Positions 1-54,663 of a stretch of 54,663 nt of DNA are shown here, one piece after another (positions within the stretch are counted from its first letter, which is position 1; each line of letters starts with the position of its first letter). A program made the position numbers and the translations under genes. The notes under the pieces are model-generated. The model searched no databases. It saw only the letters and a list, made by a program, of their open reading frames with translations, and was not told the origin of the DNA. The stretch comes from a virus (lineage: Duplodnaviria; Caudoviricetes), in the IMG/VR virus record IMGVR_UViG_3300048792_000052, positions 1 to 54,663 of that record. One strand, given 5' to 3'.

Positions 1-154
1 GCGGCGGATTTCCGATCAGAACCGTCCCGATAGCCGCGCCCAGGATAATGAGCAGCTCGGCAGGCTGCATCAGCACCAGGAGGTTACCCTTTTCGATGAG
101 GTAACCGCCCGCGATACAGGCAAAGACAACCACTATACCTATGATGGGGAACAT
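1..154 (-). CDS. motA: Flagellar motor stator protein MotA, 5' part (runs off the window)
   Basis: Own translation from ATG at 154: MFPIIGIVVVFACIAGGYLIEKGNLLVLMQPAELLIILGAAIGTVLIGNPP, a typical MotA N-terminus (GG..L.QPAE). Confidence 0.85.
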   Translation of the reverse strand, partial: MFPIIGIVVVFACIAGGYLIEKGNLLVLMQPAELLIILGAAIGTVLIGNPP

Positions 155-281
155 TCCTAGCCGAGTCTCCGCATGCGATCTTGGTAGATCTTTAATCGGC
201 ATGAAGCGGAGCGCGGGCGATACCCGCAAATGAGGGGACCGCAGCAATGCGGCGGCTAGGGAATCGCAGAGTGGCTGAGGG

Positions 282-1202
282 TCACTCGTCTTCCGGTTCC
301 GCAAGAGCGTACAAGCTCTGTTTCGATTGGATCTTGCCGCACAAATGCTGTTCACCATGTTTCCAATAATCCAATGTCTTCCAGCGCGCCCAAGTTTCGG
401 GGATCTGGCTCATGATTTCTTCTATATCGCCGCGGGGAGCGGCCTCAAGATAGCCAAACCCGAGCGAGTGGGCCAGGCGCGTTCCGGATCGGATAGTTAC
501 TACCAACGTTCGATACTCACCGGAAGCTTTTTCATCGAACTTGCCGGTAACGGCACACAACCAAGGCGGCAGGCCCCAGGCGGAGGCGAGCCACGATCCG
601 GTGGCGAAATGATCCATACCAAACATCATTTCCTCGCGCGCAAGCAAGTCGAATCCCGTATTGTCCCGGAACATCCTGTCGATGAGAGTCAACAGATTTG
701 CGTACTTGTCTGGATACGCGGCGATCAAGGCAAGCCGTCCGATATCGTGAAGCAATCCGGCGACGTAGGCGATCAGGCGGTTGTCCTCGCCGGGCAAAGC
801 GATTTCCTGGCAACAGACCGCGCACGCCAGCGTGTAACGCCAGTAGCGCCGGTCTTCCAAGACATCTAAGGCGCGATGCATGTATCCTCGCACTAGCAGC
901 GTGATCGCGATCTCAATCAACTCGGCGGCGCCAACGCGGTCAATGATGGCCGCGGAATCGAGGGAGGCGCCCTCGTCGTATTTTCCCGATGCGACCGCAA
1001 TCTGATCCACTGAGTGCAGCACGTGTGGGTGTTCTTCCAGCAGACCTTGAAGCTGGTCAAGCTCGCTCGCCCGCGGGGGAATTCTGTTCAGAATGGCAAG
1101 CGCACATTCAGGAAACGGCTCGATGCGCTGAATCGAACGCGGTATTTCCACTGAGCCAAGCGTATCAGTCCTTTGCTTCCAGCGCCAAGGGCTTCTTTCC
1201 AA
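282..1202 (-). CDS. HDOD-domain signalling protein (start uncertain)
   Basis: PFP...IL N-terminal motif, YWRYTLACA, AYVAGLLHDIGRLAL, E..FG.DH...G.WL..W.LP. Confidence 0.8.
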   Translation of the reverse strand: MERSPWRWKQRTDTLGSVEIPRSIQRIEPFPECALAILNRIPPRASELDQLQGLLEEHPHVLHSVDQIAVASGKYDEGASLDSAAIIDRVGAAELIEIAITLLVRGYMHRALDVLEDRRYWRYTLACAVCCQEIALPGEDNRLIAYVAGLLHDIGRLALIAAYPDKYANLLTLIDRMFRDNTGFDLLAREEMMFGMDHFATGSWLASAWGLPPWLCAVTGKFDEKASGEYRTLVVTIRSGTRLAHSLGFGYLEAAPRGDIEEIMSQIPETWARWKTLDYWKHGEQHLCGKIQSKQSLYALAEPEDE

Positions 1203-1273
1203 AAGTCGCCCGCAGAAAGGAGCTGCTTGACATGTACGTATATTTACCGTACGCTTTGAATAGGTAACCGACG

Positions 1274-1588
1274 GTGAGTCAGCCGGCTCTAAAACGACGA
1301 AAACACAACGCGCTGAAGGCTAAAGCCTATCGCTTTGACGCGCGCCTGAATGCAGAGCAAAAGGTTCTCATACAAAAGGCAGCCGATCTTGAGGGCCGGA
1401 CCATGACGGACTTCGTCCTGCATAGCGCGGAAGCCGCCGCCGAACGCACCATTCAAGAGCGAGCAATCTTGATTCTGAGCGCACGCGAGACCGAGACTTT
1501 TGTGGATGCCATCCTGCACACCGCCCAACCCGGGCCTGTTTTACGGTCCGCAGCTCGGCACTACAAGAACACAATCGGCCGACGGTGA
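1274..1588 (+). CDS. DUF1778-family RHH antitoxin (TacA/AtaR-like)
   Basis: RFDARLNAEQKVLIQKAADLEGRTMTDFVLHSA...LSARETETFVDAI; 4-nt overlap with the GNAT gene. Confidence 0.88.
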   Translation: MSQPALKRRKHNALKAKAYRFDARLNAEQKVLIQKAADLEGRTMTDFVLHSAEAAAERTIQERAILILSARETETFVDAILHTAQPGPVLRSAARHYKNTIGRR

Positions 1589-2097
1589 GTCTGATTCCGT
1601 CTTCTTTCGAACCCCTCGCGGATCAGGATAAGACCAGCTTCACATGCGGCGTCGCAGAACTGGATGAGTATTTTCGCCGGCAGGCGAGTCAAGACGCGAA
1701 GCGGAAGGTGGCCGCGCCCTTCGTAATGTTGGACCAAGGGCGTCGCGTTGTAGGCTATTACACCCTGTCCGCGTATGGAATTCGCATCGCGGAATTGCCT
1801 CCGGCGGTTGCCAAGAAGCTTCCGAAGTATCCGCTCATCCCAGCGACCCTACTCGGCCGTTTAGCCGTGAGTCAAGACCATCGCGGACAGAAACTCGGAC
1901 GACTCCTGTTAATGGACGCCCTTTATCGAAGCTGGAAGAACACAAGAGTGATCGCCTCGATTGGCGTTGTGGCCGAGGCCTACGATGAGTCGGCGCGTAG
2001 CTTTTATCTGCATCACGAATTCGTTCCTCTCTTGGAGCATCCGCGAAAATGTTTCATTGCCATGGGAACCATCGAGAAAGCCTTCGCCCGAATGTGA
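1585..2097 (+). CDS. GNAT acetyltransferase toxin (TacT/AtaT-like)
   Basis: SFTCGVAELDEYF, VVGYYTLSA, IPATLLGRLAVSQDHRGQKLGRLLLMDAL, ARSFYLHHEF. Confidence 0.9.
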   Translation: MSLIPSSFEPLADQDKTSFTCGVAELDEYFRRQASQDAKRKVAAPFVMLDQGRRVVGYYTLSAYGIRIAELPPAVAKKLPKYPLIPATLLGRLAVSQDHRGQKLGRLLLMDALYRSWKNTRVIASIGVVAEAYDESARSFYLHHEFVPLLEHPRKCFIAMGTIEKAFARM

Positions 2098-2111
2098 CGG
2101 GCTATTTAGCC

Positions 2112-2133
2112 TGGCGGAAGCTAGTGGGAGTCG
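2112..2133. repeat. Left att core: duplicated 3' end of tRNA-Sec
   Basis: TGGCGGAAGCTAGTGGGAGTCG is identical to 54342-54363. Confidence 0.95.
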
Positions 2134-2454
2134 GGTTTACCTCCCGCATTGAAAACACGTAAGTTATTGATTCTACGTTTTGCGGTGTGCTCGCGTTTTG
2201 CCGGGTTTATAAATCTGCCGCTCAAAAAGCCGCACATGCCGTTAATTTAAAGGCCCCCGGTTCATGACGCCGAGGGCTTTAAAGGTTCCTTTGGTCTTTC
2301 CCGCCTTGTGGAGGGGCGGAAGAGCTTGCCGTCAGTTTCGTGGACCTGTAGCTGCCGCCGAGGGTCTATCTGCTATACGACACGCTTCAGCAAAGCATAG
2401 CACGAAACAGAATCACCCGGCAATGTTCTTTTCGCGACGTGATACAGTGTTCGC

Positions 2455-2682
2455 ATGCAGAAGAAAGAAACTATGCATGACGATATAACGCACAAGGGGA
2501 AGGTCTATCGGATCATCGGCGAGCCGAGCAGTATCGCGCATCCTGGCCAGGTCATTGTTGCGATCTTCGACATCTCGTTACCGGGAAAACCTGAGGAGAT
2601 GCATAGGGACACAGGGACGGACGATTCGAAGCTTGAAACGATGATGCGGAACGCTAGAGTTTGGGTGAATAACCTAAGTTGA
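2455..2682 (+). CDS. Hypothetical protein (moron, probably leaderless)
   Basis: 75-aa ORF; TACAGT -10-like hexamer 6 nt before the ATG. Confidence 0.5.
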   Translation: MQKKETMHDDITHKGKVYRIIGEPSSIAHPGQVIVAIFDISLPGKPEEMHRDTGTDDSKLETMMRNARVWVNNLS

Positions 2683-2703
2683 AACAAGTTTTGGTTAAGC
2701 AGA

Positions 2704-3183
2704 TCACAACCCCAAAATCTCGCGAATCCGTAGCCGCGCCATTTTATCTGCCGGAGTGCCGCCCGGCCGATTCACCCATGATTTGAAAGCCGCGATTTTT
2801 ACGTGGTGTTCCACTTCGGGCTGTGCTGCGCATACGGTGATCGTGGTTATGCCCTCGGGTATTTCTCCGGCCCACGCGGAACTTTTAATCGCTTTCAATC
2901 CGCGGGCGACGGCTTCGAAAAGCGTATCTGCGGTGACGTGAGCGGTGTGCTCAATCCCTTCCATGTCGGTAACGGAGACGCGGCAGGAGCGGTTCGGCAC
3001 GTCGGACATTTTAGCAAGATTCGCCTTTTGTTCGCTCGCCTGAGCAGTCGGGAGCCAAATGCCTTGGAGGTCGTGCCAGGCGTGCGCAGCAATCCAGGAA
3101 AGACCGAGGATCAGCGTCGCAAGAACGATGGCGTTATACAGGATGTTGTGGGCAATCCTATCGAGGCCGGGCGGCGTGTGCAC
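2704..3183 (-). CDS. Hypothetical protein: N-terminal TM helix plus a small C-terminal domain (possible second start at MSDVPN)
   Basis: GAAAGGAG SD before GTG; hydrophobic ILYNAIVLATLILGLSWIAA; C-terminal RSCRVSVTDMEGIEHTAHVTADTLFEAVARGL. Confidence 0.65.
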   Translation of the reverse strand: MHTPPGLDRIAHNILYNAIVLATLILGLSWIAAHAWHDLQGIWLPTAQASEQKANLAKMSDVPNRSCRVSVTDMEGIEHTAHVTADTLFEAVARGLKAIKSSAWAGEIPEGITTITVCAAQPEVEHHVKIAAFKSWVNRPGGTPADKMARLRIREILGL

Positions 3184-3185
3184 AG

Positions 3186-4120
3186 AAATCTCCTTTCCGG
3201 CGTAAAGAGATTCGCTCTATCGACCCCGAAGGGTTCTCTTGGCTGCTACTGATGCCCCCGCCGGAGGGCTAACTGCTCAAAAACTTCTTGGTTACAGCGT
3301 CAAAGGCATAACTTGGTTTCATTATGTCGAAGCCACAAAAGCTATACCTATACCTACAGTAAGCATATCATCAATCCCATCGTTTCGGCTCAACCTTGTT
3401 TTTTGTTTCGGTGGATATGCGACTTCCCCGCCGAAAAAAATCGGGCGGAGAAGTCGCAATCTTCTTGTCCTTGTTTCGTATGGACGTTTGCGATGGATCG
3501 GCTTAAAACGTTGAACTCTGAAAGATTAGGACGGTGGGGTTTGCCTGGTACTCACCCACGATGCCATTTGAATAAGCATTCGCGTCTTTCCCATCGTCAC
3601 CCACAACCGATGCCGTTCGGCAGCTTCGCTTCAGCTTGGCAACCCTGTCAACAAGTTCCCGCTACTTGATCCGCATTTTCAAGTTGAACGTTCGCGGGGC
3701 GGGCCTTTTTGCGGTAGGTATCCCTCTTGGGTAAGCAGACGGCTCGCTTTAGTAGGCGTGTCCACCAGTCGAGCAATTACCCCGACGACACAACCGTGTT
3801 CACCGTCACATCCTAATCTTTCAAAGAACAACGCCGACGCGCGGGGAAGTCGTAAGAAGCCGCGACGTTCTTTTGATTCGCCCAATCCAGTTGCCCTTCC
3901 AGCGAATATAAAAAGCTCTTTGGCGAAGTGGCGAGGCAAGATGCACTTTAGAAGGTGCATACGGGACGATTGCTCGTACCGCCTCTCCACCTACCCAAAA
4001 AGCTTGGGTGTAGGATTTACTTCGCCGTCCATGAAAGGACCCTTGAAGTATGAGCCATCCCCAGAATCCGTCAACCTGGGGATAACAAAACCGCCCGTTC
4101 CCGATAAATCGAGTGGGCGG
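3186..4120. ncRNA. Candidate large structured non-coding element
   Basis: No convincing ORF; nested long-range complementary blocks (3519-3531/3811-3823, 3420-3431/3841-3852) and many local hairpins. Confidence 0.5.
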
Positions 4121-4217
4121 CTCGCGCGACTTGCACAAAATATAACGGGGTAGCGTACTAGAAGGTTACTGGGCGGTGCCTGTCAACTTTCGGCGGATTT
4201 CCGCAATCTTGGAGCCG

Positions 4218-4601
4218 TCAATGGATTCCGCCGGTTTCGAGGCAAACAAACTTGTCGGTCTGGCGGGTACATTTCCAGACAACTGTGCCATATTCTGGCT
4301 GTTCTTTGCGCCCCCAGACCTCAACTGATATCTCGTGGGCGGGGCCGTCGTCGCACGTGAAATAGCCCACGGCATATCCGACTTTCATTCGTCCCACGGG
4401 TTGTTGAAAAGGGTTTGTAAAGCAAGATTTGCTCTCGCCGACAAACCAATTACCTTGCGCGGTGAGGTTCGTTTCGACGGTGTGCTCTATGAGTCCTGCC
4501 CCATCTAGGTACTCGTAACCTTCTATAGCGGCACCAACGGTCACGGCTATCAGTATGTATGCAACCCAACCGATAACCGCATTGCTCTTCTGTGGTGCCA
4601 C
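4218..4601 (-). CDS. Hypothetical membrane-anchored protein with paired Cys
   Basis: 127-aa ORF, N-terminal TM, four Cys in the soluble part. Confidence 0.6.
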   Translation of the reverse strand: MAPQKSNAVIGWVAYILIAVTVGAAIEGYEYLDGAGLIEHTVETNLTAQGNWFVGESKSCFTNPFQQPVGRMKVGYAVGYFTCDDGPAHEISVEVWGRKEQPEYGTVVWKCTRQTDKFVCLETGGIH

Positions 4602-4770
4602 TCGATGCGCTCCGGTGTAAGAGTATATCGTACCGGCGCAGGTTTTTGTCTGTAATGGTTCCGCGCGAGCTGCGGCATCATTGGGGCAACCCTCCTTGCC
4701 TAAAAATGCGATTATGGGCGCATCGTCGGTACTGAAAGACGGGAGCCGTTGAAGAACGAAACCTAGGTCG

Positions 4771-4821
4771 AAAGAAAAACCGCCCAGCCCGCTAGTCGAG
4801 CTTCAATGGCGGTTTTTCTTT
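4771..4821. terminator. Bidirectional intrinsic terminator
   Basis: 14-bp perfect inverted repeat AAAGAAAAACCGCC (4771-4784) / GGCGGTTTTTCTTT (4808-4821) just downstream of the GH26 gene. Confidence 0.7.
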
Positions 4822-4838
4822 TGCGGATTTCCGCGATC

Positions 4839-5648
4839 TTAGAGCAGAGCTTTGAGGGTTCCGAGCGCGGCGGAGCCAAGAGTGAATGGGGACTGGTTGA
4901 AGTAGATAATCCCCTTCGCGCCCGATGCGAATGCCGCTTGCAGGAAGGCTGACTGGTTGTCTAAGCTTACCGCTCCGATTGAGGTGGCCCAAAGCGGCTT
5001 ACCAAACGCTTGCATGACAGGCAGCGATTCGCTGAAAACTTGTGAGAAGTTTTGTCCACCGAAATCGAACCCATCGAGTCCCACAATATCCACATAAGCA
5101 CTCCCAGGATAATAAGCGGTGAGAGCAGAACAAGACATACCAGTTCCGCATACGTTCGGATCATAGGCAAACTTTACATTACTGTCGCCGGAAAACAAGG
5201 AGTGGATGTGAATCCAGGCAGCTTTGAAAGCAGTCGGGTTGCCGTAGTACGGACTCCAGTCGCCGTTCATCTCGTCGAGCGGGGCAAAGATGACGGGCTG
5301 TCCATAGGACTTCATTTCGCTGGCCCAGACTTTGAGGAATGAATCCGCGTCGCCGTTCTCGATCTGTTGTGCCGTGTAGCTCGATTCCCAATATGCGAAG
5401 ATCGGGCCGGTAATATTTTGCGAGGCAAGGTCTTCGGTGAAGTCATCGCCGTCGCCGAAGAAGAATCCCGTGTACGTTCCGTACTGCGTTTTCTTTTCGT
5501 TGTTGTACATCCCGAACTGGATGCCGGAAGGTATGGTAACAGGTGTTACTATAGGCGGCGGAACTGGCTGATGATGATGGCCGCGCGCGAAGGCGGGCGA
5601 TGCTGCGAGAAACAGGACTGCGCTGATGAGGAGAGTTATTTTTTTCAT
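4839..5648 (-). CDS. Secreted glycoside hydrolase family 26-like protein
   Basis: Signal peptide; PVIFAPLDEMNGDWSPY, FKAAWIHI, YYPGSAYVDIVGLDGFD, GKPLW. Confidence 0.8.
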   Translation of the reverse strand: MKKITLLISAVLFLAASPAFARGHHHQPVPPPIVTPVTIPSGIQFGMYNNEKKTQYGTYTGFFFGDGDDFTEDLASQNITGPIFAYWESSYTAQQIENGDADSFLKVWASEMKSYGQPVIFAPLDEMNGDWSPYYGNPTAFKAAWIHIHSLFSGDSNVKFAYDPNVCGTGMSCSALTAYYPGSAYVDIVGLDGFDFGGQNFSQVFSESLPVMQAFGKPLWATSIGAVSLDNQSAFLQAAFASGAKGIIYFNQSPFTLGSAALGTLKALL

Positions 5649-5663
5649 GGTTGGTTAGTTAAT

Positions 5664-6140
5664 TTAACAATTGGGAGGGAAGTCGTAGGGATACATTGTG
5701 CATCGAAAACGCCACGTCGACCATCGTGCTATTTTACCGGCGAGAATCCATTGCATCGCGAGTTGGGTACTGCACTGAAGGTTCATGGCGCACGATTCGT
5801 CAAAGTCCGGGTTCGCGTCGTTGAACTGCCAGAATCCATAGCTCGTGCTGCCGTTCGGCTCATGGCCGACGAGATTCTGTCCGTCCTGGGATTCATGGGC
5901 GACGATGAAAAGGGCATCAACCGGATTTACGCCGTAGAGGGCTGCTTCCTGCCGGACATACGCAATCACGGATGAAGTGCTTAAAACGCCGCTAGCGGGC
6001 AAAACGGGGCTAGAAACAGGGGTAGGAAAAACCGCCGCTTCAGCTTTTGAGGCGGTTCCTTGGATTACATACACTGCTGGCTGGGCTAGGACTGAGAGGA
6101 GGGTGAAAAGACCGATGAGAGCATGAAGTGATTTGAGAAT
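5664..6140 (-). CDS. Lysozyme-like/SLT transglycosylase with signal-like N-terminus (probable ATT start; GTG at 6074 is the alternative)
   Basis: IVAHES, SYGFWQFN, CSTQLAMQWI...WSTW; frame open upstream to ATT at 6140, adding ILKSLHALIGLFTLLSVLAQPA. Confidence 0.7.
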   Translation of the reverse strand: MLKSLHALIGLFTLLSVLAQPAVYVIQGTASKAEAAVFPTPVSSPVLPASGVLSTSSVIAYVRQEAALYGVNPVDALFIVAHESQDGQNLVGHEPNGSTSYGFWQFNDANPDFDESCAMNLQCSTQLAMQWILAGKIARWSTWRFRCTMYPYDFPPNC

Positions 6141-6179
6141 AGGTTATGGGTGTTGAACCCCGCCACTAGTGGCAACGAC

Positions 6180-6803
6180 TCATTGAAGAGCCGATATTAG
6201 ATTTTGTTCGACTGGTAACTTATCGTTTTTCCTTGAGTTGCATGGCCTACAGAGTGGTTGAATGTTGGTAATGTCATTGGTACCCCCCTTCGAAACAGGT
6301 ATGATATGGTCAATCGTCAATTTCCTATTGAAGTCTGCTTCCCCGCATTCGCTACAGAGATAAGCGTTACTAGCCTTGATCCGAATCCATTCACGGCGCG
6401 TAAGAGGTTGTAAGCAACCAAGGATAGCGCGTCGCCGCCTGTTGTTCTTTAAGGCGTTCACCTGCGTAACGCCGCCCTTCCAAAAGTGACTTTTAGCTCC
6501 TAGCCGAGAATCGCTGATATGTTTCCGATGTTCAGGAGAAAAACGCATTCCCTTGTGGGCAAGCCTCATGCGCTCCTTGGTTCCTTCAGTGTGTTTCCAG
6601 TAATCGCCTAAAGCTCCATAAGCTCCCGCGTAGACATGACCATCTGCCTCTCTCTTTGCCTTATAAATCAGAATGTTGCAGGGTCGACACGCACTTTGAA
6701 AACCGCCTCTTACCGAAGAATAGAAATTAGCGGTGTCCAGAGGCTTAATTTGTTTGCACTTCCAACACCGTCTTTGACCTTGTGCTTTCAGTCGATGATC
6801 CAA
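6180..6803 (-). CDS. HNH homing endonuclease with NUMOD3-like repeats
   Basis: CSECG...LTIDHIIPVSKGGTNDITNIQPLCRPCNSRK; HTEGTKERMRLAHKG and SPEHRKHIS motifs. Confidence 0.88.
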   Translation of the reverse strand: MDHRLKAQGQRRCWKCKQIKPLDTANFYSSVRGGFQSACRPCNILIYKAKREADGHVYAGAYGALGDYWKHTEGTKERMRLAHKGMRFSPEHRKHISDSRLGAKSHFWKGGVTQVNALKNNRRRRAILGCLQPLTRREWIRIKASNAYLCSECGEADFNRKLTIDHIIPVSKGGTNDITNIQPLCRPCNSRKNDKLPVEQNLISALQ

Positions 6804-7064
6804 TGAAGTTGTGTTGCTGACTTGAGTTTACGACTGGTTTGGTATTCGCTTGGCGCAAAGCCCGCTTTTGATACCCTAGGACTACTTTGCGGGGTCTGCG
6901 CGAAACGAACAGAGAGCAGGAAGGGGCTTCCTGGAGGGTTCCTGCGCTAGAAAAGGGAAAATTGGATGATCTTCGTCAAGCGAAGGGTATTAAATTGTTG
7001 TGCGAATCGGAAGCCCCAGATAACGATACCGTCTTGGCGGAAATCCGCAATAAGTTATCCCCAG

Positions 7065-7874
7065 CTACCGGAAGATGAAATTGCGCATTTCTTGGATGCG
7101 GACAGGGTGGTTATGCTGCATCCCAGCTTTGAAGTGCCAGCCACGAATCTCTTGCACGATGTTCATGGCGATATGTTGCGGCGGAGTCTGAATGAAATAG
7201 ATATCGGCGGGACTGCCGCGCTCATCAACGACGAAACAGACTGCCACGGTTCCCTGAAAACCGCTCGCCCAGGTTATCGTGTTATCCGTGCCGGTGTCCG
7301 AGAAGAGAAAGACTGGTGATGTAATGCCGGTCATGCCGCCGGTTTCTTTGATCGCATTGGACTTGTCGCAATAGTGGGGGTCGTCTTCCCGAATGTCTAC
7401 CTTGGTGAGCTTCGGTAGCGTCGGCTGGAAGGGTTGCGGCACCGATCCGCGCGAGGGCGCGGCGACGGGGTCGTTCGTATAGAAATGGAGCGTGCCGTGG
7501 CCTTGAAAACGGGCTTGCTGGAACTTGAATTGAGAGCTGTCGTTCGCAAAAAACGGTCCTTGCCCCTTCCGGTCGCCCACGATCCAGATAGCATCCCAGA
7601 ACTGTTTGGAATCGCCGACCGGCCGGAAATAGAACTGGTGCCATGCCTGTGGGATATGGACGATCGGGCCGAAACATCCTTCGGTAAGCGGAACGGTGAA
7701 GTCGCGGATAAGTTTATTCGAATTGTCGATGTCTTTGTCTTCCTCGCCCGCGCACAATGTGGTGGCCTCGAATCGGATAGGGAAATCCGGCTTGCTCTTG
7801 TACGAGAGGACGAGAACGATGCCGGCAATCGAAGCGAATAAAAGGACAAGCCACAATGTTTTAGATCCGCTCAC
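7065..7874 (-). CDS. Membrane-anchored protein with TonB C-terminal-like domain
   Basis: N-terminal TM; C-terminal QGTVAVCFVVDERGSPADI...EIRGWHFKAGMQHNHPVRI. Confidence 0.65.
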   Translation of the reverse strand: MSGSKTLWLVLLFASIAGIVLVLSYKSKPDFPIRFEATTLCAGEEDKDIDNSNKLIRDFTVPLTEGCFGPIVHIPQAWHQFYFRPVGDSKQFWDAIWIVGDRKGQGPFFANDSSQFKFQQARFQGHGTLHFYTNDPVAAPSRGSVPQPFQPTLPKLTKVDIREDDPHYCDKSNAIKETGGMTGITSPVFLFSDTGTDNTITWASGFQGTVAVCFVVDERGSPADIYFIQTPPQHIAMNIVQEIRGWHFKAGMQHNHPVRIQEMRNFIFR

Positions 7875-7889
7875 AGAGGGAGCTTAACA

Positions 7890-7922
7890 GAAAAAGAGAG
7901 CCCGCGTGTGTTAAGCGCGGGC
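7890..7922 (-). terminator. Intrinsic terminator
   Basis: GCCCGCG/CGCGGGC stem followed on the minus strand by TCTCTTTTT. Confidence 0.55.
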
Positions 7923-8001
7923 GAGCCGTGTCCGTATCCAACGTGGTCGGACATCTGGCGAGTTGCATCATACCGTGATGCACGGTGGGGGAAGAAATGG
8001 A

Positions 8002-8154
8002 TCACCTACTTCCTGTCGCAGTAGCGACTTTGACGGATGTGCCGTTCAGTTCTCGGTAGAGTTCGAACAGCCATTGCTGATAGCAGGGGTCGTGGAAGCC
8101 GTTGATGGTTTCATCGTTTGGCAGGATTGCCGCTTTGCACTTTGGGCACGTCAT
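8002..8154 (-). CDS. Small CxxC protein (50 aa)
   Basis: Own translation: MTCPKCKAAILPNDETINGFHDPCYQQWLFELYRELNG... Confidence 0.5.
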   Translation of the reverse strand: MTCPKCKAAILPNDETINGFHDPCYQQWLFELYRELNGTSVKVATATGSR

Positions 8155-8464
8155 GCTTCTCCTCTTTGGCTTCATCTTCTTTGAGCCAATTGATTTCGGT
8201 CACCCACGCGGCGGGTATGGCGAGAAAGGTATCAGGTTCACCTTCCGAGAAGTTGTAAACGACGAGGACGACTTTGTTCTGCACCGTCACGCACCCGAAG
8301 GATACTTGGGGAACGAGCAGCGAGAGAAAGTTATTGAGATCGGGGTCATGCGGTCGTGAGTGGAGCGCGGCGTCGAACCAACGGACCTGTGCAGCTTTGC
8401 ACTCGTGTTCCGCGAGTACGGGCAGCGGGATGAGAAGCGCGAGTAAGGCGATGAGCTTGTTCAT
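8111..8464 (-). CDS. Secreted hypothetical protein
   Basis: Signal peptide MNKLIALLALLIPLPVLA; ATGA overlap with the upstream gene. Confidence 0.6.
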   Translation of the reverse strand: MNKLIALLALLIPLPVLAEHECKAAQVRWFDAALHSRPHDPDLNNFLSLLVPQVSFGCVTVQNKVVLVVYNFSEGEPDTFLAIPAAWVTEINWLKEDEAKEEKHDVPKVQSGNPAKR

Positions 8465-8676
8465 TGTTTGAACCTATCGAGAGACTGCCGAAACAGTTCT
8501 AGGTGCGTCGGATTGCTTCGAGGATTGAGAGCAATCGTAACAAAGCGTTTCCGAGCGAAAGTTCGTACAGGGGCGGATAGTAGCTTTCCACATCCAAGGT
8601 TGGTGCAGTAGGCGACACCCGTGGGGACTGCCCGATGGCAGTGCGGACAATAGTTGGTCTTCTGCGAATTGCGCAT
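8461..8676 (-). CDS. Small zinc-ribbon protein
   Basis: Start MRNSQK after a purine-rich SD; CPHC...CTNLGC. Confidence 0.55.
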   Translation of the reverse strand: MRNSQKTNYCPHCHRAVPTGVAYCTNLGCGKLLSAPVRTFARKRFVTIALNPRSNPTHLELFRQSLDRFKQ

Positions 8677-8707
8677 GGTTTTTCCCTTTTCTGATGTCGG
8701 CTGAATT

Positions 8708-9421
8708 TCATGAGCGGGCTTCCAAGAATCCGGCGAGCTTGGCCGTCGCCTTGAATTGAGGTATCGGGTCGAGAGTTTTGAACGCGGATGTAAAGGCGTT
8801 CGACAAACTCCAAATCGTGCGTGACTGGAACTCTTCAACCTGCGGGTTGAAATAGAGGTCGTGGACGGGCCGGGCCAGGTGTTTCGGAACTTCGAGGTCC
8901 GATTCGATGAATGCCTGGTAGATGAGGAGTTTGGCCGAAACGTCGGTCAGTTGCGATTCGCGCCAGCGATCGACGGCTTTCACCATCGGATCGAAGTTGC
9001 GCTGCATCTGGTCAACGCCAACGGACAATGCGTTCTGAAGCGAGAAGTGTTTCGAATGCTTGGCGAGCACGGGTTCGAAGTCCCCTTGGAACGCCATGTT
9101 TTGGCATACGAAAACTCGGTAGCCGACGGTCATCGCGAGGCGCATGGACTTGTCATGCGAGTTGCGGATGCCGATTGCGAACCGGCAACCATGGAACGTT
9201 GTTTCGAGCTCCATGAGCCCGAACATCTTCATGCCATCTTTCGATACGGCATATTCTTCGGAGTGGACGCCGATATGGCGAAACCCGAGAGTTTCGACGA
9301 GGGCGTTCACGACTTCGTGGTGAGGCACGGGTTTGTGTGTGTCGGTGCCAAGCGGCGTGGGTACAAGCGCGAGCTGTTGGCGATCGAGCTTCCCCTCATA
9401 CGAGATGAGCGTAGAATCCAT
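8708..9421 (-). CDS. DUF932-family protein
   Basis: THKPVPHHE, FAIGIRNSHDKSM, GYRVFVCQNMAF, KH, TIWSLSNAFT; AGGAG SD. Confidence 0.8.
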   Translation of the reverse strand: MDSTLISYEGKLDRQQLALVPTPLGTDTHKPVPHHEVVNALVETLGFRHIGVHSEEYAVSKDGMKMFGLMELETTFHGCRFAIGIRNSHDKSMRLAMTVGYRVFVCQNMAFQGDFEPVLAKHSKHFSLQNALSVGVDQMQRNFDPMVKAVDRWRESQLTDVSAKLLIYQAFIESDLEVPKHLARPVHDLYFNPQVEEFQSRTIWSLSNAFTSAFKTLDPIPQFKATAKLAGFLEARS

Positions 9422-9515
9422 AGTTCTCCTATTCGGTTTTCAAAGTTCGGAAATCGAGCAGTGTGCTCGCACGGAAAGCGACGGGTCGAAAGCGTCGCTT
9501 CCCTTGCGAAAACGC

Positions 9516-9719
9516 TTACGCTGTTTGAGGTACGAAAGTAACCGTTGCGCCTGATTGAGTCGTTCCGACGAGGGTAACGATTGGATCGGCTGCCGGTGCC
9601 GGTGTCGCGGCGATGAATGCTTGAAGATTAGTAACGAAGGTTGCGAGGGTTGTCTCGAACTGGTCTTCCGTTACCGTGGCGAGCGCCTGCGCTGCTGCCA
9701 CAATTTGTTCTGAAGTCAT
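9516..9719 (-). CDS. Hypothetical protein
   Basis: Start MTSEQIV preceded by the AGGTCG leader motif. Confidence 0.55.
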   Translation of the reverse strand: MTSEQIVAAAQALATVTEDQFETTLATFVTNLQAFIAATPAPAADPIVTLVGTTQSGATVTFVPQTA

Positions 9720-9789
9720 GTGCTTGTGATGTTTGGTTTCGACCTTTTTAAGTCTTTCGTGTTGCCTTCTGGGTTTCCGCATGGATGCG

Positions 9790-10020
9790 TTACTGGCCCG
9801 AAACTGGTTTGCCGAGTGCGGCGGAGGAGGAAGCGGCGCCCAAGACCGCTGACTTGTGGAAGTATTGCGTCAGGATGAAGTTCAAAGCGATGACAACGGA
9901 ATTGATCCATGTAACGCTCGGATAAGCGTTCAGGACAGCACCAAAGAAAAGGTACAGCACCGTGACGGCGTTGCTCCAAAATACCCCCGACTTGAAGAAC
10001 GAGAAATTAATGTTGTTCAT
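9790..10020 (-). CDS. Putative holin (2 TM)
   Basis: 76 aa, FFKSGVFWSNAVTVL, two hydrophobic helices, follows the endolysin candidate. Confidence 0.6.
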   Translation of the reverse strand: MNNINFSFFKSGVFWSNAVTVLYLFFGAVLNAYPSVTWINSVVIALNFILTQYFHKSAVLGAASSSAALGKPVSGQ

Positions 10021-10041
10021 TGTTTTTGTGATAACGACCTT

Positions 10042-10914
10042 TTACCATTGGCCCATCTCTTTCGAAACGAGGCCAACGGCTTGTTCGATATCGCTGAGAA
10101 TCTGCTGGATGAGCGTGTTCTTTTCCGGCTGGGAAAGAGTGGGATGCGTGGCTATCTGCTGGATGCTCGGAGGAAGGTCAACGGCGGTGCCGGATTCGAA
10201 GAAGAACTCTGAAGTTACGTACTGCTTGCCAATCATCTTCACGCCGAAGGCGTTGTTGGGATCGGCCGAATCAATCACGCGAAGCGCGTCTGCCGTGTAG
10301 CCGTCGGCAACGATGAAGTGGCCGTACTTCGGCGTGGTGAACGTAGGAGTCGTCGTACCCCAGAATCCGTCATCGCATTTTATGAGCAGAAGGACGGCAC
10401 CGTTTTGATAAATGTACTGGCAGAGAGATTCGAAGTCAGTGTTGCCGAAGGCGTAACTCTGGATTTGATTTTGGCCCGCGTCCGTATCCATCGCCGGAGT
10501 TGCGGCGGTCGGATCGCAGTACGTTGCGGTCGCTAGAGTAACATCGTTTTCGAGCGGCGCAAAATCATCTCCTCCGATTTTCTGGAGCCACTTGAAGATG
10601 GCCGTCATCGTCGTGCCGGCGTCAACTGGGAAACCGTCGTACACCGGAGATGAGGGAGTCTTGAGTTTTATGACTCCATAGCGCGGCGTGAAGCGCTGGG
10701 CTACCTGCGCGTTCAAGTTGCGTTTCAGGATGGCGAGGAAATGGGAAGCCGCGTGTTCGCCGCAGAACGCGGTCTCGCCTTGGTAGTTTCTTTGGAGCCA
10801 AGTGTTGTCCGGAAGGAACTCGGCCGGAAGGGAGATGGGGGCCTGAACGGACCCGAGAAGAACATCTCTCTCATCTTTTGGCCGCTCTATTGCACCAAGC
10901 CGGGTGTAGTCCAT
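10042..10914 (-). CDS. Papain-like cysteine peptidase, putative endolysin
   Basis: LGAIERPKDERD, YQGETAFCGEHA (Gln/Cys), YGHFIVADGY (His), IDS. Confidence 0.72.
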   Translation of the reverse strand: MDYTRLGAIERPKDERDVLLGSVQAPISLPAEFLPDNTWLQRNYQGETAFCGEHAASHFLAILKRNLNAQVAQRFTPRYGVIKLKTPSSPVYDGFPVDAGTTMTAIFKWLQKIGGDDFAPLENDVTLATATYCDPTAATPAMDTDAGQNQIQSYAFGNTDFESLCQYIYQNGAVLLLIKCDDGFWGTTTPTFTTPKYGHFIVADGYTADALRVIDSADPNNAFGVKMIGKQYVTSEFFFESGTAVDLPPSIQQIATHPTLSQPEKNTLIQQILSDIEQAVGLVSKEMGQW

Positions 10915-11070
10915 TTGCTGTTAATTGTGAGTGATACGGCGGATTTGTCCAGTGCACAACCACTCCCCTCCCCTACCGTGGATGTCCCTGTTTTCGTCGC
11001 TTTTTTGTGGTGGGGGAGTGGTACGAACCGAAAAGGAGACACCCTGAAGAGGGGATTAGTGTCCCGCTGG

Positions 11071-11478
11071 TCAGTTGTTCACGATAACGTTCGTCGACTG
11101 TGCCCTTAGCCAGGTCTCGATGAAGCGTTCGATTATCTTTATTGATTCGCTGGTATCTTTCATGAACTGCTCCAAGTGTGGGTTGTAGTTCTTGACGATC
11201 TCCAGATACTTCTCGATGGCCTCGTCTTTGGTCTTGAGCAATACCTTCAGTTCGGCAATGTCCTGCCCCTGCTTAGTGACGATGGTATTCAGGCGGATTA
11301 TCTCGTTCTTGAACTCCGCCAACGTCGCGTCCTTCAGCTGGATGGCCGCTAGGGCGTCTTGGTCTTCGGTGCTCTTTTGCGCCGACTTCGAATTTTGCCA
11401 CGTCGCTATCGCCGCAACGACAATGATGGCGAGCATCGCGCCGTCGAAGAGATTCTGCGGTGTGAGATATTCGTTCAT
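11071..11478 (-). CDS. TM plus coiled-coil protein (lysis/holin-like)
   Basis: N-terminal TM followed by a heptad-rich helix; lies between tail fibre and endolysin. Confidence 0.55.
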   Translation of the reverse strand: MNEYLTPQNLFDGAMLAIIVVAAIATWQNSKSAQKSTEDQDALAAIQLKDATLAEFKNEIIRLNTIVTKQGQDIAELKVLLKTKDEAIEKYLEIVKNYNPHLEQFMKDTSESIKIIERFIETWLRAQSTNVIVNN

Positions 11479-11579
11479 GGCTGTGAATGTTGTTCGTTAT
11501 TCATCTTGTCCTGTGCTATCTCGCGGGCGGTGGTGCGTTCTTCGGACATCGGTTGTGCTTGCTTTATTGTGGAAACATG

Positions 11580-12914
11580 TTAGCCGAATGCTTCCCACAC
11601 CATCCACGACCCGGTGCCGCCTCCGCCCGTTTGCGACCATACGATAGTGATGTTCGTTGCATCGACCGTTACGACGCCAGTGATAAAATTACCACCCGAG
11701 CCGCCAAAGTTATAGATGCTGAATGCGGTTGAGTGTCCGACGTTCGTGCTGGAGTTTGAATACATGCACGATGAGTTCGTGCCATCATACGCTCCTGCCG
11801 TAAATTGAATCTGCGATGTCGTTCCGTAGGATGCGGTGAACTTCACGAGCGCAGGCACCTTGCCGAGGCCGTGGGCGATGGTCTGCGTGCCGGATGATTG
11901 ATTCATCGCGGCGACACCTGTCTTAGCCGCATTGAAGCCGGCTGCTCCCCATGAAGGATTTGCACCTGCGCCATTCGTCGTTAGTATCCCGCCGCTTGTG
12001 CCAGCCGGAAGCCGCGCCCACACGCCGGCGCCGTTGTAGTACAAAACATCACCCTGTGCGTCGCTGCCGGGATCGAATATGACGATGCCTGCCGCGATCT
12101 GGCTGGCGCTCGATATGTAACCGGCATCCGTGAGAAAACTCCGGACGTCATTCAGTACGTAGCCCTGCCCGCTTTGCTGGTTGTCGTTGTCGTACAGTGC
12201 GGTTTCGCCGACAACGTTATAAATCTCCGCGATTACAACCTTGTTGACGGGATAGCTCGGAGCAACGGGAGAAGCGTTTTCCGTCCCCGTTACGAGCGCA
12301 ATAGTTCCGCTCGAATCGGCAGTTACAAGATCGATGCGGGGATGGGACGAGGGCGCGGTGATGGTAGGCGTACTGCCACCTAAGAAAAGGATGCGAGTCG
12401 TGCCGACGTAATACGTGCCCGGCTGGACATAGAGTTTCATCGTTTGGGCGGTCCATGTGCCGCTTGTGACGGTCGTCGAAGCGCTGAAAGAAGTGAGGGG
12501 AGAGTAGGTCGAAGTATTGAGCGAAAACGGCGTGATGGTCGTTCCGCCGGATGGCAGCGCCCAGCCGAGATACTGGACGAGAATTGCATTCGCGGAGGAG
12601 AGCGCGACGCCCGTCGCTGTCGTAACGGTCGGATTTTGAAGCAGCGTGATGACATTCGCGACAAAGGCTGCTGCTGAACCTCCAATCAGAACATTCCCTG
12701 CGGTAGCTCCAATGCTCGTAACGGCGGTAAGCACGACATTCGTTCCGTTGATATCGAGCGTAACAGTCTGGTTGTTTGTTGGCGTCGTCCCGAGCGCCAA
12801 TGCACCGAGTTGCTGATGGACATGGAGAAACGCAGCACCAGCCGCATCGGAACGCAGCGCGTTATGTTCATGCGCGAAGTACGTGCTGCCACTCGGGAGA
12901 CGAACTGATTTCAT
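11580..12914 (-). CDS. Tail fibre/receptor-binding protein
   Basis: HPRIDLV, QGDVLYYNG...RLPAGTSG.ILT..GAGANPSW, IAHGLGKVP motifs; position at the end of the tail module. Confidence 0.72.
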   Translation of the reverse strand: MKSVRLPSGSTYFAHEHNALRSDAAGAAFLHVHQQLGALALGTTPTNNQTVTLDINGTNVVLTAVTSIGATAGNVLIGGSAAAFVANVITLLQNPTVTTATGVALSSANAILVQYLGWALPSGGTTITPFSLNTSTYSPLTSFSASTTVTSGTWTAQTMKLYVQPGTYYVGTTRILFLGGSTPTITAPSSHPRIDLVTADSSGTIALVTGTENASPVAPSYPVNKVVIAEIYNVVGETALYDNDNQQSGQGYVLNDVRSFLTDAGYISSASQIAAGIVIFDPGSDAQGDVLYYNGAGVWARLPAGTSGGILTTNGAGANPSWGAAGFNAAKTGVAAMNQSSGTQTIAHGLGKVPALVKFTASYGTTSQIQFTAGAYDGTNSSCMYSNSSTNVGHSTAFSIYNFGGSGGNFITGVVTVDATNITIVWSQTGGGGTGSWMVWEAFG

Positions 12915-13474
12915 GAATTTGCAAATCCGAAGTCGATCTCAAGGGTCGTATCGACGCCAGCGGTCTTCACATATGGGGATGAGAATAGCGCGTGGTTGAA
13001 CATGTTGCCCGAACCGAGGCTCGATGAGCCGCCAACGAAGGAACCGAACTCGTAGTAGGTGGTGTTGGCCAAAGTGCCGTCCGTGAAGAAGAACTGGAGC
13101 TGCGCTTCGTTGTATTGGCTGTCGGCGGCGTAGCTGACGGGCGCGCGGTTGGTTGGAGTCGTGAGGGCGATGTCGGTATTCATCGGCGCCGTGTTGCCGG
13201 TGCCAATTTCCCCCCAAGCAATCCCGAGCGGGATGGCTAGACTGCCATTGTATGCGCTCAAGAGATACTGGACCAGAATGTCGAAACCGCAATTGAGCGA
13301 CCAGACAATCATGTTTTTCTGCTGGACTTTCACATCCCCGGCCTTGATAAGATTTTGAGCTTCGATCAGGTGCCCTTGCGCGATGAGCGCGTGGTACGCG
13401 TCAATCGTGCCTGCGGGATGCGAGCGAACCGTTACTGTACCGGTGATTCTTACACCGTCCTGTTCAATGTTCAT
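12911..13474 (-). CDS. Tail/baseplate protein
   Basis: NMIV..G, IGTGNTAP..TD.AL, EFG.F, MFNH...YVKT motif typical of tail-tip/fibre-attachment proteins. Confidence 0.65.
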   Translation of the reverse strand: MNIEQDGVRITGTVTVRSHPAGTIDAYHALIAQGHLIEAQNLIKAGDVKVQQKNMIVWSLNCGFDILVQYLLSAYNGSLAIPLGIAWGEIGTGNTAPMNTDIALTTPTNRAPVSYAADSQYNEAQLQFFFTDGTLANTTYYEFGSFVGGSSSLGSGNMFNHALFSSPYVKTAGVDTTLEIDFGFANS

Positions 13475-13525
13475 GGGGGTTTGGATTAATTGTAGGGTGC
13501 TATGCGAAAAAGGCCTATGTGCATA

Positions 13526-15043
13526 TCAGGAGAGCCGTGCGAAGCCGAGGCGGAATTGATTGGAGGCCGCAACACCTAACTCGTAAGGCATGGAAGTTGT
13601 AACGGGCGTTTGGAGAGTTTCCGTGACGATTGCCTCCTCCTCCGCGCCTTCCCAATTTTCGGTAACCGTCGAATCGTCCACGGTTGTCTGATTACTTTCC
13701 TGCTGCAAGATGCTCTGCATCAAATCGGTGAAAGTAACGACATCAGAACCGATTGCCTCGATCTGATACTCAAGCATTCCGTTCGCGCCCGGCACAAAGC
13801 CCGTGACTTCAATTCGCTTGATGATGAGAGTATCCGTAAGGCCGAACGCGGTAAGGTCAAAATTGATGGCTTGCCCTATCTTGCAACCGGGTATCAAGGT
13901 TTTGAACTTCACGTCATACACCGGATGGCCGAACTGGAGGATCTGGGCTAGTGCGCGCTGCTGGGCTTCAGGAACGCTCAAAATCTTCGTATCGGTGATA
14001 ACCCCTTGGTACTCACCGTAGGTGGCAATGCTTGAAGCGTCGGAAGCGTGGGCGATGATGGGAACTTTGGCCGTGCCGAACACTTTGACGGTCTGCCCGC
14101 TGCCAGGCGCACCAGCGGTGAACTGAACCCAGCGTTGCGCGGAGTTATACATGACCTGGAAGCTGGCCGGGTCATCCTGGTTCGCGATGCCAACGGTCTG
14201 GGGCGTGCCGGCCAGAGTAACCGTTATGGGAACGGCTTCAAAGGAAACGGCGGTCGGAGAGTAATAAGGATACGAAACGCTGAAGAACTGGCGGATGCCG
14301 TCAGTAAGGAAGGTGTCGGGCGTTGTGATGGCTGTGAAGGTTTTGGGGTACGTCCCGCCGATGACAAAGACGCTGTTCTGCATGTTCGTGATATTCACGT
14401 CCACGTCTAGCGAGTTCCACTCGATGTCTGCGCCGTTATACCCGCCGGTCGTATTCACGAAGATCGGAGCAATACCCCCTTCGCCCACGCCGTCGTCAAC
14501 ATCGCCCAAAAAGAAATGAACGTCCTTATTCGGATCGATGTACCAATCCCAGCCGATGAGGTTGGCAAGAGATTGTAGTGCTTTTGAAGGCTGCTGGTAG
14601 TTGAACTTGATAGAAGGGATGAGGAAGTTGCCCTTCTGGACGTGGTTCGTCGTGAAGCCTTTGGCTCCAAGAGGGTCGGCTTGGGCGATGATGTCGAGGA
14701 CGATGTCGTGCGGGTCGAGCTGGGAATAGTTATCTCTGATAAGGATTCCGTTCAAAAGGTATCCCCAGTCGGTTGCGGTAATTTGCCACGTAATCATCAA
14801 CCCGGAGATGATCGCTTCGGTTTCCGTGACGGTGCCAGCCCAGATGAGGCCGGTTGAATCGTAAAGGCTGAGGGTATCGCCGATTACTGGGACCGTGACG
14901 GAAGTGGGGTTCGCTGCGTTCTGGCGGACTGAAACTTTGAACGTCCCCACGTCCTTTGTCATCTGCGCGACTGCGTCAATCGACTTCCAGTCGACGGAGT
15001 TTGAGATGTCAGACGAATTGCAGGTGACGACTACCGGGTTCAT
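13526..15043 (-). CDS. Tail tip/baseplate hub-like protein
   Basis: 505 aa directly after tape measure; LANLIGWDWYID, NSVFVIGG, DASSIATYGEYQ. Confidence 0.7.
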   Translation of the reverse strand: MNPVVVTCNSSDISNSVDWKSIDAVAQMTKDVGTFKVSVRQNAANPTSVTVPVIGDTLSLYDSTGLIWAGTVTETEAIISGLMITWQITATDWGYLLNGILIRDNYSQLDPHDIVLDIIAQADPLGAKGFTTNHVQKGNFLIPSIKFNYQQPSKALQSLANLIGWDWYIDPNKDVHFFLGDVDDGVGEGGIAPIFVNTTGGYNGADIEWNSLDVDVNITNMQNSVFVIGGTYPKTFTAITTPDTFLTDGIRQFFSVSYPYYSPTAVSFEAVPITVTLAGTPQTVGIANQDDPASFQVMYNSAQRWVQFTAGAPGSGQTVKVFGTAKVPIIAHASDASSIATYGEYQGVITDTKILSVPEAQQRALAQILQFGHPVYDVKFKTLIPGCKIGQAINFDLTAFGLTDTLIIKRIEVTGFVPGANGMLEYQIEAIGSDVVTFTDLMQSILQQESNQTTVDDSTVTENWEGAEEEAIVTETLQTPVTTSMPYELGVAASNQFRLGFARLS

Positions 15044-16752
15044 CAGAGTGCATAGCCGGTTACTTTAAGGCCGCGGAGGATGCTTTTCGCAAGAAGGTCG
15101 CCAATCTGCTTCATGGTCGAGCCGTCCGCCGGAAAAACACCGCCATTGATATTGATAACGATTTGCTGCCCGCCTGCTCCCCCGCCCATGCCTGAAAGTG
15201 GGATCACGGCTTCTGGCCCGGCTTCGCCGATAAGGGCCAAGGTCGGTTGCGTTACAAATCCCCCTTCCGCGAGCATTGGAATATCAGGAATGCTGAAGCC
15301 TAAATTGACGGAGGGCGTGGCGAGTTTCGTTCCGGGAATTGAGATTGACGGTATGGAAATGTGGATGGCGTCGAGCGCGTTAATGAAGGCGTTGATGGCG
15401 GAGATAACGTAGTCCACTCCCGCCTTCACGGTGTTCTGGATGGTGGTCCAGATAGTACCGATGAAGTTGCTGATGTCGGTCCAAATTGTCTCCGTATCCG
15501 TTTTGATAAGGTTCCAGTTGAAATAGATCGCCGCCGCGAGCGCGACGATAGCAATGACCACGAGGCCAATCGGAGAGGCAATGGCGGCGATAACAACGCC
15601 AACCACTTCGATGACAGGGGTAACGGTGATGATCGCAACGCCAACGAGACCTATCACGAGCAAGAGCGCAGCAAGGGCTATGGCACCAATGATAATGGCG
15701 TCCGTGAGTTTTGGATGCGCTTCGGCCCACGCGGTGATGTCTTGGATGATCGGCTCAAGGTCTTTCGCGATAGCATCAAGAAGCGGCAAAAGGTCATTCC
15801 CGATGACCGTTCCTAAAGCCGTCATTTGATTGCTGAGCTGAGTAAGCGCTGCGCCGGGCGCGCCCGCCGCGGCGCTTGCTACCCCGCCGATGGAATCTTG
15901 GAGCGTTTTCAAAATGAGCGCGTCGGCTCCGGCGTTATCGCCCACTTTCGCCATATTCTCGATGATGGTGACGGTGGCGGCCGGGAAGTCGATGTTGCCC
16001 TGGCGGATGAGCTGGTTCAATCCTGCCACTGGGTCGGTGAGGGCGTTCGTGAGCATCCGCGTCGCGTTCGGAAGGTCCGTTCCCATCTTGGTCGCCAGAT
16101 CTGCGGCCATGAACGTGACGTTTTGGTATGAACCCTGCAACTGCGCGTGGCTCAAAATGAGCGCCTCGGAGGAAAGCACGTCCTGTTGTGAAAAGAGGGT
16201 TGTCGCTTGGAGCTGTTGTGCGTACGCCTGAACCTGGGAAAGGGGAATTGCCGAGCCGGTGTCCTTGAGTATTTGGACAATCTGGGCTGAGGTTTCGTCC
16301 CAATCTTTTGCGGAAGATACGGCGTCGCTGATGGCGCTTTTGATGCCAAGAAAGGCTATCCCAGCGATCGCGGCAAGCCCTGCATACGCTCCGGCGGAGC
16401 TTGTAGCGGCTTCCTCGGACGATGCGGCAATGTCGGCATCGGCTTCGGCAATCACTGCTGCCGCCTCTTGGGCGCTGATTCCCGTGTCGAGCATGAGCTG
16501 CTGCATCTCTTCTGAATCTTGCGCGACGACTGCGGCAGCCATGTCAAAACGCTCCTGCTGAGTAAGCAGGGCGTCTTCAATCTCACCTGTGGTTTCGTTT
16601 ACCTGAAGCCCGAACTCGGCAAAGCTGGCTCCGGCGGCATCGGTTCCCGCCGCCACATCCTCGGCCATCCCACTGACGGAGTCCGCAATTTCAGCCATCG
16701 TTGCCGATGCTTCATCGACGGCTGTTACGAGGATTTCAAGCTCGGACTCCAT
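15043..16752 (-). CDS. Tail tape measure protein
   Basis: LEILVTAVDEAS start, Ala-rich helices, AADLA...ALTDPVAGL, hydrophobic stretch, periodic Trp, IPMLAEGGFVTQPTLALIGEAGPEAVIPL. Confidence 0.88.
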   Translation of the reverse strand: MESELEILVTAVDEASATMAEIADSVSGMAEDVAAGTDAAGASFAEFGLQVNETTGEIEDALLTQQERFDMAAAVVAQDSEEMQQLMLDTGISAQEAAAVIAEADADIAASSEEAATSSAGAYAGLAAIAGIAFLGIKSAISDAVSSAKDWDETSAQIVQILKDTGSAIPLSQVQAYAQQLQATTLFSQQDVLSSEALILSHAQLQGSYQNVTFMAADLATKMGTDLPNATRMLTNALTDPVAGLNQLIRQGNIDFPAATVTIIENMAKVGDNAGADALILKTLQDSIGGVASAAAGAPGAALTQLSNQMTALGTVIGNDLLPLLDAIAKDLEPIIQDITAWAEAHPKLTDAIIIGAIALAALLLVIGLVGVAIITVTPVIEVVGVVIAAIASPIGLVVIAIVALAAAIYFNWNLIKTDTETIWTDISNFIGTIWTTIQNTVKAGVDYVISAINAFINALDAIHISIPSISIPGTKLATPSVNLGFSIPDIPMLAEGGFVTQPTLALIGEAGPEAVIPLSGMGGGAGGQQIVININGGVFPADGSTMKQIGDLLAKSILRGLKVTGYAL

Positions 16753-16759
16753 GATGGCG

Positions 16760-16897
16760 TTAGGATTTTAGATATTTGTCCGCCGCGTCCCAGACCTTCT
16801 TGTGCTGTTTGGCGCGGTAGATGGCGCCGCCGATTATGAATGCGAATAGCGCAAGAGGGCAGAACGCGAACACGAATAGAATGGCGAATGTTTGCAT
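16760..16897 (-). CDS. Small single-TM protein (45 aa) upstream of tape measure
   Basis: Own translation: MQTFAILFVFAFCPLALFAFIIGGAIYRAKQHKKVWDAADKYLKS; AGGTCG motif 20 nt upstream. Confidence 0.55.
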   Translation of the reverse strand: MQTFAILFVFAFCPLALFAFIIGGAIYRAKQHKKVWDAADKYLKS

Positions 16898-16966
16898 GGA
16901 ATCTTCAATTTGGTTTTCGACCTTTCAACCCGCTAACTATGCACCCTAACGAACGCTCTGGCAAGG

Positions 16967-17179
16967 TCATTTATTTCTGCGTTCGGCTTGCTCCGCCTCG
17001 TTCTGGAGCATCGAGAGAAGCATGGTAATGAACCACTGCGGCTGGCTGCAATAGACTTCCCAACTCCATTTCATTTCGCGGCATAAGATTGCCGCTTTCA
17101 TCTGGGCGGGGAGCTGCGCTCTGCCGATGGCGAAGAACTCGTGCCAGAGAACGTCTACGCCTGAGTCTTCGCCTCCGTA
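16967..17179 (-). CDS. -1 frameshift extension of tail assembly chaperone (gpGT-like)
   Basis: After G-GAT-TTT (17185-17179) the -1 frame reads YGGEDSGVDVLWHEFF...LCREMKWSWEVYCSQPQWFITMLLSML...RNK*. Confidence 0.7.
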   Translation of the reverse strand, partial: YGGEDSGVDVLWHEFFAIGRAQLPAQMKAAILCREMKWSWEVYCSQPQWFITMLLSMLQNEAEQAERRNK

Positions 17180-17445
17180 AAATCCGGATTGATGAGCTTC
17201 GCGACTTCCTTGCTTACGAAGGCGTAGTCGGCAAACGGAAGGGCGCGGAGGGCGTTCGGAATGTCCGTGGTTGCGCCGTTCACCGAAATGACGACAACGT
17301 CCATGATGCGCTTGCTCAACTGCACCTTAGAAAGCTCAGTGGGAGAATCGCTCGCGTCGAGAAAGTCTCCGCCGGTGAGCTGATCCTTCAGTTCGATCAC
17401 GACACCCGATGGGGTCGTAATGCTCTTAGTCTTGATTTCAGACAT
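17155..17445 (-). CDS. Tail assembly chaperone (gpG-like)
   Basis: 96 aa between tail tube and tape measure, ending NPDFT at a slippery site. Confidence 0.75.
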   Translation of the reverse strand: MSEIKTKSITTPSGVVIELKDQLTGGDFLDASDSPTELSKVQLSKRIMDVVVISVNGATTDIPNALRALPFADYAFVSKEVAKLINPDFTEAKTQA

Positions 17446-17474
17446 GTGATGAGGATTATGAGTTTCGACCTTGA

Positions 17475-18476
17475 TTAGTACGTACCACTCTGGGTGTTCG
17501 TGATGACGGCTTTTATCATCTGCGTGTCGGCCAATTTATACGTGGCCGAAAACTTCAACGTCTGGTACACGACGTCTTTCAAACTCTTCTTGATGCCGAG
17601 GTCCTTGAAGAAAACCTGGTTCAAGGTGATGGCGAGTTCGGGATTCGCTGCGGAGCCGATCGTTACATCGGTGTTCTTCAAGTCGATAAGCATCGCCTGG
17701 CCGACGTTCGGCGTGGCGAGGAAGATGTTTTTGAAATCCGTCAGATTCTGATAGATCGCCTCCAAGGTACCGCTCACTTTGAACTCTTTGTTCAAGAAGT
17801 CTGCTGGGGCAACGCTGCCCAACACTTCCTGGTCTTCAATGTCCGCGTCGATATCAAGTTTGATGTTCTTCAACGCTATCGCAGTCGCGCCGGACAATCC
17901 CGATGCCGTCGTCGCGTACTTGAACGTCATGTACTGCGGGATGAAGCGGTTTTCCGCGACAATCGAGGGGCTGAAAGCCGATTGCGAAACGCCTTTCTGC
18001 GCTCGCACGGACATGGAGAGCTGAACAAACTTCTTGAGCTGCGCGTCGAGGGTCATTTTGTGAATGACGCCGTTCGCATGGCTGAAATCAGTCCCGCCAA
18101 GCGGATCATGCACGAACATCGTGAGCGATTGATGCTGGGCTGTCTCCCCTACGGTAAAGGTGTGGTCATAGACTACGGTTTCTCCAGCGTGCGTTGCAAC
18201 CGCTTGCGCCCCGAACATGGAGAGAAAAAGCAGCGGTGAACTGAGATCGGTGAGCGGCATTTTGAAACTGCCGTCCGCAAAGTTCTTAACCCGGTATTCT
18301 CCGATTGAGTTTTCAATCACGCCTACCGCCTGGTCGGCAGAGACGTTGTCGGCTTTCTCGTCAAAATCGAGGTCATCCCACGGCGACCAGGCCGTTGCAG
18401 CACTGATGGCTGTCCCACGCGTGGCTTCCTTTGCATACCCGTATTGGACGAGTCTTCCAATTCCTTTCTGTGACAT
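17475..18476 (-). CDS. Major tail tube protein
   Basis: GYAKEATRGTA, VYDHTFT, SLT, VSGTLEA; position before the chaperone. Confidence 0.85.
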   Translation of the reverse strand: MSQKGIGRLVQYGYAKEATRGTAISAATAWSPWDDLDFDEKADNVSADQAVGVIENSIGEYRVKNFADGSFKMPLTDLSSPLLFLSMFGAQAVATHAGETVVYDHTFTVGETAQHQSLTMFVHDPLGGTDFSHANGVIHKMTLDAQLKKFVQLSMSVRAQKGVSQSAFSPSIVAENRFIPQYMTFKYATTASGLSGATAIALKNIKLDIDADIEDQEVLGSVAPADFLNKEFKVSGTLEAIYQNLTDFKNIFLATPNVGQAMLIDLKNTDVTIGSAANPELAITLNQVFFKDLGIKKSLKDVVYQTLKFSATYKLADTQMIKAVITNTQSGTY

Positions 18477-18478
18477 GG

Positions 18479-18730
18479 TTATTCGTTATTGGTTGATTCA
18501 CCGACCTTTTCTTCTGCCGGTATAAGCGGCTCGCGGGTGTCTTTATGAATCTCCTCCGCCTGTTCGCGGTTCGGAGCTTTGATGGTCATGGGCTTCCACA
18601 CCCCGCCACCGGGGAAGAAGTACTCGTTGATGAGCTGGGAGACGGCACGCACACTCGTCGGCGTATCAGCCACTTTGTTTTGGGCTTCCGAGCTGTCAAT
18701 CATTTTGTTGGTTGCAGTGGGTATATCCAC
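18479..18730 (-). CDS. Hypothetical virion-module protein
   Basis: 83-aa ORF packed in the tail operon. Confidence 0.6.
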   Translation of the reverse strand: MDIPTATNKMIDSSEAQNKVADTPTSVRAVSQLINEYFFPGGGVWKPMTIKAPNREQAEEIHKDTREPLIPAEEKVGESTNNE

Positions 18731-18747
18731 GTTGTTGATAATTAGGT

Positions 18748-19212
18748 TTATTGCTGAACGGAACTGGGTACAAGTGCTTTTGCCTTAAGACTAACCGCGA
18801 ACACGACATATGTCACGCTCGCGCTACTCACAGGCCCCGGAGGGTCAAGAATGGCCGGTAGGACGCCGCCTACGGCCATGCCTTGCAAGGTAACGTCGTT
18901 ATCGAAGACCTGAAGCACGGCATCCATCAGCCCTTCAAGGTAGGTCGGGTCGGTTTTTGGCAGATTTTCAGGGGTGGTTACCACTCCCACGTACCAGGTG
19001 TATTCGCGAATGTTCGTGGCGGTGTCGGCGGGTTCTGAAGCGCTGACGGTCGGAGGAATGATGATGGCCGAAGGGAACGCGCCCCACGTCCGCTCGAGTG
19101 GATTCAGCTTCGTGAAGTCGTCGACTGAATAGGAACCCAAGGTACCGGCCGTAACCAGGGCCTGGAGGTCGTTCACGATCGCATTTTTCATATTCTGAGC
19201 GAAGCTATGCAT
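18748..19212 (-). CDS. Tail terminator/completion protein
   Basis: Position after gp10-like gene; FPSAII, D.TL.G motif. Confidence 0.6.
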   Translation of the reverse strand: MHSFAQNMKNAIVNDLQALVTAGTLGSYSVDDFTKLNPLERTWGAFPSAIIIPPTVSASEPADTATNIREYTWYVGVVTTPENLPKTDPTYLEGLMDAVLQVFDNDVTLQGMAVGGVLPAILDPPGPVSSASVTYVVFAVSLKAKALVPSSVQQ

Positions 19213-19669
19213 TAGATTGTGAAACGATTTGTGCGTTTATCTTTTCGAGCGCTTGGATGAAAAGCGTTTCGATGTCGGGCTGGGAAGCGGCAATGATTCT
19301 TTCAAGAAAAGGATTCGCTTTCGTGCCGGGGTGGTGAACAAGAGTGCCGAACACCTGGCCCGTCGCCACGTTCGCAAGGACGCGCTTGTTTACGGGTCTG
19401 ATAAGGTGCGGGGCGGTGCCAAACTCCACAAAAGGAGCGTAGTTGGCTTTCGGGAACCAACGGGCGAACATATTGCCTATTTCGAATCCCCAATTTTGGA
19501 CGAGATAACCGGTGCGGATGGGGACGGTAGCGCCGGTGGTGAACTTCGCTAAGATGGCCTGCGCCGCGACGATGGCATTTTGAATGATGGGCTGGGAGAT
19601 GGCCGGATACTCCGCAAACGCTTCTTGGAGTGCCGGAAGATTGGGGATTTGTACTTGGAATGTTGCCAT
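19205..19669 (-). CDS. HK97 gp10-like neck protein
   Basis: VPIRTGYL, YAPFVEFGT, HPGTKANPFL. Confidence 0.85.
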   Translation of the reverse strand: MATFQVQIPNLPALQEAFAEYPAISQPIIQNAIVAAQAILAKFTTGATVPIRTGYLVQNWGFEIGNMFARWFPKANYAPFVEFGTAPHLIRPVNKRVLANVATGQVFGTLVHHPGTKANPFLERIIAASQPDIETLFIQALEKINAQIVSQSNA

Positions 19670-20532
19670 TAGAAAGTGGTGAATCGGGTATAGCGGTTGA
19701 TGGTGTCCTTATCCATCTGGTCGAGGTCGTTTCGCCATGAGGTCGTTGCGCCTGACATTGACTCGCTTGCCTTGCCGTCCAAGGGAAGGCGTTTGAAAAT
19801 ACGGACGGCTATGTTTTCGCAGGTATTCGAAAGGTCTGTCGGCAACTGATGCGAGACCCCGTCGCCGGCGTTTTCCCATTTGACGGGGAAGCCTGCAACA
19901 TAGGTCGCGCGGAGCATGTTCGAATAGATCCGCGGCATCGCCCCGTACACGCGCACAATACCGGAGTAGCCCTGCTGCTCCAATTCGAATTGGTCGGTGA
20001 TGAAGGCAGTCCAGCTCGGGTTGCTTGGAGTCCCCGCCCGCCACTGGAACGAAATGAGGCCGCTGATTTCGAACACCGCTCCGGTCTGCGTAACGCTCGC
20101 TGGCTGGCTCATGGTCACACTGGAGCCGGATACCGAGAGGACGGTCGTTCCCTGCGGAAAGAGGCCCTGGATGGCGTAGAGAGGCATTCCGGCGACAATG
20201 CCAATGGATGGAGTAACGTTCGCGACGACAGGGGAATTAGTGGTCAGATCGCCCGTAACGATGAGATAGGTAACGGGGGCGTTGCGGAGCAGAAGGGTCT
20301 CCTGGCGGGTGCCCCGCACGCTGTACACCTCGTTCGTATATTTCTTCTGAACGAAGTGTCCGTCGTTCGGGTATCGCTCTATTCCGCTCTTGCCGCACGC
20401 CCGCTCAATGAGGTCGGTTGAGGCGTTAATCACGCGCGTAAGAACGGCGTCGTTTTGAATGTTGTTAAGATTCAGCCGATCTTTGACGCGCTGCAAAGAA
20501 GTTAAGGCGTAGGGAGATAGTTTTTCTGCCAT
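19669..20532 (-). CDS. Head-tail adaptor (gp6/gp15-like) with an inserted beta-rich domain
   Basis: LTSLQRVKDRL..NDAVLTRVINAS..IE, TYVAGF, LPTDL, SES.SG; start MAEK inferred. Confidence 0.78.
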   Translation of the reverse strand: MAEKLSPYALTSLQRVKDRLNLNNIQNDAVLTRVINASTDLIERACGKSGIERYPNDGHFVQKKYTNEVYSVRGTRQETLLLRNAPVTYLIVTGDLTTNSPVVANVTPSIGIVAGMPLYAIQGLFPQGTTVLSVSGSSVTMSQPASVTQTGAVFEISGLISFQWRAGTPSNPSWTAFITDQFELEQQGYSGIVRVYGAMPRIYSNMLRATYVAGFPVKWENAGDGVSHQLPTDLSNTCENIAVRIFKRLPLDGKASESMSGATTSWRNDLDQMDKDTINRYTRFTTF

Positions 20533-20600
20533 TGTTGCGGAGGGGAATACCCTCGCCACAGGCCTCCGGTAAAGAAGACCTGCTGGCGAAAGTTCAAATA

Positions 20601-21053
20601 CTAAGTATTTGAAACGGTCGTCGTGACTGGAAGTTGTCCAGCAGCGCCACCGAAGATTATTTCGGCGTAGGAAACACTGGCCGGTGACGAGCCGCCTGTG
20701 AAGGTCGGCGTGATGACCGCACGAAGATACCGCTTCCGGTTAAGGTTGAGGCCTTCGATGCGTGCCGCGTTCACTCCGTCTGCACTGTGGGTGTTCAGCG
20801 TGAAGCCGATAACCGTGCCCGTGTTATCGAGGGCGTTGCTCCAGTTCGTCGAACCGTCTGCCGACTCTTGGAGCGTAACGACGAGCGATGCGGCTGAGGG
20901 AGTTCCCGACGCCAGTACCGCGTAGACGTGGAGCTTCGCGTTGTCGTACCCCGAGGTATCGACCGAAACGCCATCCACGGCGCTTGAACCGCTCACGCTC
21001 TGCGGGACGATGCTCGTGACGTTATGGACGTCATCATATGCACTAAAACGCAT
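20601..21053 (-). CDS. Capsid decoration-like protein
   Basis: VD..GYD, LVVTLQESADG..W, KRYLRAVIT; directly after major capsid. Confidence 0.65.
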   Translation of the reverse strand: MRFSAYDDVHNVTSIVPQSVSGSSAVDGVSVDTSGYDNAKLHVYAVLASGTPSAASLVVTLQESADGSTNWSNALDNTGTVIGFTLNTHSADGVNAARIEGLNLNRKRYLRAVITPTFTGGSSPASVSYAEIIFGGAAGQLPVTTTVSNT

Positions 21054-21197
21054 GGTGATAATTTGTTGGCCCCTGCCTTCCCTCGACTTTAATCGGAAGG
21101 GACGAACCTCGCGGATTTCCGCAATAGTTCGACGGGCGGTTTATGAATCCGTTCCGGCCTGCAATCAGGAATAACTGCAAGCCGGACCGGAAAGAGC

Positions 21198-22424
21198 TTA
21201 CGAAGCTGCCGTATAAACGACAGTGAAAGCCTTGGGAAGCACGACCACGAAACCGTGGCGATGCTTGTAGACGATGCCAGACTGGTCGGTGAGGGCAATT
21301 TCCTTGCCACCAAACGAACCGGACTGGAAGTTGCCGACGCGGATATCGCCCTTGTCGCCGAACGCACACGCCTTCATATTTCCGAAGATCATGAATGAGG
21401 TGTTTGTCTGCGTAACAACGGTCGTCGCCGGAAGCCATCGGTTCGTGAAGACCGGGAAGCCGGCCATCTCGCCTGCTGGCTTGATCGGACCGCCGAGCGC
21501 ATCATGCGCCAACTCGTCGCGGGCGCCGCTCAAGAACAAGAACGGCAAGCCGGAGGTCGAAGCGAGCGCGGTGCGGATTCCTGCCCAGACGGTGCGGTGC
21601 ATGTACCAACCCGCTCCATCCAAGATTGATTCCTCAAGCGTCGCAACAACGTTGCCAGCATCCGTTACCGGATTGAACGACGTATAGGTCGTCTGGCTGT
21701 TGCTAGCTTTCATCGTGTAGGTGTTGACGTTCGCGGCGTTCAAGATGCCAACGAAAGGACCCGGAGCGGTCGAAGACTGCCCGATGAATCCCTGCTGGTC
21801 AATCATGTTCGCGAGCGCCTCACCTGCCATCGCCAAGAGCCAATCGCCCAACTGAACCGAAGCATCGGCCAAGAGGTCGTTGCCAACGGTGAAGGCGAGC
21901 TGCCACTTGCGAGCGATCAAAACGGCCTGGCCGAACGTAAGTCCGGTTACCACGCCGGGGAGATCAACGCCGATGTAAGAACCGGTGAGGAAGGTGCCGG
22001 TGAAATTGGGGATGCCCAATTCATCGGTCTTCATCTGCCACTTCTGACATTGCTTCATGATCGTTCCGACCGAAGCGGCGATACGAAGGATCGCTGCCGC
22101 AACTTCCGGTTGGACCAAGTAGCCGCCGCGGTTGTCCTGTTCCTCAATCAAAGCTTCGTTCGCTTTTGTAACGCGAACTGCCTTCGATTCATGGCCCTTG
22201 AACGCGGAAATCACCTGCGCGGCGAAATCCTTCTTAACCTCTTCCGAGAGGCCAGTGCGGTCATAGCCAAAGAGGTACTTATCGAGCGTCATCTGCTCGA
22301 CAACCTTGCGGGCGTTTTTGATGGATACTTCCTCCATCGTGGGGATGAGCTTTTGCTCCATGAAGTCGTTGAAACCCTTGCTGACGGTTTCCTCAACCGA
22401 CTTCAAAATTTCTTTTGTGTCCAC
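21198..22424 (-). CDS. HK97-fold major capsid protein
   Basis: GGYLVQPEV, DLLADAS, PFVGILN, WYMHRTVW, G.MAGFPV, IFGNM. Confidence 0.92.
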   Translation of the reverse strand: MDTKEILKSVEETVSKGFNDFMEQKLIPTMEEVSIKNARKVVEQMTLDKYLFGYDRTGLSEEVKKDFAAQVISAFKGHESKAVRVTKANEALIEEQDNRGGYLVQPEVAAAILRIAASVGTIMKQCQKWQMKTDELGIPNFTGTFLTGSYIGVDLPGVVTGLTFGQAVLIARKWQLAFTVGNDLLADASVQLGDWLLAMAGEALANMIDQQGFIGQSSTAPGPFVGILNAANVNTYTMKASNSQTTYTSFNPVTDAGNVVATLEESILDGAGWYMHRTVWAGIRTALASTSGLPFLFLSGARDELAHDALGGPIKPAGEMAGFPVFTNRWLPATTVVTQTNTSFMIFGNMKACAFGDKGDIRVGNFQSGSFGGKEIALTDQSGIVYKHRHGFVVVLPKAFTVVYTAAS

Positions 22425-22451
22425 TGATTTATTTGTTGTGGGAGATCAGAA

Positions 22452-24344
22452 CTATTTCCGGGGATACAGCTTTTCGAGCTTCTCATTGAGTTGCCGTAAG
22501 CCGGTCTCGGAGACAGTTTTGATCTGTCTCACGAGCCGTTGGCCGAGTAGGTACGCCTCAAGCTCTTCCGAGCTGGACTTCCTGCCGCCATTCGCTCCTG
22601 AGATTCTCGACCTTGAGTTTGGGGTCGCGGACTTTTCGTCCGACGTTTCCTTCCCCTCGTCGCCCTCTGGCTGAGCCGTAAGCTCCTTAAGGGCCGCGAT
22701 TGCTTTGTTGGTGAACTCCTCATGGTCGGCAGAATGCTTTGCGTGGAACTCTTCGATAGACTTTACGATGGCGTCAATCTTCTCCTGGGTCTTGGCAGAA
22801 ATGACCCGGCCCGCCTTCACGATGGTTTTCTCCCCCTTACCGTCGTCCTCGCCTTCACCCATCTCCGCCTTGCACATTTCCATATGCGCGGCCTTGTGGC
22901 GCTCTAATTCAGTGCCGATGGCCTTCGTGTATTCCTCGATAGCTTTCTCTTTATCCTTGTCTTCGCCGTCTTCCGGGAAGGCAGACTTGAACTCCTCGAT
23001 TGCCTTATCGCATGCCTTGACGTGGTTCAAATGCTCGGCCTTCATTTCGGACTTGAACTCGTCGATGGCTTTCTTCTGGTCTTCCAACTCGTAGCCTTCA
23101 TCAATGGCCTTCATGCACTTCTCAAGGTGGGAGTCCTGCTCGGTATCCATCTCGCCCTTGTATTCCTCGATGGCTTTTTCCGCGCCACCCATACACTTCT
23201 CGGAAAACTCATCGATTGCCTTACCGACCGCCTCGCCGTGCCTCGTATGTTCCGCTGTGATGTTTTTGATAAGTTCTTTATTCATGGCTTCGAATTTACT
23301 TTTGTCGCCGCCCGCCGGAACGCACACCATCTCGCCTGGATTGTCGCTGTCCTCCGCGAGCACTCCGGGCGTTCCGTCGTCCAGCTCGCAGTGGTCGCCG
23401 ATTTGCGGGCTTTTGGATACGGTATCCAGCAGTTCGGGACTTTTTTTTAGAATTTGAAAAAGTTCCACCGCCTTCTCATAGTCCGGCGCTTCCTTGCCGA
23501 ACTCTTTGTAATGCTTGGCCAAATGCGAATAGGTTGCTTTCCTGTCGCCCTCCGGGATGTCAACGCCGCCGCGCGAACCCATGAGCGCACCCATCGCCGC
23601 CGCCACGCCTTTCCAGACTGCTTTCATGTCCTCTGCGCGGTGATGAGGCAATTTGTAGGCGGACTTCTTTTCGTTATTCTCTGAATCGAACCAGGTACAG
23701 ATGGACTTCAGTTTGTCTAAATCATCGCCGCACGCCTTCACCTGGGCTGGGCCGTCCCACGTCGCATCAATGTCGTCGACAATGCCGTGGCTCTTGAAGG
23801 GAACGGCGCCCTTGGTGGTGAAGGAAAGTCCCTTCATCACAAGGCTCGCCATGTCGAGATTCAGCTTCTTTGATTCGCGGAGCGAGAGGGCATAGGGGTT
23901 GGCCGGAACGGGTACGAAGCTGAACTCCAAGAGTTCCAAATCGCCGTCCTCGTGCTGCATGTATCCGACTGATGTCGTATTGATATAGCCCGCTTCGTAG
24001 AGGCCCGCGATCTGGCTAGCGAAGGGATTCAGTTCAGCCGGAGCGAACTTGCCTTCGGCCACCAGCTTGCCGCCTTCCACCTTGATACCCGTGCAGATGG
24101 CAATAGGGGGATTGTAATAATCGTGCGCCCAGAGGACAACGGGGTTCTGCTTGTAATTTTCTAATTTCCACTTGGACTGGTCGAGCGCATCGCCCTGCCG
24201 GTCTTCGTCCGACGTGCTGATGACGACTTTGAATGTGCCGCCATCCGATGCTTTGATTTTCGCTACGTCTTTTTGATTCTTAACGAGGGCTGCTTGGAAG
24301 TCCTTGAGGAGATCGGCTGAAAATTGTTTTAAGGCTTCATTCAC
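22452..24344 (-). CDS. HK97-family prohead protease fused to an extra domain and a repetitive scaffold (GTG start at 24344 inferred)
   Basis: ISTSDEDRQGD, NPVVLWAH, TSVGY, ELLEFSFVPVPANPYAL, then YKLPHH domain, KAI(D/E)E(F/Y) repeats and KAGRVISA. Confidence 0.88.
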   Translation of the reverse strand: MNEALKQFSADLLKDFQAALVKNQKDVAKIKASDGGTFKVVISTSDEDRQGDALDQSKWKLENYKQNPVVLWAHDYYNPPIAICTGIKVEGGKLVAEGKFAPAELNPFASQIAGLYEAGYINTTSVGYMQHEDGDLELLEFSFVPVPANPYALSLRESKKLNLDMASLVMKGLSFTTKGAVPFKSHGIVDDIDATWDGPAQVKACGDDLDKLKSICTWFDSENNEKKSAYKLPHHRAEDMKAVWKGVAAAMGALMGSRGGVDIPEGDRKATYSHLAKHYKEFGKEAPDYEKAVELFQILKKSPELLDTVSKSPQIGDHCELDDGTPGVLAEDSDNPGEMVCVPAGGDKSKFEAMNKELIKNITAEHTRHGEAVGKAIDEFSEKCMGGAEKAIEEYKGEMDTEQDSHLEKCMKAIDEGYELEDQKKAIDEFKSEMKAEHLNHVKACDKAIEEFKSAFPEDGEDKDKEKAIEEYTKAIGTELERHKAAHMEMCKAEMGEGEDDGKGEKTIVKAGRVISAKTQEKIDAIVKSIEEFHAKHSADHEEFTNKAIAALKELTAQPEGDEGKETSDEKSATPNSRSRISGANGGRKSSSEELEAYLLGQRLVRQIKTVSETGLRQLNEKLEKLYPRK

Positions 24345-24348
24345 TCCG

Positions 24349-24897
24349 TTAGTAAGGAAGTTGGTCGAAGGTAATGCTGACGCGGGTGGAACTGACTTCG
24401 GTAACCGCAGCGCCCGTGATATTTCCAACTGCTACCGTGGCCGTGCCGGTCGCGCCGTTCGTTGAAGTGAGCAAGCAACCTGCGATGTAGGCCGTGGTCG
24501 TCGCCGTGCTGCCGCTGCAAATGGCTCCGATGTTCAAGCCCTGGGTTTCCGAAACCGTTACGGTCGTCGTGGCCGTGGAGGTCGTGGAACCGAACGGGCC
24601 AAGAGTGAAACCGGCTGACGGGAGCGTTCCCGAAGCAGTTACGTAAGCCAGAAGGCCGTGGTACTGGTCATTGCCGCCGATTGAGACGCCGTTCTGGTCG
24701 TCATTCGAGAGCGAGCCGACCGGCGTGACGTAACCATTGCCAGTCAATCCGCCGGAGCCGCTTCCAGTCACGAGCTGGCTCGGAACGATGCCGCCCGCGA
24801 AGTCGCCGCCGAGAAGTGGCTTGGCAACCGCACCGCCAACCACACCGCCAACCAACGAACACGCAACTACGACCGCGATAAGAGTTTTATTATTCAT
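24349..24897 (-). CDS. Signal-peptide-bearing Thr/Ser-rich protein
   Basis: MNNKTLIAVVVACSLVGGVVGGAV; STTSTATTT, STATTT; likely leaderless promoter TTGTCA-17-TAAGGT. Confidence 0.7.
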   Translation of the reverse strand: MNNKTLIAVVVACSLVGGVVGGAVAKPLLGGDFAGGIVPSQLVTGSGSGGLTGNGYVTPVGSLSNDDQNGVSIGGNDQYHGLLAYVTASGTLPSAGFTLGPFGSTTSTATTTVTVSETQGLNIGAICSGSTATTTAYIAGCLLTSTNGATGTATVAVGNITGAAVTEVSSTRVSITFDQLPY

Positions 24898-24953
24898 GGC
24901 TTAACCTTACCAGTGCTTTGATTTCTGACAAGACAGGTAAAGTTGTGCATAAC

Positions 24954-25394
24954 TTATTCGGGCAGGCGGGGCGCGACGATTATCTTCAATCCGTTCCACG
25001 TGAGGATTTCGTTCGGCGACCAGGTGGCCACAATCTGGGCGAGGAACGTGCCGGTGTTCGGGAAATTGCCCGCTGCGATGCGGTAATGGCAGGTCCCGTC
25101 CGGACCGTCATCCACTGCCATAACACCGCTAAACAGGATGGTTTCCGTGTCGTCCTGGGTGTCCTGCACGTTGATCGTGAGCGAGGCAGAGTTGAGGTCC
25201 ACTGGGTTTCCGCTGCCGTCCAAGAGCGTGAAAGGAAGGCCGTAGCCAAAATCATCTTGGGTAACGACGTAGGGCTGAACGATGTTGAATCCAAGGCTTA
25301 GCGTGCGCATGGCAAGTTCAACGAGCGGGGCGATGACGCCCGCGATGCGACTCGATGCGTAGGTGTTGGTTGCGTAGCCGGAATATCCATACAT
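24954..25394 (-). CDS. BppU N-terminal-like virion protein
   Basis: VTQDD...FTLLDGSGNPVDL.SAS, G.C.Y, G.F.AQI..TW. Confidence 0.6.
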   Translation of the reverse strand: MYGYSGYATNTYASSRIAGVIAPLVELAMRTLSLGFNIVQPYVVTQDDFGYGLPFTLLDGSGNPVDLNSASLTINVQDTQDDTETILFSGVMAVDDGPDGTCHYRIAAGNFPNTGTFLAQIVATWSPNEILTWNGLKIIVAPRLPE

Positions 25395-25453
25395 GGGGGA
25401 TGGATTAACTGTACAAAGCGTGCAGGATTTGGCAAGCGGTAGAATGGCGGGAC

Positions 25454-26029
25454 ATGGAACCTTGGATTGTCCCCGTATTGACCGTTGGAGCCAGCTTCTT
25501 AGGCGGCTTGTTCGGAGGATACATTTCGAAGCGCGGCGAGATTCATGCGGTCCATAAGGAACTGGACAAGGTGGTCGCGCAAACTACGGCGATTACGAAA
25601 GCGACAGAAGAAATCAAGGATACGCTTCTCACGAAGGCGTGGGCACGGGATATCCGGAAAGAAGTGTCTTTTGAAGCTATCAAAACGATGGGGAAGCTGA
25701 ATGACCGGGTTACTGACTTCATGGTTTCGCATCGCATGAAGGACGGTGAATTTTTGACCGACACGCTCAGGCGCAGGAAGGCAGCGAATGACTTTGATGC
25801 CATCCATGACGATCTCTTGGGCATCCAGATGCTCGTAGCGGTTGTGTGTAGTAATGACGTGAGCGAAGCCATTGGTGAGCTATTAAAGCACTCTTTAGAC
25901 TTAGCCATGGATCTTTCAAAGGGAAGACTGGGCGAAGACGAAGCACAGGTGAAACGCGGGAAGGAATTCGGTGTGCTACGAGTGCATGTTGGCGAGATGG
26001 TACGAAAGGATCTTGGGATCGACAACTGA
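25454..26029 (+). CDS. Moron: N-terminal TM helical protein
   Basis: Opposite strand to the late operon; TAGAAT 8 nt before the ATG. Confidence 0.7.
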   Translation: MEPWIVPVLTVGASFLGGLFGGYISKRGEIHAVHKELDKVVAQTTAITKATEEIKDTLLTKAWARDIRKEVSFEAIKTMGKLNDRVTDFMVSHRMKDGEFLTDTLRRRKAANDFDAIHDDLLGIQMLVAVVCSNDVSEAIGELLKHSLDLAMDLSKGRLGEDEAQVKRGKEFGVLRVHVGEMVRKDLGIDN

Positions 26030-26114
26030 AGTAGAACGTATTGGTCAGGCTGCACGTCTCAAGATGGAATCCATGCATCGCGGATGGGACGAGCGGACGT
26101 GCTAGCATGTCTCG

Positions 26115-26606
26115 ATGGCATTGCGGACAGGCGTGTTTCTCCTGGCGATATTCTCGCTGATGGAATCTCCACTCAGCGCGCAGCATGGAACATTTCATCT
26201 TTACCAAGTGAACCGACCGCGCACGAGATCGGCGGTGAATTACGAAGTGGCTGGTTCGTACACTGTAGGAAAGGACGGGGTCGTCGTGGTCAGGATTGCG
26301 GAGATGATGGTGTTTGCATCCGGGTCTGTAACCCTACACACGCTGAAAATCGGGCTGTGTTCGGAGACTGACGGATTTGCGGTACCAGGCGATGAAGTCT
26401 TCGCGCCGGAGATCCCACTGGAAAAAACTTTGGAGACTAATCAGAAGTACACTATGCCCGTAAGAACGGTTCGGATTGTCCTTACCAAGAAAGTTCCGAA
26501 GCACAACTATTTTTGCACCGTGCTTTCGAACTCAGGGGGAAACGATTATTATGCGCAAGGTTCACGAATGACGACTGTGGTTCTCGCAAGCGAGTGGATT
26601 AAGTAG
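26115..26606 (+). CDS. Moron: secreted hypothetical protein
   Basis: Signal peptide ending SAQ; 163 aa. Confidence 0.6.
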   Translation: MALRTGVFLLAIFSLMESPLSAQHGTFHLYQVNRPRTRSAVNYEVAGSYTVGKDGVVVVRIAEMMVFASGSVTLHTLKIGLCSETDGFAVPGDEVFAPEIPLEKTLETNQKYTMPVRTVRIVLTKKVPKHNYFCTVLSNSGGNDYYAQGSRMTTVVLASEWIK

Positions 26607-26666
26607 AAAGCGTTGGCCCCCTACTGGCAGAAGCTCGGCTTGGTCGTAGTTGAAGCGAAAGTAGCC

Positions 26667-29648
26667 CTATCGGTACGTCATTCCCGTCACGACCGTTGTT
26701 GTCGCCCCATCAAGCATAATACTTACCGAATTCACCGTGACCGTGTTGAGCGTGCTTGCAGCCGAGGGATTCCATTTAACCTGGAATGATTGCGGCTGCG
26801 TGCTGTCTACGGTTGAAAGGTTGCCCGTCCGGTTCCCGGTGGTAGTTCCCCACATAGTTACTAGGTTGCTGATCTGGTTATTGGTCGTGCCTGAAGCGTT
26901 GGACATTTGGAATGTTTCCGTGAAGGCTTGCGGAGTGGTGCTTGTGGTTATGGCGGCGATGGTGGTATTGCCCGCGATTTCGACACCACCGAAGTAAACT
27001 CCTGCTATAAGGTTTTGCGCCGTGGAACTCGTGTTTAGATAGGTTCCGTTAATTTGAACTCTCAACACTTGCCCAGCGTTGCCGAGCGTGTTGCCGGGGA
27101 TCGTGGTCGAAACCACTGCGGTAGGACTCGTGGTATTGGTGATTGTGGTCACCGTGGTTGTCGCGAATATCTGCGCCGAGTAGGTGAGTGTTGTCGTTGT
27201 GAGGGTGAAGGTGTCGGGGACGGTAAAGGCAACGGTACTTGAACCGCCCGAAGTGGACGTGCTTATCGACGGGGTGCCGGTGGTGGTCGTGGCTATCGTA
27301 AAGTTGAAGGGTGCGGGTACTCCTCCTATGGTCGCGGTAGCCGGTGCGGAAGTAATGAATCCTAAACCCGCAACTTGGGTCTGGAGGGTGGAGGTCGAAA
27401 GCGATATGGTTTGGTTTGACGAAAGTGCGCCTCCGCCGGAGAGTATGCCTCCACTATTTATCTGCGTCGTGTCAAGCGCAACAGGAACCCCACTTTGCGA
27501 GAGCGTGCCGGAGGCATTGATGTTGCCGTTCGCATAATAATCACCCTGCCAGTCCGTGAGGTTTTCAATGGTGGCTCCCACGATGTTTGCCTGTTGCACG
27601 TCTTGTGGGTTTCCGAGACCGTTCACGATATACGCTACGCCTGCGGAGGTCGAGGAGGGAACCTGGAGATTTTCGATGGAAGTCCTTGCGAAAGCATAGT
27701 TGTCGCAAAGAAGATTCGCCGTCGTTGTTGCTGCGCTCAGTTTTGCTGCGCTCACGTCGTCAAGATCTAGGTCTGCACGGTTATCAAAATAGCATGGAGC
27801 GGTATTTGCTATCGTCGAACCATCTTGCAGGAATTGGCTATCCAAAATGCCTATGAAATTATTATTGACGGTTGAACTCGCGTTGACCACGAAGGGATAG
27901 GGTGTGAACGAACTGCTTGCTATGGCATCGGAATTCTCTTGGTGAGTGCCAATCATGTGGGTGTCGTCTTCTGCCGCACCGCTCGTGCTGTTTTGCGCGT
28001 ATTGGCAGTTATCGAAGCTCACACCAAACATATTGATATCCATGTAGTTCCCACTATCGTTGTCCGCGCAATTTGTGGCCGTGTATGCGTCAAAAATAGT
28101 GTCGTCAATCAAGTTGTCATTCTCGCCGGAGTTCGATGTCCCGTTCCAGAGAAGATCTTGCGTGTTCTTGAAGACATTGGTGTTCATCAGCGTATCCCGA
28201 TAGGCGTTCGACCCAAACGTCACTCCAACATTGTAATGTTCCACCGCGCTATTCTCTACAGCTACTCCCGGCGACAAGATGCTAATCCCAACAGTGCTCG
28301 TCGTGCCGAGCGGCGCAAATGGTGCCTTATAAAAACATCCCCATGTACCGAGACCTGTAAGAATTCCTAAATTGTTTCCAACGTTAAAATTCAGAGCGGT
28401 ACCCGTGCTGGCTTGAAAGTTGAGTTGTGTTCCCGGAGGACACGAGATACTCGCCGGAACCCCGCTCGAAGCGATGACAATCGGCGTAAAATCATTCCAC
28501 ACATTCGTAGAAACCCCTATGCCCACGCCAGTCGCGGACGAGCTCGCGTAGGCCGAGTTTATTTTCGCGCTCATGTCCGAACCCGAAAACTGATCGGCGT
28601 ACAGAGTCGATTCAAAATCTTGAGCGCTCGTTGTTCCTAGCGCAAACGTCTGAGAAGCGATCCACGTATTTGCCGTCGAGGTCGAAACATTCGAAGTGCC
28701 GTATCCTTTCGGATTGCTGGCAAGGTAAAACGTCGAGGAACTGACGCCCTGCCAGGGGCCGGACCAGTTGCCGCTCGTGATTATGGAAAAGGTCGTCGTG
28801 GCTCCCGATACGGTCGAGGTGACCGTCGTACCGTCGCCCACGATATAGAAGGTGAGCGAAGGATTGCCGTTGATGGTCGTCGTCGCGAACTGGACAACGC
28901 CGAGGGATGACGACGTGATGGTTACGGTTCCCGTCGCCCCATTCAGGCTCGACACATACTGCGTGGAAGACGCCAAGAAGTTCGAAGGGCCGATGACCCC
29001 AAGCGAGGATGAGGTTATGGTGACCGCTCCATTCGAGGCATTTACGGACGAAACATAGAGCGTGCTCGATGTAAGGTAATCCGTCTTGCTGAAGGTTGCA
29101 ATCGAACCCAAACCGAGGTTGAGCCGCGCGGCTGAGGTCGAGGCAACATCCGAAAGATTGTTCGCCACGAGCAAGGCGCCGTTCAGCGACGTAAGACAGG
29201 ACGGGCAAGAGAACGCGCCAGTCGAGCTGTTATACGTGAGCGGTGAAGCGGCCGAAAGGAGCTGGAGCACTTTGGCGGTTGAGAGTGAAACTTGAATGGT
29301 CGATGTTCCCGGATTCGTCACACTGACGTACGTCCCGTCCCCTACGATTGAAAAACTGTTCGCGGCTACTGCAACCGGAAGAATCTGAACGGTTGATGTC
29401 GTCTGCGGCGGAACGTTGATGGTAATTGCTCCGCTCGAAGTGGCTACCGAGCAATTCCCGGTACAAAGAAGATAGGCCGGACCGTACGTTCCAACGTTCG
29501 TCCCGATGGGCACTTGCCCCGCCAGTGGAGTGGTGGATGTTCCCGTTCCGCCCAAGCCCGTGGGAAACGGCGCCGCAAACGAAACGCCAGCCAGTTGCAA
29601 GGCGATGGCGACTCCGAAAGCGATAGCGATGGTTCGAAACGTTTTCAT
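26667..29648 (-). CDS. Large Ser/Thr-rich tailspike/adhesin-like protein with signal peptide and beta-helix-like core
   Basis: MKTFRTIAIAFGVAIALQLAGVSFA; NNLSDV..AARLNLGLG and VSS.N...G.VTITSSSLGV repeats; Asn-rich beta-helix-like centre; ATGA overlap fixes the start at 29648. Confidence 0.7.
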   Translation of the reverse strand: MKTFRTIAIAFGVAIALQLAGVSFAAPFPTGLGGTGTSTTPLAGQVPIGTNVGTYGPAYLLCTGNCSVATSSGAITINVPPQTTSTVQILPVAVAANSFSIVGDGTYVSVTNPGTSTIQVSLSTAKVLQLLSAASPLTYNSSTGAFSCPSCLTSLNGALLVANNLSDVASTSAARLNLGLGSIATFSKTDYLTSSTLYVSSVNASNGAVTITSSSLGVIGPSNFLASSTQYVSSLNGATGTVTITSSSLGVVQFATTTINGNPSLTFYIVGDGTTVTSTVSGATTTFSIITSGNWSGPWQGVSSSTFYLASNPKGYGTSNVSTSTANTWIASQTFALGTTSAQDFESTLYADQFSGSDMSAKINSAYASSSATGVGIGVSTNVWNDFTPIVIASSGVPASISCPPGTQLNFQASTGTALNFNVGNNLGILTGLGTWGCFYKAPFAPLGTTSTVGISILSPGVAVENSAVEHYNVGVTFGSNAYRDTLMNTNVFKNTQDLLWNGTSNSGENDNLIDDTIFDAYTATNCADNDSGNYMDINMFGVSFDNCQYAQNSTSGAAEDDTHMIGTHQENSDAIASSSFTPYPFVVNASSTVNNNFIGILDSQFLQDGSTIANTAPCYFDNRADLDLDDVSAAKLSAATTTANLLCDNYAFARTSIENLQVPSSTSAGVAYIVNGLGNPQDVQQANIVGATIENLTDWQGDYYANGNINASGTLSQSGVPVALDTTQINSGGILSGGGALSSNQTISLSTSTLQTQVAGLGFITSAPATATIGGVPAPFNFTIATTTTGTPSISTSTSGGSSTVAFTVPDTFTLTTTTLTYSAQIFATTTVTTITNTTSPTAVVSTTIPGNTLGNAGQVLRVQINGTYLNTSSTAQNLIAGVYFGGVEIAGNTTIAAITTSTTPQAFTETFQMSNASGTTNNQISNLVTMWGTTTGNRTGNLSTVDSTQPQSFQVKWNPSAASTLNTVTVNSVSIMLDGATTTVVTGMTYR

Positions 29649-30223
29649 TGGTACTGACAAATGTGGGGTTGACCTGCGAGTTCGACAACGGGGGGTGTTA
29701 CATAGGTAATGGTAGTGCCTGAGAACGTGTAGTCAATACCCTGAAGCTGTGGCTGGCGGGCGAGCGATAGCTGAAGCGAGTTTGGGTCGAAGGGTGCAAT
29801 CGAACCATTGAGCGTGAAAGTTACGTTGCTGCCGTCGATCGCGCCGTTCACCGTAACCAGGCGCCACGGCTTCTGGAGATTATTGCTGATATCCGCAATC
29901 ATCTTGGCCGTGATGCCGAGCATCAGGGAATAGGTCTTGCTGGGCGTGTTCTTGGCCGATGCCGTTGTGCCTTCCTGCGCCGTGCGGGAGGTGCCGTTGT
30001 TTGCCAGGGTGATGACATTCCCCACAACCGAGATGACGCGGTCAATCTCTACATCCGGATCTTTGTCGGGACTTGGGTAGTCGGTCGAGTTCCAATAAAT
30101 GACGTTGAATGGAGCCGCGGGCAGCGTAGCCCCGCCGGACTCGACGCCGATCACGTACGCGTTCTCATCGTAGCCCTCGCTTACCGTCAGATTTATGAAG
30201 TTGGCTACGCCATCGAGTGTCAT
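29645..30223 (-). CDS. Hypothetical virion protein
   Basis: EI..V..V.GN.IT...RTAQEGTTA, G.IDGSN.TFTL, GIDYTFSGTTITY. Confidence 0.65.
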   Translation of the reverse strand: MTLDGVANFINLTVSEGYDENAYVIGVESGGATLPAAPFNVIYWNSTDYPSPDKDPDVEIDRVISVVGNVITLANNGTSRTAQEGTTASAKNTPSKTYSLMLGITAKMIADISNNLQKPWRLVTVNGAIDGSNVTFTLNGSIAPFDPNSLQLSLARQPQLQGIDYTFSGTTITYVTPPVVELAGQPHICQYQ

Positions 30224-30270
30224 TTGCTTTAACAGTAAAGAGGATTAGTGATTTGCGCCATGTTGATAAC

Positions 30271-32604
30271 TTAGATTGCAATATCTTGCGGGCGGATGAA
30301 ACAAGCGCAGAGCGGATGAAGAGGCGGAAAACCAACGTCACCGTAATCGAGCGACATGGTCTTTGCGTTGTCGCCATCTCCCGCCGTTATCGAATCGCCG
30401 TTCTTGAAGAAGACGTCGTCAATCGGAATGGTCTTGCCGTTCATGGATTCGCAAAACTGGCAGACGTTATCCAGGTCGCTTGTGTACCACCGGACCGTCT
30501 TCACGACGCCGGACTGCTTCCACGCTTCCTTGAGCGCACTGTTGGCCGTGCGGAAAGATTCAGTCTTTGCCACGGTCGCCGCGCGGGACGTGTCGCTCCA
30601 TTCGTAAATCTGCTCAACGCGTTTTGAAATATCTGCTAGCGATTCCCCGGCCTGGATGCCTTCGTTGATGTGCGTTTCAAGAGCCTCCAACGTGGTTTGG
30701 TTGTAGCTTTCGGACATCATCTGGACGGACTGCTTCACCGCCGCGCGGGTGGTTTCGTTAAACGGATTCAGGTCCGGCTTGCCGATCTCCGCTGCCGCTG
30801 CGAGGGCTTGATGCTCAAACAAAGTTTCCATCGTGGGCGTGAGCGCGCTCGTGGTAATTGAAATCCAGTTGTCGAGATTGAACAACTTGGAAGGGTCGAT
30901 GCCTTTCGTGGCATTCGGCAGATTGGCAAGGACTTCCTTTTTCTGCTCGGCGTTCAGCTTCTGGATTGTCTCGGTAATCTCCTTTTCCGCCGCGTGGGTG
31001 TACTCGCTGAACTCTTTCCAGACCGCTTCATCTTTTTCCTTCGATGATTCGAATGCTTTGGTCGCGAGCTTTTCCTTCAACGCATCGGCGATTTTCTTTG
31101 CGAGATTCCCGCCCAACTCCTGGCGCTGCTTGGCGCGGGTGCGTAGCTTAGTCCTGATAGGCCGGAAGGCAACGCGCATGCCATTCGCGGCTTTCATTGT
31201 TTTATTCGCATCACTTTGGGCTGGTCCGTTGGCTTCGGGGTCGACGTCGCCGTTGCCGCCCGGCGCCGCTTCGCCTACCGGAGCCATGGCGGTCGGGTGC
31301 ATGAGCACATCGCCTCCGTCGATCGGCCCCAGGCCCATGAAGTTTTCGCGAGCTTCGTTGATCGTAAGCACGGGCTGGCTGCCGACGGATGCTTGCATCT
31401 CGGTCGTGCGTGCGGCGCGGTCCTCTGCCACGGGGTCGATGAACGTGATGTACAAATCATCCCCGTAGCGCGGAATCAATTTCTCGTTCAAATATCCACA
31501 GATGAGCTGCATGTGCGGCTTGACAACACGCTTTGAAAATACGTAGTCTGCTGTCTCCGCGGTTGCCCTGTTGGTGTCTGATTCGGCGGTGCCTAAAATA
31601 GTTTTCGAAATACCGAATAGCATAAGAATTCGGTCGCGCATGACGAGCGACAGATTCTTGAAGTCCATATCCTTCGGCGTTGCTCCAGCTCCGACCCACT
31701 TCACTCCCTTGGGCAAGACGGCGATGCGGTTCATATTCTCGATGCCGCCGTGCATATCCATGAAGCTGATCTTCAGAGATTCAATCTGGGTTTCAGCAAC
31801 TGCTTCGCTCTCAAGGAAGCCGGCCGGCCGCGCTCCGTTCATGAAGAACTTACGGTTGAACTCCATCGCATAGTTATCGTTGTCGATGTACTCCGCGCCG
31901 GATTGTACGATGCCTTTGCCTTCGTACTGATTGCCAGGGTCGGGCAAACGGAAGTGGATGATGCACGCGGGACTAAAGATGATAGTGCGCGTTTCTATCC
32001 GCATCTTGTAGCCCGTGATTTTGAAGGGGAACTGCGAGCGGTCAACCATGACGTTTGTCCTGGTTGGGTCGAGGAGATAGATGGCGTCGGGTTTCGTCAG
32101 CTCGTCCTTAACGGGATTGCCTGCCTTGTCCGTCAAAAGCCAGTAGCAATTGCCGACAAGGTTCAGATGGGCGGAGGTCAGGTACTTCAGCTCGGAGCCA
32201 ATCATGTCCGAGTTCACGCTGTCCAAAAGGTCAAGCGCGGCATGTTCGGTCTGTTCCTCTCGGTCCTTGCCGCTCTCTTGGAACAAACGGAAGTCGGTAT
32301 TCTGCACCTCGCGGCCAATCGCATTCACCGCAGCATAGACATACCCTTTGTTGTTTGCCATCGCCCGTTCGGGGTCGATGTGATTCGCGCCCGGCCGTTC
32401 GATGACGAACTGGTTGCCTGATTCGATCTCGCTGAACTTCCCTCCAACGCCCTTCACCACTCCGTAGCGGGTCATTTTCACGCCGCCCTGCTCCTGGGAA
32501 TACAACTCCGGTTCAATGCGGGATGCGAACGGATTCAGACGCTTAAAGGCGCTGCGGATGGACCAGCTTGGCTTTTGTTTGGCGTTGAGGGTGGGCGATG
32601 CCAT
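30271..32604 (-). CDS. HK97-family portal protein fused to a Mu gpF-like minor head domain
   Basis: VYAAVNAI, L.GNCYW, FFMNGARPAG, LTINEARE; C-terminal RA.TVA.TE, CQFC..M.GK, PPLHPLCAC; start MASPT overlaps the upstream TAA. Confidence 0.9.
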   Translation of the reverse strand: MASPTLNAKQKPSWSIRSAFKRLNPFASRIEPELYSQEQGGVKMTRYGVVKGVGGKFSEIESGNQFVIERPGANHIDPERAMANNKGYVYAAVNAIGREVQNTDFRLFQESGKDREEQTEHAALDLLDSVNSDMIGSELKYLTSAHLNLVGNCYWLLTDKAGNPVKDELTKPDAIYLLDPTRTNVMVDRSQFPFKITGYKMRIETRTIIFSPACIIHFRLPDPGNQYEGKGIVQSGAEYIDNDNYAMEFNRKFFMNGARPAGFLESEAVAETQIESLKISFMDMHGGIENMNRIAVLPKGVKWVGAGATPKDMDFKNLSLVMRDRILMLFGISKTILGTAESDTNRATAETADYVFSKRVVKPHMQLICGYLNEKLIPRYGDDLYITFIDPVAEDRAARTTEMQASVGSQPVLTINEARENFMGLGPIDGGDVLMHPTAMAPVGEAAPGGNGDVDPEANGPAQSDANKTMKAANGMRVAFRPIRTKLRTRAKQRQELGGNLAKKIADALKEKLATKAFESSKEKDEAVWKEFSEYTHAAEKEITETIQKLNAEQKKEVLANLPNATKGIDPSKLFNLDNWISITTSALTPTMETLFEHQALAAAAEIGKPDLNPFNETTRAAVKQSVQMMSESYNQTTLEALETHINEGIQAGESLADISKRVEQIYEWSDTSRAATVAKTESFRTANSALKEAWKQSGVVKTVRWYTSDLDNVCQFCESMNGKTIPIDDVFFKNGDSITAGDGDNAKTMSLDYGDVGFPPLHPLCACFIRPQDIAI

Positions 32605-33011
32605 TACGCGGGCATGATGTTTCCGTCCTTTATTTCGAAAGCGATTGTCGGCGCGTCGTACCGTCCAACCCCGCGCGAATAGGCGCACGCCAAAGGCTTT
32701 ACAATGGTGAGCGGCTCTATGCTCACAATCCTGTGGTCTTTCGTGGTCGCTATTGGCTGACTGCAATGCGGGCAGTTCATCACGATTGCATCGTAGTCGG
32801 GCCACACGATTTCAATCGTTTCCTTGAGGGCAGTTTTCTTGCCGAACATGCCCCACAAGAGAAGGCGGAAGAAACCCTGCGGCGGCTGTAAGCGCTGGAT
32901 ATCAAACGTGCGAATTGGCTCGCGCTTGGCGATGAAGCAATAATCCCCTGGCTGGAGCAGGTCGGCTGAAAAGGGAACGCGGCGGACTTGGAGGGTTTGG
33001 AGGGCTTCCAT
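32604..33011 (-). CDS. Hypothetical Cys-containing protein between terminase and portal
   Basis: NCPHC...PLTI.KPLAC...FEIKDG; translational coupling to portal (TAATG). Confidence 0.6.
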   Translation of the reverse strand: MEALQTLQVRRVPFSADLLQPGDYCFIAKREPIRTFDIQRLQPPQGFFRLLLWGMFGKKTALKETIEIVWPDYDAIVMNCPHCSQPIATTKDHRIVSIEPLTIVKPLACAYSRGVGRYDAPTIAFEIKDGNIMPA

Positions 33012-33112
33012 GTGCTTTGAATTCTAGAGGTTCGGCGGGATTTGGCAATTGACCCCTATGCACAGGGAAAGAAATCCGGTAGAATGTTGCGATCCAAGGA
33101 AGGAACCAAGCT

Positions 33113-33526
33113 ATGGGACGATACATCGGTTTAATCGGAGCGTGTTTGTGTTTTTTGCTCGACGGATGTTCTGCGGGCGGGAACTCTGTAAGCAATGCGT
33201 TTGACTTCTCCAGCCCGTCTAGCGTCGTTAAAAAGCTCTTCGAAACGTGTAATGCTGGTGAGTACTCTAAAGCTAAGGATCTGTATACGACAAGCCTCCA
33301 AAAAACCATAGATGGGGAACTCGGTGCTATGGCTGGCGGTATGAAGGGTCTCTGCGACAGTTCCACGAGAAACGGAACTATGACGAGCATTGAAATCAAG
33401 AGCGAAGAAAAGAGGGGAGAAGGGGCAATAGTTGTTGCGAACATTCATTTTAAGGACAACAGCACAAACGAAGGAGATCAAACTGAGTTGATTAAAGAGA
33501 ATGGCGTTTGGAGGGTGGCCAAGTAA
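33113..33526 (+). CDS. Moron: lipoprotein, DUF4878/NTF2-like
   Basis: LLDGC lipobox-like; SPSSVVKKLF...GEYSKA; A.V...I.FKD; LIKENGVWRV; AGGA SD and own TAGAAT. Confidence 0.75.
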   Translation: MGRYIGLIGACLCFLLDGCSAGGNSVSNAFDFSSPSSVVKKLFETCNAGEYSKAKDLYTTSLQKTIDGELGAMAGGMKGLCDSSTRNGTMTSIEIKSEEKRGEGAIVVANIHFKDNSTNEGDQTELIKENGVWRVAK

Positions 33527-33527
33527 C

Positions 33528-34973
33528 TCAAGCATCAATCCAATGGATCTTCGGCAGCTCCAAGCCCTGCTCGATCAAGCCTTGAAGCAACGTGGTCAGC
33601 CCGTCGCAGAGGTCATCATGCGACTCCACGCCAAGATTGAAAATCTGCCCGAGCAACTGTTCGCACCCCGTCCGTGGGAACAGCACGGTTCCGTTCTTGA
33701 TGAGCGGCGCGACGACCTGTAGCCTGCTCCGCTTATCCGTTGTCGGGCGCATGGGAACGACCGGGAGCATCATGCGCTCCATCTCCTGTATCGCCGCTTT
33801 TTGGTATGCCACGTCCTCAACAAAGAAAATGTGCGAACCCTTGCGTTCGCCCGGCACGTTCCGGAGATAGACCATGAAGTCGTGGAACGTGACGTGTTCG
33901 TTGTACGGGTCAGGGAGGATGTAGATCTTCGGCGCTCCATCGAGATAGTGCACATCGCCTTCGACGTCCGTCGTGTAGTCCGCGCCTTCCTTTTGTGAGA
34001 TAGCCAGGTCAACCCCGTGGCCTTTCATCGCTGCTATGCCGGTGGGGCGTTCGTCGTAGTAATGGATATCCTCGGGCTTGATGATGGCTTCGTCGTCCGC
34101 CACAATCTTCAGCAGCATTTCCCGCTGCCACGCGATCGCGCCCATGTCACGTTCTTTGTCCTTGAGGGATTGCGCGGTGGGGTACATCGCGGGCCAGGTG
34201 CAGATGCCCTTGGAATCAATCAGAGGGAACTCAAGGACTTTGAATCCCGTGCCTGGGGCTTTCAAACGGGAAAGCAATGCGTCCATGTGCAAGAGGTTGC
34301 CGATGACAACCAGCTTGCCTTTGCGGGCGTCCATACCCGGCATAATTTCTGAATGGAGCCAGCGGTCGGTTTTATCCCTGTTCTCTTTGGTGCGAATCCA
34401 CTCCCCGTCCTCCGGGTCGTCGATCACTACCAACTTGGGCCGGTGTTGGAGATGACGGAGGCCGCGAACCTTCTGCCCACGGCTCCGCGCAAGGATGCGG
34501 ACGCCGTTCGAAAGAACGATGTTCTGCTTTTGCCACTCTTCCCCTTCGCCCTTCAGAGCAAAGTCTTCAATGACGTTGCCTTTGATTTCTCCATAGTCCT
34601 GTTTGATAAGGGCGTTGGTTTCGAGCTCATGCTTGATGGCGCTGATGTTGAGCGTCGCCTGGCGGCTGGAATCGGCTACCAAGATGATGAAGGGGTACTG
34701 CTCCGGATGTTCGAGTGCAGCCCACAAGGGCAACGCAAGTGAGCCAAGGGTGCTTTTGCCCGAACCGCGGAAGCCGATGATGAGCAAGCGGCGGTCGTCG
34801 TCGCTTTCTAACGCATGGATGAGTTCAGAGTGGAATGAGGCAGGCGGGTCGGTGAAATATCCGGTGAGATAGACAAGCGAAAAGCCCAAGAGCGTTTTTG
34901 CGCTCTCGCGGCGGCCGTCATACGAATCGAATGGGGAATCAAGAAGCTGGAGGGAGTTCGGTTGTTCGGACAT
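33528..34973 (-). CDS. terL: Terminase large subunit
   Basis: GFRGSGKST Walker A, RGLRH..RP.LVVIDDPED Walker B, IGNLLH.D.L, GVDLAIS, DYT, HDDLCD. Confidence 0.93.
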   Translation of the reverse strand: MSEQPNSLQLLDSPFDSYDGRRESAKTLLGFSLVYLTGYFTDPPASFHSELIHALESDDDRRLLIIGFRGSGKSTLGSLALPLWAALEHPEQYPFIILVADSSRQATLNISAIKHELETNALIKQDYGEIKGNVIEDFALKGEGEEWQKQNIVLSNGVRILARSRGQKVRGLRHLQHRPKLVVIDDPEDGEWIRTKENRDKTDRWLHSEIMPGMDARKGKLVVIGNLLHMDALLSRLKAPGTGFKVLEFPLIDSKGICTWPAMYPTAQSLKDKERDMGAIAWQREMLLKIVADDEAIIKPEDIHYYDERPTGIAAMKGHGVDLAISQKEGADYTTDVEGDVHYLDGAPKIYILPDPYNEHVTFHDFMVYLRNVPGERKGSHIFFVEDVAYQKAAIQEMERMMLPVVPMRPTTDKRSRLQVVAPLIKNGTVLFPRTGCEQLLGQIFNLGVESHDDLCDGLTTLLQGLIEQGLELPKIHWIDA

Positions 34974-35460
34974 CCTCCTTCGGAGCTTCTAAAAGCCCCC
35001 AGTTTTGGAAAACGGAACGGATGGCTTGCTTGCGTTCTTCTGGTAGCGGAGTATTGCGGATCACCGCATCGAGCGTTCCTAGCTTGCGCTCAAAAACGCC
35101 GGCGTCGAAGAGTTTTTCGAACATGTCCTTATGCGCCTCGCGTATCTCGCGGAGTGCCATTACCCTATCCTGCTTGCGGGCGAATTCGTCGTTCGCAATG
35201 GACCACGCGACGGCCGAGATTTCCATCATCACGTCCTGGAAGGATGAAAGGGCGTAATTGAGGGTGAGCGTGTTCAAGCGCTTCACTCGCTCCACCTGGA
35301 TGCTCTTGAGAAGCGATGCGACGTACCAGCGGTCAAGTGCCAGGCCATCGTCTTTGAGGCGTTCTGTAAGCGCTACCTGCGTAATCTGTGGGTGCTGGGC
35401 GATGATGCTACGGATACGGGACTTGTAGTATTGCTTCTTCTCTTGCGTTATCTTCGGCAT
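34939..35460 (-). CDS. Putative terminase small subunit
   Basis: Helical/HTH-like 173 aa overlapping the terL start. Confidence 0.6.
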   Translation of the reverse strand: MPKITQEKKQYYKSRIRSIIAQHPQITQVALTERLKDDGLALDRWYVASLLKSIQVERVKRLNTLTLNYALSSFQDVMMEISAVAWSIANDEFARKQDRVMALREIREAHKDMFEKLFDAGVFERKLGTLDAVIRNTPLPEERKQAIRSVFQNWGLLEAPKEDVRTTELPPAS

Positions 35461-35530
35461 GAACGTGAGGATTCGTGGGTTTCAATAACCATACAACAAT
35501 CGGGTAAACTAGGGAAGCAAAGGCGATAAT

Positions 35531-35863
35531 ATGCACCCAGAAACCGAGAAACGAGTTGAACATCTGAGGAGTCGAATTGCGACGGCTACAAAAGAGCTGG
35601 ATGAAGCAAAGGCGCGATTTGGCTCTAACTCAGATGAATACCTGCACGCAAGGATTAGGCAGGCAGAGTTCTGGCTCGGAGATTTGGAAACGCTTTTTAT
35701 TGCGATGGTTATTGAAAAGCGCAGTCCACCCAAGACCCTTAGTGAAGAGTTGTGGATTCTACAAACGGCGGAAACAGACCTTGCCAACATAACTACGCCG
35801 CTCGTAAAACAGATTTCCCAATGGTCAACAACCTACGGCGATAAGTTTCAGGCAATCGGCTGA
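35531..35863 (+). CDS. Moron: hypothetical helical protein
   Basis: 110-aa ORF on the opposite strand. Confidence 0.55.
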   Translation: MHPETEKRVEHLRSRIATATKELDEAKARFGSNSDEYLHARIRQAEFWLGDLETLFIAMVIEKRSPPKTLSEELWILQTAETDLANITTPLVKQISQWSTTYGDKFQAIG

Positions 35864-36039
35864 CGAGACAGTTCCTTCAATAGCACCGATAACTTCTTGA
35901 TGTCCTCTGCCTCGCCGACAAGCTCTATCCTCGCCTTGAGGTGGTGCGCTTTCGACAAGTCCCCGTCCTCATGCAAGGCCTTCTCCAGCTCTTTCTGGCT
36001 GACCGCCGGGCCGAATTTTATGGTGTAGCGTTCGATCAT
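35848..36039 (-). CDS. Hypothetical protein
   Basis: 63-aa ORF; ATGA coupling to the upstream ORF. Confidence 0.5.
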   Translation of the reverse strand: MIERYTIKFGPAVSQKELEKALHEDGDLSKAHHLKARIELVGEAEDIKKLSVLLKELSRQPIA

Positions 36040-36206
36040 GTTCCAAGGGGAGTGCCGTCAATTATGTATGCAAAAATCTGTTCTTCGCTTCTCATCACTT
36101 CGTCCACGCGGTAAAAGGTCTTGCCCTGCCGCGTCACGAGGGGGTTTTCCCGATCCACACGATGTCCGCGCAATTCCAAAGCGTCGAGTGCTTCCTGGAT
36201 GTTCAT
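36036..36206 (-). CDS. Hypothetical protein (56 aa)
   Basis: Own translation: MNIQEALDALELRGHRVDRENPLVTRQGKTFYRVDEVMRSEEQIFAYIIDGTPLGT. Confidence 0.5.
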   Translation of the reverse strand: MNIQEALDALELRGHRVDRENPLVTRQGKTFYRVDEVMRSEEQIFAYIIDGTPLGT

Positions 36207-36271
36207 GCTTGGACATAATAACAGGCCTGAATAGCTCCGGCATTGAGCGCAAGGGCTACCCGGCCTGAAAA

Positions 36272-36478
36272 CTACGCTGCTTCCTCGGCTGGCTCGTCCG
36301 TCTTTTCCTCCGGCGCTACCTCCTTTTCCTCAGCGCCGTCGCGGTTTTCCGCAATCTCCTCGGTGGATTCCGGCTTCGCTTCCTCTACCTTTTCCTCCGG
36401 CTTGGTTTCCTCGGCCGGGGTCTGACCCTTGAACGCTATGCCTCCGTTCGGATGAGCTACAAAATGGTTATCTTCCAT
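36272..36478 (-). CDS. Small acidic low-complexity protein
   Basis: E/K/P/A-rich 68 aa; AGGTCG leader motif. Confidence 0.55.
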   Translation of the reverse strand: MEDNHFVAHPNGGIAFKGQTPAEETKPEEKVEEAKPESTEEIAENRDGAEEKEVAPEEKTDEPAEEAA

Positions 36479-36505
36479 GTGTGTGATTGTGATTTGAAAC
36501 GACCT

Positions 36506-37144
36506 TTAGAGAGAACGGATTTTATCGGCTGTGCTTCGGGCTTTCGCCGCCTGGTCTCGGAAGAACTTGGCTGTTTGCTCGCTTCCCTCTGCGTTCTCAG
36601 TCTCGCCCCGCGCCTGCTCGCGCTTCGATGCCACGATCTTCTCTGCCTCGCCGCGCTCTTTGTCGGACTCGTACTTCTCCTGGCCGGACATCTCGGAACG
36701 TTTGATGAGCTTGCCTGGTGCGCCACAATTTAGACATTTGTGTGCAACTTGGTTAGCGTCGACGGCTCTATCGCTTCGAACCGTGTATGTTGTCTGGGCA
36801 ATTCGCGAGGCCTCGTTCCAGTGCTTTGTGCAGACGTTGATTACATCTCCGGCCACAGCATCCGGCCACTTACCGTCGTTGTCGCATACGCCGCATGGCC
36901 ATGTCGCTGAATCCATTTCATGCCCGTTGTCGCAAAGCCAAAATCCCTTTTCTTCCATCGCGGCCACTTCTTTGATGCGGGCATCCATCGTGTCCGCTTC
37001 TTTGTTCAACTGCTTGACGAGCGTCCTTTTTTCGCTGCCAGTGCGCTCCGCAAGGCGGCCGTTCAAATCGTTCAAGGCTGATTCGCGCTCGTGCCGCCAC
37101 CGATAGGCGATCTTGGTATAAACTTTGGCTAGGAATCTGAACAT
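36506..37144 (-). CDS. Coiled-coil protein with central Cys/His (zinc-binding-like) segment
   Basis: CDNGH, CGVC, CTKH, CLNC flanked by charged helices. Confidence 0.6.
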   Translation of the reverse strand: MFRFLAKVYTKIAYRWRHERESALNDLNGRLAERTGSEKRTLVKQLNKEADTMDARIKEVAAMEEKGFWLCDNGHEMDSATWPCGVCDNDGKWPDAVAGDVINVCTKHWNEASRIAQTTYTVRSDRAVDANQVAHKCLNCGAPGKLIKRSEMSGQEKYESDKERGEAEKIVASKREQARGETENAEGSEQTAKFFRDQAAKARSTADKIRSL

Positions 37145-37205
37145 CTTGGAGATGGTTTAATAATAATATTCGGGCAACATTTGTCAATTCACAGGAGCGT
37201 ATACG

Positions 37206-37595
37206 ATGACCTTCGAGGAGTTTCAGAATGCGGCGGCAGAAACACTGCTTGCTGAGGCGAAGACTTGCTTTGATACATCGAAGAACTTTCCCGCACCCTG
37301 GGCAGGAAGAGCGCCGTTAGTCCTTGAAGCACAGTTTTACATGGCGGAACTGGATCGGAGGGAAGCCGCCCTCGAACGCGCTGAGAGCCGGAGGATCGCA
37401 ACGAGGGACTTCCGCATGGAACTTATCGTTATCTTTCTCATCGGGCTGGAACTGGTCATGGGAATCTGGGGGATCGTTGCCGCCACGAAGGAAAGCAAGG
37501 AGCAGGCGAAGATAATGGATCGGGTGGTGCAAGGGTTGGACCGCGTAGAGAAGGCGGCAAACCGCGCCGGAAATATGAACCTGCTCCGCCATTAG
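37206..37595 (+). CDS. Moron: single-TM hypothetical protein
   Basis: MELIVIFLIGLELVMGIWGIV TM segment. Confidence 0.6.
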   Translation: MTFEEFQNAAAETLLAEAKTCFDTSKNFPAPWAGRAPLVLEAQFYMAELDRREAALERAESRRIATRDFRMELIVIFLIGLELVMGIWGIVAATKESKEQAKIMDRVVQGLDRVEKAANRAGNMNLLRH

Positions 37596-37736
37596 GTTCT
37601 CTGAAGCGCTGAGAGCGGCACCCGAGGATTCAATGAAACCGAAGCAAGTTGTTCAAAGCGTAGAAGAAATTCGGCGTAACTGGAGGTTTGCGGAAATCCG
37701 CAATGGTATTATGGTGGGTGAAAAAGGAGCGATTAA

Positions 37737-37949
37737 ATGGCTGATTTCAAGATTGGTGATACGGTAAAGCTCAAGTCGGGCGGTCCGAAAATGACAATCA
37801 CGAGCGATAGCGCTCCTCCGCCGCCTCCCGGCGGTACGGTCCGCAAAATGTGGAAATGCCAATGGTTCACGGACAAGCATGAGGTCAAGCACGCAGACTT
37901 TCCACCGGAATCGCTGATGCCTTGGACCGAAAAAGACGAGATGCTTTAA
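37737..37949 (+). CDS. YodC/DUF2158-family protein
   Basis: FKIGDTVKLKSGGPKMTI...CQWF...FPPESL; AGGAG SD. Confidence 0.85.
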   Translation: MADFKIGDTVKLKSGGPKMTITSDSAPPPPPGGTVRKMWKCQWFTDKHEVKHADFPPESLMPWTEKDEML

Positions 37950-38284
37950 CGCATCGGATGCGCTGGGCGGAGCTCGAACTCCACGAACTCCTGTCCCTTC
38001 GGCACGATCCGCTTTTCTACTTCCCAATGGCAGATGTCGCGGTCGTTGAAACCGTATTGCTCCGCGAGCGCGTCTTGGAATGCCTTGATGAGATTGTCGC
38101 CGTCGGAATTGCTTGAAGAAACACCGAACACGTATCTCACCGCGAGCTTACCGCGCGGCACTTCGATCTTGGGCAGGAGATACGAAAGCTCGCGCTGGTA
38201 GGCGAGAAGTTCCGGCGTGCGAAAGCGGCGCCCTTGATACGCACGATTGACTGTAAGCGGCTTGATGGCGACGTGGTACATCAC
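37946..38284 (-). CDS. RusA-like Holliday junction resolvase
   Basis: KPLTVNRAY, SDGDNLIKAFQDAL, FNDRDI, V.K.IV.KG.E. Confidence 0.8.
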   Translation of the reverse strand: MMYHVAIKPLTVNRAYQGRRFRTPELLAYQRELSYLLPKIEVPRGKLAVRYVFGVSSSNSDGDNLIKAFQDALAEQYGFNDRDICHWEVEKRIVPKGQEFVEFELRPAHPMR

Positions 38285-38541
38285 TACGTTTCAAGGTCGT
38301 CCTCCTTCGGCTTGTGGCAAGGGCAACTGCAAGGGGAGTCGTGCTCCAACCATTCTTTCTTCGGGGCCACGCCGTCACAATCCATATGGTCCCCATCGCG
38401 GCACGCTTCGGAGATGGTCATATTAATCGACTCGCGCGTTGCACACCGTGCAGTAATGGCGGTTCCATGACCAAGCCCAGATCTTCGCGCCGTGGCACTG
38501 TGATCGGAAACCGAGCCGTATGAGGATGCGGGTGAAGATGG

Positions 38542-38823
38542 TCATGCTTTTGGTGCGGGACGCGCCTTTGCGGATTTCCGCGAAGGAAGGATACGGATCT
38601 CGACGGGAAGAATCTTGTAATACTTTTGGTCTGGCTTATTTATCCACGCTTTTCGTTTCCGGGCTTCTTCTTCTCGCCAATACAACTCGAAGTGATATGC
38701 CGTTTCGAATTCCTCGCCAACTTTCATGTGGGCGAAAGTTGAAGTCGGCGCAAAAGATGGGTCGTCTAACGGATTGCAATCGTTTACCACCGCCCACGCT
38801 TTGATGACTTTCGGTTTCTTCAT
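38542..38823 (-). CDS. Hypothetical early protein
   Basis: 93-aa ORF in the early operon. Confidence 0.55.
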   Translation of the reverse strand: MKKPKVIKAWAVVNDCNPLDDPSFAPTSTFAHMKVGEEFETAYHFELYWREEEARKRKAWINKPDQKYYKILPVEIRILPSRKSAKARPAPKA

Positions 38824-38858
38824 GTAAGTAGAGATTGGTTAGTTGCTACACTGTGCAA

Positions 38859-39053
38859 ATGGATATTTTGAAGATGCTTGAAGAACTTCGTACCGAGCGT
38901 GCGGCAATTGATGAAGCGATCGCGGTACTAGCACGGCTGAGTTTGGGCCAGGGAAAACGGCGGGGACGTCCACCGCTCTGGATGACAGGAGCCGTGGCGG
39001 GAAAGCGGCGCGGCCGTCCGCCTGGAAGCAAGAACAAGCCGAAAGAGGAATAG
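38859..39053 (+). CDS. Small AT-hook DNA-binding protein (moron)
   Basis: MDILKMLEELRTERAAIDEAIAVL plus two KRRGRPP motifs; TACACT 6 nt before the ATG. Confidence 0.75.
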   Translation: MDILKMLEELRTERAAIDEAIAVLARLSLGQGKRRGRPPLWMTGAVAGKRRGRPPGSKNKPKEE

Positions 39054-39054
39054 T

Positions 39055-39453
39055 TCAGAACAGCATGTGTTGGGCTTCGACCTTTGGCCCAGAATTGAAG
39101 AACCTGTCTTTCATCGGGATATCGAGCTGTTGCTCTAGTTCGAATAGTTCTTCCTCTCGCCGCGCCGAGATTGCGGAAATCCGCAACGGGAATGACATCT
39201 GATACCAATAGAGTGCTTGGTTCTTTGGGTCGTGCCAGCCGCGAATCAGGCACTCGGTCTTGCCACGCCACTTGCCATCCTTTAGATCCGCGACTCTCGC
39301 CCCGACACGGGCAAGACTTTTCATATCCCCGCGCCCGCACTCCGGACAGTAGTTGGCTGACGGATAGACCACGCGGACGATTTCGTCCGTACGATGGGGC
39401 TGGTTGTCGCTCAATAGGTTGTAGAGGCGCTCGGTTTGTGATGGGGATTTCAT
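39055..39453 (-). CDS. Winged-helix-like protein
   Basis: SQTERLYNLLSD..PH...LARVGARVADL...YWY; start MKSPSQ inferred. Confidence 0.6.
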   Translation of the reverse strand: MKSPSQTERLYNLLSDNQPHRTDEIVRVVYPSANYCPECGRGDMKSLARVGARVADLKDGKWRGKTECLIRGWHDPKNQALYWYQMSFPLRISAISARREEELFELEQQLDIPMKDRFFNSGPKVEAQHMLF

Positions 39454-39455
39454 GG

Positions 39456-39641
39456 TTATTGTGTTTGCGCTTCGAAGTCGTCCGCGCTGAATATCTGTTC
39501 GATAGGGATGAACGATGGTTCTACACCTTTGCATCCGATATGCTGGACACGCCATCCACCCTTGTGCCGTTCGAAGTATCCGTCGTCCGGCTTCACCGGC
39601 TTGCCGCACTTATAACAAATGCCTGGGTACTTGTTCCTCAT
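39456..39641 (-). CDS. Small zinc-finger-like protein
   Basis: MRNKYPGICYKCG...VQHIGC. Confidence 0.65.
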   Translation of the reverse strand: MRNKYPGICYKCGKPVKPDDGYFERHKGGWRVQHIGCKGVEPSFIPIEQIFSADDFEAQTQ

Positions 39642-39643
39642 AG

Positions 39644-39943
39644 TTACTCTGTTTGCGCGATCAGACTGCTCACCTCGACCAGATTGGTGATTCCTGGATA
39701 ACGATCAAGATGCCGCATCATCGCGCATTGCGGCATATGGAACCACGAGTAGCCATACCACGGCTGGTAGTACTCCCATACTTCCGTACAATCGCACTGC
39801 ACCTTGCCGAGTTTCGCGCGCCACTTGAAATTGAATGGAACGATGATTTTATAGCCGCGATCAATCCAATTCTTCGGCCTGCGCTTAGTAGGCTTCACGA
39901 AATTGCCGCAGATGGACATAGATTCGTTGGTTCGGCAGCTCAT
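39644..39943 (-). CDS. Hypothetical early protein
   Basis: CDC...H..C; ATGA coupling to the upstream ORF. Confidence 0.5.
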   Translation of the reverse strand: MSCRTNESMSICGNFVKPTKRRPKNWIDRGYKIIVPFNFKWRAKLGKVQCDCTEVWEYYQPWYGYSWFHMPQCAMMRHLDRYPGITNLVEVSSLIAQTE

Positions 39944-40350
39944 GGATGTATTGAACAGTGATGCTGACACGTCGGAGCTTCGACTTGCTCCGCTTCTTTC
40001 TTTCCTGGCAGGGCTTTAGACCAAGAACCTGCCGATTGAAATATTCGCTCGCATGTTTCCTTCAAGGAATCGGAGGGCTTTGCGAAGCGTTTATATATTT
40101 CGATTGCCTCGTAAGCCCGCCGCTCCGTCATGCCGCGCTCGCCGTACTCATTACAGACCGCCTGGATGAACTTGCGCCGGTCCGGTTTCTTGATATCCCG
40201 TAAAGCGTTCTCTAGCGATTTCACCCGCCCGACGTACCAGACGATGGTTCTCATCGCGCGATCATGGAAGAACATTTCGTCCTGCCCGCGCCAATCGTCA
40301 ATGAGATTAGCAACGGTTTCTTCAAAGTGGGGAGTGAGAGCTTGGGTCAT
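39940..40350 (-). CDS. Hypothetical early protein
   Basis: ATGA-coupled ORF ending TCQHHCSIHP. Confidence 0.55.
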   Translation of the reverse strand: MTQALTPHFEETVANLIDDWRGQDEMFFHDRAMRTIVWYVGRVKSLENALRDIKKPDRRKFIQAVCNEYGERGMTERRAYEAIEIYKRFAKPSDSLKETCERIFQSAGSWSKALPGKKEAEQVEAPTCQHHCSIHP

Positions 40351-40628
40351 GTTGGCTTGTACCACGGCTTATCGACTAACTCATCGTGATGAACCGCCGA
40401 GGCCTGATTGAATCCGCCGATCTCATTCCACAACTCCTGAACGTGGCGGCACGTTCGGGAGAACGTGAACTTGGGGCAGGTGCAATCCCAGTTCGGGTGG
40501 TCGAGCGTTCCTCCAAAAAAGATGGTGGTCGTGTAAGCCGTTCCGGGATTGGACTTAGAAGGGAATGTCTTCGGCCGAAATGTCTTCTGCGCCCGATATG
40601 TCTGGCATATCTTCTTCGCTAGCATCGT
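40347..40628 (-). CDS. SWIM zinc-finger protein (start uncertain)
   Basis: FPSKSNPG..Y...WDCTCPKF....CRHV. Confidence 0.65.
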   Translation of the reverse strand, partial: TMLAKKICQTYRAQKTFRPKTFPSKSNPGTAYTTTIFFGGTLDHPNWDCTCPKFTFSRTCRHVQELWNEIGGFNQASAVHHDELVDKPWYKPT

Positions 40629-41061
40629 CATCGAGTTGGATGGTTGGCACATGATTACCAGCGACCTTTGAGATTTTCGTGCCATACTTTCCTGTCTTCA
40701 TCTTGAATGCCTCCGCAATGAACTCCTCGCCCACGGCGATGTTTTCCAACGCTTCGACGATGTAATTCACCTTGCCCGTCTGCTGGTTCTTGATGGCGAC
40801 GTTCCAAAACTTCTTCTCGCCATTGTCGGAAACGACCATCTGCAATTCCTCCTGCTCCTTGCCGTCATAGCCCTTGCCGCGTCCGATCTTCTCCGAGATG
40901 ATTTTGACGCGGTGCTGGCCGTTCGGCACGCGGATCTCCTCCGTCTGTCCGGCGCCCACATCGACAACCCTTTTGTCCGTCACTGAAAAGAACCCTGACT
41001 GCTCCCGCACCGCACCTTTCTCCCGCGCTGAATCCATCAACCGCTTTGTTAAATCGCTCAT
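40555..41061 (-). CDS. Putative single-stranded DNA-binding protein
   Basis: Beta-rich core, acidic tail ending EDIPF, next to the exonuclease. Confidence 0.6.
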   Translation of the reverse strand: MSDLTKRLMDSAREKGAVREQSGFFSVTDKRVVDVGAGQTEEIRVPNGQHRVKIISEKIGRGKGYDGKEQEELQMVVSDNGEKKFWNVAIKNQQTGKVNYIVEALENIAVGEEFIAEAFKMKTGKYGTKISKVAGNHVPTIQLDDDASEEDMPDISGAEDISAEDIPF

Positions 41062-41076
41062 AGTTAGTGTTATTGG

Positions 41077-41955
41077 TTATGCGGCTTTCGACATTGCCGC
41101 TTTTGTTACTGGCTTTGGTTTGACTGCCTTGATTGGCTGAACAATGGGTTTAGCATCGACCTTCATCTTGTGGCTACCCATATCCTTGAACTTGGATTCC
41201 ATATAGGAATAGAACTTGTGGGCGACACGCTGGTGTAAAAACGTCTCACGGAAGAACTGCATATCGGTCTGGTTCGTGATCGTAAGGGTCTCCGCCTCTT
41301 TACCGTCCTTCGGGATACGGATGATGAGGTAGCCCATCACCTGCAAGCCCATTTCGCGGAGCATCAGATCGTACCCGGCGCATTGGAGCAAGTAGCTTGC
41401 TGAAAGCTGGCCGCTCGTCTTGAAGTCCACAAGATAGGTAATGCCGTCGATGACTGCAATGCCATCCAGCTTGCCGGCGACCCGATGTACGTCCGACGCG
41501 ACTACTTCTTCGGATGCGAGCCAAGTGATGTCTTTGTCCTTCATCCAACCAACGAAAGCAGTTATGGCGTTATCGGCTTCCTTGCTTTGAGGAGTAGGAG
41601 GCAGGGGCTTGTCCGAACCCATCTTTGACTGAACGACTGCGCTGATCCAGTCATGAGCCGCCGTGCCATCCTGTTTCGCCTGTTCGGACTTTCGCTTCGC
41701 CGCACCTTTGGCTGCCATAACTGCTAACTCGAACATTTTTGGATTTTCCGTCATCACCTCGAACGGCTTAGAGAGCAGGTCTGAGGCCATCTCTTTCGCG
41801 TACCACGGACCGAGGAAGAAACTTTTGTCCCACGCATCGCTGATCGTGGTGCATCCGGTGTAGAGCGTTCCATCCGGCTTGGTGTAGGTATGCGCCGGTT
41901 CCTGAAAGATGATGTCGGTAGTATGCAAGATGCCTTCTAAAGATTTTGATTTCAT
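41077..41955 (-). CDS. PD-(D/E)XK exonuclease
   Basis: HTY, TTI, GT..H, SE..V, AGKLD, VDFKTS, LQCAGY. Confidence 0.85.
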   Translation of the reverse strand: MKSKSLEGILHTTDIIFQEPAHTYTKPDGTLYTGCTTISDAWDKSFFLGPWYAKEMASDLLSKPFEVMTENPKMFELAVMAAKGAAKRKSEQAKQDGTAAHDWISAVVQSKMGSDKPLPPTPQSKEADNAITAFVGWMKDKDITWLASEEVVASDVHRVAGKLDGIAVIDGITYLVDFKTSGQLSASYLLQCAGYDLMLREMGLQVMGYLIIRIPKDGKEAETLTITNQTDMQFFRETFLHQRVAHKFYSYMESKFKDMGSHKMKVDAKPIVQPIKAVKPKPVTKAAMSKAA

Positions 41956-42106
41956 GTTTTTGAATTCGGGAGGGTGCGAGCGAACCGGAACGGAATGCTC
42001 ACTGGAATAGTGGCCACTTACAGCATCACTGCTTTCCCCCCTCCCGAATGTTCCCGTTACTTTAATGTTCTGGTTTGCGCTGCTGACGTAAGCGCGGATT
42101 GACGTG

Positions 42107-42520
42107 TCACTGAAGATTACTGCTATCAGCCCTTGTCACTATCCTCCTGCACTGCTGCACAAACTCTTTCGGTGATAGTTGTTGTTTCATAAGATTACAT
42201 TGCTTACAACAGGGGACAAGATTGCCGATGTGATATCCAACTGTAGAATCGATACGATCCATGCCATATCGCGCAAAGACTAAGCCACAGTAGACGCACG
42301 GTTTCTGCCAAAACTCCATAAACTGTTCGAATGTCAGAGAGACTGCTTTATTTCTTTGCCTCGCTTGACCAAGGAACTTCTTAAATACATTCTCTGGCTT
42401 AGAGTTGGATCGAGAATGGTAAAAGCGTTCGCGTAGTGCTCTTGTCGAGGATAGCTCTGGTGGAATCGAAAGTGTAAATCTACCTCCGCGCCGATTGATT
42501 TGTTGTGGGTATATCTTCAT
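42107..42520 (-). CDS. HNH-like endonuclease
   Basis: LTFEQF...PCVYCG...GMDRIDS..GY...N.VPCCKQCN.MK. Confidence 0.8.
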   Translation of the reverse strand: MKIYPQQINRRGGRFTLSIPPELSSTRALRERFYHSRSNSKPENVFKKFLGQARQRNKAVSLTFEQFMEFWQKPCVYCGLVFARYGMDRIDSTVGYHIGNLVPCCKQCNLMKQQLSPKEFVQQCRRIVTRADSSNLQ

Positions 42521-42544
42521 TAACGCGAGCGCGGGATGACGGAC

Positions 42545-42763
42545 TTAAAAGTCGAGGACTGCGAAACCGCTCACAAAGACGATGAGGAAACTTACGATGA
42601 GCGATGGGGTGTCGTGCGCTCCAACTGCCCACACGAACTCCGATCCTGCGAGGAAGAACGTAAGGTAGGTCAATTTCTCCGCGCGTCGACTTGTCCTGCG
42701 CCGCCAGTCCTCATGTTCAATCGGAGAGACAAGCGGCAATGCTGATTTAGATTTCGGTTTCAT
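42545..42763 (-). CDS. Small membrane protein
   Basis: Start MKPKSK inferred; two C-terminal hydrophobic segments. Confidence 0.5.
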   Translation of the reverse strand: MKPKSKSALPLVSPIEHEDWRRRTSRRAEKLTYLTFFLAGSEFVWAVGAHDTPSLIVSFLIVFVSGFAVLDF

Positions 42764-42956
42764 GGTGATTGCGGATTTCCGAAATAGTGTTAGATTTCGA
42801 CCTTTTGGTGTAATTCGCTGGTGGGGAAAGCGATTCATTGGGACAGTAGCCATCGCTGATACTGAATCTCGTATCTATTTCCCTTCCCCCATCAGCGAAC
42901 CACTTAGTAACTATACGCCCCCGTCAGGTTATTGCAAGCCCAACCTGTGCATAACC

Positions 42957-43115
42957 CTAGACCGCCATTTCAGCCCGTTTTCGCGCCCGATACCCTCTGA
43001 AATACGCCCGTAGCTGCTTGCGGTGCGTCGTCCGGTAAGCAACGTGGTAGGCGTTGTACCGCTTGCGGCCGAGCCGCTTGCCGAACTTCTTTTGATACCA
43101 CGCGAGGGATGCCAT
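42957..43115 (-). CDS. Highly basic 52-aa protein at the divergence point
   Basis: Own translation: MASLAWYQKKFGKRLGRKRYNAYHVAYRTTHRKQLRAYFRGYRARKRAEMAV. Confidence 0.5.
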   Translation of the reverse strand: MASLAWYQKKFGKRLGRKRYNAYHVAYRTTHRKQLRAYFRGYRARKRAEMAV

Positions 43116-43249
43116 TACAAAAATAATAACCCAGATTGTTATTTGTGCAAATGCTGAGAAAGGGGCATAACCGGAGAACTTATTTAGTCTTGTATTATCC
43201 CGTGGATTCTTTACGCTTAGATTAGCAGACTTGAAAGGACTGCTTTCTT

Positions 43250-43432
43250 ATGCCCCAGCGCAAGGAAGTGTTCGTCATCCAGCCGGACCCCGATGACGAA
43301 AAGAAATCGTACTGGCATCGTTGCGGTGTCGCGTTTGTAAATCGCGACGGCTCGCTCAACCTGAAGCTCGATCTGTTTCCGAACGTGCAATTGCAAGTTC
43401 GGGACGCGAAAGAAAAGGAGGGTGCGCGATGA
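43250..43432 (+). CDS. Small beta-rich protein typical of mobile elements
   Basis: KSYWHRCGVAFVNRDGSLNLKLDLFP; GAAAGGA SD. Confidence 0.7.
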   Translation: MPQRKEVFVIQPDPDDEKKSYWHRCGVAFVNRDGSLNLKLDLFPNVQLQVRDAKEKEGAR

Positions 43433-43602
43433 GCGCGCCCTCTCAACTCAATCTCTTTGAACCGAAGGAGGAGAAGTACAAATACGGAACGCATTACTAC
43501 CGGTGCGGTGGGTGGTTCATCACCAAAGACAGTTTTGTGTACATCCAGCTCAACGGCGAACTTCGTCCGAAACCGCGCAAGAAGAAACGGAGGCGACGAT
43601 GA
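43429..43602 (+). CDS. Hypothetical protein
   Basis: MSAPSQLNLF...; ATGA couplings on both sides. Confidence 0.5.
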   Translation: MSAPSQLNLFEPKEEKYKYGTHYYRCGGWFITKDSFVYIQLNGELRPKPRKKKRRRR

Positions 43603-44491
43603 GAATCCAGTTTGCGGAAATCCGCAATATCAAAGTGGAGGATGTGCTTGCCCACTACGGAGTGGAAACGCGCAAGCGGTCCACTACGGAACTGGTAGCC
43701 AACTGCCCGTTCCCGTCCCATAAGGAAACGGAACATAAAAACGGGAATCCTACTCTCTGCATTTCGCTCGAACTGAACCGCTGGTTCTGCCAGAGTTCGA
43801 AGTGCCGAGAAATATCCAACAAGCCCAAAGGCGGGGACTGCATTGATGTCGTCGCCATGATGGAGAATCTGACTCCGCTCGATGCCGCGAAAAAGCTGGC
43901 GGAGTTGTTCGGCGGAAATCCGCAATCTCGACCAAACACTGTAAGAGCGGACACCCCTCACCCCCTTCAAAGCCGAATCCTCCCCTCGCCTTCACGCTGA
44001 AACTTGACCCCGATCACCCAGCCATCAGAGAAAGGGGAATCAGTCTGGAAACGGCGATGGAGTTCGGAGTGGGGTTTTTCTCTGGCAAGGGAAGCATGGC
44101 TAATAGAGTGTGCTTCCCCATCAGAGAAAACGGCGCGATCGTGGCTTACGCGGGCCGGACCATTTTGCCCGTTTCGGATGAGAACCCTAAATGGAAGATT
44201 CCTGCCGGTCTTCAGCGCACGTTTGTCTACGGGTTAGAAAAGTGCGATCCGGCAAAACCACTCATCCTATGCGAGTCGCCGTGGGGATGTCTATGGCTAT
44301 TTCAGCATGGACGGCAAGCCGCGGCGCTCGTCGCTTGCAGTATGACATCCGAACAAGAAAAGCGGCTCGAGCCGTTCAAGGTTATCCAGCTCGCTTTTGA
44401 CAATGACCAATCGGGCCGCGATGCTACCGCAAAGATAGTTGAACGTTTGCGCGGGAAGCACACGGTACTGAAATCGTACCTGAAGGAATAG
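43599..44491 (+). pseudogene. DnaG-like primase (CHC2 zinc finger plus TOPRIM) split by a frameshift near 43925-43975
   Basis: Frame 1: CPFPSH...WFC...GGDCID; -1 frame: NPPLAFTLKLDPDHP..RERGI..ET..EFGVG...YAGR...CES...AFDND. Confidence 0.75.
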
Positions 44492-44515
44492 CGGCTCTAC
44501 GGAGCCGCCTTTTTT
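44491..44515 (+). terminator. Intrinsic terminator after primase
   Basis: GCGGCTC-TACG-GAGCCGC followed by CTTTTTT. Confidence 0.75.
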
Positions 44516-44579
44516 GTGAGCTTGCAATTCTGCGGGGAGGGCTTATAGTTACATAAACCACTTACTGTTTCCACTTCTG

Positions 44580-45056
44580 ATGGCACGCAATCTTGTAAAA
44601 CATCGTGCTTCAAACAAACGGTACTACAAACGCCACCGTGATTTGGTTATCAGGAAAAACAGCAAATACCAACTAGAACATAGGCCTCGCAAACGTGGAT
44701 ATGACCATCGCAGATATTTGCAGGTACGAGTGGCGTGGATTAAGAAGACAACCGAATGGAGGCGCAATAAGGTTATCGAGGTCAGGCGAGCGATCTTTGA
44801 AAAATATGGCAAACGTTGTAAGCGTTGTGGGTTTTCAGACGAGAGAGCGCTTTGCGTTGACCACATCCACGGCGGCGGCAGAAAGGAGCGGAGGGTTCTC
44901 ACACCATACAAGTTCTATGAAAAAGTGCTGAAGGATAAGGCTGGCCTGTACCAGATACTTTGCCACAACTGTAACTGGATTAAGGTTCATGAAAACAAGG
45001 AGTTCGTGGGTCGGCCACGTTTTGTAGTTGAAGAGGGAGAAGTAAGAGCGATTTAG
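44580..45056 (+). CDS. HNH-like endonuclease
   Basis: YGKRCKRCG...LCVDHIHGGG...YQILCHNCNWIK. Confidence 0.8.
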   Translation: MARNLVKHRASNKRYYKRHRDLVIRKNSKYQLEHRPRKRGYDHRRYLQVRVAWIKKTTEWRRNKVIEVRRAIFEKYGKRCKRCGFSDERALCVDHIHGGGRKERRVLTPYKFYEKVLKDKAGLYQILCHNCNWIKVHENKEFVGRPRFVVEEGEVRAI

Positions 45057-45070
45057 AAAGGGAGAGTAAC

Positions 45071-45277
45071 TTGGACACGAAAGAGCTGCTAAAGATGGAA
45101 GCCGCTGTCAAAGACGCGCGGCAAAAAGTGAAGGATGAGCTGTTTGCCAAGGTGCAGGTGATGCTCGAAGAACTGCGCCTCGTCGGGTTTGACTATGACC
45201 TCATAACTCACCGAGAAACCCCGAAGATTGGCCGGCCACGAAAGGAGGGAAATGCCAAAGCGCAGGTGGGGCAGTAA
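45071..45277 (+). CDS. Hypothetical protein with GRPRK AT-hook-like motif
   Basis: 68 aa, GGGAG SD, TTG start. Confidence 0.55.
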   Translation: MDTKELLKMEAAVKDARQKVKDELFAKVQVMLEELRLVGFDYDLITHRETPKIGRPRKEGNAKAQVGQ

Positions 45278-45406
45278 GCCGAGAGCGCATCCGGCGCGGT
45301 GGAACCTTCAACACGGCGAGCGGCCGGAAAAAGACAAACCCAAGCCGACGTGGGATGCCAAGAACCCGAGGCCGCCCGACAAGAGGCCGAGAGGATGGTT
45401 TTTTTG

Positions 45407-45443
45407 AAAAAAGGCCCCTGCTTCGGCGGGGGCTATTTTATTT
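45407..45443. terminator. Bidirectional intrinsic terminator
   Basis: A-tract, GCCCCTGC-TTCG-GCGGGGGC, T-tract. Confidence 0.7.
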
Positions 45444-45483
45444 GAGATATACTTGTTCGCATTCCGAAAAAGAGGTGAACCGC

Positions 45484-46012
45484 ATGGTAAGGCCGACCGC
45501 ATTCCTGCCGCTCGCGTTTCTCGCGCTTGCGTCAGCGGGCGCACAGGAGAAAAACGATAAGTTCGCGGTGTTCGTCGTGGGCATGGGCGACGCCGTCCCC
45601 GTGGCCCAGTCGCTCATAAAGCAGCTGAATGCGTCAAAGCCGTTCGCGGCGGTCGGCAAGAATGACGAGAGCAAGGTGGTGGTGCTCGTGACATGCATGC
45701 CGCGCAAGCAGGCGGAGCCATTCGCGTGCATGTACGTATCGCAGTTCAACGGGCCGACATTCAAAGACGTTCATGGGCGGCGGTCTGTTCTTCAGCACGG
45801 GCGCGGAATTGGTGGCGAGCAACTTTTTGGCGTCGATCGCGCAGGATGTCGTCGAGCGGTACAGCGACACGAATCTGGACAATCTGAGGCAGGGACTCGA
45901 AAGCTGCCTGCTGATGACCGACTCAAAGTGCAACGTCCCCGACCCGCTCCAGAAGGAATTCGACGCGAAGCAGCTCACGCTGGGGCAGTACCTTTTGAAA
46001 AAACACAAGTAA
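45484..46012 (+). pseudogene. Secreted hypothetical protein interrupted by a 1-nt frameshift at ~45763-45765
   Basis: Signal peptide MVRPTAFLPLAFLALASAGA; removing one A from TTCAAAGACG joins it to ORF 45773-46012 (FKTFMGGGLFF...). Confidence 0.6.
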
Positions 46013-46064
46013 AACATGAAGCCCAACCCAGCTTGTGACTGGGTGGGGGTTTTCTTTGTTCCGT

Positions 46065-46241
46065 CTATTGATTTTCTTTCAACGACACTTTTGCGCCAGA
46101 CATGAGTTGCGGAAGTTTGGCGCGGCACTTCGGACAATGATGCATTTCCGCTGCCCCACCAGATGGCCCCAGCGTGCCGGGATTTTCAACCATCAAATCA
46201 GCATCGCACTTTTGGCATTTGAGATCATGGAAAGTAGGCAT
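46065..46241 (-). CDS. Small zinc-ribbon protein (58 aa)
   Basis: Own translation: MPTFHDLKCQKCDADLMVE...HCPKCRAKLPQLMSGAKVSLKENQ. Confidence 0.55.
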   Translation of the reverse strand: MPTFHDLKCQKCDADLMVENPGTLGPSGGAAEMHHCPKCRAKLPQLMSGAKVSLKENQ

Positions 46242-46303
46242 ATTCTGATATTATCAAATGAAAATCCCCGCTCCAGTCACAAGCTGAAGCGGGGACCGTG
46301 TTT

Positions 46304-47701
46304 TTAGAGCTTCGTAACGTTCTTCTTCATCTCCTTGTCGTCACTGTGCGTCCAGTAGGTAGGCAGGAGAAGCTCGAAAATCATGCGCAGCTTCCCGTCA
46401 TTGCCATCCACCTCTGCTTTCTCGCGGAGTGGCGTTTTGTAGTCCCGGCTCGTATACCCGTCGTGCTTCTTCGCGAGGGCCTTCAACCCGTAGCGTTTTA
46501 GAAGGGGCATGGTCTTGTTCGAACTCGCATCGTGAAACATCAAATCGAATAGTGCGTCGAGATGCTTCTGCGAGAGCGGCCATTTCACTTTCACCAGCCC
46601 ATCGCACACTGCCTTGTCGAAGGCGAGCCGCCTGGCCTGCTCTTTCTCGCGCTCTTTCTTGCGCTTCTCTTTTTCTTTCTCGCTCGGACGGTACTCGGTA
46701 TGCTGTTCCCCATGCTCGGAGCAATCGCCGCTGGCGCAAATCCAAATCGTCGTTCCCGTGTCCGGGCCGTCAACTACAATGCCCTGCACCGCGCCTTCGC
46801 AATACTTTTTTGTGTTCGAAGGCAGCCCCTCGTAATTACTCTCGGAAAGCACCGTCATTCCGGCGAACGTCTTGCGCTCCGGCGTGCCGTACTGCTTCAC
46901 GATGGGAACCAAGCCGCTCTCATCGGTCTTGATGCGATGCGTTATGTAGGCATCCATCTTGCGCTTCCAGCATTTGAGGTCGGTGCATTGGCCGTCCTTC
47001 ACCGAACCGAACAAGGCTTCACGTACTGGTGGACACTCCTTGCACACGCCGACGATTTTGGCGATGTCGGAATTTTTCACCCACGGCTGGAACGCCAACG
47101 GGCGGTAGAAGGTCTTGTCAATCCACTTCTTCAATTCGGGAACCGTGACGCCGCGCCACGTTTGCCCCATGTATTTCAACGCCGCGAGCTGGTCACGTTC
47201 GGCGAGCTTGGCGACGAGATACGCCGCACCGTCCGTCATTTCCCCTTTTCGGTATTCCTTGGCTGCTGCCGGACAAAGGTTGGTCAGGAATAATCTCTGC
47301 CGAACGTAATCCTCCGGCTTCCCGACTTTCACCGATATGTCTTTGACGGTCCGGTCCCCGTCCTCGATGAGCTGGCGGTACGCCTCGCCTTCTTCAAGCG
47401 GATGCACGTCCTCGCGCTGGAGGTTCTCGACGATCTGCGCTTCCCGCGCTTCATCGTCCGTCATGTCGACGACTTGCGCCGGGATCTCTTTCAGCCCGGC
47501 TTCCTTCGCCGCCCGGAGCCGACGATTGCCGGCGATGATCTCGTATCCTTTACCACTCTTGCGGGCGAGAACCGGCACGAGGATACCTTTTTCACTGACA
47601 CTCGCCACTAACTCACTAAACGATTTGCCCGCGAAGTCTGTGCCCCGCGGGTTGGTCTCCGATTCCCGGCATTCGGAAACCTTGAGATTCTGCAATTGCA
47701 T
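46304..47701 (-). CDS. parB: ParB/Spo0J-family protein with HTH and Cys-rich C-terminal extension (no parA partner seen)
   Basis: NPR, GILVPVLAR, YEIIAGNRRLRAA (GxRR), ENLQREDVHPLEE, HTH TVKDISVKVGKPEDYVRQRL, CKECP...CTDLKCW. Confidence 0.88.
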   Translation of the reverse strand: MQLQNLKVSECRESETNPRGTDFAGKSFSELVASVSEKGILVPVLARKSGKGYEIIAGNRRLRAAKEAGLKEIPAQVVDMTDDEAREAQIVENLQREDVHPLEEGEAYRQLIEDGDRTVKDISVKVGKPEDYVRQRLFLTNLCPAAAKEYRKGEMTDGAAYLVAKLAERDQLAALKYMGQTWRGVTVPELKKWIDKTFYRPLAFQPWVKNSDIAKIVGVCKECPPVREALFGSVKDGQCTDLKCWKRKMDAYITHRIKTDESGLVPIVKQYGTPERKTFAGMTVLSESNYEGLPSNTKKYCEGAVQGIVVDGPDTGTTIWICASGDCSEHGEQHTEYRPSEKEKEKRKKEREKEQARRLAFDKAVCDGLVKVKWPLSQKHLDALFDLMFHDASSNKTMPLLKRYGLKALAKKHDGYTSRDYKTPLREKAEVDGNDGKLRMIFELLLPTYWTHSDDKEMKKNVTKL

Positions 47702-47813
47702 TGTTGTAATTCATTGGTTTATATTTCGACCTGCATTAAGTATGACCGACCCTAGTAAACTTTCAACCCCGGCTGTCCACAAGGAAAAACAACCGGGATT
47801 GCGGAAATCCGCA

Positions 47814-47990
47814 CTACACTACCTCGTTGCCGTTCTCATCAATCTCGGTAACGTCGGTGACATTTATTTCGAAGTCGCCTGACGCTTCGGGGTGGGTCAC
47901 GGCGATGTGTTCCGCCTCGGTGGAGTTTTCGGCGCTCACAATCGTATCCCAGCACCTATCCTCGGTCATGTGAACTCGATATAGTCTCAT
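47814..47990 (-). CDS. Small acidic protein (58 aa)
   Basis: Own translation: MRLYRVHMTEDRCWDTIVSAENSTEAEHIA...; AGGTCG leader motif. Confidence 0.55.
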   Translation of the reverse strand: MRLYRVHMTEDRCWDTIVSAENSTEAEHIAVTHPEASGDFEINVTDVTEIDENGNEVV

Positions 47991-48268
47991 TGGTTTGTTT
48001 ATTTAGGTTTCGACCTTTGCGCCGTTCGCTTGACGGCAGTCATAGGGAAGCTGCCAGGTGCCCTGAAAAGTCAAGGTGGATCGTCTAAAAGGCCGCGCGA
48101 CGTTTCGGCGGCGGCAAAGAGTCGAAGTACCTTTACTTTTTAGGGTGGCTGCTACCCTTAACGGTCCGTAAAGCGAACTACGTGGCACGCGAGCAAACCC
48201 GAAGGGCAGTTATCGAGGCGCGTCTTCGCGCCACTGATTGCGGTAAAATCCGCTGATTAGAGGCGCAT

Positions 48269-48610
48269 ATGAAATTCTGGAAAACAATCGGAACTGTGCT
48301 CGATAATATTTGGGCACCGGCAGGAGCTTTGGTTTTCGACCCTGACGGTGAACGGGGAAAGAACGATAACTACCTCCCAGAAAAGAGGCATGTGGGGTTC
48401 TGGTTCTTCGTGGCGGTCATCGCCCTGGTGGGATCGTGGATATTTAAGTGGTCCGACAAATACGCCGATGTGGCGGGCGTCGCGTTCATGGTCTGCCGAT
48501 TCGCCCTCGTGGAACGCCGGGTCGCTGATTTGACCATGAGTTTAAAAACTTTAGAATCCTCGCTTCAACGTCCTTCCGTTTCGTCCCCCACCGCTCCAAG
48601 GACGCCTTGA
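48269..48610 (+). CDS. Moron: two-TM membrane protein
   Basis: GAGG SD, two hydrophobic segments; 3' end overlaps the convergent ATPase gene. Confidence 0.5.
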   Translation: MKFWKTIGTVLDNIWAPAGALVFDPDGERGKNDNYLPEKRHVGFWFFVAVIALVGSWIFKWSDKYADVAGVAFMVCRFALVERRVADLTMSLKTLESSLQRPSVSSPTAPRTP

Positions 48611-49769
48611 TGAGCTTCGTGGCGTTGGCTTCGTCCCCGCGCTTTTGTACGGGCGGGTTAGCTTCGAAATGGGATACCAGGGGTTCATTGCGTGCGTTGA
48701 ACGAGCGCGCGTAGAAGTGGTAGCGTGGCAGGTCGGTAATCTGATACGCAACGTCCTGTCCCCAATTGGTAGCCATCAGTTTCGCATCCTCTCCTGAAGC
48801 GTTGAAGATGATCTGCGTCGGGCAGTTGGCGAGCAGGTCTTTCGCAAATGGGAGCTGGTACATTCCCTGCGTACCGCTCACCAGGCTTACCCCATACTTC
48901 CTGCCTTCAGCCAACAAGGTTCCGAACCGTCCGCCGTGCGTGAAGTTGTGCGTCTCGTCCACCACCACCATGAAATGCGGTCTGGATTTCTGCCGCTCGC
49001 GCTTCAGGGCTGCGATGGAAACCATAGAGATGATGAGCGAGCCGAGGATTTGGGCAATTTCTTCACCGAGACGGCCTTTGGATAATCTGGCGACGACTAT
49101 CCGGCGCCCGTTCATCACTTCCAGAAAGTCCAATGAGTCCGGCTGGCCGATGATGGGCAGGATGGCCGGCCGAAGTAATTTGGCAACCTTGTTCAAGGGC
49201 GGAGAGAACTTGGACATCTGCTCCGAGTCGCGCAGTTTCTCGTCGTACTGCTCGCGGAACAGCTTGAGGAAGGGGTTGGCGGATTTCCGCAATACCGATT
49301 CTCGGAACTTGTCGTCCGCCATGAAACGGAACACATGGACTGGCGTAGGCCGGGGAAACGCCTCGCAAACCGCGTCGATGGCATTGATAATAACGCGGGC
49401 CGATTCATCGCCCCAAGCGGAACCGGCAAGAGATTTAAGCGTAGTAAAAAGTGATTCCTTGCCGAGTTCCAGTTCTTCGCCCGTTTTGAAGAAAAGAGGA
49501 TTGAACGGAGGCACGCGGGGAGCGTCGGGGTCTATCCAAATAAAATCCCTGGCGCGGGATTTGGGGATTAGTTTGGCTATCGCATCCGCCGCATCGCCGT
49601 GCGGGTCGATAAACAATCCCCCGTTGCCCTGGCGGATGTGTTCGACAAAAAGATTGATGAGCAAGCTGGACTTGCCCACGCCTGACATGCCCTCAATGTT
49701 TATGTGGCGCGCGGTGTCGATCGCGAGCGGTCTGTTGCTGATAAAGTCATTTCCGATGATTGCGTTCAT
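48486..49769 (-). CDS. TraD/TrwB-like (type IV coupling / FtsK-HerA) ATPase
   Basis: RHINIEGMSGVGKS, IDPHGD, FNPL, VVVDETHNF, EGRKYGVSL...TQ..YQL, N..T.I.F. Confidence 0.85.
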   Translation of the reverse strand: MNAIIGNDFISNRPLAIDTARHINIEGMSGVGKSSLLINLFVEHIRQGNGGLFIDPHGDAADAIAKLIPKSRARDFIWIDPDAPRVPPFNPLFFKTGEELELGKESLFTTLKSLAGSAWGDESARVIINAIDAVCEAFPRPTPVHVFRFMADDKFRESVLRKSANPFLKLFREQYDEKLRDSEQMSKFSPPLNKVAKLLRPAILPIIGQPDSLDFLEVMNGRRIVVARLSKGRLGEEIAQILGSLIISMVSIAALKRERQKSRPHFMVVVDETHNFTHGGRFGTLLAEGRKYGVSLVSGTQGMYQLPFAKDLLANCPTQIIFNASGEDAKLMATNWGQDVAYQITDLPRYHFYARSFNARNEPLVSHFEANPPVQKRGDEANATKLIKASLERWGTKRKDVEARILKFLNSWSNQRPGVPRGRIGRP

Positions 49770-49773
49770 GCTC

Positions 49774-49852
49774 TGGAAGCTGGGCGGTAGGATTCGAACC
49801 TACATCTCGCGGACAACTCCGCGTGCATCTACCGTTCTGCTACGCACAGCTC
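49774..49852 (-). ncRNA. tRNA-like element (non-canonical anticodon arm)
   Basis: Minus strand has D arm GCA..GG..TGC, T arm GTAGG-TTCGAAT-CCTAC and a 3' CCA; anticodon loop is only 6 nt (AGTTGT). Confidence 0.65.
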
Positions 49853-49977
49853 TCAAAGTACGAAACATTAGCCCGCGTCCCAGCCCCCATCTCGGCTCAC
49901 AGCCGGAGAAGACTGGGAGGCAGGGAATGTGCGCGACATGTCGCGCCCCGCGAGTTTGGGTCGCGATTATTAGAAGT

Positions 49978-50730
49978 TTAACTCTCTGGCCTCAAAATGC
50001 TATACGCGCGATCGCGGAAGTTCTTGGGCGTCCACCAGATTTTGCCGGTGGGGTTTTTAGAAAACACATCGACGCTTGTGAACCAAAGCCTTGGAGTGTT
50101 TAAGGTGTCTTCAATCGACGCGAGCAGCATTTCAACCCTGCGCGTTGTTTGGACCACAATGTAGGTTCGCGGGAAGTGCTTGGCGTAGTCGGCCAGTTTC
50201 TCGCGGCTTACAGGATTCATGCGCTCGTATTCCATAGGACACCAGCCCGTACCGTCCTTGAGGTCGAAAAAGAGGTCGGGGACTTCGCCGTCAAAATCTT
50301 TCTGCAAGTCAGTGCGCCACCTGCGGAACTCGGCGCCGTCGAAATGCTTCGCGAGCAGAAGCTGGCAATCAGTGATGCCTTTTTCGTGCGGGAGCTGCAT
50401 GGGGGACTTCTTTTGGACGTACCACTTCCGGCTCGCCGCCCCGCGCTCAATCGCCTTCAAAGCTCCCTGCTCGGTAAGGAAATAGAGGAACTCCGAAAAG
50501 TCATTCTGCTGCACGCGTCCCAGGTATCCGTTCTCGCACAACCTGCGGAGGCGGACGTTGATGTAATCGAACTTGCATCCGAGCGCGGACTGCATTTGCT
50601 TCGTCGTCAGGAAAACGTACTTCGCGAACGCTTCATAGATCCGGTCGTCAGCCAGCATCGAATAGACGCGCCGGACGTTTCTTGCTTCGGCTTGGGGTAT
50701 CACGGGTGCTCCTTTCAAAGCTGTTTGCAT
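49978..50730 (-). CDS. Replic_Relax (MOBC-like) relaxase: wHTH plus PD-(D/E)XK
   Basis: FLTTKQ...RLRRL..NGYL...YFLT..G, LPHE..I, PDLFF, MEYER, KL..Y. Confidence 0.75.
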   Translation of the reverse strand: MQTALKGAPVIPQAEARNVRRVYSMLADDRIYEAFAKYVFLTTKQMQSALGCKFDYINVRLRRLCENGYLGRVQQNDFSEFLYFLTEQGALKAIERGAASRKWYVQKKSPMQLPHEKGITDCQLLLAKHFDGAEFRRWRTDLQKDFDGEVPDLFFDLKDGTGWCPMEYERMNPVSREKLADYAKHFPRTYIVVQTTRRVEMLLASIEDTLNTPRLWFTSVDVFSKNPTGKIWWTPKNFRDRAYSILRPES

Positions 50731-52075
50731 GGGGTGGGAAAGAGTTAGGAAGGTTGTTTCTAAATAGTAAAGTTTCTGCGCTGGAATACAAGTAGGGCCG
50801 GAGCGGGGGAACTTTGTAGTGGTACGTCCGGTCCGGCAGGACGATCATGCACTGGTACTTCGGAAGGTTGAGTTTCTCCGCGAACTTGGCACGCTTTTCT
50901 TCTGGGGAATAATCCTCCCAGCCGGTCTGCACTTCCACCGATTGGGGCCGGAGCCGGTCGTGGGTGGTTATCTGGTCCCCGTCCGGGTATTCGGTAACGC
51001 TCGTGCCAATGTCGTCTTCGTATTCCGTGATATGGCTGATGCGCGGCTGCCGGTGCCAGTCCTCCGCCAGCTCGCGCGAGAAGGCATCCCCCGCCAACTT
51101 ATTGCGGATTTCCGCACTCAAGCCGCCGAAGATTACGCGGATGCCGGCGTTCACGGATAAAGATTCTTTCGTCCGTTCATCCATCTGGCCGGCGAAGTGG
51201 TGAATGATGGTGGCGCGGATGCCGGAAGCTAGGACCAGGTCAAGCATGGAACCCAAATCAGGGGAGCTGTATTCCTGCGCTTCATCGGCGTACAAGAATG
51301 TGGTATGCGGGTCGTTCGCATGCTCTATTCCAACAAGGGTGATGTCCGATAGGAGAAGGCCGAGGCAGATGCGGGCAGTTTCGCGTGGCAAGTGTGCGCT
51401 CGGGGTTGCGTTCACAAAAAGGCTGACGCCATTGCGAAAACACTCTCCGACTTCCAAGGGATCGGGCAGGGACATAACTTGCCGGAGCATGGAACTTGTA
51501 ATGAAAGGCCGGAGCCGGTTTCGGAGGGGCTTTACTTCGAACTTCCAGTCCGATTTATCAGTGTAGGAAATGCGGCGCATTTCTTCTCGGAACTGTTCGT
51601 CAGGCATGTCTTTCGAATAGTCGAGCCAGAGTTTTCGTTTGTCGTACTCCACCATGTCGAGCGCTTCGGTAAGAGGCATCTTCGAAACTGCGAGATGGGC
51701 AAAGAATGCTTCGGCCACTCTCGCGTAATTTTGCAATTCGGAGATGGGCTGGTTGGAGACGACTTTCAAAATCACTTCGGCAAGATGGTTGGCGTGCGTA
51801 GCGAGATCGCGTCCCGTGGGCAACGCAAAAGGATTCCAGGCAATCAGCCGATCGGGGTTCGATAGATTCAAGAACTTGGCTGGGTAGTTTGGATTGGCTT
51901 CGGCGACGAAGGCGACAAGTTTTTCGTAACCCTGCGATTTGTATTCCAGCCACATCATGGGATTGCCTGCCAAGATGTGGATGTGGCCATGACCGACTGC
52001 GAGCGTCGTCTTGCCGTACCGTGCGCGGCCGACAATTTCACAATGAGTTTTATAGGGCGCCCAACGGGGATGCAT
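50648..52075 (-). CDS. Second, more divergent TraD/TrwB-like ATPase
   Basis: HCEIVGRARYGKTT Walker A, WNPF, FLYADEAQEY Walker B; GAAAGGA SD places the start at 52075. Confidence 0.72.
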   Translation of the reverse strand: MHPRWAPYKTHCEIVGRARYGKTTLAVGHGHIHILAGNPMMWLEYKSQGYEKLVAFVAEANPNYPAKFLNLSNPDRLIAWNPFALPTGRDLATHANHLAEVILKVVSNQPISELQNYARVAEAFFAHLAVSKMPLTEALDMVEYDKRKLWLDYSKDMPDEQFREEMRRISYTDKSDWKFEVKPLRNRLRPFITSSMLRQVMSLPDPLEVGECFRNGVSLFVNATPSAHLPRETARICLGLLLSDITLVGIEHANDPHTTFLYADEAQEYSSPDLGSMLDLVLASGIRATIIHHFAGQMDERTKESLSVNAGIRVIFGGLSAEIRNKLAGDAFSRELAEDWHRQPRISHITEYEDDIGTSVTEYPDGDQITTHDRLRPQSVEVQTGWEDYSPEEKRAKFAEKLNLPKYQCMIVLPDRTYHYKVPPLRPYLYSSAETLLFRNNLPNSFPPHANSFERSTRDTPSRSKKRPARLFDAG

Positions 52076-52136
52076 AGGTTCCTTTCCGATAGAGATTAAG
52101 GCACGCCGAGTGAAGCGATAGCGGCCTGCGATAGTG

Positions 52137-52211
52137 CCTATCGGGGTATCCTGACCGTGCCCTGCTAAGGGATGCGAATAGTAAGAAGCAAGGGAAGGAT
52201 ACCCCGATAGG
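52137..52211. repeat. Perfect 16-bp inverted repeat (oriT candidate)
   Basis: CCTATCGGGGTATCCT (52137-52152) / AGGATACCCCGATAGG (52196-52211). Confidence 0.7.
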
Positions 52212-52310
52212 AAAAGGCACGAGGCGAACAGGCAACCCGCGTGATAACAAGGGTTTGGCGGCATGGTCGCGAATTTTTCTTATCGAGCGATAGCATACTG
52301 CTAGTAAGGT

Positions 52311-52643
52311 CTAATGAACCTTGTCGGGATGGTGAAACTCACGAGCGACTTGTCCTTCGAGGTACTTATCGAAGTGTTTTTGCAAGTCCTGATCGCCAAC
52401 CTTGATTGCGGGGAGTTGGGTGTCTTTGAAAGAAGCGATGGCGTGGACAACCTCGATCTTTTTCTGGATGTCCCGCGCGGCGATTTCCGCTTCCGTGGGT
52501 TCGCGCGGCGGTGGAAGTGGTGGAGGTGGTGGTGGAAGGGGTGGCTCGGGTGGTGGAGCTGGTGGAGGCGGGTCGGGCTGCAAGACCTTGTAGAGGCTCA
52601 AGCAGCCCAGAGCAACCAGCAGAACTAAGAGAAGGCCGCTCAT
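52311..52643 (-). CDS. Membrane-anchored proline-rich protein
   Basis: N-terminal TM, poly-Pro linker, helical C-terminus. Confidence 0.65.
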   Translation of the reverse strand: MSGLLLVLLVALGCLSLYKVLQPDPPPPAPPPEPPLPPPPPPLPPPREPTEAEIAARDIQKKIEVVHAIASFKDTQLPAIKVGDQDLQKHFDKYLEGQVAREFHHPDKVH

Positions 52644-52855
52644 GGGCGGCCTCCGTTCTTTTTCTTGGTGATGAGTTGTTTCAGTTCGTCGGCCCGCTGG
52701 CGGGGAACTTTGCGGGTTTCGTTCGTTTCGCCGGTGCCGATGTTCAGGTAACCGCCGTACTTAATCAAAAGTCGGCGCCCTGAGTGGTAGGACGCGCCAA
52801 TGTAGGCGGCGAACTCTTTTACGGTGAGGGTCTCCTCATAAACGATACTTTCCAT
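52640..52855 (-). CDS. Excisionase-like HTH protein
   Basis: TLTVKEFAAYIGASY...R.VP; AGGAG SD; downstream of the integrase. Confidence 0.65.
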   Translation of the reverse strand: MESIVYEETLTVKEFAAYIGASYHSGRRLLIKYGGYLNIGTGETNETRKVPRQRADELKQLITKKKNGGRP

Positions 52856-53206
52856 GTCGCAATCTCCTGTTTGGGATTTCGCGACAGATTTCTCCCGGCC
52901 TATTAGCCGCGAGCGTTACCCAATTGGGCCACGCTTGAACCGTCCAATTGAACTAGCTTAGATAGTTTCTGTCCGTTGCCGTGAAAGAACGCTTCCCTGA
53001 GAGCCAGCGCGACTAAAGCAGGCCGAAAGCCTGACGCGCCTAAACTTAGCTTGTCATCTTGCGTCCACCCGTATCTTTGCCCTATTAGGCAATATTGAAA
53101 CATAACGAAGTCAGCAACGTTTGCCTATATGTCTTATAGCATGGACGTGAATTGGTTTCTAGGGTTTCCGGAAAGTAATCTTGATCTGGATTTGCAGTTC
53201 GAGTTT

Positions 53207-54268
53207 TTATGAAAATTGCTTCACGCGGACGAGCTGGGGCTTCCAGGTGGAACGGATAAGTTTTGTGAGCTTCTTTTGCCGCGCCCGGTTCCATCCAGCG
53301 TAAACTGTCGCAACGAGTTGTGGGCTGTTGCCGAGGATCATAGCGACTTCGGTAACAGGAACGCCTTGCTCCAAGAGGGATGCAGCCAGGGTGTGGCGAT
53401 AGCGATGGGGATGCGCGCCTTCCACCTTCGCACGGGTAAAGAGCTTGGAAAGGTCGTCCCTGAAATTATTGACGGCGGTTTGCTTCTTCCCTTCCCCGGT
53501 CGCGAAGAAGAAGTCATTGCTCTTGTTCGGACATTTTTCGAGGGCTTCAACGACGTGTTCAGGGAGTGGCAGCCAGACGGGCGCACCGGTTTTTGCGGTG
53601 TATAAAAAAAGGTTTCCGTCTTTCAGCTTGCGGCGCTGGAGCATCACGGCGTCGGCGATTCGTAAACCGCTATGGCGCAACAAGAGAACCATTGCGTAAT
53701 GCCTCGGATGCTTCGATGCTTCGGCTTCGATAGCGAGAAGTTCCTCCGGCTCGAAAGGGGAAACTTGTTTCGGCGGAACTTTCGGCATGGCAAGATCAAG
53801 CGCGGGATTCTTTTTCACCCACTCCTGCCGGATGGCGTGCTTCCAAAAACTCCGCAGCCGTTCGATGTACTTTGCGCTCGTGAGCGCGGACCACGTCCAC
53901 TCGTTCCTGAACTTTTCGATGAGGGGTGTGTTGATGGCGTTGAGGGGAAGATCGGTGAACGCGGCGAGCTTGTCCAAGATTATTTCAAACTTCCGAACGG
54001 TCGCCGATGAGACGTTTTTCTTCTTGAGATGTTCAAGAAAAAGTCTCTTGGCCTCGGCTACCGTGACGGAGGGCTCGGCTGGCGCTTCGCCATCCTCGAT
54101 CTGGCGCTTTAAGACTTCCCCACGCGTCCAGCTCCGCGTTTTCAAACTGCGGCGGATGTACTGGCCCTCAACGGTTCCCTCGCAATGTACCGCGCACCGG
54201 CACTTTCTGAAGTAGCGGTCCTCCTTGTGGGGGCATTTGGATTTGTGCCGTCGCCAGAGGATGAGCAT
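53207..54268 (-). CDS. int: Tyrosine integrase
   Basis: LLRHSGLRIAD, KTG, HPHRYRHT, LGNS, Y; adjacent to the tRNA att site. Confidence 0.93.
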   Translation of the reverse strand: MLILWRRHKSKCPHKEDRYFRKCRCAVHCEGTVEGQYIRRSLKTRSWTRGEVLKRQIEDGEAPAEPSVTVAEAKRLFLEHLKKKNVSSATVRKFEIILDKLAAFTDLPLNAINTPLIEKFRNEWTWSALTSAKYIERLRSFWKHAIRQEWVKKNPALDLAMPKVPPKQVSPFEPEELLAIEAEASKHPRHYAMVLLLRHSGLRIADAVMLQRRKLKDGNLFLYTAKTGAPVWLPLPEHVVEALEKCPNKSNDFFFATGEGKKQTAVNNFRDDLSKLFTRAKVEGAHPHRYRHTLAASLLEQGVPVTEVAMILGNSPQLVATVYAGWNRARQKKLTKLIRSTWKPQLVRVKQFS

Positions 54269-54341
54269 GTCCGATTATCGCACACTCTACAGCGCACCTT
54301 TTTGCTGATATCCGCAAACTGCTGAAACTAAACAAGATAGA

Positions 54342-54363
54342 TGGCGGAAGCTAGTGGGAGTCG
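54342..54363. repeat. Right att core (within the tRNA-Sec 3' end)
   Basis: Identical to 2112-2133. Confidence 0.95.
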
Positions 54364-54436
54364 AACCCACCTGCGACACGGAGTGCCCCACGCTGGTTTT
54401 GAAGACCAGGCCCAGCACCGGCCAAGACTAGCTTCC
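54342..54436 (-). tRNA. selC: tRNA-Sec (UCA)
   Basis: 95 nt, GGAAGCTA/TAGCTTCC 8-bp acceptor stem, CTTCAAA anticodon loop, long variable arm, GGTTCGACTCC, GCCA end. Confidence 0.93.
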
Positions 54437-54462
54437 TCGGTGATTCTAGCACCTGCAAGTCT

Positions 54463-54663
54463 TCAGCCTGTCGCCGATGCTCCCGCTTGTGTTCCCGCCA
54501 GGCCCAAGTCCGCGGCGTGCTGTTTCATGGCTTCGATGCAGAATTCGATGTGCTGATCCAAATCCACGTTCAATCCGGCTGCGCCATTCACAATGTCATC
54601 GCGGCTCACTGACCGCGCGAATGCTTTGTCCTTCAGCTTTTTCCGCACTGATTTGGTTTCCAC
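54463..54663 (-). CDS. HD/HDIG-domain protein, 3' part
   Basis: SVRKKLKDKAFARSVSRDDI..GA..L...L..HI.F.IEAM, the C-terminus typical of this family. Confidence 0.7.
   Translation of the reverse strand: METKSVRKKLKDKAFARSVSRDDIVNGAAGLNVDLDQHIEFCIEAMKQHAADLGLAGTQAGASATG

What the first reader, a model, noticed from the sequence alone, without database searches (positions are those of the whole stretch)
3186..4120. ~0.95 kb gene-free region with nested long-range pairing and an alternative-pairing switch: candidate large ncRNA or folded ssDNA element
Seen: TGAAAGATTAGGA (3519-3531) is the perfect complement of TCCTAATCTTTCA (3811-3823). The rod extends with CGTTG/CAACG (3509/3829), ACGGTG/CACCGT (3531/3801), GGGGT/ACCCC (3536/3779) and CTGGT/ACCAG (3545/3764). 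CGACTTCCCCGC (3420-3431) can pair either locally (hairpin 3418-3458) or perfectly with GCGGGGAAGTCG (3841-3852). A second multibranch domain is closed by GGCGAAGT/ACTTCGCC (~3922/4019) and contains ATGCAC/GTGCAT and ACCCAA/TTGGGT stems, followed by ATCCCCAG/CTGGGGAT and CCGCCC/GGGCGG hairpins. The ORFs here look spurious. Inference: a large phage RNA (size class of GOLLD/ROOL, identity not recognised), a switching leader, or an Frpo/ssi-like ssDNA structure relevant to mobilisation.
Basis: partly seen in the sequence, partly recalled or inferred. Interest (0 to 1): 0.72.

Follow-up and report, generated by a model that had tools for sequence, protein, structure and literature searches.

The report
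Conserved folded noncoding module in soil phages
A gene-free stretch near one end of a soil-bacterium prophage holds a folded, noncoding module that related phages keep by matching changes on both sides of its helices, so it is probably a new regulatory RNA, of unknown job, at the join between the phage's late genes and its swappable cargo genes.

Summary
Window 3186-4120 has no credible gene and folds far better than shuffles (z -6.9 on the + strand, -5.8 on the - strand). Five control pieces of the same length gave z -0.25 to +1.2. It lies inside a tRNA-Sec-integrated prophage of a Bryobacterales (Acidobacteriota) host, 1-2 kb from attR.

Its heart is a conserved unit, 3398-3916:
- an "anti-core" with hairpin H1 (3418-3458);
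- a swappable insert (3534-3808);
- a "core" (3809-3916) with two small hairpins.

Three related IMG/VR phages carry the same unit and a fourth carries a diverged one. Both core hairpins covary too. The 11-14-nt alternative pairing between H1 and a core loop is present in 4 of 4.

The unit always sits between the end of the late operon and the integrase/cargo slot. No Rfam family matches, and it is not GOLLD or ROOL. The strand and the function are unresolved.

My best reading is a cis-acting RNA switch or processing site at this junction (confidence 0.4). It is a new family of a familiar kind.

The parts
3398..3416 (.). Outer segment of the anti-core. It can pair with the 3' part of the core (3898-3916).
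   Evidence: In the + strand fold it pairs as 3398-3406/3908-3916, 3407-3410/3903-3906 and 3412-3415/3898-3901. Duplexes of -7.7 to -14.7 kcal/mol on the + strand are found in 4 of 4 homologues. A contig of run X8 departs from the window just left of 3404.
3418..3458 (.). Hairpin H1. It has a 15-bp stem, followed on the + strand by a U-rich tract. One arm can instead pair with the loop of core hairpin 1.
   Evidence: I2. z -6.48 on the - strand and -4.09 on the + strand. The lower 9 pairs are invariant in 3 of 3 aligned sequences and the upper stem covaries. The closing pair is T-A in the window and G827, and A-T in G810. G810 carries a VRR-NUC gene inside its loop.
3459..3507 (.). Inner anti-core with the conserved block TTGCGATGG (3487-3495).
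   Evidence: Conserved in alignments A2 and A4. BLAST matches in G827, G829 and G810.
3508..3533 (.). Left arm of the long-range rod I1.
   Evidence: In register with three other phages, 87.5% of 104 cells pair on the - strand and 81.7% on the + strand. Nine of 26 positions carry a Watson-Crick to Watson-Crick double change.
3534..3808 (.). Swappable insert domain closed by rod I1.
   Evidence: 3582-3750 is 85% identical to record G840. It is replaced by unrelated, shorter sequence in G827 and G810, and is absent in G829, where anti-core and core lie 12 nt apart.
3809..3834 (.). Right arm of rod I1. This is the left edge of the core.
   Evidence: As for the left arm. Near-identical copies in other metagenomes stop at about 3814-3818.
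3839..3865 (.). Core hairpin 1. The stem is 3839-3844/3860-3865. The conserved 15-nt loop 3845-3859 is complementary to an arm of H1.
   Evidence: 2 of its 6 pairs change on both sides. The loop:H1 duplex is -18.3 to -28.6 kcal/mol in 4 of 4 homologues. There are three copies of GCGGRGAAGTCG in the region, at 3420, 3445 and 3841.
3876..3907 (.). Core hairpin 2. The stem is ATTCGC/GCGAAT (3876-3881/3902-3907), with a conserved 20-nt loop.
   Evidence: 2 of its 6 pairs change on both sides, and 100% of cells pair.
3913..4005 (.). Long hairpin H5. It is not shared with the IMG/VR relatives. Its base is kept and its tip replaced in a soil contig.
   Evidence: z -4.81 on the - strand and -3.96 on the + strand. 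The contig of run X17 is identical over 3816-3928, diverged with gaps over 3929-3974, and alike again up to 4007. The first 16 residues of P0003 equal the translation of 3941-3988.
4054..4123 (-). Two hairpins just downstream of gene 4218-4601. The first (4123-4088, followed by UUUUGUUAU) looks like that gene's intrinsic terminator.
   Evidence: Fold of 4040-4125 on the - strand: -39.7 kcal/mol, z -4.78. The consensus scan did not list it, because its loop is longer than 8. G829 has a listed two-way terminator 9 nt from its core.
3187..3212 (-). Hairpin that pairs the AAGGAG ribosome-binding site of ORF 2704-3183 (GTG start at 3183).
   Evidence: The - strand fold pairs 3212-3204 with 3195-3187. 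The regulatory role is inferred.

Best explanation
The stretch contains a member of a previously undescribed family of structured noncoding elements. The family is carried by a clade of temperate phages of Bryobacterales (Acidobacteriota).

The conserved unit (window 3398-3916) is built from:
- a 'core' of two small hairpins with nearly invariant loops;
- an 'anti-core' holding a strong hairpin (H1);
- a long-range rod (I1) that joins the two and closes an insert that differs from phage to phage.

One arm of H1 can pair either with its own partner or with the loop of core hairpin 1. The outer anti-core can pair with core hairpin 2. The unit therefore has two mutually exclusive folds.

It always lies at the join between the end of the late operon and the integrase/cargo slot. 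I think it most likely works as RNA, in cis, as a conformational switch or processing site. It would set whether transcripts pass this join and how long they last, much as a terminator-plus-RNase-site retroregulator or an attenuator does.

Shown: conservation, covariation, position, and absence of coding. Inferred: that it is RNA, the strand, and the regulatory mechanism.
For: Fold excess:
- z -6.89 and -5.75 for the region against -0.25 to +1.21 for five controls.
- For the unit alone, z -2.86 and -3.13 with 0 of 100 shuffles as stable.
- G827 unit -3.77 and -2.62; G829 unit -2.00 and -1.94.

Homologues:
- BLAST of 3186-4217 hit 5 of 41 TerL-related IMG/VR records.
- The core covariance model hit 3 of 42.

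Covariation:
- Rod I1: 104 cells, 87.5% paired on the - strand and 81.7% on the + strand, against 33-50% when slid by 1-3. Nine of 26 positions carry a Watson-Crick double change, against 0-2 when slid (table).
- Core hairpins: 98.2% of 56 cells paired against 25-48% when slid. Covariation score 0.333 against 0.120 +/- 0.051, reached by 0 of 500 shuffles.
- H1 upper stem and closing pair covary.

Alternative pairing: the H1 arm with the core loop is as stable as H1's own stem in 4 of 4 homologues.

Position:
- A DUF932 late-region gene lies on the - strand to one side in 5 of 5 relatives.
- An integrase lies 0.6-3 kb to the other side in 5 of 5.
- In the window the integrase is the circular-map neighbour across attP.
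- Terminator-like hairpins flank the unit.

Noncoding. All 3 residue changes between P0005 and the window's frame over the core are nonsynonymous.

RNA rather than double-stranded DNA: a helix that closes 12-279 nt of unrelated insert is hard to form in duplex DNA (inference).
Against: - No transcript evidence exists. No RNA run holding the stretch was listed.
- The strand is unsettled. Wobble pairs favour the - strand in the window (12 against 2; controls elsewhere 93 against 116). In the homologues it is only 12 against 9. G827 folds better on the + strand. A U-rich tract follows H1 on the + strand in 4 of 4.
- The genes beside the anti-core are unrelated from phage to phage. They run on the - strand in 3 of the 5 phages that carry the unit or a diverged form of it, and on the + strand in 2. 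No single 'leader of gene X' model fits.
- Only 4-5 sequences support the covariation, and G810 and G827 are close in the core.
- The unit is absent from most relatives (37 of 42 by BLAST or model), so it is dispensable.
- The core's 97-100% identity in soil and freshwater contigs, with unlike flanks, would also suit a protein-binding DNA site or a mobile cassette.
Confidence: 0.4

Rival explanations
1. It is a stand-alone, trans-acting structured RNA with its own promoter and end, in the way GOLLD, ROOL and other ornate phage RNAs are thought to be. Its invariant loops would serve tertiary contacts or a partner molecule rather than control of neighbouring genes.
For: - The two core loops (15 and 20 nt) are nearly invariant while their stems covary.
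- The core is 97-100% identical in contigs from soil and freshwater runs and in a JGI contig, with unlike flanks.
- Neighbouring genes differ between phages.
- Terminator-like hairpins bracket the unit.
Against: - No conserved promoter was found. The TATATT at 3905-3910 is not kept in G827 or G810.
- No Rfam family matches.
- H1 would end a + strand RNA after about 60 nt, and no terminator follows the unit on the - strand.
- The fixed position at one genomic junction suits a cis role.
Confidence: 0.25
2. It is a DNA-level element. Inverted copies of a protein-binding module (GCGGRGAAGTCG occurs three times) would mark a recombination hot spot where cargo genes and inserts are exchanged. The 'structure' would be a by-product of the inverted repeats.
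For: - The anti-core looks like a diverged inverted copy of the core (local score 36 against 21.6 +/- 3.9 for shuffles, maximum 41).
- There are three copies of the 12-mer within 435 nt, against 0.99 matches expected in the whole window.
- Inserts sit exactly inside the hairpins: a VRR-NUC gene in the H1 loop of G810, and swappable domains inside I1.
- The related record G001 ends 216 nt past the gene that corresponds to window 4839-5648, about 0.9 kb short of where the unit would lie.
- Fold excess is similar on both strands.
Against: - Compensatory changes at 9 of 26 rod positions, with entirely different inner sequences in four phages, are not expected from a protein site or from passive repeats only 18-26 bp long.
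- No recombinase other than the integrase lies nearby.
Confidence: 0.17
3. It is a miniature foldback or MITE-like mobile element, or a pile of such cassettes, with no function for the phage.
For: - Sharp ends of the roughly 97-nt core in four contexts: the window, X17, X21 and P0005.
- Short direct repeats flank H1 in each homologue, seen by eye.
- Presence among relatives is patchy.
Against: - One copy only in the window record.
- No copy in the 3 nearest host genomes, in 401 Bryobacterales genomes or in 401 Acidobacteriota genomes. The last search gave only three 23-32-nt chance-level hits.
- No terminal inverted repeats at the ends of the core (sequence).
- Position and orientation relative to the late operon are the same in all carriers.
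Confidence: 0.1
4. The region encodes one or more small proteins that were missed.
For: ORFs of 91-131 codons exist on both strands. Two database proteins, P0003 and P0005, match parts of them.
Against: - No Pfam or PHROG hit for 5 ORFs.
- ORF 3821-4138 (-) has no relative among 5.8 billion proteins.
- P0003 and P0005 share only short identical blocks and then diverge. They are rich in Cys, Arg and Trp.
- All 3 changes in the core frame are nonsynonymous.
- The frames are not kept in G827, G829 or G810, whose alignments carry indels that are not multiples of three.
Confidence: 0.03

Closest known systems
GOLLD (RF01998) and ROOL (RF03087) large ornate RNAs of phages and prophages
   Same: Noncoding, highly structured, carried by phages or prophages, function unknown. 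I saw only the search listing and the start of the abstracts for 10.1101/2024.12.08.627333 and PMC5737381.
   Different: No match to either covariance model, even at E <= 10. The conserved unit here is about 250-550 nt with a swappable middle, not a 600-800-nt fixed architecture (sizes recalled). It sits at one fixed genomic junction.
Lambda tI/sib retroregulation of int (recalled; no paper holding all four search terms was found)
   Same: A structured site in the nonessential region beside the integration module. A terminator hairpin can be extended into a longer duplex when transcription reads on, which could make an RNase III target. In G827 and G840 the integrase and one further gene are transcribed towards the element.
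   Different: In the window the integrase is transcribed away from attP and from the element. In G829 and G810 the genes beside the element run the other way. RNase III cleavage is untested. This unit is much larger and has conserved loops.
RNA immunity systems of P4 (CI RNA with seqA/seqB/seqC) and P1/P7 (C4 RNA) (recalled)
   Same: A short sequence is repeated, in sense and in complement, within one transcript, so that one segment can pair with alternative partners and decide termination.
   Different: Those lie in the early/immunity region and act through a small processed RNA. Here the site is at the late-operon/cargo junction, and no small RNA is shown.
Earlier scan note e1-6064722: a gene-free array of folded modules in a soil Acidobacteria temperate phage
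   Same: Same host phylum. Gene-free, hairpin-rich, with modules shared between related phages as shuffled cassettes.
   Different: It is in another genome and another place, between recombination and replication genes. No sequence likeness to this region was found in the scan's index. Its claims were not tested here.

Membership tests
GOLLD / ROOL / any Rfam 15 family | Match to the family's covariance model at its gathering score | tested here: not met
   In the whole window only tRNA-Sec passes. For 3000-4400 at E <= 10 the only match is a chance miRNA hit at 17.1 bits against a gathering score of 64.
Structured RNA (generic) | Thermodynamic stability beyond dinucleotide shuffles | tested here: met
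   against controls 46-50. Homologues; G829 is only marginal, at z about -2.
Structured RNA (generic) | Base pairs kept by compensatory changes in homologues | tested here: met
   Rod I1: 9 of 26 positions, against 0-2 when slid. Core hairpins: 4 of 14 pairs, score reached by 0 of 500 shuffles. H1. Only 3-4 sequences per helix.
Structured RNA (generic) | It is transcribed, on a defined strand | not testable with these tools
   No RNA holder was listed for the stretch. The wobble bias is 24 against 11 in favour of the - strand overall, which is not decisive.
Lambda sib/tI-type retroregulator | Lies downstream of int, on the int transcript when it reads through | tested here: inconclusive
   True of G827 and G840 (int, then one gene, then the element, all on one strand). 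Not true of the window, G829 or G810.
Lambda sib/tI-type retroregulator | RNase III cleavage of the extended hairpin | not testable with these tools
   Needs an enzyme assay or 3'-end mapping.
Intrinsic terminator | G+C-rich stem followed directly by a U tract | tested here: inconclusive
   4123-4088 plus UUUUGUUAU on the - strand, and H1 plus a U-rich tail on the + strand, fit by eye. The consensus scan lists neither. G829's flanking hairpin is listed.
MITE / foldback mobile element | Many dispersed copies with terminal inverted repeats and target duplications | tested here: not met
   Single copy in the record. None in 3 + 401 + 401 host-lineage genomes. Exact core words are absent from IMG/VR and from GTDB species genomes.
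Invertible DNA switch (inverton) | Both orientations of the segment between the inverted repeats present in reads | not testable with these tools
   Only assembled contigs could be laid, and these drop minority forms. See Tried and rejected.
Protein-coding gene | Conserved open frame with a protein-like substitution pattern | tested here: not met

The most novel reading that the evidence does not exclude
The unit is a new class of modular 'carrier' RNA of soil and freshwater phages. A small, almost invariant core (97-100% identical across peat, soil and freshwater metagenomes) would act in trans or as a catalytic or recognition centre. Its closing helices would serve as docking points into which whole RNA domains, and even a nuclease gene, are inserted and exchanged. 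On this reading it is an RNA-level cassette system, or an intron-like or otherwise mobile RNA, rather than a mere regulatory leader.
Probability: 0.12. Interest if true: 0.85.

Novelty: new variant of a known kind. Interest (0 to 1): 0.58.

Why it matters
Acidobacteria are among the commonest soil bacteria, and almost nothing is known about how their phages are regulated. This is a covariation-supported structured noncoding element from that world, with no Rfam match.

It has a clear architecture: core, anti-core, a rod with a swappable insert, and a conserved alternative pairing. It also has a fixed place at the boundary of the variable cargo slot. In relatives that slot holds a cytosine methylase with Vsr, an Abi-like protein and a VRR-NUC nuclease.

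If it controls read-through into that slot or into the integration module, it would be a new handle on how lysogens express such cargo genes. If the core acts in trans, its near-identity across habitats would point to a widespread phage RNA function.

The element is small enough for direct tests: probing, reporters and compensatory mutants.

Tried and rejected
Searches for a known RNA family
- Rfam at gathering score and at E <= 10 gave nothing relevant.

Searches for like DNA
- BLAST against phage records and plasmids: no match.
- Exact words of the region or core in IMG/VR and in GTDB species genomes: none.
- The scan's own index by sequence: none.

Synteny route
- The neighbours ORF 4218-4601 and ORF 2704-3183 have no relatives in IMG/VR by single-protein scan.
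- ORF 4218-4601 has relatives in 7 metagenome loci. DNA likeness stops at its stop codon. nhmmer of the region found nothing there.
- Those loci have another context: an IS3-type transposase and an NHL-repeat protein.

Host genomes
- No match in the 3 nearest genomes or in 401 Bryobacterales genomes.
- In 401 Acidobacteriota genomes there were only three 23-32-nt hits at E 3e-4 to 5e-4 per genome, which I take as chance.

Coding tests
- Pfam and PHROGs.
- Read-through of TGA, TAG or TAA.
- Large protein searches.
- A protein-atlas look-up of ORF 2704-3183 gave only a 0.75 score to an unnamed Acidobacteriota cluster.

Expression
- No RNA holder was listed for the stretch, so nothing can be said on transcription.

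Inversion of the segment between the 13-nt repeats
- The contigs laid showed no strand-changing joint. Contigs drop rare forms, so this says little.

A promoter inside the core
- TCGCCA-18-TATATT (3934-3905, - strand) is rejected because it is not conserved in G827 or G810.
- I also looked by eye for a sigma-54 site and for a conserved -35/-10 in the core and saw none. This was not a tool result.

The core as an independent fold
- On its own, 3816-3928 has z +0.48 and +0.43. The support for its two hairpins therefore comes from covariation, not from energy.

The 300-nt z-score scan stopped at base 18000 for lack of time.

The MAFFT alignments A2 and A5 put gaps inside the rod arms. I therefore counted the rod in an ungapped register anchored on conserved flanking words. 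In one search one anchor was misplaced for G810, and I corrected this.

I built the core covariance model R1 from only 4 sequences. It recovered only its 3 non-window training sequences among 42 records.

Supplementary files of papers were not opened. For the two papers cited I saw only the search listing and the first lines of the abstracts. The lambda sib/tI and the P4/P1 comparisons are recalled knowledge; the one search for lambda sib/tI listed no paper, and I made no search for P4/P1.
Full report
WHERE IT IS

The window is one IMG/VR virus record of 54,663 bases. A 22-nt direct repeat at 2112-2133 and 54342-54363 equals the 3' end of a tRNA-Sec gene at 54342-54436 on the - strand. A tyrosine integrase lies next to that tRNA at 53207-54268 on the - strand. 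A contig of run X8 runs from the host flank across 2133 into tRNA-like sequence, which looks like an empty site.

The prophage therefore spans about 2134-54341. The left 2.1 kb is host DNA: an HDOD protein and a TacA/GNAT toxin-antitoxin pair. The HDOD protein is 96% identical to one in a Bryobacterales genome assembled from palsa metagenome data.

The structural genes all lie on the - strand: large terminase, portal and tape measure. The finding lies 1-2 kb inside the attR end. It sits between ORF 4218-4601 (-), a real Cys-rich small protein with relatives, and ORF 2704-3183 (-).

THE OBSERVATION

The 935-nt stretch folds at z -6.89 on the + strand and -5.75 on the - strand. Five other 935-nt pieces of the same record gave z between -0.25 and +1.21.

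Local contributors:
- hairpin H1, fold of 3405-3475: z -6.5 (-) and -4.1 (+);
- a long hairpin, fold of 3905-4035: z -4.8 and -4.0;
- two hairpins, fold of 4040-4125 on the - strand: z -4.8.

The first of those two hairpins is followed by UUUUGUUAU. It looks like the terminator of the upstream gene.

NOT CODING

- Five ORFs of the region have no Pfam or PHROG match.
- Reading through any one stop codon opens no long frame.
- ORF 3821-4138 (-) has no relative among 5.8 billion proteins.
- ORF 3758-4153 (+), searched by HMMER against 1.84 billion representatives, found only P0003. P0003 is a Cys/Arg/Trp-rich 130-residue 'hypothetical protein'. Its first 16 residues are identical to the window's frame and the rest diverges.
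- ORF 3679-3990 (-) found only P0005. P0005 shares a 33-residue block with three changes, all nonsynonymous, and has unlike flanks.

I read P0003 and P0005 as gene-caller ORFs on homologous noncoding DNA.

FIRST SIGNS OF A FAMILY

Logan contigs laid on the window showed three things:
- A soil contig (run X17) is identical over 3816-3928, scrambled over 3929-3974, and alike again to 4007 and beyond.
- A freshwater contig (run X21) has one difference over 3818-3913 and unlike flanks.
- A permafrost contig (run X10) is about 93% alike over 3721-3811 and then diverges.

Together with P0005, this marks a core of about 97 nt (about 3814-3913) with sharp ends in four contexts.

Exact words from the core are nevertheless absent from IMG/VR and from GTDB species genomes. 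BLAST found nothing in the 3 nearest host genomes or in 401 Bryobacterales genomes, and only three chance-level short hits in 401 Acidobacteriota genomes.

THE HOMOLOGUES

A scan with the large terminase gave 42 related IMG/VR loci.

BLAST of window 3186-4217 against 41 of those records hit five:
- G827, G829 and G810 match both the anti-core (window about 3399-3526) and the core (about 3812-3914), at 72-85% identity.
- G840 matches the middle (3582-3750) at 85%.
- G814 matches only 26 nt.

The 42nd record, G001, had been searched earlier. It gave only copies of a short palindrome.

A covariance model of the core recovered G810, G827 and G829, and nothing else among the 42.

The architecture is the same in all: anti-core with hairpin H1, then an insert, then the core. 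The insert varies:
- In G829, anti-core and core are 12 nt apart.
- Measured between the same flanking anchors, the rod-closed domain is 138 nt in G810, 235 nt in G827, 338 nt in G840 and 348 nt in the window.
- G810 has about 470 extra nt inside the loop of H1. These encode a 105-residue VRR-NUC nuclease (E 7.7e-10).

COVARIATION

Rod I1 (window 3508-3533 with 3809-3834). I placed the window, G827, G810 and G840 in an ungapped register anchored on conserved flanking words.
- Of 104 cells, 87.5% pair on the - strand and 81.7% on the + strand. With the partner slid by 1-3 places the figures are 33-50%.
- Nine of 26 positions show a Watson-Crick to Watson-Crick double change, against 0-2 when slid.
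- The inner rod reads GATTAGGA/TCCTAATC in the window, GATGGG/CCCATC in G827, GCTGAGGT/ACCTCAGC in G810 and ATGTGATG/CATCACAT in G840. Between the window and G840 the enclosed insert is 85% identical.

The core. Two hairpins, 3839-3844/3860-3865 and 3876-3881/3902-3907, pair in 98.2% of 56 cells against 25-48% when slid. Four of 14 pairs change on both sides. The covariation score is 0.333 against 0.120 +/- 0.051, reached by 0 of 500 shuffles.

H1. The lower nine pairs never vary and the upper stem covaries. The closing pair is T-A in the window and G827 and A-T in G810. In G829 it is C.A on the + strand, which is G.U on the - strand.

Caveat: these are three or four sequences per helix, and G810 and G827 are close in the core. 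The number of independent events is therefore small.

THE SWITCH

In 4 of 4 homologues the loop of core hairpin 1 is complementary over 11-14 nt to one arm of H1. The duplex energies are -18.3 to -28.6 kcal/mol. They equal or exceed those of H1's own stem, -21.6 to -25.8 kcal/mol on the + strand.

The segments on either side of H1 can each pair with the 3' half of core hairpin 2.

The unit thus has two exclusive folds: local hairpins, or an extended anti-core:core duplex. The three-way constraint would explain why GCGACTTCCCCG, GAAGTCGC and GGGGAAGTCG hardly vary. It also means that this pairing has no covariation to support it.

The one change seen is G to A in the G829 loop. It gives A.C on the + strand and G.U on the - strand.

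POSITION

In all five relatives a DUF932 late-region gene lies on the - strand to the right of the place. An integrase lies 0.6-3 kb to the left. In the window's circular map the integrase is likewise the next module across attP.

Between integrase and unit lies a variable slot:
- ORF 2704-3183 in the window;
- a cytosine methylase, Vsr and HNH endonuclease set in G829;
- an AbiTi/PDC-M14B-like protein in G810;
- unrelated genes on the + strand in G827 and G840.

The unit keeps the same orientation relative to the late operon in every carrier.

STRAND

This is unsettled.

For the - strand:
- In the window's long stems, 12 transition mismatches are G.U on the - strand against 2 on the + strand. 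Elsewhere in the window the counts are 93 and 116.
- Rod I1 has 10 against 5.
- The - strand is the sense strand of the late operon, and of the adjacent cargo gene in 3 of the 5 phages that carry the unit or a diverged form of it.

For the + strand:
- G827 folds better on it (-3.77 against -2.62).
- The homologues' stems give 9 on the + strand against 12 on the - strand.
- H1 is followed by a U-rich tract on the + strand in 4 of 4.
- In G827 it sits 45 nt after the stop of a + strand gene.

Both strands may be transcribed at this convergent or tandem junction.

WHAT IT MOST LIKELY IS

It is a functional structured element kept by selection on pairing. It is probably RNA, because a helix that closes up to 279 nt of unrelated insert is implausible in duplex DNA, and a tailed double-stranded-DNA phage offers no obvious single-stranded stage. 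That step is inference.

Given the fixed junctional position, the flanking terminator-like hairpins and the conserved alternative pairing that involves a terminator-like hairpin, I favour a cis-acting switch or processing site. It would govern read-through and transcript stability between the late operon, the cargo slot and the integration module (confidence 0.4).

The rivals are:
- a stand-alone trans-acting RNA (0.25);
- a DNA-level recombination or binding module (0.17);
- a MITE-like passenger (0.10);
- coding sequence (0.03).

COMPARISON WITH WHAT IS KNOWN

It is not a member of GOLLD, ROOL or any Rfam 15 family.

It works most like a terminator-plus-extended-duplex retroregulator (lambda tI/sib), or like the alternative-pairing immunity RNAs of P4 and P1. 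Both comparisons are recalled, and for both the defining position is not met in the window.

The theme is the same, the sequences are not alike, and I did not test that note.

VERDICT

This is a new family of structured noncoding element with real comparative support, in a poorly known group of phages. Its function and strand are still open.

Noticed in passing
window 4191-4206, 4821-4836, 7035-7050, 21109-21124, 37688-37703, 39171-39186, 43612-43627 and others: The palindromic 16-mer TTGCGGATTTCCGCAA gives 21 strand-matches, about 17 distinct sites, with <= 2 mismatches, against 0.14 expected. Sites lie between genes and inside ORFs. Several copies are also in the related record G001. It looks like the site of a DNA-binding protein spread over the phage genome.
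   Followed up: partly
window 2112-2133 and 54342-54363; 54342-54436; 53207-54268: Prophage ends: a 22-nt att repeat equal to the 3' end of tRNA-Sec, with a tyrosine integrase beside it. A contig of run X8 shows the unoccupied site. CheckV's figure of 61% complete may understate a prophage that has both ends.
   Followed up: partly
window 1274-1588 and 1585-2097 (+): A TacA antitoxin and a GNAT acetyltransferase (TacT-like) pair lies in the host flank right next to attR. Homologues of both also lie near a relative of ORF 4218-4601 in metagenome locus L006.
   Followed up: no
window 49778-49850 (-): ARAGORN reports a tRNA-like gene with an odd two-base anticodon '(tt)' inside the early region. 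Rfam did not call it at gathering score.
   Followed up: no
L076:6728-7045 (+), record G810: A 105-residue VRR-NUC nuclease gene sits inside the loop of the H1 hairpin of the homologous unit. This is a gene inserted into a conserved hairpin.
   Followed up: partly
L075:1036-3926 (G829); L076:7130-7966 (G810): The slot between integrase and unit holds different cargo in each phage. G829 has a C5 cytosine methylase, a Vsr endonuclease and an HNH endonuclease. G810 has a protein with an AbiTi/PDC-M14B-like end.
   Followed up: partly
L003:1677-2050, L004, L005: Relatives of ORF 4218-4601, 80% identical, lie beside an IS3-type transposase and an NHL-repeat protein, not in a phage context. They match in two pieces, as if interrupted near residue 52.
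   Followed up: no
reverse complement of L077, about 2200-2260 and 2716-2815 (G840): By eye, G840 holds a diverged core to the right of its insert. It also holds a second, partial core-like stretch to the left, in direct orientation, and GCGACTTC lies on the far side of the core. The core model did not score either stretch.
   Followed up: no
window 3398-3416 and 3472-3485, and the same places in G827, G829 and G810: The segments just before and just after H1 are short direct repeats. They change together from phage to phage: TGTTTCGG in the window, TGTTCCCT in G827, ATGTTCGG in G829 and TTTGTTCGG in G810. Each can pair with the 3' part of the core.
   Followed up: partly
L009 / record G001: The closest related record (large terminase 91% identical, GH26-like protein 83%) ends 216 nt after the gene corresponding to window 4839-5648. 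That is about 0.9 kb short of where the unit would be. The assembly may break in this variable region.
   Followed up: no

What the first reader, a model, noticed from the sequence alone, without database searches (positions are those of the whole stretch)
48486..54268. Tailed prophage carrying a conjugative-mobilisation-like module (two coupling ATPases plus a MOBC-like relaxase)
Seen: on one strand inside the att sites are integrase, xis-like HTH, TM/Pro-rich protein, TraD-like ATPase 1, Replic_Relax protein, a tRNA-like RNA and TraD-like ATPase 2. No VirB4 or mating-pair genes are visible. Known: MOBC relaxases (CloDF13 MobC, pAD1 TraX) have a PD-(D/E)XK fold, and CloDF13 brings its own coupling protein while borrowing a helper's mating pore. 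Inference: a phage/integrative-mobilisable hybrid that could spread both as virions and by conjugal mobilisation. Palindrome sites inside both ATPase genes (49279, 51104) and in the capsid region suggest one co-evolved unit rather than a chance tandem insertion.
Basis: partly seen in the sequence, partly recalled or inferred. Interest (0 to 1): 0.78.

Follow-up and report, generated by a model that had tools for sequence, protein, structure and literature searches.

The report
Conjugation-like DNA module in tailed prophage
A tailed prophage from peat-soil bacteria, like its relatives, carries beside its integrase a conserved gene set resembling the DNA-nicking and DNA-pumping parts of plasmid conjugation, which hints but does not show that these phages also move or copy their DNA in a plasmid-like way.

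Summary
A 52.2-kb tailed prophage sits between 22-nt repeats at tRNA-Sec, with no third copy. On the minus strand it carries integrase, a small unconfirmed HTH-like ORF, a TM/Pro-rich protein, ATPase 1, a Replic_Relax protein, a tRNA-like gene and ATPase 2.

- **ATPase 2** passes the Pfam cut-offs for TrwB_AAD_bind and TraG-D_C.
- **ATPase 1** has no Pfam hit, but its model matches the coupling proteins TrwB, Cag-beta and IcmO best.
- **The Replic_Relax protein** is a winged helix plus a nuclease-like domain with invariant H115, D152 and E167.

New here:
- The ATPase–Replic_Relax–ATPase triad is present in all 11 related loci that extend far enough.
- A membrane protein lies just upstream in 9 of 11 loci.
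- A covarying hairpin with CTATCG repeats lies in the leader of ATPase 1.
- Neither ATPase has a membrane anchor, and the window has no VirB4.

So this is one co-evolved unit, homologous to MOBC relaxase plus coupling-protein modules. Conjugal mobilisation is the leading reading (about 0.4). Replication initiation (about 0.3) and defence or exclusion (about 0.12) are not excluded.

The scan noted the same architecture on another genome (e1-6316225).

The parts
2112..2133 (+). Left att copy, a 22-nt direct repeat.
   Evidence: an exact copy of 54342-54363. No third copy is found with up to 3 mismatches.
54342..54363 (+). Right att copy, which is the 3' end of tRNA-Sec (gene at 54342/54346-54436, minus strand).
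   Evidence: Contigs of runs X6, X7, X8 and X18 diverge from the window at 54341-54344.
53207..54268 (-). Tyrosine integrase.
   Evidence: PF00589 at 67.7 bits. phrog_1 at 1.2e-39. It is 95.4% identical to the integrase of L108.
52640..52855 (-). Small ORF of 71 aa, a possible excisionase-like HTH protein.
   Evidence: Assigned from sequence and position only. There is no HMM hit. An RNA-library contig of run X18 covers 52567-52806 without differences.
52311..52643 (-). Membrane-anchored, proline-rich protein of 110 aa, a candidate membrane partner of ATPase 1.
   Evidence: TM helix at residues 1-23. Sequence. A TM protein occupies the same position in 9 of 11 loci. There is a homologue in L107.
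52076..52310 (-). Conserved non-coding leader. It holds a hairpin (arms 52137-52160 and 52188-52211) and a cluster of CTATCG repeats. It is a candidate cis site: oriT, ori or an RNA leader.
   Evidence: Inverted repeats. Folding z-score of -3.07. Six of the window's 35 CTATCG copies lie in 52087-52293. The hairpin is kept in L107, L108 and L009 with 9 pairs changed on both sides, reached by 0 of 500 shuffles.
50648..52075 (-). ATPase 1, a soluble P-loop ATPase of 475 aa counted from M64. It has the TrwB (coupling-protein) fold.
   Evidence: Profile against PDB: IcmO 6.7e-7, TrwB 2.1e-5. AF2 model pLDDT 84.5. Foldseek: TrwB 2.1e-11, Cag-beta 1.6e-10, IcmO 6.8e-8, HerA 1e-6, VirB4 1.4e-5. No TM helix.
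49978..50658 (-). Replic_Relax (MOBC-family) protein: an N-terminal winged helix plus a C-terminal nuclease-like domain.
49779..49849 (-). tRNA-like gene between the Replic_Relax gene and ATPase 2.
   Evidence: ARAGORN calls it tRNA-???. RF00005 scores 42.1 bits against a gathering score of 29. ARAGORN finds no tRNA at this position in 12 related loci.
48486..49769 (-). ATPase 2, a soluble coupling-protein-like ATPase of 427 aa and the most conserved gene of the module.
   Evidence: PF10412 31.3 bits and PF12696 24.7 bits. phrog_5156 5.8e-41. mad8 4.7e-17. Atlas clusters score 0.98, and TM 0.91 by structure. It is 65-75% identical across 8 relatives.
46304..47701 (-). ParB-like protein, co-directional with and downstream of the module.
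   Evidence: PF02195 78.9 bits and PF17762 38.4 bits. PRTRC ParB 2.6e-34, below its cut-off.
49277..49292 (.). Copy of the phage-wide 16-nt palindrome, inside ATPase 2.
51102..51117 (.). Copy of the phage-wide 16-nt palindrome, inside ATPase 1.

Best explanation
The stretch is an integral early operon of a lineage of temperate tailed phages. The closest named relatives are in Acidobacteria genome bins. The operon is homologous to the DNA-processing half of a conjugative or mobilisable element.

Proposed mechanism; every step is inferred, none is shown:
1. After excision by the integrase, the Replic_Relax protein binds the phage's own DNA through its winged helix. The binding site is the conserved hairpin and CTATCG-repeat region in the leader of ATPase 1.
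2. Its PD-(D/E)XK-type domain nicks the DNA there, as MOBC relaxases do.
3. The two soluble TrwB-fold ATPases are held at the membrane by the small TM protein encoded just upstream. Together these would amount to a coupling protein split into two genes.
4. The ATPases pump the processed strand into the mating pore of a co-resident conjugative element.

The phage would then spread both as virions and by mobilisation. I hold the first tier at about 0.8: the module is one unit with the phage, is homologous to MOBC and coupling proteins, and acts on its own cis site. I hold the full mobilisation mechanism at about 0.4.
For: Homology:
- PF13814 above its cut-off. Passages of PMC5357655 equate PF13814 with CONJscan MobC, and describe streptococcal IMEs with a compact VirD4 + MobC + integrase layout.
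- Passages of PMC5714925 and PMC8152469 state that MOBC relaxases are PD-(D/E)XK-like.
- H115, D152 and E167 are invariant, and P151, K178 and Y182 nearly so, in 102 family members. They lie on an alpha-beta-beta-beta-alpha-beta core in a model of pLDDT 93.5.
- ATPase 1 matches the coupling proteins TrwB, Cag-beta and IcmO 4-6 orders of magnitude better than HerA, DndH or VirB4. Its profile hits IcmO and TrwB in PDB.
- ATPase 2 passes the TrwB_AAD_bind and TraG-D_C cut-offs. It also sits in Atlas clusters of 'type IV secretory system conjugative DNA transfer' proteins.

The gene pair recurs outside these phages:
- An ATPase lies next to a Replic_Relax gene in an Embleya linear plasmid. Its neighbours there are PrgI, a second ATPase and NlpC/P60.
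- The same pairing occurs in a Dongia integrative element with an integrase, in a Trueperaceae contig and in Microcystis phage Mwe-JY31.

Integration with the phage:
- The triad is present in 11 of 11 related loci that extend far enough.
- A primase zinc-finger gene lies downstream in 12 of 12 loci.
- There is no internal att copy.

Cis site: a hairpin upstream of ATPase 1 is kept in 4 of 4 type-A loci. It shows 96.2% paired cells and 9 pairs changed on both sides, a value reached by 0 of 500 shuffles. Controls with the partner slid by 1-3 columns give 30-42% paired. Six CTATCG copies lie within 207 nt.

Membrane link: a TM protein lies directly upstream of ATPase 1 in 9 of 11 loci, often with overlapping start and stop codons.

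Possible helpers: the Acidobacteria bin that holds related prophage L014 has three VirB4-like frames of 851-871 aa on three contigs.
Against: - No nicking, transfer or helper has been shown. The window's own host genome is not held.
- Neither ATPase has the N-terminal membrane domain of canonical coupling proteins. There are two ATPases, and no role is known for the second.
- By sequence, the best matches of ATPase 2 are the defence model mad8 (4.7e-17) and, in PDB, TdpA (9.4e-4), ahead of IcmO and TrwB.
- The nearest relatives of ATPase 2 outside the phage group are chromosomal genes of Patescibacteria. In the one such locus annotated (L019) the neighbours are housekeeping-type genes, with no relaxase and no type IV secretion gene.
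- PF13814 proteins also sit in Stx-phage replication units (passages of PMC8951638). They also occur in virulent Bacillus phages, where mobilisation makes little sense (passages of PMC9658697).
- The hairpin lies inside a transcribed intercistronic leader, and its inner stem covaries too. It could therefore be an RNA element and not a DNA origin.
- The profile of this protein family found nothing in the CloDF13 record. No direct link to a tested MOBC relaxase was therefore made.
- Only 1 of 2 Acidobacteria bins with a related prophage shows VirB4.
Confidence: 0.4

Rival explanations
1. Replication module. The Replic_Relax protein is the phage's replication initiator. It binds and nicks, or melts, the hairpin and repeat region as an origin. 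The ring ATPases act as loader or translocase for rolling-circle or theta replication of the excised genome, and the ParB-like protein partitions the copies.
For: - The Pfam family is named for plasmid replication as well as relaxation. The table in PMC3424549 (passages) lists both functions.
- Stx phages Eru6 and Eru13 carry HTH + PF13814 proteins in the replication unit, in the place of O/P (passages of PMC8951638).
- Passages of PMC5714925 note that relaxases, MOBC included, can be multifunctional initiators.
- Among the 13 distinct early ORFs tested across two calls, only a split DnaG-like primase, an exonuclease and endonuclease VII/HNH proteins were recognised. No initiator, helicase or polymerase was found.
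- The module lies next to the divergently oriented primase genes in 12 of 12 loci.
- The ATPase 1 + Replic_Relax cassette and its hairpin change together between phages whose integrase is 95% identical. Origin-initiator pairs behave this way.
Against: - I know of no coupling-protein-fold ATPase that serves in replication (from my own knowledge, not searched).
- A membrane protein coupled to ATPase 1 in 9 of 11 loci is not expected for a replisome.
- Not all early ORFs were scanned, so an initiator or helicase may have been missed.
- The same ATPase + Replic_Relax pair sits in a plasmid cluster with PrgI-family and NlpC/P60 genes.
Confidence: 0.3
2. Defence or superinfection-exclusion module. 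An ATPase-nuclease system is carried at the integrase end of the prophage. It senses or degrades incoming foreign DNA at the membrane and so protects the lysogen.
For: - ATPase 2 hits the PADLOC model mad8 at 4.7e-17 over residues 17-355. MAD7-MAD8 is described as an ATPase-nuclease module required for MADS defence (passages of PMC13662399).
- Weaker hits go to HerA and DndH and to TdpA.
- The position beside the integrase is a common place for prophage cargo (from my own knowledge).
- ATPase 1 and the Replic_Relax protein diverge fast, at 15-32% identity between phages whose ATPase 2 is 65-75% identical.
- In the Dongia element the module lies next to a restriction-modification pair.
Against: - Only one of the eight MADS genes is matched. 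ATPase 1, the Replic_Relax protein and the small ORFs hit no PADLOC model.
- The same architecture is present in 11 of 11 related loci. A defence hotspot would be expected to hold different systems in different relatives.
- A conserved, covarying cis hairpin in the module's own leader points to action on its own DNA or RNA.
- ATPase 1 matches coupling proteins better than HerA by about 5 orders of magnitude.
Confidence: 0.12
3. Two elements in tandem. A small integrative mobilisable element (integrase to ATPase 2) landed next to, or in front of, an unrelated prophage at the same tRNA. The association would then be accidental.
For: - The 8-kb stretch holding integrase, TM protein, ATPases, Replic_Relax and ParB looks like an IME backbone.
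- The Dongia locus has integrase + two ATPases + Replic_Relax, with no phage gene recognised among the 5 of its ORFs that I scanned.
Against: - There is no third att copy with up to 3 mismatches.
- The only integrase found in the window lies in this stretch, although not every ORF was scanned.
- The palindrome family spans both parts.
- Related phages keep the module next to the same primase, exonuclease and head or tail genes.
- G+C content is uniform at 0.53-0.56.
- No joint inside 46000-54663 appears in 4 runs. These are contigs only, so this is weak.
Confidence: 0.04

Closest known systems
MOBC relaxase plus own coupling protein of mobilisable or conjugative plasmids (CloDF13 MobC/MobB; pAD1 TraX/TraW)
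   Same: Both have a PF13814-family protein with a PD-(D/E)XK-type domain, encoded next to a TrwB/TraG-like ATPase. Both lack their own VirB4 or mating pore, as CloDF13 does (passages of PMC11389934 say CloDF13 encodes a coupling protein; PMC5714925 and PMC8152469 cover the MOBC fold). A large inverted repeat with short direct repeats lies beside the genes. I recall this being described for pAD1 oriT2, but Francia & Clewell 2002 was not seen.
   Different: Here the module sits inside a complete tailed prophage. There are two ATPases, both without a membrane domain, and a separate TM protein lies upstream. No sequence-level link to CloDF13 was obtained: the family profile gave no hit in that record. 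Nicking has not been tested.
Streptococcal IME class 8 (VirD4 coupling protein + MobC relaxase + integrase), PMC5357655
   Same: A compact integrase plus PF13814 relaxase plus VirD4-type ATPase on an integrated element that lacks a type IV secretion system (passages of the paper).
   Different: Those IMEs use a serine integrase, have one canonical coupling protein and carry no virion genes. Here the integrase is a tyrosine recombinase, the gene order is integrase first, and a 40-kb morphogenesis and lysis set shares the same att sites.
Replic_Relax and FtsK/TraD-like genes annotated in cultured phages (Bacillus phages Novomoskovsk and Bolokhovo, PMC9658697; phage G gp155/gp156; Microcystis phage Mwe-JY31)
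   Same: Phage genomes with a PF13814-family gene and a FtsK/TraD-superfamily ATPase. In Mwe-JY31 the ATPase is directly followed by a Replic_Relax-profile protein. Phage G gp156 is a relative of ATPase 2.
   Different: Those genes were annotated only, and read as remnants of plasmid maintenance (passages of PMC9658697). The lineage-wide triad, the TM partner and the covarying hairpin were not described in the passages that I read.
Stx-phage replication units Eru6 and Eru13 (HTH_36 + PF13814 protein), PMC8951638
   Same: A PF13814-containing HTH protein in the early region of a temperate phage.
   Different: It sits between cI and Q, in the place of O/P, and the passages read mention no coupling-type ATPases. 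RR itself found no match in the phage collection by tblastn.
ATPase-nuclease defence modules (MADS MAD7-MAD8; TdpAB; HerA-nuclease systems)
   Same: A FtsK/HerA-superfamily ATPase is paired with a nuclease. ATPase 2 hits mad8 at 4.7e-17 and TdpA at 9.4e-4.
   Different: No other MADS gene is present. The nuclease here is PF13814 with a winged helix. The module carries its own conserved cis hairpin, and it is a fixed part of the phage lineage.

Membership tests
MOBC relaxase / Replic_Relax (PF13814) | Match to the family model above the curated cut-off. | tested here: met
   36.1 bits against a cut-off of 25.3. Six of 7 positional homologues tested also pass. The family profile finds 2550 representatives at E <= 0.001.
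MOBC relaxase / Replic_Relax (PF13814) | N-terminal winged-helix DNA-binding domain. | tested here: met
MOBC relaxase / Replic_Relax (PF13814) | C-terminal PD-(D/E)XK-type nuclease core with conserved acidic residues. | tested here: inconclusive
   H115, D152 and E167 are invariant, and P151, K178 and Y182 nearly so, in 102 sequences. The secondary-structure order fits the core. The fold searches were filled by the winged helix, and only weak rows for SdaI (8.4e-3) and FokI (2e-2) appeared. The fold assignment rests on PMC3424549 (passages).
MOBC relaxase / Replic_Relax (PF13814) | Site-specific nicking at an oriT. | not testable with these tools
   A candidate site exists, the covarying hairpin with CTATCG repeats. 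Its function is unknown.
Type IV coupling protein (VirD4/TraD/TrwB) | P-loop nucleotide-binding domain with an all-alpha insertion (TrwB fold). | tested here: met
   ATPase 1: Foldseek finds TrwB at 2.1e-11 (TMq 0.53-0.56), Cag-beta at 1.6e-10 and IcmO at 6.8e-8, ahead of HerA and VirB4. ATPase 2: PF10412 and PF12696 are above their cut-offs, and Atlas structure clusters give TM 0.90-0.91. ATPase 2 itself was not folded here.
Type IV coupling protein (VirD4/TraD/TrwB) | N-terminal transmembrane domain. | tested here: not met
   A hydropathy scan finds no N-terminal TM segment in any of 14 ATPase 1 or 9 ATPase 2 sequences. A separate TM protein is encoded just upstream in 9 of 11 loci.
Type IV coupling protein (VirD4/TraD/TrwB) | Works with a type IV secretion system (VirB4 and others). 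| tested here: not met
   There is no PF03135 match in the window. VirB4-like frames exist elsewhere in 1 of 2 Acidobacteria bins that carry a related prophage.
Integrative mobilisable element (IME) | Integrase + relaxase (with or without a coupling protein) + oriT, with no mating pore of its own. | tested here: inconclusive
   The gene content fits. The oriT is unproven, and the element also encodes a full virion. No definition of an IME that I know covers such an element.
Temperate tailed phage (Caudoviricetes prophage) | Terminase, portal, major head and tail genes between att repeats, with an integrase. | tested here: met
   The record itself is a virus record.
MADS defence system | Eight-gene mad1-mad8 operon with methyltransferase, kinase and nucleases. 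| tested here: not met
   Only a mad8-like hit for ATPase 2. The 6 other proteins tested had no MADS hit.

The most novel reading that the evidence does not exclude
A whole lineage of temperate tailed phages of peat-soil Acidobacteria is dual-mode. After excision, its own MOBC-type nickase and a split coupling protein (a TM subunit plus two soluble TrwB-fold ATPases) feed the 52-kb phage genome into the mating pore of a co-resident conjugative element. The phage would then spread by conjugation as well as in virions, and its host range would no longer be limited to cells that carry the phage receptor.
Probability: 0.3. Interest if true: 0.8.

Novelty: new variant of a known kind. Interest (0 to 1): 0.55.

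Why it matters
Phages and conjugative elements are usually treated as separate routes of gene transfer. If a tailed phage lineage keeps a working relaxase and coupling-protein module as part of its core genome, its host range would no longer be set by receptor recognition alone. Prophages could then reach new hosts through mating pores, which bears on how related prophages come to sit in distant bacteria.

If the module instead initiates replication, it would be, to my knowledge, the first case of coupling-protein-fold ATPases serving a phage replicon. Either result gives a function to a large set of unstudied genes. These are short soluble TrwB_AAD_bind/DUF87 ATPases and PF13814 proteins, found in phages, actinomycete plasmids and Patescibacteria.

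The covarying hairpin gives a concrete DNA substrate for a nicking assay.

Tried and rejected
- **Direct link to a tested MOBC relaxase.** The CloDF13 record (L094) has a fragmentary gene table, and the profile of 102 family members found nothing in its ORFs (best E 0.45). Francia et al. 2013 (PMC3746933) is not held. The MOBC motifs and the pAD1 oriT2 layout are therefore from recall or from reference lists only.
- **tblastn of the Replic_Relax protein.** No match against plasmids or phages.
- **Related-locus scans.** ATPase 1 alone found nothing in viral contigs. The 9-row alignment only returned contigs already held.
- **Fold of the nuclease domain.** Foldseek and the wide VIA search were filled by the winged helix.
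- **Complex prediction, ATPase 1 with the Replic_Relax protein.** No verdict: score 0.00 against a mark of 0.32, and the controls were not run. This counts neither for nor against binding.
- **Sequencing runs.**
  - Four runs laid as contigs show no joint inside 46000-54663. Contigs cannot show absence.
  - The RNA-library run X18 has exact contigs only over 52567-52806 and 53359-53505, and none over the ATPases. DNA may be present in that library, so this shows neither transcription nor silence.
- **Simple promoter and terminator scans.** Counts were no higher than in shuffles.
- **VirB4-like reading of ATPase 1.** Rejected, because VirB4 chains score about 6 orders of magnitude worse than TrwB.
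- **tRNA-like gene as a conserved part of the module.** Rejected, because ARAGORN finds no tRNA at that position in 12 related loci.
- **The 16-nt palindrome as a module-specific site.** Rejected, because it is phage-wide and absent from relatives.
- **Supplementary files of papers** were not opened. Those of PMC5357655 and PMC3424549 may hold alignments that bear on the MOBC motifs.

Full report
**What is there.** The window is a 54,663-base virus record. A 22-nt direct repeat occurs at 2112-2133 and 54342-54363. With up to 3 mismatches there are only these two copies, against 0.00 expected. The right copy is the 3' end of a tRNA-Sec gene (Rfam 71.5 bits; ARAGORN).

Between the repeats, 8 of 10 large ORFs tested hit PHROG structural families. 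These include terminase large subunit 3e-65, portal 8.7e-105, major head 4.8e-23 and tape measure 4.9e-25. The element is therefore a 52.2-kb tailed prophage. In peat and permafrost runs X6, X7, X8 and X18, contigs that match the tRNA side diverge from the window at 54341-54344. This fits that boundary.

**The module.** Reading the minus strand from the tRNA inward, the genes are:
- Integrase 53207-54268, PF00589 at 67.7 bits.
- A 71-aa ORF, 52640-52855, that looks like an excisionase-type HTH. It has no HMM hit.
- A 110-aa protein, 52311-52643, with one N-terminal TM helix and a proline run.
- ATPase 1, 50648-52264.
- A PF13814 Replic_Relax protein, 49978-50730, at 36.1 bits against a cut-off of 25.3.
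- A tRNA-like gene, 49779-49849.
- ATPase 2, 48486-49769, with PF10412 at 31.3 bits and PF12696 at 24.7 bits, both above their cut-offs.
- A ParB-like protein, 46304-47701.

PF03135 (VirB4) finds nothing in the window. Two starts need adjusting.
- ATPase 1 most likely begins at M64 (52075), behind GGAAAGGA. That is the 475-aa form in the protein collection.
- The Replic_Relax gene most likely begins at M25 (50658), the form the Atlas holds.

The two genes then overlap by 11 nt.

**What the proteins are.**

*ATPase 1.*
- It has Walker A and B motifs but no hit in Pfam, PHROGs, NCBIfam or PADLOC.
- It is 21% identical to ATPase 2 (E 8e-7).
- A profile of 14 relatives hits IcmO (6.7e-7) and TrwB (2.1e-5) in PDB.
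- An AlphaFold model of pLDDT 84.5 matches TrwB (2.1e-11, TMq 0.53-0.56), Cag-beta (1.6e-10) and IcmO (6.8e-8). These come ahead of HerA (1e-6), DndH-C (2e-6) and VirB4 (1.4e-5).

*ATPase 2.*
- It lies in Atlas clusters named for conjugative DNA transfer (score 0.98; TM 0.91 by structure). Some of these clusters are mostly viral.
- By sequence, its best single hits are PHROG 5156 (5.8e-41, function unknown) and the defence model mad8 (4.7e-17).
- In PDB its profile hits TdpA first (9.4e-4), then IcmO and HerA.

Neither ATPase has an N-terminal TM segment.

*The Replic_Relax protein.*
- The model has pLDDT 93.5.
- The C-terminal half has the helix-strand order of a PD-(D/E)XK core.
- In 102 family members H115, D152 and E167 are invariant, and P151, K178 and Y182 nearly so.
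- The fold searches did not resolve this half. The nuclease assignment therefore rests on PMC3424549 (passages) and on the residue pattern.

**Is it one unit with the phage?** Yes, by four lines of evidence.
1. There is no internal att copy.
2. The 16-nt palindrome TTGCGGAAATCCGCAA gives 30 strand-matches at about 18 sites, against 1.08 expected. All lie inside the prophage, and two lie inside the ATPase genes.
3. Relatives keep the module.
   - Nine IMG/VR contigs, two Acidobacteria bins and three metagenome contigs carry ATPase 2 or ATPase 1 relatives.
   - In all 11 loci that extend far enough, the order ATPase 1, Replic_Relax, ATPase 2 is kept. These are the window, L002, L003, L005, L006, L007, L009, L010, L014, L108 and L109.
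   - Six of 7 middle genes tested pass PF13814.
   - L004, L008, L015 and L107 are cut by contig ends and were not counted.
4. A primase zinc-finger gene follows on the opposite strand in 12 of 12 loci. Head, tail and exonuclease homologues lie nearby in L007 and L009.

ATPase 2 is 65-75% identical across the group. ATPase 1 and the Replic_Relax protein are only 15-32% identical between types. L108 has an integrase 95.4% identical to the window's but an ATPase 1 only 40% identical. The ATPase 1 + Replic_Relax cassette is therefore exchanged as a specificity unit.

**New features.**

*A membrane partner.* A TM protein is encoded directly upstream of ATPase 1 in 9 of 11 loci, and in several loci its stop codon overlaps the ATPase 1 start. 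The exceptions are L003, which is Pro-rich but has no TM segment, and L009. Several of these proteins have two TM helices or a proline-rich tail. This looks like the membrane domain of a coupling protein encoded as a separate gene.

*A structured leader.* The 235-nt non-coding leader of ATPase 1 holds a large inverted repeat: arms 52137-52160 and 52188-52211, 88% complementary. As single-stranded DNA it folds with a z-score of -3.07. Six of the window's 35 CTATCG copies lie within 207 nt of this leader. The hairpin stands at the same place in all 4 type-A loci (window, L107, L108, L009).

On their alignment, 96.2% of cells pair and 9 of 20 pairs change on both sides. None of 500 shuffles reaches this, and slid controls pair at 30-42%. 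There are two caveats. Only four sequences were available, and the structure was derived from those same sequences. No Rfam family matches the leader.

**Where else the gene pair occurs.**
- **Embleya linear plasmid:** a coupling-type ATPase next to a replication-relaxation gene. The neighbours are a PrgI-family protein, a second ATPase and an NlpC/P60 hydrolase.
- **Dongia contig:** integrase, two ATPases and Replic_Relax, followed by a restriction-modification pair.
- **Trueperaceae contig**.
- **Microcystis phage Mwe-JY31**.

In contrast, the many Patescibacteria relatives of ATPase 2 (about 30% identity; 575 of 599 candidate stretches confirmed) are single, longer proteins. In the one such locus I annotated (L019) the neighbours are housekeeping-type genes. 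My Replic_Relax profile found no hit in the Patescibacteria loci.

**Reading.** With about 0.8 confidence, this is a relaxosome-like DNA-processing and translocation module. It belongs to the phage and acts on its own leader site. What it achieves is open.

*Conjugal mobilisation (about 0.4).* This fits the homologies, the pairing known from CloDF13, pAD1 and streptococcal IME class 8 (passages of PMC5357655 and PMC11389934), the membrane partner and the lack of a pore. One related host bin has three VirB4-like frames elsewhere.

*Replication initiation (about 0.3).*
- The family is also linked to plasmid replication (PMC3424549).
- PF13814 proteins sit in Stx-phage replication units (PMC8951638).
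- No initiator or helicase was recognised among the 13 distinct early ORFs tested.
- The initiator-plus-site cassette is swapped between phages.

*Defence or exclusion (about 0.12).* This rests mainly on the mad8 hit (PMC13662399). It fits poorly with a fixed architecture and a module-owned cis element.

*A chance tandem of two elements (about 0.04).* The evidence above argues against this.

**Novelty.** Replic_Relax and TraD/FtsK-like genes have been annotated in phages before (PMC9658697; phage G). Viral clusters of such ATPases exist. My six literature searches found no paper describing a tailed phage lineage with a conserved MOBC/coupling-protein triad, a split membrane partner and a covarying leader hairpin. 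Subscription journals and supplements were not searched. The scan itself noted the same architecture on another genome (e1-6316225). I rate it a new variant of a known kind, of moderate to high interest. The key claim is testable by a nicking assay and a mating assay.

Noticed in passing
window 49779-49849 (-): The tRNA-like gene between the Replic_Relax gene and ATPase 2 scores 42.1 bits against RF00005 (gathering score 29) when the 2.7-kb region is scanned with permissive filters. The whole-window gathering scan missed it. ARAGORN gives no anticodon and finds no tRNA at this position in 12 related loci.
   Followed up: partly
window 4191-54317 (about 18 sites): The 16-nt palindrome TTGCGGAAATCCGCAA is spread through the prophage, with 30 strand-matches against 1.08 expected. 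The related phages fetched do not have it. It may be an operator, or a parS-like site for this phage's own ParB-like protein (46304-47701).
   Followed up: partly
L016-L093 (for example L019:9926-11908): Patescibacteria and some DPANN or Methanoperedens genomes carry a single 600-850-aa soluble TrwB-like ATPase, about 30% identical to ATPase 2. In L019, the one locus annotated, it has a C-terminal treble-clef zinc finger and lies among genes for LytR, S41 protease, HtrA and ClpB, with no relaxase and no type IV secretion gene.
   Followed up: partly
window 54381-54663 compared with 46000-54380: In peat runs X6 and X7, summed contig depth over the tRNA-Sec flank is about 6-7 times that over the prophage. 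Several contigs diverge at 54341-54344. The same tRNA site is therefore empty, or holds other inserts, in related community members.
   Followed up: no
L108:97-1146 and L108:2321-3793: The integrase is 95.4% identical to the window's, while ATPase 1 is only 40% identical. This shows mosaic exchange of the ATPase 1 + Replic_Relax + hairpin cassette behind a nearly identical integrase.
   Followed up: partly
window 43503-44491 (+): The DnaG-type primase appears split into two adjacent genes, a CHC2 zinc-ribbon protein (43503-44000) and a primase-core protein (44057-44491). Homologues follow ATPase 2 on the opposite strand in 12 of 12 loci.
   Followed up: no
window 49890-49960 (-): A perfect 16-nt palindrome, GCGCGACATGTCGCGC, lies just downstream of the Replic_Relax stop codon and upstream of the tRNA-like gene. 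It was seen by eye in the sequence and was not tested further.
   Followed up: no
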